Below the pieces are notes generated by a model. The model was not told the DNA's origin, searched no databases, and saw only the letters and a program-made list of their open reading frames with translations. A stretch of 39,531 nt of DNA from Octopus bimaculoides (taxonomy: Eukaryota), in the NCBI RefSeq assembly GCF_001194135.2, contig NC_068999.1:24597065-24636595 (forward strand). Direction: 5' to 3'. Of this stretch, positions 1 through 39,531 are shown one piece after another. Positions within the stretch are counted from its first letter, which is position 1, and each line of letters begins with the position of its first letter. Made by a program: the position numbers and the translations under genes.

Positions 1-14
1 CACACACACACACA

Positions 15-168
15 CGACGGGCTTCTTTCAGTTTCCGTCCACTAAATCCACTCACAAGGCTTTGATCACCCTGAGGCTATAGTAGAAGACATTTGCCCAA
101 GATTCCACGCGGTGGGACTGAACCCAGAACCATGTAGTTGGGAAGCAAGCTTCTTACCCCACAGCCAC
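15..168 (-). mobile_element. tRNA-derived SINE head plus CORE-like segment (family A, 5' half of composite SINE)
   Basis: Reverse complement reads TGGCTGTGGGGT (A-box-like) ... GGTTCAGTCCC (B-box-like) ... CTTGGGCAAATGTCTT (MIR/CORE-like). It ends in a (TG)n tract and is homologous to copies at 5718, 7757, 10221, 12333, 27410, 27986 and 35497. Confidence 0.85.
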
Positions 169-437
169 TTTTTGACTATGTATTGGGCCCTCAGAAATTC
201 ACCGGGTAATCATTACTATTTCTTACTAATTCTGTTGTTGATTCTATAAATTCGGTCATGCGTGGCTATAATCTCAGAAGGTTTCAAAGTGATAACAACG
301 CTGACAGCCAGAGCAGTCTATCCTGGATTAACCACCAGGATAGTAGCTCCCATTTTGAGGGATATACTTTGGCAATATAAGGGCAGGAAATACTCCCGAA
401 ACACTGGATGCACAAAACAGATAAACTGCTTAGGCGC

Positions 438-613
438 GACAACCGATGTTGGTGTGCTTACTTCCCCGTAACTTATTGATTCGGCAAAAGAGACCGATAG
501 AATAAGTACTAGGCTTACAAAGAATAGGTCCTGGGGTCGATTCGTTCGACTAAAAGCGGTGTTCCAGCATGGCCACAGTCAAATGACTGAAACAGGTAAA
601 AGAATAAAAAAAG
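438..613 (+). mobile_element. SINE 3' module (family B) with AAAAGA-type tail
   Basis: ACAACCGATG...GAATAAGTACTAGGC...GGGGTCGAT...CAGCATGGCCACAGTCAAATGACTGAAACA motif, repeated about 10 times in the window. Confidence 0.85.
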
Positions 614-664
614 AATATATATATATATATTCCTTTTTTTTTATTCTTTTAGTATATAATTAGT

Positions 665-1010
665 GGAGGCGCAATGGCCCAATGGTTAAGGCAGCGGACT
701 CGCGGTCGTGGGATCGCGGTTTCGATTCCCAGACCGGGCGCTGTGAGTGTTTATTGAGCGAAAACACGTAAAGCTCCACGAAGCCCCAGCAGGGGGTGGT
801 GGCGAACCCTGCTGTACTCTTTCACCACAACTTACACTCTTTCTTCCTGTTTCTGTTGTACCTGTATTTCAAAGGGGCCAGCCTTGTCACACTCTGTTAA
901 ATGTACACGGGTCTGAGGAGTGCTCAGCCACTTACACGTTAATTTCACGAGCAGGCTGTTCCGTTGATCGTATCAGCTGGGAACCTCGTCGTCGTAACCG
1001 ACGGAGAGCC
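665..1010 (+). mobile_element. tRNA-derived SINE (tRNA-Arg-like head, family D)
   Basis: A box TGGCCCAATGG and B box GTTTCGATTCC. The 3' half (TCAAAGGGGCCAGCCTTGTCACA...CTCGTCGTCGTAACCGACGG) is shared with 28147-28447. Confidence 0.8.
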
Positions 1011-1090
1011 ACGATATATATATATATATACACACACAAACACATACACATATATATATCGGAAGACATGATTACCTTTTATCACAGGTG

Positions 1091-1127
<37 letters not shown>

Positions 1128-1345
1128 ACATTTGTCTGTCTGTCTATCCATCCATCCATCCATCCATTTTCTCCCCCCTCTCTCTCTATCTATCTATCAA
1201 TCAACCTACCTACCTACCTACTTACCTACGTACCTACCTATCAACCAACCTACCTACCTACCAACCTACCTACCTACCTACCTACATACATACATACATA
1301 CATACATACCCGTCCGTCCGTCTGTCTGTCTGTCTGTCTACCTCT
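1091..1345. repeat. Compound tetranucleotide microsatellite (TCTA/TCTG/TCCA/TACC/TACA/TCCG/TCTG)
   Basis: Direct reading of the sequence. Confidence 0.95.
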
Positions 1346-1946
1346 CTAGTTAGATTGATAAGTAAACAAGAGACCATTTATGTTTCTATGTGCGTATATT
1401 TTATACAGGTATATGTGCATGCATATATTATCTTTTACACATACATGTGCATGTGTGCATGTCTGCTATTTGTGTATTTGTGTAAATAAGCGGCGATAGC
1501 ACTAAGCAGACTCTCAGCGTCACAGTTGGAATGATTAAGAGGCTCAAATAGTCAAAATCTGATTCATTGGTTGCTATTCAATATTCGCTCCCGCCGCTTC
1601 TTCACCTTTCAACCAATCCTTTGCTCCATTGCAAGCTTAGGTTCCACCTTGATTATGCTAGCTCCGCCCAATTTTTCATTGCCTTATCTGAATGGTTAGT
1701 GACTGTAATAACTCCACCTACTTTTCATCAGTACAGCCTTTAATCCATGTCGACGTGCTAAACTTAGCTTCCAAATGTTCCTTTTCCTACACACTATTGT
1801 CTTGAAAAACGTATAGAAGAGTTAAAAAAGGAAAGGGTGGTCATAATTGGGACGCTGTTAATCATATGATGCTCGGTCATGGTTAACCTGTGGTTAAATA
1901 ACAACGATACAAACTTTCAAATACATTACAGTTTTCGCGATACCTT

Positions 1947-2160
1947 TTATCGTTTACTTGTTTCGTTCATTAATTACGGTCATGCTGGGGCTCTGTTTGG
2001 ACAGGTTTAGCCGAACGAATGGGACCCAGAACCTTTTTTTTTTAATATCGTGTAATTTATTTTATTGTCCTCTTTTGCTAAAACCGTTAAGTCATGGGAG
2101 CGTAAACAAAACAGCACCGGTTGTCAAGTAGTGTGTGACATAAGCAAAGGCACACACACA
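1947..2160 (-). mobile_element. Degenerate SINE 3' module (family B)
   Basis: TTTACTTGTTTC...CATGCTGGGG...CACCGGTTGTCAAG matches the reverse complement of family B. Confidence 0.65.
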
Positions 2161-3070
2161 TGTATGTCTGTATGTATGTAAATATACATACATACGTATA
2201 TCATATATATTATCACGGTATCACGATATCGACCAGACTACCGGATGTTATACATCGCTAGTCACAATGTACTTGGCATCGTTTTAGCTTTCGAACAATT
2301 CTACCTCACTGGCTAGGCGAGTAGGCCAACGTCCTCTCATATCGGAAGGATATTCCGTCGTATGGTTACCCATTTACAATTACACATATATAATATGATA
2401 TAATATAATATAATATAATATAATATAATCATTCAACTACCGTAGTAGTTGAATAGCATTCTTAAGGCCGCAATTTACTCACACGCAGCATCTTTCAGAG
2501 CTTGTTGCTAACTCAGTTCTTAACCAAATTGAAAACTGTTAACATTTTTGAAGATGTCTGCTCCTTAGCTACATTTTGGCATAAAAAAAAATTGAGATTT
2601 GATTCAGTAGAAAAAAGTTTACATCAAAATTTGTAGCAACATCATAGGAGAGTAAGTAACGCTACCAAACAAGTTTAACTCTAAATAGCTTTTTTTTTAA
2701 TTTTAAAAGTAAAATATATTTACCTTAACTTTGTGAGGTAAAATATCATGAAAAAAATATATAAGTAAGGCAAAAAAATTGGATTTAAGAATAATTAACG
2801 TTTATTTTAAATAAGATTAAATGATAGAGCTCAATTCGAGAAATTTCATGGTATCAATCTCATGAAATGAAGTTTTAAAAGAAAAAAGTTATGAGTGTTT
2901 GTTTCTCAAATTTAAGGGCGATAATATAGTTCTATACTTTTTTTATGAATATAGTTCTATAAGGGGACTTGTCCTATAATTTTCCAGGTTTATAATCTTA
3001 AGAATATCATTTCTCTTGCTCGCATTTGCATTTTTCCATGTAGTATTATATTATATTATATTATATTATA

Positions 3071-3118
<48 letters not shown>

Positions 3119-3332
3119 AATGCATGTGCGTATATTTTGTGTGTGTGTGTGTATACACATGCATATATACATACATACACACATACATGAGGTATTCCTT
3201 TCTTGTTCTCTCTTTAAGATGAGTCCATCATATCTGACATTTTCGTCTTGTCCAACATACCTATAATTCTCATCTGAATGTAGGTGTTGTATTGTCAAAC
3301 TGTTCATTTTTAGAGGAGGGCACAATCTTTCC

Positions 3333-3369
3333 ATGTATGTATGTATGTATATATGTATTTATGTATGTG

Positions 3370-3401
<32 letters not shown>

Positions 3402-3418
3402 TGTATGTATGTATGTAT
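3333..3418. repeat. (TATG)n microsatellite abutting the 3' end of the R4-like element
   Basis: Direct reading of the sequence. Confidence 0.95.
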
Positions 3419-3429
3419 AATTTCTTTGA

Positions 3430-3880
3430 ATTTAAGTTCTTCTTGAGCGGATTCAAGTCGGTTGCTAACAAGGCAACAAGACCTTTTGGGTTTCTAACCT
3501 AGATCCACGTCTCCTTCATTGGAATTTCGACATCAACAGACCATTTTTGCATGTATGTACAGAATGGTAAGTTTTGTTTTATGTATGTATTCTTATGCGT
3601 ATAATTGCATGTCTAGACATGTGAATATATACATAAATGATAAACTTCTGGAAAGTTTTATGCATTTTTTTACAGTTCCAGTGATAGCTTGTATCTTGTA
3701 GTCTTCGAATCAACTTTTACCATTCTGATTTTGAGAAACCTAATTTCTCAAGATTGGTATTTAGGCAGTGTGTTACATATCCCAGTGTTCCAATAATTAC
3801 AGATATATACCTAAACCTGTAATCTGGTAGAATGACTGTAGATTTATCAATAGTTCAGCGTAGATATTTTCTTTCGTTGA
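3430..3880 (-). mobile_element. 3' end of RLE-type (R2/R4-like) non-LTR retrotransposon, decayed
   Basis: Manual minus-strand translation with frameshifts gives KENIYAELLINLQSFY/PDYRFRYISVIIGTLGYVTHCLNTNLEKLGFSK..*KLIRRLQ/IQAITGTVKKC/KTFQKF. This fits the K..Y..L...(P)VIIG.LG C-terminus of restriction-like endonuclease domains and is followed by a 3' UTR running into (ACAT)n. Confidence 0.7.
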
Positions 3881-4151
3881 TCTTTAGCTCTATGTAACAT
3901 CCTGTCTGTATTTAGCATACTAGATGAAATATGTTGTGATATATGTTGGCGGTCAATTTGATATTAAGTCTTAAAATACCAGGCGTCCCCGAATATTCCA
4001 CCTCATCTTTATTTAAAATCAGTGATCGTTGATAAAATTCTTTATGCCTTTCTAATCATCTTAGATCTATAGGAACAATAAAGATTTTGTTTCGCTGATA
4101 AGGTCTAATAAGACTAGAGTTATCAACGTACTACAAAACATCAATCACAAT

Positions 4152-4203
<52 letters not shown>

Positions 4204-5378
4204 GAGTGTGTGTGCGCGCACGTATACATACATTCATTGATAGGTACCCACAAATACACGCACATTAAAAATATATGCTTAAGATTAAGTACATTTATAA
4301 ACACAACAAAAAATAGAAAAAAACCCCACAAATCATCTCTGGGAATTGAACAATATATCAGCCAAATAACGTTCGATTGCAATAGCTATTGCACCACAGC
4401 GACCCAGCGCTCTCTGTTGCTGAATTGAGCCAAAGGAGTGGTTACCATTGTTTACCTCCGTCTGTATCACACAAATGTCGTAGGAATTTATGATAGCCTT
4501 TTAACCACCAGCAGAGAGGCTGTTCTCGCGGTGTCAACATGGGCTAGTCACACAGCGGGGACTACCATACTGACTGAAATGATCCCAGGTTATAAATGCG
4601 TAATATAATATTAATGTTTAAGATTTAAGTGCATTCACAAGGACAGCATAAACTGTTAAAAAGTGGACAAGATCGCTTATCCATGAGCACTACACACACA
4701 CACGCACACACACATACACACATATAGGAGACAGGGATGCGGGTAGTGATCATAGATTGAAAAGTCAAAAATAAGTCAGCACTCATAAATACTAAATACA
4801 GAAATAAATTATCATAAATTTAAAATAGTACCCTGGGCATAACGAATGCTGCCAATTTGAAAAACAGTGGACTGCCTGTGTATAAGCTAATATGCACAAG
4901 TCAGGCACTGGGACCCCCTACCCTAATATTTTTGATGGATATGCTTTTAAATCTTTCTTGATTTAGTGACAATTTATCCATCTACATCTGTTGTTATAGC
5001 ACACATTTTTATCAGAAAAATACTGAGGAAATATATTTTGTCAAATGAAGTATTACACTTAATGTAAATGGTATTAGAAAGTGTAAGAACCGTTAGGAGA
5101 CAGGAAAAGAGCAACAGTTCCCCGGACATGATCCGAACCCCGTAATGCCTGCTTAGTGCTGCCACCTCACGTCATTTACTGAAGTTCATTTTTTTTCAAC
5201 TTTTTAATATTTCTTTTTGAAATTTCAACTACATTACTTTTATTTCTCCAAATAACAGTACTATATCAGGATAGGTTAAATTACATCCCACATCATGCAT
5301 TAATGTCTAATATAGCAAGGTAACACACATTGACTCAAATATATGTTAGTGACAGAGACAGTATTCATACTGAGAGGT

Positions 5379-5654
5379 AATATTCATCCCCACTTAAGTG
5401 TGGACGTTCTATTAGAACAAACTGTACTGCAGTAGATACCATGAGAGAATCTCTCATAATGGCTTTTGGTGCAAAATGCATTCTTATTTATATCGCTAGC
5501 AGGGAGATAAATCCTCACTAACTCCAGTACCTGCTAGCGATATAAACAAGCGTGCATTTTGCACCAGAAGCCGATATGAGAGATTCTCTCATGGTATCTA
5601 TCGCAGTATAGTTTGTGCTAACTGAACATCCACGTTTAAGTGGGAATAAATATT
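5379..5654. mobile_element. Foldback element / long-TIR MITE (125-bp arms, 26-bp spacer)
   Basis: 5379-5503 is the reverse complement of 5530-5654, with 17 mismatches and no indels by manual alignment (~86%). Each arm contains the palindrome ATGAGAGA-A-TCTCTCAT. No TSD was identified. Confidence 0.8.
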
Positions 5655-5717
5655 GATTCAAATTTTTACAACGAGAAGATAACCCAGTAAAGCAAATTAT
5701 GAATAAACTAACTCTTA

Positions 5718-5896
5718 GGCGCAGGAGTGGCTGTGTGGTAAGTAGCTTGCTTACCAGCCATATGGCTCCGGGTTCAGTCCCACTGCGTGGCACCTTGGGC
5801 AAGTATCTTCTACTATAGCCTCGGGCCAGCCAAAGCCTTGTCAGTGGATTTGGTAGACGAAAATTGAAAGACGCCCGTCGTGTATATGTATATATG

Positions 5897-5933
<37 letters not shown>

Positions 5934-6182
5934 NNNNNNNNNNNNNNNNNNNNNNNNNNNNNNNNNNNNNNNNNNNNNNNNNNNNNNNNNNNNNNNNNNN
6001 NCCCACCATCGCTTGACAACCGATGCTGGTGTGTTTACGTCCCTGTAACGTAGCGGTTCGGCAAAATAGACCGATAGAATAAGTACTAGGCTTACAAAAA
6101 AGAAGTCCTGGGGTCGATTTGCTCGACTAAAGGCGGTGCTCCAGCATGGCCACAGTCAAATGACTGAAACAAGTAAAAGAGT
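5718..6182 (+). mobile_element. Full composite SINE: tRNA head + CORE-like + (TA/TG)n + family B module + tail (contains an N-gap)
   Basis: GGCGCAGGAGTGGCTGTGTGGTAAG head, then microsatellite, gap 5934-6001, and the B module ending GAAACAAGTAAAAGAG. Confidence 0.85.
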
Positions 6183-6261
6183 CTTACGATTTCCCCTCCA
6201 TAAACTGGGATCTTTGTGGTTTTCGTCACCGTTTACAATTATCTTTAAAAAGTTTCCTAAT

Positions 6262-6480
6262 GTATCATATAGATGTAATTGTTGACGCTGAATCCGAATT
6301 TGTTATTCATTTATTCCAGAAAAATATTGCAAAAATGTTACAGGTATTCAAAATTTGATAATTTTCAGAATTTTCAACCAATTAGAAAACAGCGCGTTCG
6401 CTGCCTCTTCCATCATCGGGAGGGGGAGCATCTCAAAACATTGCTAAAAATATACACGAATGAAGTTAACATTAAAACAT
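6262..6480 (-). repeat. Possible Helentron-associated (DINE-1/HINE-like) fragment
   Basis: GTTGACGCTGAATCCGAAT motif, and a CCAATTAGAA segment similar to the reverse complement of 7035-7070 (TTCTGATTGGCTAAAA). The classification is from recollection only. Confidence 0.35.
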
Positions 6481-6626
6481 TCACGAGCAAATTAAATATT
6501 TAAAAGCTACCAACAAACAAACCAACAGGAAAAATAGCAGTCAAAACATTGTTTAAAACAGACATTTATTAGTTTAAAAAGTTCAAGAACGAAAGTTTGC
6601 ATTACACTCTAGGATTTTATAAAATA

Positions 6627-7290
6627 AACTAGCTGACCCCGTGCCGTCAAAAATGACGGCTAATTGTAGTATTTTATATATAAATACGGATGGTAAATCA
6701 AATTAACACACTTGTCAATGTTCACATACGTGCACATACTTCCCTTGTACACGCACACACATACACACATATACTCACACAGAGTTGAAACGCTGTTTGA
6801 TTTTATTTCTTTTCAGCGTTGAATATTCACCATCCTACCAGTTTGCCATTATCCCTTCCTTCCTTATTCACCTATCACCACTTCCTTCCTCATTCATATG
6901 TTGTGACGGAGAAAAACAAAAGAGCAGAAGATTATCTTGCTCGTATCTCCTTCTCTTCCTTGTGCGATTGCGCAGCATCTTTGGTTACTATGGAAACAGA
7001 GTTTTTTTTGCCACGGTGATGTGTAAAATACTCGCTTCTGATTGGCTAAAATACCCAAATTTTGAAAATTTTAAAGGCTAATAACTTTTTAATTATGGAT
7101 TTATAGGAAAAATGAATTTCATTTTCATAGTATACAAAACTTAACCCATATACCAAATTTGAAAACAATTGGAAAAAAATTGTAAACAGTGACTTAAACC
7201 ACAAAGATTCATAAATTGCTGTCAGACATGACAAACAACAATTCTAAATGAGAAACGAAAACAAAAAATTACTTATTTCTTTATATAACA
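6627..7290 (+). mobile_element. Helitron/Helentron-like non-autonomous element (HINE/DINE-1-like)
   Basis: Starts ACTAGCTGACCC, followed by a perfect hairpin GCCGTCA-AAAA-TGACGGC (6643-6660) and an internal (CA)n tract, and ends in TTTATATAA. Confidence 0.45.
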
Positions 7291-7331
7291 TCGTCCATTC
7301 TCATCTCTTTACTGTCTCAAATTGATTATTA

Positions 7332-7551
7332 CAGCAATCCCTCGCCATATCATGGTTCACCCATCACGGTTTATTATTTAAGCTTGCGTCGATTCCTCCG
7401 CAGTTTTGTTTTGTATTTATAATAAAATAAATATATACAAATTATAAAAATTAAAAAATAACATACAGTAGAGTACTGTTTCTACTTCGCGGATTTTCAC
7501 CTATCGCGGGGTTTTTGGAACATAACGCCCGCGATAGTCGAGGGATTACTA
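7332..7551. mobile_element. Tigger/pogo-type MITE with TA TSD
   Basis: TA|CAGCAATCCCTCG ... CGAGGGATTACTA|TA, with internal CACCTATCGCGG subterminal repeats. Confidence 0.8.
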
Positions 7552-7756
7552 TATATGTATAATATATATTTAGTCCTGTTCTAAAACAATTTTGAAGTGA
7601 ACTCACAAGAAAGAACACATGAGTCCGATAACTAAAATTTCGGTTTCACATAGCGTCAAGAATCCTGGTAAAACATGTACAATCTCTCTGTCAACCAACA
7701 AATAGCATTCCTTTTCTTAGCACAATACTAAACATTTTTTACACCGTATTTGCATG

Positions 7757-7886
7757 GTATGAGGTAAGAAGCTTGCTTCCTCACCATATGGTTCCCGCTT
7801 TAGTCCCACCGTGTGACACCTTGGGCTAGTGTCTTCTGCTATAGCTTTAGGCCGACCAAAGCCATATGAGTGGATTTGGTAGACGG

Positions 7887-7890
<4 letters not shown>
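7757..7890 (+). mobile_element. SINE family A head, 5' degraded
   Basis: GGTAAGAAGCTTGCTTCC...CACCTTGGGCTAGTGTCTTC...GGATTTGGTAGACGGAAAC, then (CA)n. Confidence 0.75.
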
Positions 7891-7940
<50 letters not shown>

Positions 7941-8159
7941 ATGTTTGATACCACTTTTACATGGCCGTTCTATGCAGTAAGAGTAAGTGGCATCAAACAT
8001 TACTATTTAGTAGTTATTATGTGAATCTCAGAGATTTTAAAATCAGCTACTTTAGCTTTATATATACACATGTATGTGTGTGTTTGTGTGTGTGTATGTG
8101 TGTTTGTGTGTGTGTATGTGTGTGTGCGTGAGTGTGTATATATAGTATATATATATAAA

Positions 8160-8924
8160 TGGAGTTAAACACAGGTGTTATTCAAATTCTTTTACTTCCA
8201 ACACATGTTTCGAAGATATCACTGGTATTATTACAAAGGAATAAAATGGTGTAAATCAATGTGATCTTCTCTTCAGAGAAATGAAGAAATTAAACTCATC
8301 AATAAGACATTTTAACAGAAAATGATGGATATGTATAGTGATTAACTGAACGCTATTAAGTCTGTTTCAAAAAAACGTTAGAGGATATAACGTCAAAGGT
8401 AGCCTATAGAAAGAGGAGGGGTAAAGGAAAGAAAAAACCAAATAAATGAGAAGTATATAACTATATGTATATTAAATAAAATCCTAAAGTCTTGGAAAAA
8501 GATATATCTAGTAAATGTGAAATGTAAGAAGAAAATTAATGTTTAAATTATATATAATGGTATATATCACTTATATGAACTAAAGGTGTGTTTCTGCCAA
8601 TGTTTACATCGGTATGCACGCTCTATAACCGTGTTTACAAGGGGATTTTTAGAAAAAAGAATAAAAAATAGTTCAGAATTACAGAGAAGACAGAATTCCT
8701 TGCCTTTATCATAAGGTATCGAAATTGAGAGAATCAACCAATCTAAATTAAATTGCTTATTGTGGTCTTTTAGATACCAAATTAATTTACTAAGTCTTGT
8801 ACTGTTACGTTTATTCTTATCCCTAAATGTAGAGTAATGATTAGAAATTATTTTAGATAACTGAGAAGATGAGCTGCCTATATAAAAAAAATACTTCATT
8901 AGCAGAAGTAATTTTACACTGGTA
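8160..8924 (-). mobile_element. Penelope-like element 3' fragment (GIY-YIG endonuclease plus 3' UTR/pLTR)
   Basis: ORF 8567-8980 encodes YIG...NH.STFR...NST.LSK.IW.LK...W.ILS...PY...C.LC.SE...LVN...E...CKH, the C-terminal pattern of PLE GIY-YIG endonucleases. The first ~18 aa are read-through from an inserted SINE tail. Confidence 0.8.
8190..8290 (-). ncRNA. Decayed type I hammerhead ribozyme in the PLE 3' region
   Basis: CUGAAGA (8276-8270), stem II GAAGAUCAC/GUG(AU)AUCUUC, GAAA (8211-8208) and palindromic stem III ACAUGU. Position 17 is G and proximal stem I is broken. Confidence 0.6.
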
Positions 8925-9174
8925 TACTCTTTTACTCTTTTACTTGTTTCAGTCATTTGACTGTGGCCATGCTGGAGCACCGCCTTTAGTCGAGCAAATC
9001 GACCCCAGGACTTATTCTTTGGATGCCTAGTACTTATTCTATCGGTCTCTTTTGCCGAACCGCTAAGTTACGGGGACGTAAACACACCAGCATCGGTTGT
9101 CAAGCGATGTTGGGGGGACAAACACAGATACACAAACATATACACACACATACACAAACATATACACACACATA
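8925..9174 (-). mobile_element. SINE family B module truncating the Penelope fragment
   Basis: TACTCTTTTACTCTTTTACTTGTTTCAGTCATTTGACTGTGGCCATGCTGG..., a near-consensus copy that runs into an N-gap. Confidence 0.9.
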
Positions 9175-10220
9175 NNNNNNNNNNNNNNNNNNNNNNNNNN
9201 NNNNNNNNNNNNNNNNNNNNNNNNNNNNNNNNNNNNNNNNNNNNNNNNNNNNNNNNNNNNNNNNNNNNNNNNNNNNNNNNNNNNNNNNNNNNNNNNNNNN
9301 NNNNNNNNNNNNNNNNNNNNNNNNNNNNNNNNNNNNNNNNNNNNNNNNNNNNNNNNNNNNNNNNNNNNNNNNNNNNNNNNNNNNNNNNNNNNNNNNNNNN
9401 NNNNNNNNNNNNNNNNNNNNNNNNNNNNNNNNNNNNNNNNNNNNNNNNNNNNNNNNNNNNNNNNNNNNNNNNNNNNNNNNNNNNNNNNNNNNNNNNNNNN
9501 NNNNNNNNNNNNNNNNNNNNNNNNNNNNNNNNNNNNNNNNNNNNNNNNNNNNNNNNNNNNNNNNNNNNNNNNNNNNNNNNNNNNNNNNNNNNNNNNNNNN
9601 NNNNNNNNNNNNNNNNNNNNNNNNNNNNNNNNNNNNNNNNNNNNNNNNNNNNNNNNNNNNNNNNNNNNNNNNNNNNNNNNNNNNNNNNNNNNNNNNNNNN
9701 NNNNNNNNNNNNNNNNNNNNNNNNNNNNNNNNNNNNNNNNNNNNNNNNNNNNNNNNNNNNNNNNNNNNNNNNNNNNNNNNNNNNNNNNNNNNNNNNNNNN
9801 NNNNNNNNNNNNNNNNNNNNNNNNNNNNNNNNNNNNNNNNNNNNNNNNNNNNNNNNNNNNNNNNNNNNNNNNNNNNNNNNNNNNNNNNNNNNNNNNNNNN
9901 NNNNNNNNNNNNNNNNNNNNNNNNNNNNNNNNNNNNNNNNNNNNNNNNNNNNNNNNNNNNNNNNNNNNNNNNNNNNNNNNNNNNNNNNNNNNNNNNNNNN
10001 NNNNNNNNNNNNNAATCAGTAGTTCTTTGACTGCTATTTCTAAATTTTCAGTATGTTGGAGAAGCATCTCAATGCTAATCCCTGTATATTTATGATGATA
10101 AATGGTTTTACCGATAAAGGTTTTTTCATACTGAACTACTTGGCAAAATTGTTAATTATTAATTCTATTATTAATTGACGATTCCCTGCCCTTATTCTTG
10201 TATATATATATGTATATATA

Positions 10221-10383
10221 CGACAGGCTTCTTTCAGTTTCCGTCTACCAAATCCACTCACAAGGCTTTGGTCGGCCCGAGGCTATAGTAGAAGACACTA
10301 GCCCAAGGTGCCACGCAGTGGGACTGAACCCAGAACCATGTGGTTGGTAAGCAAGCTACTTACCACACAGCCACTCCTACGCC
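10221..10383 (-). mobile_element. SINE family A head, near consensus
   Basis: CGACAGGCTTCTTTCAGTTTCCG...CCACACAGCCACTCCTACGCC. Confidence 0.9.
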
Positions 10384-10586
10384 TATGAATTTTATATAGA
10401 ATTTTTAATTTTAGAGTTACTTGACATAAACTTGATTCTGTTGTAATTGACTTCAGATACAATAACCGGAGTTTCTACATTTAAAGACAAGGAATTGCAA
10501 CCTTTTTACTTGTGTGATTTTTTGCTACCCTGGTAACTATTTATTTATTTTTTCCGTGTTAATTGTTAACAAAGGAAAAATACACA

Positions 10587-10617
<31 letters not shown>

Positions 10618-10643
10618 NNNNNNNNNNNNNNNNNNNNNNNNNN

Positions 10644-10689
<46 letters not shown>

Positions 10690-10699
10690 TGTTTTTCTC

Positions 10700-10915
10700 T
10701 TGTCTGTGTTTGTCTCTCACTACCGCTTGACAACCGGCGGTGGTGTGTTTACGTCCCTGTAACTTAGCGGTTCGGCAAAAGAGACCGATAGAATAAGTAC
10801 TAGGCTTTAAAAAAATAAGTCCTAGAGTCGATTTGTTCGACTAAAACCGTTGAAGGCTGTGTTCCAGCATGGCCGCAGTCAAACAACTGAAACAAGTAAA
10901 AGATAAAAGATATAA
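10700..10915 (+). mobile_element. SINE family B module
   Basis: TGTCTGTGTTTGTC...CGCTTGACAACCGG...CAGCATGGCCGCAGTC...GAAACAAGTAAAAGA. Confidence 0.85.
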
Positions 10916-11405
10916 AAAACGCACGGGTACATTAGACGCACCCCCAATTTCAGCAACTCATATTCAGTATAAATGTTTTAGTGCATTAAAGCTGATGCAA
11001 GGCCCAAATTCGCATGTTTTCTTTTTCTCTGAGACATTTTCTTATATGCCATCGAGTACGGTATATCGATATATTGACATGATCTCAGAAACGCGATAAA
11101 TCTGAACTAAATTATTTTGCACCCGAATGCAGGTGATTTAATTTCTTTGGGTTGTGTCAGAAAATAATAATTGTAATCTACAAGATGCCTAATTATAAGT
11201 ACTTATTTTGAAATCGAGGATCTTGTTAAATTTCTTCCAACCACTTGAAGAATTTTAGTTTTCTCTGGTTGCTTTCAAATTTTCAAATTTTCTACTTTTG
11301 CATGCTGGTAACAAGAAATTAATAAAAAATAAGTTACAAACATTTAAAGTTAGGTAAATATAGCCATTCGAACAACTCCATTGACCATAGAGAGGAAGTC
11401 GAAAC

Positions 11406-11858
11406 TATTTGTTGTCATAGCAACTACAGTATATCGCTTTTTACTGCGTGTCGATGGTCATGTGTAGACGATAAGGGGATGAAAACACTACGGAAGCTTG
11501 AGTATTTTGTAAAAAGAATAAAAAAAAAATTAATGAGACAAAACAATTAATGAAAACGTATTTTTTCATGCTTTTTGAAAATGGAAGAAAACGATTCTTT
11601 ACTCAAATAAAAAGAATTTAAAGATATCGTGCTTATACATTACAAAAGTTTTTCGAATAGATCATATTTTTCGTACCTGCGGCGCCACATAAACTCGCAG
11701 AGATACGAATCCACTGTAGAACAATGAGTGTCAAAACACCGTTTATTCCATCGCCCCAAGGATTTGCTGTGTTGGTCCCGACTTGCGGGTTGACAAAATT
11801 TAACGTTGTGGTTCACTGTTTTACACCGATGGTACACAAATTTCCATGACAACAAATA
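11406..11858 (-). mobile_element. Merlin (IS1595/ISXO2-like) DNA transposon deletion derivative
   Basis: ORF 11640-11855 has KTVNH...VDSYLCEFMWRRRY...DLF..LL, the C-terminal signature of ISXO2/Merlin transposases. It is bracketed by the perfect 13-bp inverted repeat TATTTGTTGTCAT (11406-11418 / 11846-11858). Confidence 0.75.
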
Positions 11859-11977
11859 ATTTTAACTTTTGCTGTGTTAGCAATCAAGTCATTTGATTGA
11901 CTGAAATTACATAATTTTAAATGTTTGTAACATCTTTATTATTAATTTATAATTTGGATTTTTTCTGTCTATCTCTT

Positions 11978-12162
11978 GGCTGCGGCCATGCTGGGGTACC
12001 GCCTTGAAGAACTTTTAGTCGAATGAATCGTCCCCAGTATTTATTTTTTAAAGCCTGATACTTATTCTGTCGAACCTCTTTTTGCCGAACTGCTAAGTTA
12101 CAGGGACGTAAACACACTAACACCGGTTATAAAGCGGTGACGGGGGACAAACACAGACAGAA

Positions 12163-12255
<93 letters not shown>

Positions 12256-12463
12256 CATACATACACATATATATGTATATATATATATATATTAATATAT
12301 ACATACATAAACACACATAGATATATAGATAGCTACGACGGGCTTCTTTCAGTTTCCGTCTGCCAAATCCACTCACAAAGCTTTGATTGGCCTGAGGCTA
12401 TAGTAAAAGACACTTGCCCAAGGTGCCACGCAGTGGGACTGAACTCAGAACCATGTGGTTGGT
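11978..12463 (-). mobile_element. Near-full composite SINE with ungapped central (TA)n/(TG)n tract
   Basis: B module 11978-12160, microsatellite 12165-12330 and A module 12333-12463 (A box lost). Confidence 0.85.
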
Positions 12464-13145
12464 TTCTCAGAAAAAAAAAAGGAGAAAAATGAACACGATT
12501 TTTGTCATCAAAAAGTAAATCTACATCAAAAGTACATCTTTTCCTAACATTTAGGTGAAAATTTGAGAAAATTTTAGTGGTTGTAAGAATTTTAACATGA
12601 TCCAAAATCTGTATAAAGAAATGGTCTTCGAAAATACGAGACAAGAAACTTATCTTGTATTTTCAATGAGTTCACGTGGTGCAATGTGTTATTCTTTAGA
12701 AGAGTCGAGTAAATTCTCGATTGAGCTATTTATACTTCACATATTCCCCATACCTGCAACTTTCAACTAAATCAATTAATATTCTTTGATGATGACTTAA
12801 CATTATATTTAAGTGTAGCTGGACATTTGTAGGTCATGGTACTTTCAGTTTCCTTACTAGAAATTATTTATATGAAAGTTGGTGAACATCGGGAAAAGTT
12901 TTCTATGTAAATATTTTAGAGTGAGAGGAAGTATGTCGATTCTACTCCCGATTGTGAAAGGAAGTAAAAAAAAATAAAAAAATAAAAAAAGAGCAACAAT
13001 GAATGAATAGATGGAATTGTTGATAGTTCAAACTTTAGTACTCGAAATGGTAGGATCAGTTCAACTTTTGACCTTAGTAAATTGCATACATAAACACATC
13101 TAAACATATTCAGGTCTTCTGCCCTACCAGTGTTTACAACAGCTC

Positions 13146-13426
13146 TCAGTTAACCTGCTCATACCGACCCCTCTCAGCTGCTTCTAAACTCGAGCAAATC
13201 AGACGTTGATCAATGTTTGTTTCTGGTAGCTAGCACTCTTTATCACTTGTCTACTTTAGTAAATGGCAAATCAAAACAAAAAGAGAAAGAACTGAGGAAT
13301 GAAGAAAAGAAGGAAGGAAAATTATCAACAAAGGCAAATGAATTTCTTTCTTTAACTTGTTGCACTCTTTTTTTCTGTCGTCTTCACATTTAAGAGCTGA
13401 TAACTGTCAAGTGCAGAATGGTGAGT
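13146..13426 (+). promoter_or_regulatory. Candidate TSS (TCAGTT) and first exon ending ATG|GTGAGT
   Basis: Inr-like TCAGTT at 13146-13151, ATG at 13418-13420 and a consensus donor GTGAGT at 13421-13426, all in a repeat-free stretch. Motif evidence only. Confidence 0.3.
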
Positions 13427-14004
13427 GATTACCTCAACAAACAGAAAACATTGGCCAATCAACATGACACCTTGCCAAGGAAACTAACACGAAACGAAGA
13501 CGTCAGTCTCGGTAGAGCTACAGGCTAGAAGCTATTATGGTGTTGTCAACATGGTTCTAAAGATATGCAAAGCAAGTGTGACAACCATCGACACACATCT
13601 AAACGTAAAACGTCTGTGATGGACGTTCAGCCATTTTACCTTCTCTGAACATTAACAATGAAACGTTCACCCCTCTGACTCTAGATCTGCGCTTTCCTAC
13701 CACTTGAGTTTGTTTAAATTTAGGTTGTTTGTACATGTTGTAGTTAGGTGGGGTGTAACTACGTGTGTGAGGGCCGAGTAGAAAGGTATGTAATAGTATC
13801 ATAGCAAGCATTTTGTTAAGTATAGGCTACCATACTTGAGGTGATGAGCCGAAAATAATTCTTTAATTAATCGAAACTGTAACTCTAATAAGGTAAAAAG
13901 TTATTAGGGTTAATGAAAATTTGTTCTCGGACGGAGTTAGATGGAGAATTCCCGAAATTCAATCAGCTAAAAATTAATTTTAATGGAAATATGCAGAGAG
14001 GTAA

Positions 14005-14105
<101 letters not shown>

Positions 14106-14142
14106 TTGTGACACACGCGCGCGTACGTGTGTGTAGGGTGGG

Positions 14143-14352
14143 TGTTTGACCCCCACCACTGCTTGACAACCGGTTTTTGTGCTTTTACATCCTCGTCAGT
14201 TTGCGGTTCAGCAAAATAGACCGATAAAATAAGTACCCGGCTTAAAAAGAAAATAGGTGCTGGGGTCGATTAGTTCGACTAGAATTCCTTAAGGTGGTGC
14301 CGAAGCATGGCCGCAATCTAATGACTGAAACAAGTAAAAGAATAAAAGAAAG
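14143..14352 (+). mobile_element. SINE family B module
   Basis: CACTGCTTGACAACCGG...GGGGTCGATTAGTTCGACT...GCATGGCCGCAATCTAATGACTGAAACAAGTAAAAG. Confidence 0.8.
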
Positions 14353-15592
14353 AAGTTAAATTTTTGTCAAGCCGCCAAATTCCCGAAGAGTGAACAACTG
14401 ATTGTGGAAGGTGTAAGTTCATTTAAGGGAAGAGTATATTGTGAGAAACTTTGATGCTTTTGTAACTTGTCACCGATATTATATCTAGTTTCTAAGGTGA
14501 GCCACTGCAACTCTCTTGACTGATTATGGTCGTAGTTTATTAGAAGGCTCCCCCATTTTCATATACGCCAACTTCCTAAAATGGCTCATAAATCTACTCT
14601 AGGCCATTGTTTAACTGTTCAATCCTTGACTATCGTATTACAAAGATAAGAAAACAATTTACGTTTGCACATTAAACATGATACAGAAAACTTTATCCGT
14701 TCAGAGTGTCATGTACGTATATGATCATTGAGCTGACCTGCTGAGCGAATGACTCAACTACAAATAGCTGAGAAGAAAGAACAAGTTTCCAAAATATATG
14801 CAGTTATCTATCAGTAATTGAGATTGTTTTCTTCTGTGCGAGTAACCGACTATACAAAACACTGCATATCTAAATAATACTAAAATTGAAATTTTTGTTT
14901 GCTTGCATGTTTGTTCCTTGATGTTAGACTATAATACGCATTATGGTGATAAAATGTTTCAACTCATAGACATAAAATCATGTACCAGAAAAAACTGAAG
15001 AGAATTTGACTCTTAGAAGCCTAAAATTAAAAGAATTTTGTTTATTATCATGGCAACATTCAGCAAAAGATTGTCGCCATCTCTGACAACAAAGAAAACT
15101 AAAAGAACGCGCAGAATCTCACAGATACAAACACATGCAACTTGTAGACAAAGAGACAAAGTATTCATAATACGTATTCATGGACACACACACACGCGCA
15201 ACTCTTAAATACAATGATAAAGCATTCATAATATAAGCATATGAACATATACAAATGAAAAGAACACGTATATAGGTGGGAAAAGATGCATACAAACGCG
15301 CGCGAACACACACGCACACATACGCTCACGCACTCATACACACAAAGGCATAGCCGTGCATACATATAAGATTCACACAGAAGGATGACTTTCAAAAAGA
15401 TCAACATACATGCACATAAACACATGCACACACGCACACATACACACAAATGCACGGGCACTTACATACGCACACACGTGCATGGGCACATACAAACACT
15501 CCGGTCTGTAAAAAAGCAGACATCGGTTCTCATTCTGTCTTGAAACTCTGTTTGCCTGTCTGTCTGTGTGTCTGTCTGTCTGTCTGTCTGTC

Positions 15593-15637
<45 letters not shown>

Positions 15638-15813
15638 ACGCTTCTTTCAGAACTCATCACCGTCTTTATTTCTCTACTTCTCGCTCTTGATTTCTTTTTC
15701 CCATCTCATTCTCTCTCTTACGGAGAGATAAAAAGATATAAAAATTATATATATATACATATATATATAATAGAAATAGGTTTCAAAGAGAAAAGAGACT
15801 ACACGTGGTATAA

Positions 15814-16765
15814 ATAAGTGAAAAGTAAAAAGAAAAAAGAGAAAATGCACATTGGATATAAAAAATAAAGGCTTTTGCATGAAAAGTAACGATAAATAAA
15901 TGATAATTCGATGAACGGAGGTAGAATTAAGAAGTATAGAAGTCATTATTTTGAATTGTTAAAGAGATTCAAAGTCATACCGGTATCGTCAAAAGCTATT
16001 CACTTGCTTTGAATGAGCACCGATTTCCAAACGGTGTCGGGTATACTAGTCCCTGAGTGAAAAGATTGTATGCAAGAGAGGTAAGCAGCTCTGGAAGTGG
16101 TGCAATTAGGGTAGATATAATACTGTAATTTGAATGGTGTATGGGATGTATGGAAATTAGTGGTATTATTGGTAAAGTTAGTAGTGTCCTGTATAATGTT
16201 TTATGTTCATGTTGAGTTGTGGATTATATTTATTAATAAAAGTTGCCTCTTTATTCATTCTTTGCTATACTGAGGTGTTCTGTGAATATTGATAGAAAGG
16301 GAAAATTAGGAAGTTCGGTTTAAGGTTCCTAGCACATCTTTCTATGTGTTTACTGACCCGTATCTGTCTGTATTGTGCGTAGCGGATTTGTTCTTTGTGA
16401 AGAGTTGTTCTTCGTTGGAGTGACATTCCTGTTTGGCCAATATAGTGATTAAGCAGGCTTTCGAGGCACAGGTGAAATTTGATTTTATCTTAAATATTTC
16501 ACCTTATTTAAAATGGAGCTCTGTACTCTCCAAAAAGTGGGGGCATGTGCCACAGTTAGGCTACCCGCATTTTTTCAAGCCAGTGAACAGCTTTTGACAA
16601 TGCCGGTATGATTTTGGATCTCTTTAACAATTCAAATTAATGACTTTTATACCTCTTAATTCTACCTCAGTTCATCTAATTGTATATATTTATCGTTACT
16701 TTTCATAAAAAAGCCATTATTTTTTATATCCAATGTGCATTTTCTCTTTTTCTTTTTACTTTTCA

Positions 16766-16770
<5 letters not shown>
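15814..16770 (-). mobile_element. 5'-truncated Penelope-like element with ~200-bp inverted terminal (pLTR-like) repeat
   Basis: 15814-16013 is the reverse complement of 16574-16770 (manual alignment, high identity). Between them the minus strand encodes KKCG*PNCGTCPH..KIKSNFTCASK/../HYIGQTGMSLQRRTTLHKEQIR...VSKHIERC...FLIFPFYQ...KYNPQLN. Confidence 0.85.
16210..16577 (-). pseudogene. PLE Cys-rich linker plus GIY-YIG endonuclease, disrupted
   Basis: YIGQT motif present, the xIY half is deleted, and there are in-frame stops. Confidence 0.8.
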
Positions 16771-16812
<42 letters not shown>

Positions 16813-16960
16813 NNNNNNNNNNNNNNNNNNNNNNNNNNNNNNNNNNNNNNNNNNNNNNNNNNNNNNNNNNNNNNNNNNNNNNNNNNNNNNNNNNNNNNNN
16901 NNNNNNNNNNNNNNNNNNNNNNNNNNNNNNNNNNNNNNNNNNNNNNNNNNNNNNNNNNNN

Positions 16961-17066
<106 letters not shown>

Positions 17067-17086
17067 CACACACACACACACACATA

Positions 17087-18357
17087 CACAAAGGGCGATG
17101 GGTAAATTGTCGTCTAAATTATGCAAAAATGAAAATAACACTGATATCGCATTTTAACAGATATATTTACCAAAATTATATTAAAATATCTTGAGATACT
17201 AAAGAGTAAATTTATTCAATAAAATCGCCATTGGCTTCAACCACGGCCTCCAGACGACTTTGGAATCTCCTGCAACTCTTCTGGTTTAAGTTGGTGAATG
17301 CTGCTATAATCATTGCCTTCAATTCATCTTTGGTGTTACAAGGAGTTTTGTTGGTCCCTCGCTCAATTGCACCCCACACATAATATTCAAGGGGGTTGCA
17401 GTCTGGAGAGTTAGGTGGCCAGATGTTAGGGGTAATGTGGTCGCAGAAATTGTCTGACAGCCATTCCTGGGTTCTCTTGTTTGTGTGGCATGGCGCAGAG
17501 TCCTGTTGCCAGACATAGGGTCTTCTAGTAGCCACTCTCTTCATCCAGGGCAGCACTACCTCCAGGCACTTGATGTAGGCCTCCGTGTTGAGTTTGAGGC
17601 CGTGTGAGAAGATGATTGGAAGCATAACGTCGCCATCTCTAGTGATAGCTCCAAGCACCGTGATGTTGAGTGAATGTTTGATTTTTATCACTTTCGGTAC
17701 ATGTTTTGGGGGCACGGCAAGCAAGCGGTTGTTCTGTGTGTTCACCATCTGATGTCGCCTGAGAAAAATCAAAGCATGTTCGGTTGGAGGGGATGCTTGA
17801 GTTTGTTCAAAAGCTTTGTAGCGCAGTCTTTCCTCTTGTCCTTGATGGATTGGGATAAAAAGTGTCCCTTTCTCATCTTGTATGAGAAATACCGAATGTT
17901 TTCATGCAGCTTGATAACGAACTAAGATACTCCTATGTCCCTGGCGATGGACCTGATTGACTGGGAGGTATCATTGTCAATCATGGCCTGGATCTCACCC
18001 AAAAAATTCAGTTCTTTTCTTATCAGAATGATCAGAGTGAGTTTTCCGAGCTGCCATACCTTCGTAATCACCATTGGACTCATCCAACTCTTTTCGAATC
18101 CTCTGCACCGTCGTCAGATTGACAACCAAACACTCTGAAATGTTTGTATTGGAGCATCCGGCTCGAATGCCAAGCAGTACAACATGTAGTTTCCAAATTT
18201 CTAACAGAGTGAATTGCGTTATGATGCTGTTTTTTTCTCACAGAGAGTGCTCAACTCACCCTACTATACTGTGTAGTCGACGAAATCAGAAACAAACAAT
18301 GCGCATAAACGAAATTAAAAATATGAAGTGGCGACAATTTACCCATCGCACCCAGTG
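17087..18357 (-). mobile_element. Tc1/mariner DD37-class (maT-like) transposon, full length but dead
   Basis: Perfect 18-bp TIR core GCGATGGGTAAATTGTCG (17095-17112 / 18332-18349). Both ends abut TA-containing microsatellite sequence. Confidence 0.9.
17212..18222 (-). pseudogene. DD37(D/E) mariner transposase pseudogene
   Basis: WQQDSAPCH...WPPNSPDCNPLEYYVWG with 37 residues between D and E. Upstream frames give HTH-like SNTNISECLVVNLTTVQRIRK and SIRSIARDIGVS. The first catalytic D (FSDE) is deleted and stop codons are present. Confidence 0.9.
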
Positions 18358-18746
18358 TGCATGTATGTATATATGTATATACATACATACACACATACAA
18401 ACATACATACAAACATATNNNNNNNNNNNNNNNNNNNNNNNNNNNNNNNNNNNNNNNNNNNNNNNNNNNNNNNNNNNNNNNNNNNNNNNNNNNNNNNNNN
18501 NNNNNNNNNNNNNNNNNNNNNNNNNNNNNNNNNNNNNNNNNNNNNNNNNNNNNNNNNNNNNNNNNNNNNNNNNNNNNNNNNNNNNNNNNNNNNNNNNNNN
18601 NNNNNNNNNNNNNNNNNNNNNNNNNNNNNNNNNNNNNNNNNNNNNNNNNNNNNNNNNNNNNNNNNNNNNNNNNNNNNNNNNNNNNNNNNNNNNNNNNNNN
18701 NNNNNNNNNNNNNNNNNNNNNNNNNNNNNNNNNNNNNNNNNNNNNN

Positions 18747-19162
18747 ATATATATACATCACTAAAGTGAACAAGGGCATTGATCAGCACGAGTATTGCTA
18801 GAAATAAGAAAACACAACTCAATGGCCAACAAAAACACTATCTTAATGAGCTGACAAGGGAGACAAGCTCCTTATGGTTGCAGATACAGCCAGATCATCG
18901 ATGATTTCTTGTTCTGATGCTTAATGCATCTTAACACTCATCAGTGGCTCTCACCGCGCCTAGGGTTAAAATCAGCTCACCTTGTTAGCTTATAAGATTT
19001 CCGTTCAGATCATACGCTGATTTCAAAAACGGTAAAAGACAAAATTATAAATATTATGGAAATATTATGGGTGGCTAAGTCACAATTTTACAACCTAAAC
19101 GCAAAATATATACGTCACTAAGGTGAATAAGGGTACAAATTAACACTAGTGTTGCTAGAAAT
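18747..19162 (-). mobile_element. Hammerhead-containing non-coding element (retrozyme/pLTR-like), copy 1
   Basis: 357-bp period (ATTGCTAGAAAT at 18794 and GTTGCTAGAAAT at 19151), ~60-bp terminal direct repeats, and colinear homology to 32982-33392. Confidence 0.8.
18880..18958 (-). ncRNA. Type I hammerhead ribozyme with intact core
   Basis: AGCCA-CUGAUGA (18944-18938)-stem II (GUGUU-AA-GAUGC-AUUAA-GCAUC-AG-AACAA)-GAAA (18908-18905)-UCAUCGAUGA-UC, cleavage between 18893 and 18892, then UGGCU. Confidence 0.85.
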
Positions 19163-19610
19163 CAGAGTCCTCTGATTAAGATAGTGCTTTTGTTGACTAT
19201 TGACTTGTTTTGATGCTTATTTCTAGCAATACTGGTGTGCTGATTAGTGTCCTTGAGAGAGAGAGAGGGAGAGAGAGAGAGAGAGAGNNNNNNNNNNNNN
19301 NNNNNNNNNNNNNNNNNNNNNNNNNNNNNNNNNNNNNNNNNNNNNNNNNNNNNNNNNNNNNNNNNNNNNNNNNNNNNNNNNNNNNNNNNNNNNNNNNNNN
19401 NNNNNNNNNNNNNNNNNNNNNNNNNNNNNNNNNNNNNNNNNNNNNNNNNNNNNNNNNNNNNNNNNNNNNNNNNNNNNNNNNNNNNNNNNNNNNNNNNNNN
19501 NNNNNNNNNNNNNNNNNNNNNNNNNNNNNNNNNNNNNNNNNNNNNNNNNNNNNNNNNNNNNNNNNNNNNNNNNNNNNNNNNNNNNNNNNNNNNNNNNNNN
19601 NNNNNNNNNN

Positions 19611-19699
19611 TGCAGTACGCACGTTTCATGCTACTCCATTTATTTAAGTAATGCGAGCATTACATTAAATGCAATATGTAGAGCAATCTTCAGCTGCAC
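19611..19699 (-). ncRNA. Type I hammerhead ribozyme with long stem II and intact core
   Basis: GUGCAG-CUGAAGA (19693-19687)-long imperfect stem II capped by GUAAUGC-UC-GCAUUAC-GAAA (19627-19624)-CGUGCG-UA, cleavage between 19616 and 19615, then CUGCA (runs into the N-gap). Confidence 0.75.
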
Positions 19700-20424
19700 G
19701 AAAATGCAGAAAATTACAGTAGAATAGACATATTATAATTGTGGCAACATTTCAAATCCAAGTGGGAGGAAGAATACATAAAATCCATCTTGACATAGCC
19801 AAGTCTATCAGGCTAGTAATTGGTTCTAGGCAAAAATTCTAACTGTCTCTGATTTTATTGTCTCTTATCTAGTAGTAATAGTATAAGGGACAATCACTTC
19901 TAAGGAAAGGGAAGGTGTAAGCATTATGCATGGACATGGCTATAAAGGAATATGGTTTAGACAAGAGTTTAAATTTATACATATGTACATACATATATAT
20001 ATAATGAGACATATATGCGCGCGTGTGTGTATTTATACAGATTCATACATTTTGAAAATCGAAACCAAATGACAGTTTTATCTTCGTGGGAGTCTCTCTT
20101 CAATATTTGTAATTTCTTAAATAATACGGTTAAGTAAACTCCCTCCTATCCGACACCAGCGGGACCGGAGCGCTGCCGGATAACTAATGCTTCCTGATAC
20201 CTGATCATCACGTTTTATATTACCATAGCACTTTACAAAACCCATTAACACTCTACATACATAGAGATCAGCATTATCGTTTATATAGTGAATATAGCAG
20301 AAATGAAATATAAAGAAATAAAAGCATAAAGTAAGAACAAATTGTGTTAACTTCAGAAAATACTGTTACTATAAATGTTGTAAAAGAGAAATACTGCATG
20401 GTGGACCGCTTTATTTTCTCTTAT

Positions 20425-20470
20425 TCGTTTCTGTTGAAGAGCGTAGTCTCGAAACGTAAAAGACTTTTTC
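20425..20470 (+). ncRNA. Weak minimal hammerhead-like motif
   Basis: CTGTTGAA-GAG-CGTAGT-CTC-GAAA-CG-TA with palindromic ACGT stem III. The core deviates from CUGANGA. Confidence 0.3.
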
Positions 20471-20531
20471 ATTTTCCTGAGCGTCAAACTAATACTCTTG
20501 CTTGTTGTTCATACACCTGTCTTCGTCTTTT

Positions 20532-20573
<42 letters not shown>

Positions 20574-20802
20574 TACATAGTTGACAGATGAGATCCAGAG
20601 ATTCTCCGTATAGAAGACAGTAGAGTTGAAAAGATTCAAGCTTAGACTCCGATGTCTTTACAGGGGATCATTCTATAAGGTAAAGAAAGGCTATAAGGGG
20701 GATCAGGTTGAGCGGGTATAGAAGCAATCATTGAGATAAGCAAATTAGACACATCGAATATATTAAATATATTAGGTTGGGTATGAAATGAGTGGTAAGA
20801 AG

Positions 20803-20952
20803 CTTTGGGGTCGATTTGTTCGACCAAAGGCGATGCTCCAGCATCGCCTTTGAGAAAAAAAGAATAAAAGAATATATATATTATATTTTCTTATTCGTTT
20901 CAGTCATTTGACAGCGCCCGTGCTGGAGCACCGCCTTTAGTCGAACAAATCA
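20803..20952. mobile_element. Two tail-to-tail family B SINE fragments
   Basis: GGGGTCGATTTGTTCGACCAAAGGCG (+) and GTGCTGGAGCACCGCCTTTAGTCGAACAAATC (-). Confidence 0.7.
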
Positions 20953-21194
20953 ACAAATACATATATATATANNNNNNNNNNNNNNNNNNNNNNNNNNNNN
21001 NNNNNNNNNNNNNNNNNNNNNNNNNNNNNNNNNNNNNNNNNNNNNNNNNNNNNNNNNNNNNNNNNNNNNNNNNNNNNNNNNNNNNNNNNNNNNNNNNNNN
21101 NNNNNNNNNNNNNNNNNNNNNNNNNNNNNNNNNNNNNNNNNNNNNNNNNNNNNTATATGTGCGTGTGTGTGCGTGCGTGTATGTATGTTTACCC

Positions 21195-21403
21195 CCACCC
21201 CCACCCACTACCGCTTGACAATCGGTATCGGTGTGTTAACGTCCCCGTAACTTAGCGGTTCAGCAAGTCTGACCGACAGAATGAGTACCAGGCTTAAAAA
21301 ACAAATAAGTACTGGGGTCGATTCATTCGATTAAAAATTCTTCAAGGCGGTGCCCCAGCATGGCTGAAGTTTCACAACTGAAACAAGTAAAAGGCAAAAG
21401 AAA
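21195..21403 (+). mobile_element. SINE family B module
   Basis: CTACCGCTTGACAATCGG...ACTGGGGTCGATTCATTCGA...GAAACAAGTAAAAG. Confidence 0.85.
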
Positions 21404-21684
21404 AGATGCCGGCTGCTTGAGAGTTCCGGTTATTTGAATATCAGATAAGCGAGAGTTTACTATATAACATTTAAAAGGGAGTGGCGTAAATAGTTGAATC
21501 AATCTCTAGTGTACTTTTTTGCTTTGTTTTTTTGTTTTTTTAAAAATATATAATGGACACAGATATGATTACATTGATGTCAATACCGCAGTATTTCAAC
21601 TCACATTGCAAATAACCGTAAGTAAATACTAGAAACCATTTACATCACCATTCTACTGTTTCAGCAACTCAGCGTCATTCTCAG

Positions 21685-21750
21685 TACTTTATTCTTTTAT
21701 TCTTTGACATGTTTCTTCCTTATGGCTGTGTCCACGCTGGAGCACCGCCA
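21685..21750 (-). mobile_element. SINE family B tail fragment
   Basis: TACTTTATTCTTTTATTC...GCTGGAGCACCGCC. Confidence 0.55.
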
Positions 21751-21789
21751 GTGTAATCACCTTTTCAATGGTCAATGTTATGTGATTGG

Positions 21790-22199
21790 CTCTTTAGTTC
21801 GACACTGCTGCCCTCATTTGGGTCTCCTACCTTGGTAATGATTTATCTGGGACCTTGGATAGCAGGAGGTCAAGTTATTCCTTGAAAATATCTAGGGCCC
21901 TTGAATCCCAAACTATTGTAGTACATGATCCTCACTCTAGACGGGATAGCTAAGACCGTTGGAACAGTGCAGTAATATCGATACCAAAGTTTGGTGCCTG
22001 CTCTTCCAGAACCTTCCATACGTATATCGCTGCATACCTCTTTAGATTGTGCTATCTGTATGTTTGTGTCTTATAAACCTAATTCAGATACAACATCAAC
22101 TTTTCAGACGCTAATGGTCTGGAACCTCTAATAATCCACTCCAATTTACGAGTAAGACCTTCAGACTAATACCTTGCACAGTATTAATAAACTTGTACC
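21790..22199 (-). mobile_element. CR1/L2-like LINE 3' fragment, decayed
   Basis: Minus-strand frames give LKRYAAIYVWKVLEEQAPNFGI, YYNSLGFKGPR and FKE*LDLLLSKVPD...RAAVSN, matching the post-RT C-terminus of CR1-group LINEs. Confidence 0.65.
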
Positions 22200-22207
22200 A
22201 TTTATAC

Positions 22208-22454
22208 TAGTGGTTCTCAACCTGGATCCGTATGACCCTGGGGGTCCTTATAAGGTTCTGTTGTTAAAATTTATGTGCAATAAATTGATTATACTTCTAC
22301 AGTAAACAAAATATGTTAATGATTTTTTTTAGATAATTTTTAATAATATTTAAGTATAATAGGATATTTTTAAACACCGAATAGCTATGAAGGTCCACCC
22401 GAGTAAAATAGGAACCAAAGGGGTCCATAAGTAAAAAATGGTTGAGGACCACTG
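22208..22454. mobile_element. hAT-Charlie type MITE (MER5-like ends) with 8-bp TSD
   Basis: TIRs TAGTGGTTCTCAACC / GGTTGAGGACCACTG. Perfect TSD ATTTATAC (22200-22207 and 22455-22462) fits the NTNTANAN Charlie target pattern. Confidence 0.9.
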
Positions 22455-23479
22455 ATTTATACTAATGTACAGGTACCTATATTTCATTTAACTAATTAAT
22501 TTAATTTAATATTTGCTTAATTTAGTGTGTTGACCAAAGTGACCATCCCTGCTCCGAAAAATCAGTAATCTGGAAAGGCTTTGGAATCAAAGGCTCTGGA
22601 GAATCGATGTTGTACAAGTAATTGGTGTATTCAGTATCTTATTTATTGTTGATATCTTCGGTTTCTTTCATATATCTTATGTTTCATTAGTCGTTATGCT
22701 ATCATTATTGTGGATGTTGTGAGTGTCTTCACTCTTATACAATGTTGTTTTCAATGTGCTAAATATTGTTGACAATTGTCTGTCCTAAATGATTTTAGTA
22801 TCTTCAGTATTTTTGTATCTTACATCCTTCTGGTATCAGTGCACCTCATATATATTCTTGATGTCTGTGTGTCTTACAAACTGTTGGTATCTTGAGTATC
22901 TCGTACATACATACATACATACATACATACATACATAGACACATACATATATACATACATACACACATACATTAATACATACATACATACATACATACAT
23001 ACATACATACATACATACATAAATACACGTACACACATACACACACACACAAATACTGCTGATCTCTTTCGTGTCTTATATATTGTGTCTTCATTGTCTT
23101 ATATACTGTGAGTCAACAACAACAAAAAAATTGGTTTAATGAACACAAATATTAGTGTTCCGCTACTAATCCAAATATTGTTTCATCGTTTTAGTAATTA
23201 CTACAGCGTTGTTATATTGCGCTGATGGGATTAACTTCTACTTATGGAAGCTGGAGAACCACTTAAAAGCTCGGATCTTCTTAACAGGATACATTTGAGC
23301 GTCAGTAAGAAAAATGTCATGTCGTAAGTGTATATTGGAAATAGGAACAACTGATACATCAGCAGCGACAGCAACTTTTAGACGTTATTTATCTTCTAAA
23401 GACCAACATCTACGCACCTATTATATCGTCTGGCTACACACTCCACATCTTTGGACAGTCGTCTCATCACATGACTCTC

Positions 23480-23900
23480 ATCATTTGCACAACACTCTCC
23501 ATCCTTTTACCTCTGCTACTTTAAACCACTTAACTGGTCAGAATTCGTCCAGTTCTAACACTGACTGCCCTGGTAGCAAATATGGTTTACTCTCAACCTA
23601 TGCGAATCAGCGAAGCAGATGACTGATTCTACCTTCCAAGGTATATCTCTTGGCATCTCTGACGTAATTAAAGTCCCAAAATGGTTCACCAGCAGCCACA
23701 TCGCAACACTAAATGTGATGGGTACTGCTTCCATCGCATAAAATCACCCGACACCAATCATTAGAAGACATTTATCCATTCACGCAAATTCTTCCAGTAA
23801 CCATTAGAAAAGCAAATAGAGTCTTCATGCAATTTCAACTGCTTCCAAATGCAGTAGCTCTTTCTGGTCTGTTGTTCTTAATCAACCATGCGGAATTATC
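23480..23900 (+). mobile_element. Possible highly decayed LINE endonuclease/linker fragment
   Basis: Patchy motifs only (SSSNTDCPG; IKVPKWFT; SSFW). Confidence 0.25.
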
Positions 23901-24545
23901 CAACCCACACATCCTCAGTCAAGGTATCTCTGTTGGCAGCACTCATCTAGGATAGTTTCCACATTTGCTGTCTTCTACGTCGCATACATTCAACAAAATT
24001 CATCTTAAACTTTCCTTGTCCACTCCACCAGTCTCACATTACATACATGCAGTCTTAAAATGCGAAAAATCTGCCAGTTACTCTAACTTCATATTTCCTA
24101 AAGTGAATTCCGTGAAAAACAATTTTAAATTCTGGTGTTGTACAAGGTAAGCTGTTTTTTAATAAATTTTAATAAAACCTTATTTTATACTAAAATGGCA
24201 TTCTCCATTTACAAAATAAATTGCTTATCTATTTTATATGAATAAATTCTTTCTGAAACATTTTTTTATTTAATGTAATGGCTTATTTCAATTTAATATT
24301 TAATTGAATGTGTCATGAAAATTAAGGTGGCGGAAGTTCTCCATAATTTATAATAAATAGGTTTCGAGATTCTTGGAAAGCTGCTTAAGGGTTTCGAGAC
24401 AATATGAGTCTGGAAAACAGTGCTCTAATATCACAAACAATTCCGACGGTATTCCTTCCACTCCATCTATCCAATGCATCTCAGAACTAGATCCTTATCA
24501 AGCTATTCGGTCTTTCTCTACAAAGATTAGTGTCAATGTATGTGA

Positions 24546-24590
<45 letters not shown>

Positions 24591-24869
24591 TGTGTGCACG
24601 CGTAAATGTATGTCTGTGTATGTACACACTCACGCTCGGGCACACATATTTATACACATATTTCCAGTTTATGGAAACACAATATGCCCACCCCACCGAT
24701 TGGTATATTACTATCATTTCCAAAGAGAGCATCTACGTGTTCGCTTGACTTGATAATATTAGCTGCCAAATCCCCCTCAAATCAAAACCTATCTTAGAAA
24801 ATAGCGCATAGGATAATGAAGTTCTGCAATGCCATATCTAGAGGACGGGGTACTCATGTCTGGAACGCC

Positions 24870-24911
<42 letters not shown>

Positions 24912-24958
24912 CCGTAGTACCTCGGTTTACGAACGCCTCTGATCACGAATAAATCGTG
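24912..24958 (+). mobile_element. Solo Tigger/pogo-like terminal repeat
   Basis: TA|CCGTAGTACCTCGGTTTACGAACG resembles Tigger CAGT...CCTCG ends. No partner end was found. Confidence 0.5.
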
Positions 24959-24981
24959 ATTTATCTATACCTATATCTATG

Positions 24982-25051
<70 letters not shown>

Positions 25052-25124
25052 TACATATCTGTGAATGTGTTTGTGTCTGTGTCTCCGGCGCTTATCAACC
25101 GATGGCGATTTGTTTATATCTCTA

Positions 25125-25216
25125 TCTTAGCGATTTGGCAATTCAGAATGTAAAGATGGACGAAATGCCGCTAAGCATTTTGCCCGGCGTGCTAACGATT
25201 CTGCCAGCGCACCACC
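25125..25216 (-). mobile_element. Head fragment of Nin-domain SINE (family C)
   Basis: GACGAAATGCCGCTAAGCATTTTGCCCGGCGTGCTAACGATTCTGCCAGC is nearly identical to 39347-39398. Confidence 0.8.
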
Positions 25217-25481
25217 CTGAATTGTGTATTATATTGTAGATGATTTACGTGTGTGTGTGTGTGTGTGTGAATGAGAGAGAGAAAGAAAGAGTGCGTGTGA
25301 GTGTGTGTGTATGGATGGATGTATATAGACGTATCTTTTGATCTGTCAGTCCTCGATCTTATGAACATTGTTGATACAGGTGCCTCCACCATGTGGCTGC
25401 ATGCAAGAGAAGAACAAAGGAACAGAGACGGTTTTAGGCAATATTTTCGATAAGAGTTTATTTAACTGCATGGCTGAAATG

Positions 25482-25600
<119 letters not shown>

Positions 25601-25883
25601 TATAAGTTGCATTAAATTTTATTGCATATAACTGAAACAAATATCAGACCGTCTGCTAAAGTTTGGAAAGAGATTGTTTGGACAAAATAGAATTTGTTTT
25701 TTAGATTGGGAACCACAATCTAGGATGTTAAAATGGAAATTTGAAGAGATTATCGAATACAAACACATACACACACATACACACATACACACATGCGCGC
25801 GCACGCACACATATATGATAAATGTTTTGGAATAGCCATCTCTCATGACACAATAATTATCTTTTAATATTTTCTTAATTTTT

Positions 25884-26220
25884 CTTCTGTTAGCATGCCG
25901 AGCGAAATACCTGGTGGCATTTTGTCCGTCCTTGCGTTCTGAGTTAAAAAATCATCGAGGTTATCGACTTACCTCCAGCCCTGAACTTGCCGACCGTGTG
26001 CCAAGATTTGAAATCAATATTTCCTTACTTGTTTCTCGTTGGTACGCTTAGCAGCATTTCGTTCGTCTCTACGTTCTGAGTTCAAATTCCACCGAGGTTG
26101 ACTTCGCCTTTCATCCTTCTGGGGTCGATAAAATATTACCAGTTGTGCACCGGGGTCGATGTAATCTACTTGACTCTTCCCCCAAAATGCTGGCATTGTG
26201 CAAAAATTTGAAACCAATAT
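25884..26220 (+). mobile_element. Two tandem partial Nin/Deu-domain SINE copies (family C)
   Basis: GTTCTGAGTT(C)AAA occurs twice. The second copy has GCCTTTCATCCTTCTGGGGTCGATAAAA..TACCAG, the Nin/Deu-domain pattern. Confidence 0.75.
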
Positions 26221-26459
26221 TTTAATTTTTGGCATAATCTGTTTCTTCATACAACAGAAGTGACCATTCTAATAATATTTTTTATTTCAAAGTGTCATGT
26301 TTTTCACATTTTTGGCCCGTCCCCACCGCAACATGTGAGTGTAGGTTCCCCACTTCACTTTTGTTGGTTGGGTTGCAGTGAATTTTCCCATTATTTTGTA
26401 GTTTTCTTGTGTTTCAAGCAACTCACATTACAATATACTCCCACAAATTTTTCAGAAGT

Positions 26460-26945
26460 GTCTCTTCTAGCGAAGTACATCAACCTAGAACCGTATCCCA
26501 AACACTTGGGTTTCTATTAAGCACCAGAAAATGCATCAACCCTAAACAATTGTTGGTACTCTACAAAGTTCAAGTGATGCCCATAATGGAGTACTGCACC
26601 CACACCGCCGGAATGCATTTAGAGAACCATTTCACTGATTGCCATTAAAGTCCCTCACTGACACGCTCCAGCCTTTGACCTATCGGCGTACCACTATAAT
26701 GGCCTGTCGTTACTATGATGGTCTCTGTTCCTCGGAGCTGGCTGGTCATGTACCGCCTCCATTCGTCTCGCTACTTCTTATCACTCCTGTTTTTGTGTCC
26801 AAGTCCCTCAGGTCCCCACAACTATCACTACGCAACCCCTGCATCTCCAGAGCACTGTACCTCTGGAATCTCCTCTTTACTCATGTCTTCGATGCAAATG
26901 TTGACTTGCAACAGCTTAAACAGACCATAAACGGCATCAACGTGA
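26460..26945 (+). mobile_element. CR1/L2/Jockey-group LINE RT C-terminal fragment, decayed
   Basis: SQTLGFLLSTRKCINPKQLLVLYKVQVMPIMEYCTH; LQPLTYRR..RYYDGLCSSELA; R..ALWNLL..HVF..N.DLQQLK. Confidence 0.75.
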
Positions 26946-27151
26946 CTGATTTCGGAGGAGCTGCAAAGGTTGGGAGCCCTGCCACTTCCTCCAGATTTAG
27001 AACTACGAAATAAGGGACAACTATTTCAAAAGACTTTAAAATTTCATTTTGCAACTTTTTATATCCGCGAAGAAAGCCTGCATATGGTTTCTCGATCTGC
27101 TAAAAACAACAATCAAACCGTATTACAAGAGTTTATTTTTTTTATCTCTCT

Positions 27152-27566
27152 TTCCTTTACTTGTTTCAATCGTTAAACTGCGGCTATACTGGGGTACCGC
27201 GTCGCGTTGAAGAATTTTAGCGAACGAATCGATCCCAGTATTTATTATTTTTTATAAAACCTAAATCTTATTCTATCGGTCGCTTCTGCTGAACGGCTAA
27301 GTTACGGAGACACCAACACAACACTGGTTATCAAGCTATGGTGGGGGAAAACACGGACACAAAGATACACACACGTACCCACCCACTCCCATATATGTGT
27401 GTGTGTGTATCCGATGGTCTTTAAGTTTCCGTTTACCAAATCCACTCACAACACTTTAGTCTACCTGAGGCGATAGTAGAAGACACCTGCTCAAGGTATC
27501 ACGCAGTGAGACTGAACTCGGAACCATGTGGTAGAAGCAAACATTTTACCACACAGCCACGCCTGC
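27152..27566 (-). mobile_element. Full composite SINE (B module + short microsatellite + A head), ungapped
   Basis: TTTACTTGTTTC...GCTATACTGGGG...CACACGTACC...GTTTCCGTTTACCAAATCC...CCACACAGCCACGCC. Confidence 0.85.
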
Positions 27567-27985
27567 GCTCTCAGGCGTGGCTGTGTGGTAAGAAGTTTTA
27601 AAATGCAATAAAACATGCATTAGAAATCTATTGGGTAGATAGACCGGAAATTTTTGAGAGTACCAAAAATGTTTATTTATTATTTATTTTAGAATGGTAA
27701 TTTCATTTGTTTGAAATGCAAGAATATTAAGAAATGAAGAAAAATTCAACTCTGCCAACAAAACGATTAGAGTGTGGGGAGGTTACACCGAAATTGGGAG
27801 AGGAGCAAAACTGTGTAAAGGAATGGAACTTTGTATAAGGAACAGAGACCATTATAGTAGCGACGAGCCATTACAATAATACGCCCAAAGGTCAGAGGCT
27901 GCAACGCGTCTGTGAGTGACGTTTTTTTTTTTTCTCAGTTGTTTGAAAGACAGGAATTCTGAAACAATATATGAATAAAATAAAG

Positions 27986-28145
27986 GGTTGGCTGTGTGGT
28001 TAAGAAGTTCGCTTTGTAGCTACGTGGTTCCGGGTTCAGTCCCACAGTGTGGAATCTTGGGCAAATGTCTTCTACTATTGTCTCGAGTTGACCAACATCT
28101 GGTGAATGAATCTGAAGGACGAAAACTGAGTGGAAGCCCGTCCTA
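27986..28145 (+). mobile_element. SINE family A head
   Basis: TGGCTGTGTGGTTAAG...GGTTCAGTCCC...CTTGGGCAAATGTCTT...GAAGCCCGTC. Confidence 0.8.
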
Positions 28146-28146
28146 T

Positions 28147-28447
28147 ATTGCTCAGTAGTTAGGGTATTCGGCTCACAACAGTAAGGCAGCGAGTCCGTTT
28201 CCTGGCGGCGCGTTGTGTCCTTGAACAACACACTTTATTTCACGTTGCTCCAGCCCACCCAGCTGGTAAAAGTAAGTTGTACTTGTAATTGAAAGGACCA
28301 GTCTTCTCACATTCTGTGTCCCGTTGAATCTTCCTGAGACCCACATTAAGGTACGCGTGTCTGGTGAGTAATCAGCTACACGCATTTTAATTTCCACTGA
28401 ACGGATCAACAGGAATACTCGTCGTGTAACCACCGACAGTGTGCCAG
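28147..28447 (+). mobile_element. tRNA SINE with Meta/V-like central domain and the 3' module shared with family D
   Basis: TTGCTCAGTAGTTAG A-box-like; GTTGTGTCCTTGAACAACACACTTT...CCACCCAG central motif; tail CTCGTCGTGTAACC..CGACAG. Confidence 0.7.
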
Positions 28448-29640
28448 GCACATCATATATATATATATATATANNNNNNNNNNNNNNNNNNNNNNNNNNN
28501 NNNNNNNNNNNNNNNNNNNNNNNNNNNNNNNNNNNNNNNNNNNNNNNNNNNNNNNNNNNNNNNNNNNNNNNNNNNNNNNNNNNNNNNNNNNNNNNNNNNN
28601 NNNNNNNNNNNNNNNNNNNNNNNNNNNNNNNNNNNNNNNNNNNNNNNNNNNNNNNNNNNNNNNNNNNNNNNNNNNNNNNNNNNNNNNNNNNNNNNNNNNN
28701 NNNNNNNNNNNNNNNNNNNNNNNNNNNNNNNNNNNNNNNNNNNNNNNNNNNNNNNNNNNNNNNNNNNNNNNNNNNNNNNNNNNNNNNNNNNNNNNNNNNN
28801 NNNNNNNNNNNNNNNNNNNNNNNNNNNNNNNNNNNNNNNNNNNNNNNNNNNNNNNNNNNNNNNNNNNNNNNNNNNNNNNNNNNNNNNNNNNNNNNNNNNN
28901 NNNNNNNNNNNNNNNNNNNNNNNNNNNNNNNNNNNNNNNNNNNNNNNNNNNNNNNNNNNNNNNNNNNNNNNNNNNNNNNNNNNNNNNNNNNNNNNNNNNN
29001 NNNNNNNNNNNNNNNNNNNNNNNNNNNNNNNNNNNNNNNNNNNNNNNNNNNNNNNNNNNNNNNNNNNNNNNNNNNNNNNNNNNNNNNNNNNNNNNNNNNN
29101 NNNNNNNNNNNNNNNNNNNNNNNNNNNNNNNNNNNNNNNNNNNNNNNNNNNNNNNNNNNNNNNNNNNNNNNNNNNNNNNNNNNNNNNNNNNNNNNNNNNN
29201 NNNNNNNNNNNNNNNNNNNNNNNNNNNNNNNNNNNNNNNNNNNNNNNNNNNNNNNNNNNNNNNNNNNNNNNNNNNNNNNNNNNNNNNNNNNNNNNNNNNN
29301 NNNNNNNNNNNNNNNNNNNNNNNNNNNNNNNNNNNNNNNNNNNNNNNNNNNNNNNNNNNNNNNNNNNNNNNNNNNNNNNNNNNNNNCACACACACACACA
29401 CACACACACTCACACACACACGGGACTTATTTCCTTTCCGTCGTTATCTAAGAATTATCAAGTGAATTTGTTGTTATGGTTATTTGATACGCTATAAGTA
29501 TTCAAATATCTCTATGTGATCGCTGCTATTTTTTTGCTGGCCATCTTTCGGTTGTTGTCTCAAAAATGTCAAAATGAACAGCTGGTTTTGTTCGTTAGTT
29601 TCCGTAATTTTTTAAATTTATTTATTTACTTTTGCTTTAA

Positions 29641-30846
29641 ACCTTGGTCTACCAGAGAAAATGTATGTCACTAATTACCAACTGGGTCCAATGGACCCAA
29701 TAATATTCTGTTAATTAAATTTTATTGAAACTATCACTATTTCTTAGCTACATTATATATACTATCACTTATATCAGTCATGTTGTAGAATATAACCATA
29801 GGCCACCTTCGAGTCATTCTTTTGCAAGTGTATGTCTTTACCGTCTTATCTAGAATAACTACTCCTTTTGTTTTGTTGTAACATGTAATAACTTCAGGTT
29901 TATTTTCAGCACTTTTTAAATCAGTTGAAGGCTGAGAGTGCATTGTACTCATCAGTGTAACAACATAATTTTTCTTGGGACAATAAGATAGGATCATAGC
30001 ATCATAGAATCCTTTTTTCCATTTGTGAGAGCACTTGGAAGTTCAACTCTGTTCTTTCTAATTGTTCCAACTAAAGTAATTTTCTTGCTAAGCAGTTTTT
30101 AAGCCAATCTTAGACTTGCAAAAAAAAAAAAAAAAAGTATCACAAGTTATATTGCGACCAGTATTTTCAAGTTCTCTTACTAGGTCTCCAACAACTCTTG
30201 GACCTTGATTTGTCTCTCTCTCTTTTACTGGGTCTTTTCCAGTGTAGATTTGCATTTTACAGACATAAGATGTTTCACTGTTGCATATTGCTCAAACTGT
30301 AATCCCATATTTCCCTGGTTTTAAAGGAATATATACCCGGAATGGGCAGTGCCCTCTGAATGAAACTAATTGTTCATCAACTGTCACGCATGAACTTGGA
30401 ACATATCCATCTTGCAAATTCTGATTCCACATTTCAAATACTTCTCTTGTGGGCTCCAATTTATCATTACTTCTCTCTTTTTTTTTTCTTCTTGCACTAA
30501 CATCATCAAAACGCAATACTTGTAAAATCTGTTGAAATCTTCCCTGGCTCATAATTTTGTTGAATATTGGGCGGCCATCTTCTTGACTCCATAACTGTGT
30601 GACATTTTCATGTTTAGATTTATGAACATCCATAAGAATAATCAGTCCAATAAATTTCTTTAGTTCAGAGTGATCCATTTCCTTCTATTTATCTTTGTGA
30701 ACAACCTGACCATCAACATTTGTCCATTTATGAATTACTTCAAGAAGATTCTGGTACATAGTAAAACATGTTTCAATGCTATCACAAGACCTTTTAGCAA
30801 AACAGGATGGTTCACATTCTTGGTGCACAATATTGCAAGATGAAGT
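29641..30846 (-). mobile_element. piggyBac transposon remnant (3' terminus retained, 5' part lost in N-gap)
   Basis: TTAA at 29637-29640 followed by ACCTTGG, and subterminal palindrome TGGGTCCA-A-TGGACCCA (29683-29699). Transposase motifs TVDEQLVSFRG.CPFRVYIP.KPGKYG, RNITCD.FF and YNKTKG.V.ILD. Confidence 0.9.
29737..30846 (-). pseudogene. piggyBac (PGBD4-like) transposase pseudogene
   Basis: Stop codons, a poly-T frameshift at the DNFFT motif (~30119-30136), and the third catalytic D changed to V. Confidence 0.9.
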
Positions 30847-31543
30847 NNNNNNNNNNNNNNNNNNNNNNNNNNNNNNNNNNNNNNNNNNNNNNNNNNNNNN
30901 NNNNNNNNNNNNNNNNNNNNNNNNNNNNNNNNNNNNNNNNNNNNNNNNNNNNNNNNNNNNNNNNNNNNNNNNNNNNNNNNNNNNNNNNNNNNNNNNNNNN
31001 NNNNNNNNNNNNNNNNNNNNNNNNNNNNNNNNNNNNNNNNNNNNNNNNNNNNNNNNNNNNNNNNNNNNNNNNNNNNNNNNNNNNNNNNNNNNNNNNNNNN
31101 NNNNNNNNNNNNNNNNNNNNNNNNNNNNNNNNNNNNNNNNNNNNNNNNNNNNNNNNNNNNNNNNNNNNNNNNNNNNNNNNNNNNNNNNNNNNNNNNNNNN
31201 NNNNNNNNNNNNNNNNNNNNNNNNNNNNNNNNNNNNNNNNNNNNNNNNNNNNNNNNNNNNNNNNNNNNNNNNNNNNNNNNNNNNNNNNNNNNNNNNNNNN
31301 NNNNNNNNNNNNNNNNNNNNNNNNNNNNNNNNNNNNNNNNNNNNNNNNNNNNNNAAATTGGTTATTTTCCCTAAAACTATATATATTTTATATATACTTT
31401 ATCTATAAGGCTCAATTTAATTTTAATTTTTTATAAATTGATTTTAATTGAGTCTTTTACCTGTAATTTTGGATTTTGTCCCTAATAATATTATTATATA
31501 TATATATATATATATGCATGTGGATATATATATATGCATGTGG

Positions 31544-31584
<41 letters not shown>

Positions 31585-31601
31585 CATACATACATACATA
31601 A

Positions 31602-31642
<41 letters not shown>

Positions 31643-31648
31643 CAGACA

Positions 31649-32864
31649 CACAAACACGACAGAAGTAAATAGGAACCCTTATAATCATTAACATTTCTTT
31701 AAATCTGAAATTATACATTCAAATTATTTATCAATTATCATAATGTGAATATCCAATATTTAGTAGACCTGACCTTTGCATTTTTCAATGCAAGGATCTT
31801 ATAAGGCGTGCTACTGATCAGATGACGAGTATTTTCTTGGGGAATTTCTTACCAAGTTTCATGCAGCAATCTCAAAAGATCTGGCTTTGAGGATGCTTTC
31901 TTGTTCTTTTTATGAATTTTCCTGTCCATTATGCCTCAGAGGTGTTCAATAGGGTTCATATATGGTGACTGGCTTGGCCATGGAAGTTTTTCAATGCCAT
32001 TTTTTACCAACCAATCTTGGGTCTTATAACCGTGTAACAAGGAGCCCCATCTTCCATAAATAGTCTTCTTTAATCATTTCACCATTGGAGAAAATTGAAA
32101 GGAGTCCTTTCTGTAATATGGAGACATATTTATCTGAGTTTATGTTTCAATCGCATTCCACCAGCTCTGATTGACCATTGCTTCAAATTGCTCCCCAGAC
32201 CATCACAGAATACCTGCCTTATTTCATTGTTGGCACCAATCTTTTCATGTCAAATTCTTTATCACAGAGTCTCCAGACCACACTCGACCACTGTCAGAAA
32301 ATACAGCAAACCTGGACTCATCAGATAATGTGGTAGTGTCCCAAAATGCCAGCGGCCACTCCGTCATCTCACTGGCCCAATCTTTTCTCATCTTGATATT
32401 GGCTGGTTGAAGAAATGATTTCCTATTTGCTGCTCTGCCATTGTAGCCAAGTTTGTAGAGATACCTGACAGCTGTACTGCGACTGACATCAACCTGTTTT
32501 GTTATGTCAGAGGCCTTGCAATAAGGTCTTGCAAAAGGTCTTGTCAGAGGGCCCTGGTCGACCTGGCCAAGGTGATGTGGACTCCTTCCCCTCTCTAGTG
32601 AATTGCAGTCATTCTATTAACTGTAAAAAGCAGGATCCCAAGGTTTTCTGCATTTTATGCTAAGTCCACCTTCAGACTGACCCACAAAACAGTCTCTTTG
32701 AAATTTGGACACTTCCAAGGTTTCTTTTGTACGTGGCATGATTAAGCAGTCACATATAGAACCCAAAACACAAAAATGTCCATTAATAAAGAATCTAAAA
32801 CTTTTCAAGTTAAAATAAATATAAAACAATGTTTTATGGGTGTCTATTAACTTCGGTTATGTCA

Positions 32865-32867
<3 letters not shown>
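31649..32867 (-). mobile_element. Tc1 (DD34E) transposon, full length but decayed
   Basis: Degenerate 30-bp TIRs (22/30 match; 31649-31678 and 32838-32867). Both ends are embedded in (CA/TG/TA)n tracts. Confidence 0.8.
31753..32739 (-). pseudogene. Tc1 transposase pseudogene
   Basis: MPRTKE...GRP...LSDESRF...SVMVWGAI...EDGAPC...WPSQSPYMNPIEHL; D-34-E spacing after correcting a 1-bp deletion; multiple stops. Confidence 0.88.
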
Positions 32868-32895
<28 letters not shown>

Positions 32896-32936
32896 TGTGT
32901 GTGTCTTTGTATGTGTGCATATATATATATATGTAT

Positions 32937-32972
<36 letters not shown>

Positions 32973-32981
32973 GTATGTATG

Positions 32982-33392
32982 TATTTCTAGCAGTGCTGGT
33001 ACCTCGTACCACTTTGTGCCCTTGTCACCTTAGTGATGTTTATAAATTTGCTTTTAGGTTTTAATTGCTAATATGCCAGCTACATTATTTATAGTATACA
33101 CTTCTACCGTTTTGAAATAGCACATGCTTTCAATGGTTTTTCTTATAAGTTGACGAGGCGAGTTAAGCTTGACCCTAGGCGCAGTAAGATCCACTGACGA
33201 GAATTGAGATGTTATGCATCAGAATTCAAAATCACGTGATATGGGTATACTGCTTCTTCAGTAGGGAGCTCTGTTTCCTTCGTCAACTTACTAAGTTAGT
33301 GCTGTTTGTGGCTAATGAGTCGTTTTGACTCATATTTCTAGCAATGCCCGTACCACTTTATATCCTTGTCACCTCAGTGACGTTTACATATG
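32982..33392 (+). mobile_element. Hammerhead-containing non-coding element (retrozyme/pLTR-like), copy 2
   Basis: 351-bp period (TATTTCTAGCA at 32982 and 33333), ~60-bp terminal direct repeats, enclosing helix 33146-33158/33278-33290, and homology to 18747-19162 (-). Confidence 0.8.
33181..33253 (+). ncRNA. Type I hammerhead ribozyme with G12-to-A core substitution
   Basis: GCAGUA-AG-AUCCA-CUGACGA (33194-33200)-GAAUU-GA-GAUG-UUAUG-CAUC-AG-AAUUC-AAAA (33228-31)-UCACGUGA-UA, cleavage between 33241 and 33242, then UGGGU-A-UACUGC. Confidence 0.85.
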
Positions 33393-33431
33393 CGTATATA
33401 TACTATTACTACTACTACTAGACTTCAAAAC

Positions 33432-33512
33432 CAAGTACTGGGTTCTATTTCTTCGCCTAAACCTTTCAGGGAGGTGCTCAGGCATGGCCGCAGCCCAATA
33501 ACTAATACAGGC
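33432..33512 (+). mobile_element. Degenerate SINE family B tail
   Basis: AAGTACTGGGTTCTATT...GGTGCTCAGGCATGGCCGCAG. Confidence 0.55.

Positions 33513-39531: not shown

What the first reader, a model, noticed from the sequence alone, without database searches (positions are those of the whole stretch)
18747..19162. Retrozyme-like non-coding element with an intact hammerhead (copy 1 of 2)
Seen: a 357-nt unit with ~60-bp terminal direct repeats, no ORF, and an intact CUGAUGA/GAAA/AUC core (only the 10.1-11.1 pair is mismatched). Compared with the copy at 33 kb the helices covary: stem I AGCCA/UGGCU vs AUCCA/UGGGU; stem II UGUU/AACA vs AAUU/AAUU with the same 2x2 internal loop; stem III two different perfect palindromes (UCAUCGAUGA vs UCACGUGA); enclosing helix AGCUAACAAGG/CCUUGUCAGCU vs AGUUGACGAGG/CCUUCGUCAACU. 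Established: metazoan non-LTR retrozymes are short repeat units of a few hundred nt with type I hammerheads that yield circular RNAs, and PLE pLTRs carry similar motifs. Inference: a ribozyme-bearing, non-autonomous cephalopod retroelement; whether it is undescribed cannot be determined without a search.
Basis: partly seen in the sequence, partly recalled or inferred. Interest (0 to 1): 0.9.

Follow-up and report, generated by a model that had tools for sequence, protein, structure and literature searches.

The report
Decayed hammerhead retrozyme copies in octopus
Two old, non-coding ~350-base repeat copies in an octopus genome carry a hammerhead self-cleaving RNA motif whose helices were kept by compensating mutations, so they look like worn-out members of the "retrozyme" class of ribozyme-bearing retroelements already known from other animals, including mussels.

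Summary
On the minus strand at 18888-18949 there is a type I hammerhead with every core nucleotide present and only the 10.1-11.1 pair mismatched (G.A). It lies in a 357-nt non-coding unit with 61-nt terminal direct repeats that are 80% identical. A second copy (32982-33392, plus strand, about 70% identical) keeps all 29 comparable base pairs. Five of those pairs changed on both sides (simulation P about 1e-5). Copy 2 has lost the catalytic G12 (G to A), a point missing from the finding as given to me. Each lesion is private to one copy, so their common ancestor probably had an intact ribozyme.

Both stem III regions are perfect palindromes, and the predicted dimer is a double hammerhead, as in newt, axolotl and Penelope-like-element (PLE) ribozymes. 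Each locus holds about 1.2 units with a single ribozyme. Copy 1 abuts a head-to-head inverted 5'-truncated copy. The 3' ends lie against microsatellites, and no RT ORF is nearby. This architecture is PLE-like.

My reading is decayed monomer insertions of a non-LTR retrozyme-like, probably PLE-mobilised, family in an octopus genome. Rfam does not recognise the motif. I recovered no tandem array and no further full copy. Self-cleavage and circular RNA are untested. It is a new member of a known kind, of modest interest.

The parts
18747..19166 (-). Copy 1 of the element: about 1.17 units (357-nt period) read on the minus strand. Its 3' end (TA-rich) runs into an assembly gap.
19106..19166 (-). 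Copy 1, 5' terminal direct repeat (a partial upstream unit, pLTR-like).
   Evidence: 61 nt, 80% identical to 18749-18809
18749..18809 (-). Copy 1, 3' terminal direct repeat.
18888..18949 (-). Copy 1 type I hammerhead motif. Stem I 18945-18949 with 18888-18892. CUGAUGA 18938-18944. Stem II 18909-18937. GAA 18906-18908. Palindromic stem III 18894-18905. C17 at 18893, predicted cut between 18893 and 18892. 11.1 is A, giving a G.A mismatch.
18950..18966 (-). Most conserved block of the family (ACCCUAGGCGCRGURAG), just 5' of stem I. Part of it forms an extension of stem I.
   Evidence: 2 matches in the window, 0.05 expected
18980..18990 (-). Copy 1, 5' strand of the 11-bp helix that encloses the 140-nt hammerhead domain (AGCUAACAAGG).
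18849..18859 (-). Copy 1, 3' strand of the enclosing helix (CCUUGUCAGCU).
19167..19255 (+). Inverted 5'-truncated copy (the last ~90-107 nt of the unit), head-to-head with the 5' end of copy 1. It ends in a (GA)n microsatellite and then a gap. The junction is a small palindrome, AATCAGAG (19160-19167), TC, CTCTGATT (19170-19177).
   Evidence: I1, I2: 82% and 95% complementary; 82% over 84 nt
32982..33392 (+). Copy 2 of the element: about 1.17 units (about 351-nt period), about 70% identical to copy 1. It is flanked by (TA)n/(TATG)n microsatellite on the 5' side and TA-rich/(TAC)n sequence on the 3' side.
32982..33042 (+). Copy 2, 5' terminal direct repeat.
   Evidence: 77% with gaps; 84% without gaps
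33333..33386 (+). Copy 2, 3' terminal direct repeat.
33189..33246 (+). Copy 2 hammerhead-like motif. AUCCA-CUGACGA-stem II-C-AAAA-UCACGUGA-UA|UGGGU. G10.1-C11.1 is intact, but core position 12 is A (33228) instead of G.
33148..33158 (+). Copy 2, 5' strand of the enclosing helix (AGUUGACGAGG).
33278..33288 (+). Copy 2, 3' strand of the enclosing helix (CUUCGUCAACU).

Best explanation
These are two old, independently inserted, now damaged copies of one family of short non-coding retroelements that carry a type I hammerhead ribozyme. The family is retrozyme-like, of the metazoan non-LTR kind, in an octopus genome.

Shown here:
- A 350-357-nt AT-rich unit without an ORF.
- A hammerhead three-way junction, plus a stem I extension and an 11-bp closing helix, maintained by compensatory substitutions between two subfamilies.
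- Palindromic stem III sequences that make a double hammerhead the predicted dimer fold, while the single active fold is not the most stable one.
- Each locus holds about 1.2 units in which the repeat runs on into the body, as in a circle or tandem.
- 5'-truncated fragments keep the 3' end of the ribozyme-sense strand.

Inferred from published work on the class (PMC7229834, PMC4209133, PMC8557442):
- Source loci are tandem arrays, transcribed into oligomers.
- A host RtcB-type ligase circularises them. The weak single hammerhead keeps the circle from re-cutting.
- A reverse transcriptase supplied in trans, most likely from a Penelope-like element, copies the circle or oligomer from a TA-rich 3' site primed at nicked microsatellite DNA.
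- Running past one turn gives the 60-nt terminal redundancy. Template switching gives the inverted truncated copy.

The two copies in this window have one ribozyme each and one lesion each (11.1 C to A in copy 1, G12 to A in copy 2). They are most likely inert descendants rather than sources.
For: - Motif and coordinates.
- Homology of the two copies: about 400 nt, 70.6% identical, E = 4e-36.
- Structure conservation: 29 of 29 comparable pairs are standard in copy 2, 5 pairs changed on both sides, and the 3 one-sided changes never break a pair in copy 2 (two of them repair a copy 1 mismatch). Simulation P <= 5e-6 and about 1e-5.
- On the unedited MAFFT alignment, 95% of cells pair against 29-46% with slid partners, with 4 double changes.
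- The lesions are complementary between copies.
- The homodimer minimum-energy fold is a double hammerhead with a 12-bp (copy 1) or 10-bp (copy 2) intermolecular stem III. The monomer hammerhead fold lies 2.6-3.5 kcal/mol above the minimum. This matches the published behaviour of metazoan type I and PLE hammerheads (PMC4209133, PMC7229834).
- GC is 37-39% and the unit is 350-357 nt. The published range is 170-400 nt with low GC, and 350-390 nt in mussel.
- No ORF. No RT or GIY-YIG ORF nearby.
- Partial tandem, head-to-head inverted 5'-truncated copy, microsatellite flanks and assembly breaks match the PLE insertion architecture described in PMC8557442.
- A 5'-truncated 3'-end fragment of the family sits in an Octopus sinensis locus (L006, nhmmer E = 4.9e-7).
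- Octopus genomes hold PLEs.
Against: - Rfam's hammerhead covariance models do not match either copy, even on slices of 96-141 nt at E <= 10.
- Only two full copies and two fragments were available, so the covariation test rests on one pair of sequences and on a structure chosen after seeing them.
- No tandem array, which is the defining organisation of non-LTR retrozymes, was seen. Each locus has a single ribozyme.
- The circular fold of copy 1 is no more stable than shuffles (z about -0.4).
- No copy was found in 41 kb from L001 (O. bimaculoides) and L002 (an unidentified ENA assembly that is not a close relative), and only one fragment in 109 kb of octopus DNA overall.
- Adjacency to microsatellites could be chance in a genome this rich in them (68 TRF rows in 39.5 kb).
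- No expression, cleavage or circularity data exist here.
Confidence: 0.72

Rival explanations
1. These are terminal pieces (pLTR or 3'-end fragments) of an autonomous Penelope-like element, not an independently propagating short element. The hammerhead would then be the PLE's own pLTR ribozyme, and these loci would be heavily 5'-truncated PLE insertions.
For: Partial tandem, inverted 5'-truncated neighbour, microsatellite flanks and assembly breaks are all PLE hallmarks. PLE hammerheads have a long helix II, a short helix I and palindromic helix III positions, as here. A 2026 preprint finds retrozymes to be sister to PLE pLTRs.
Against: Two copies that are 30% diverged have the same ~350-nt period, and in the upstream repeat the sequence runs on into the start of the body. 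The unit therefore closes on itself, which 5' truncation of a 3-kb element would not produce twice. The hammerhead lies outside the duplicated 60 nt, whereas in PLEs it sits inside the pLTR. No RT or GIY-YIG ORF occurs beside copy 2, nor beyond the ~325-base gaps around copy 1.
Confidence: 0.13
2. It is a SINE-like element mobilised by a LINE, as the Schistosoma Sm-alpha repeat was first described, which happens to carry a hammerhead. The TA-rich end would be a LINE-type microsatellite tail and the 5'-truncated fragments ordinary target-primed products.
For: 5'-truncated copies keep the 3' end, and there is simple-repeat sequence at that end. LINEs and SINEs are the most abundant octopus repeats.
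Against: There is no tRNA-, 5S- or 7SL-like head (ARAGORN found none; Rfam found none). The terminal redundancy and the head-to-head inverted copy are not LINE/SINE features.
Confidence: 0.08
3. It is an ordinary repeat in which a hammerhead-like string arose by chance. The RNA has no ribozyme function and the apparent covariation comes from choosing the structure after the fact.
For: A relaxed descriptor hits 2.3% of shuffled windows. Rfam does not recognise the motif. Both copies deviate from the canonical core or its closing pair.
Against: Five double substitutions all preserve pairing, and no pair is lost in copy 2. The palindromic stem III is kept with different sequences. Each core lesion is absent from the other copy. 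The hammerhead part of the structure is dictated by the motif and was not chosen freely.
Confidence: 0.04

Closest known systems
Metazoan non-LTR retrozymes (Cervera and de la Pena 2020, NAR, PMC7229834), in particular the 350-390-nt mussel (Mytilus galloprovincialis) repeats
   Same: Non-coding, AT-rich unit of about 350 nt with one type I hammerhead per unit. The predicted RNA is highly self-paired. The host is a mollusc whose genome also holds PLEs. Monomeric derivatives of such families are reported in other animals.
   Different: No tandem dimer or multimer was seen here, only 1.17-unit copies. The sequence is unrelated as far as I could test. Helix III is longer (3-4 bp plus a tetraloop) and fully palindromic. 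Expression as circular RNA is not shown.
Newt satellite 2 and axolotl retrozyme hammerheads (330-350-nt repeats that cleave as dimers)
   Same: Similar unit size. The single hammerhead is unstable. The palindromic stem III allows a double hammerhead between two units.
   Different: A different phylum and a different sequence. Those are huge tandem arrays, whereas these loci are dispersed single copies.
Minimal hammerheads in the pLTRs of Penelope-like elements (Cervera and de la Pena 2014, PMC4209133; Craig et al. 2021, PMC8557442)
   Same: Long helix II, short helix I (5 bp) without a defined loop 1, and palindromic helix III. The insertion architecture also matches: partial tandem, inverted 5'-truncated copy at the 5' end, and microsatellite targets.
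   Different: No RT/GIY-YIG ORF is attached. Helix III is present rather than minimal. [quoted passage not shown] The ribozyme lies outside the short duplicated segment.
Plant LTR retrozymes (Cervera et al. 2016, PMC4918200)
   Same: Non-autonomous, ribozyme-bearing, and thought to spread through circular RNA.
   Different: The plant elements have type III hammerheads inside ~350-bp LTRs, a PBS, a PPT, 4-bp TSDs and GC above 55%. None of these is present here.

Membership tests
Hammerhead ribozyme, type I | Conserved core: C3 U4 G5 A6 N7 G8 A9, G12 A13 A14, A15.1-U16.1, and H17 not G | tested here: met
   Copy 1 has all of them. Copy 2 fails at position 12 (A for G, at 33228). Parsimony gives an intact ancestor.
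Hammerhead ribozyme, type I | G10.1-C11.1 closing pair of helix II | tested here: inconclusive
   G.A in copy 1 and G-C in copy 2.
Hammerhead ribozyme, type I | Three helices around the core, open at helix I, supported by covariation | tested here: met
   Helix I 5 bp, helix II 4-5 plus 4-5 bp, helix III 3-4 bp. There are 3 double changes within the hammerhead and 2 in the closing helix. Simulation P about 1e-5. Only two sequences were available.
Hammerhead ribozyme, type I | Match to the curated Rfam covariance models (Hammerhead_1 and relatives) | tested here: not met
   No hit at gathering score, nor at E <= 10, on the window or on short slices.
Hammerhead ribozyme, type I | Site-specific self-cleavage | not testable with these tools
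   This needs in vitro transcription of monomer and dimer constructs.
Metazoan non-LTR retrozyme | Unit of about 170-400 nt, low GC, no ORF, no LTR/PBS/PPT | tested here: met
   350-357 nt, GC 37-39%, longest open stretch 44 aa. PBS and PPT were not looked for specifically.
Metazoan non-LTR retrozyme | Tandem arrangement (dimer to multimer) with a hammerhead in each unit | tested here: not met
   Both loci hold about 1.17 units and one ribozyme. Copy 1 is bounded by assembly gaps, so a longer array there cannot be excluded. Monomer derivatives are described for the class.
Metazoan non-LTR retrozyme | Expressed as linear and circular RNA of unit length | not testable with these tools
   No transcriptome was reachable. 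The scans of the metagenome, viral and prokaryote collections found nothing.
Metazoan non-LTR retrozyme | Co-occurrence with autonomous PLEs in the host genome | not tested
   From the literature only: PLEs are annotated in Octopus. There is none in this window.
Penelope-like element (autonomous, or a solo pLTR) | RT plus GIY-YIG ORF attached to the repeat | tested here: not met
   Pfam scan of the window's long ORFs and inspection of the flanks show only Tc1/mariner and piggyBac remnants.
Penelope-like element (autonomous, or a solo pLTR) | Partial tandem (pLTR) and an inverted 5'-truncated copy at the 5' end | tested here: met
   Terminal repeats in both copies. The inverted fragment 19167-19255 abuts copy 1, as described in PMC8557442.
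SINE (Pol III, LINE-dependent) | A tRNA-, 5S- or 7SL-derived head with an internal promoter | tested here: not met
   ARAGORN found none. There is no Rfam match.
Plant LTR retrozyme | Type III hammerheads inside long LTRs | tested here: not met
   The topology is type I, and the ribozyme lies outside the 61-nt repeats.

The most novel reading that the evidence does not exclude
Octopus genomes may hold a so far undescribed retrozyme family whose source loci still produce abundant ~350-nt circular RNAs. Its insertions would carry the full Penelope-type signature: partial tandem, head-to-head inverted 5'-truncated copy, and a microsatellite target. That would be direct structural evidence that PLE machinery mobilises retrozymes, a link so far argued from co-occurrence and pLTR phylogeny.
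Probability: 0.3. Interest if true: 0.55.

Novelty: new member of a known kind. Interest (0 to 1): 0.35.

Why it matters
Hammerhead-bearing repeats that give rise to circular RNAs are known from cnidarians, mussels, insects and amphibians. I found no paper reporting them in cephalopods, so this would extend the class to a group whose RNA biology attracts much attention.

The more useful point is anatomical. Copy 1 combines a retrozyme-like unit with the tandem and inverted junctions typical of Penelope-like elements. If that holds genome-wide, it bears on who mobilises animal retrozymes.

For genome annotation, it explains a class of "unknown" or "unclassified SINE" repeats, and some assembly breaks, in octopus genomes.

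Tried and rejected
- Rfam at the gathering score and at permissive E-values found no hammerhead. The many mir-297/mir-466 hits are TG/TA microsatellite artefacts.
- I looked for more copies in several ways:
  - blastn of the units against the window found only the two copies and the inverted fragment.
  - Exact-pattern scans of the metagenome (2), viral (1) and prokaryote (1) collections found nothing.
  - A search of the protein database with a spurious antisense ORF of the element, hoping to catch miscalled ORFs on cephalopod contigs, found nothing.
  - I fetched about 109 kb of O. bimaculoides, O. sinensis and O. vulgaris DNA around transposase homologues. That gave one 5'-truncated fragment.
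- An exact look-up of the window's mariner ORF is not on record.
- The idea that reverse transcription stalls at the base of the structured hammerhead domain was dropped. The four truncation points (about 61, 69, 107 and 123 nt from the 3' end) do not cluster well.
- A Pol III or tRNA-like origin of the terminal repeat has no support.
- Using the divergence of the terminal repeats as an insertion clock is too weak to rely on. Within-copy identity (80% and 84%) is only slightly above between-copy identity (74-79%).
- MAFFT misaligns stem III and the 3' strand of stem I. The full pair count therefore uses a hand alignment. The tool-based count covers only the closing helix and stem II.

Full report
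**What is at the coordinates.** The finding lies in a 541-base island of sequence (18747-19287) between two runs of N of 328 and 323 bases. The window as a whole is a gap-ridden scaffold with 13 N runs. Within the island, 18749-18809 and 19106-19166 are direct repeats of 61 nt, 80% identical, with a spacing of 357. No reading frame stays open for more than 44 codons.

On the minus strand, 18949 to 18888 reads AGCCA CUGAUGA G-UGUU-AA-GAUGC-AUUAA-GCAUC-AG-AACA-A GAAA UCAUCGAUGA UC UGGCU. In standard hammerhead numbering, every core nucleotide is present: C3 to A9, G12 to A14, A15.1-U16.1 and C17. The only deviation is 11.1 = A, opposite G10.1.

**The second copy.** A homologous element lies on the plus strand at about 32982-33392. 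It aligns with copy 1 over about 400 nt at 70.6% identity (E = 4e-36). It has its own pair of terminal repeats (32982-33042 and 33333-33386). Its motif (33189-33246) reads AUCCA CUGACGA G-AAUU-GA-GAUG...CAUC-AG-AAUU-C AAAA UCACGUGA UA UGGGU. Here 10.1-11.1 is a proper G-C pair, and positions 7 (C) and 17 (A) are allowed variants.

Position 12, however, is A instead of G. G12 is the general base of the reaction (PMC6155905), so this copy is very probably inactive. The finding as given to me does not mention this. Each lesion is absent from the other copy, so the simplest inference is that their common ancestor had a canonical core.

**Is it more than chance?** A relaxed hammerhead descriptor finds exactly these two motifs in the window. 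It finds none in about 130 kb of other fetched loci, but it also hits 7 of 300 shuffles of the window. A single motif is therefore weak evidence. None of Rfam's hammerhead models matches, even when slices of 96-141 nt are searched at E <= 10.

The comparison of the two copies settles the matter. I aligned the 150-nt domains by hand, because MAFFT misplaces stem III and the 3' strand of stem I. I then scored 30 pairs: an 11-bp helix enclosing the whole domain, stem I (5), stem II (5 + 5) and stem III (4).

- Five pairs changed on both sides and are all still standard pairs: C-G to U-A and A-U to G-C in the closing helix, G-C to U.G in stem I, and U-A to A-U and G-C to A-U in stem II.
- Three pairs changed on one side. 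Two of these repair a mismatch of copy 1 and one gives G.U.
- No pair is broken in copy 2.

Placing the same 13 substitutions at random leaves 19-20 of 29 pairs standard on average. It reached 29 of 29 in at most 5e-6 of 200,000 runs, and five or more double changes in about 1e-5. On the unedited MAFFT alignment, counting only the closing helix and stem II, 95% of cells pair against 29-46% when partners are slid, with four double changes.

The caveat is that there are only two sequences, and the structure was fixed after seeing both. The hammerhead part of it, though, is dictated by the motif.

**Features of the ribozyme.** Stem III with its closing A-U pair is a perfect palindrome in both copies, with different sequences: AUCAUCGAUGAU (12 nt) and AUCACGUGAU (10 nt). 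As single molecules, the hammerhead fold lies 2.6-3.5 kcal/mol above the minimum-energy fold. In copy 1 the CUGAUGA box pairs with the 5' half of stem III instead. For two molecules, the minimum-energy fold is the classical double hammerhead, with a 12- or 10-bp intermolecular stem III.

This is the behaviour described for most metazoan type I hammerheads, for newt and axolotl repeats, and for hammerheads of Penelope-like elements (PLEs). They cut when two units are together in an oligomeric transcript and are silent in the monomeric circle (PMC4209133; PMC7229834). The long helix II, and the short helix I without a defined loop 1, resemble the PLE variants. The presence of a real helix III resembles the canonical ones.

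Just 5' of stem I lies the best conserved block of the element, ACCCUAGGCGCRGURAG. Part of it extends stem I beyond an internal loop.

**Architecture of the loci.** In both copies the upstream 61-nt repeat runs straight on into the body. The downstream repeat ends the element at a TA-rich stretch. Each locus is therefore about 1.17 turns of a 350-357-nt cycle, with a single ribozyme in the non-duplicated part. One unit has 37-39% GC. As a circle, copy 2 folds significantly better than shuffles (z = -2.5 to -3.5), but copy 1 does not.

Directly against the 5' end of copy 1, on the other strand, lies a further partial copy (19167-19255). It corresponds to the last ~90-107 nt of the unit, which makes it a head-to-head, 5'-truncated inverted copy. 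It is joined through a small palindrome and followed by (GA)n and a gap.

Copy 2 sits between (TA)n/(TATG)n and TA-rich/(TAC)n sequence. The 3' end of copy 1 is (TA)n running into a gap.

In 109 kb fetched from O. bimaculoides, O. sinensis and O. vulgaris, I found one more family member. It is a 5'-truncated fragment that keeps the 3' end, again followed by simple repeats (L006, about 17005-17120; nhmmer E = 4.9e-7). Truncated copies keep the 3' end of the ribozyme-sense strand, so that strand is the likely template for reverse transcription.

**Surroundings and host.** The window's longer ORFs are remnants of Tc1/mariner (17215-17772 and 32248-32613, both minus strand) and piggyBac (29740-30684, minus strand). 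No reverse transcriptase or GIY-YIG endonuclease is present. Named homologues of these transposases come from Octopus species. Short interspersed repeats of the window are 91-93% identical to the fetched octopus loci. The host is therefore an octopus; I did not determine the species.

**Interpretation.** The combination matches the published definition of metazoan non-LTR retrozymes (170-400 nt; 350-390 nt in the mussel; PMC7229834). That combination is a non-coding, AT-rich, ~350-nt unit with a structurally conserved type I hammerhead built to act in pairs, and copies longer than one turn.

A partial tandem, an inverted 5'-truncated copy at the 5' end, a preference for microsatellites and trouble in short-read assemblies are the insertion hallmarks of PLEs (PMC8557442). 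PLEs have been proposed, and recently argued from phylogeny, to be the parents and mobilisers of animal retrozymes.

I therefore read the two loci as old, inert monomer insertions of such a family. Transcription of source arrays, paired self-cleavage, ligation to a circle and reverse transcription by a PLE enzyme are inferred from the class. None of these steps is shown here.

The main rival is that these are terminal fragments of an autonomous PLE. Three things count against it: the same closed 350-nt period recurs in two diverged copies, the ribozyme lies outside the duplicated segment, and no ORF is attached. It cannot be excluded without the octopus PLE consensus sequences. A LINE-dependent SINE and a chance motif are less likely.

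**Known or new.** The kind is well known and was already reported in a mollusc. I found no paper that mentions hammerheads or retrozymes in cephalopods, and the recent octopus repeat annotation does not mention ribozymes. This is best called a new member of a known kind, and it may already sit unclassified in repeat libraries that I could not search.

A specialist would not be surprised. The one point of wider interest is the PLE-type junction on a retrozyme-like unit, seen here only once.

Noticed in passing
window 19160-19177: The junction between copy 1 and the inverted fragment is a short palindrome (AATCAGAG, TC, CTCTGATT). CTCTGATT is shared by both partners, which suggests a template switch at microhomology, or possibly an assembly chimera in this 541-nt contig island.
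   Followed up: partly
window 17098-18356 (minus strand; ORF 17215-17772): A Tc1/mariner transposon remnant with a DDE_3 domain. It is 85% identical at the DNA level to an O. bimaculoides locus, and the best named protein hit is O. bimaculoides (68% identical).
   Followed up: partly
window 29740-30846 (minus strand): A piggyBac transposase remnant (DDE_Tnp_1_7, E = 3.7e-33), broken into at least three frames. It is 82% identical at the protein level to an O. sinensis PGBD4-like protein and 83-91% identical at the DNA level to four octopus loci.
   Followed up: partly
window 31939-32613 (minus strand): A second Tc1-like remnant (an HTH_Tnp_Tc3_2 domain, just under Pfam's cut-off), immediately upstream of copy 2.
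   Followed up: no
window 458-608, 6035-6182, 8931-9081, 10749-10911, 14185-14346, 21239-21401 and others: A ~150-nt interspersed repeat, probably an octopus SINE, is present many times in both orientations. The copies are 73-93% identical to L001:11250-11400 (O. bimaculoides), with similar copies in the O. sinensis and O. vulgaris loci.
   Followed up: no
window 39063-39408: Another repeat family, 87-90% identical to several places in the O. sinensis and O. vulgaris loci (L004, L005, L006).
   Followed up: no
window 31546-31631, 17024-17092, 33985-34053 and many others: Dozens of sub-threshold Rfam hits to mir-297, mir-466, mir-3149 and similar families all lie on (TG)n/(TA)n microsatellites. 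They are low-complexity artefacts, not microRNA genes.
   Followed up: yes
L006 about 17005-17120 (Octopus sinensis CM016866.1): A 5'-truncated 3'-end fragment of the same element family, next to a mariner-like remnant and followed by (TC)n/(TA)n-like sequence. It shows that the family is present in O. sinensis.
   Followed up: partly
whole window: There are 13 runs of N and 68 tandem-repeat rows in 39.5 kb. This is a short-read scaffold of a microsatellite-rich, transposon-rich region without an evident host gene.
   Followed up: no
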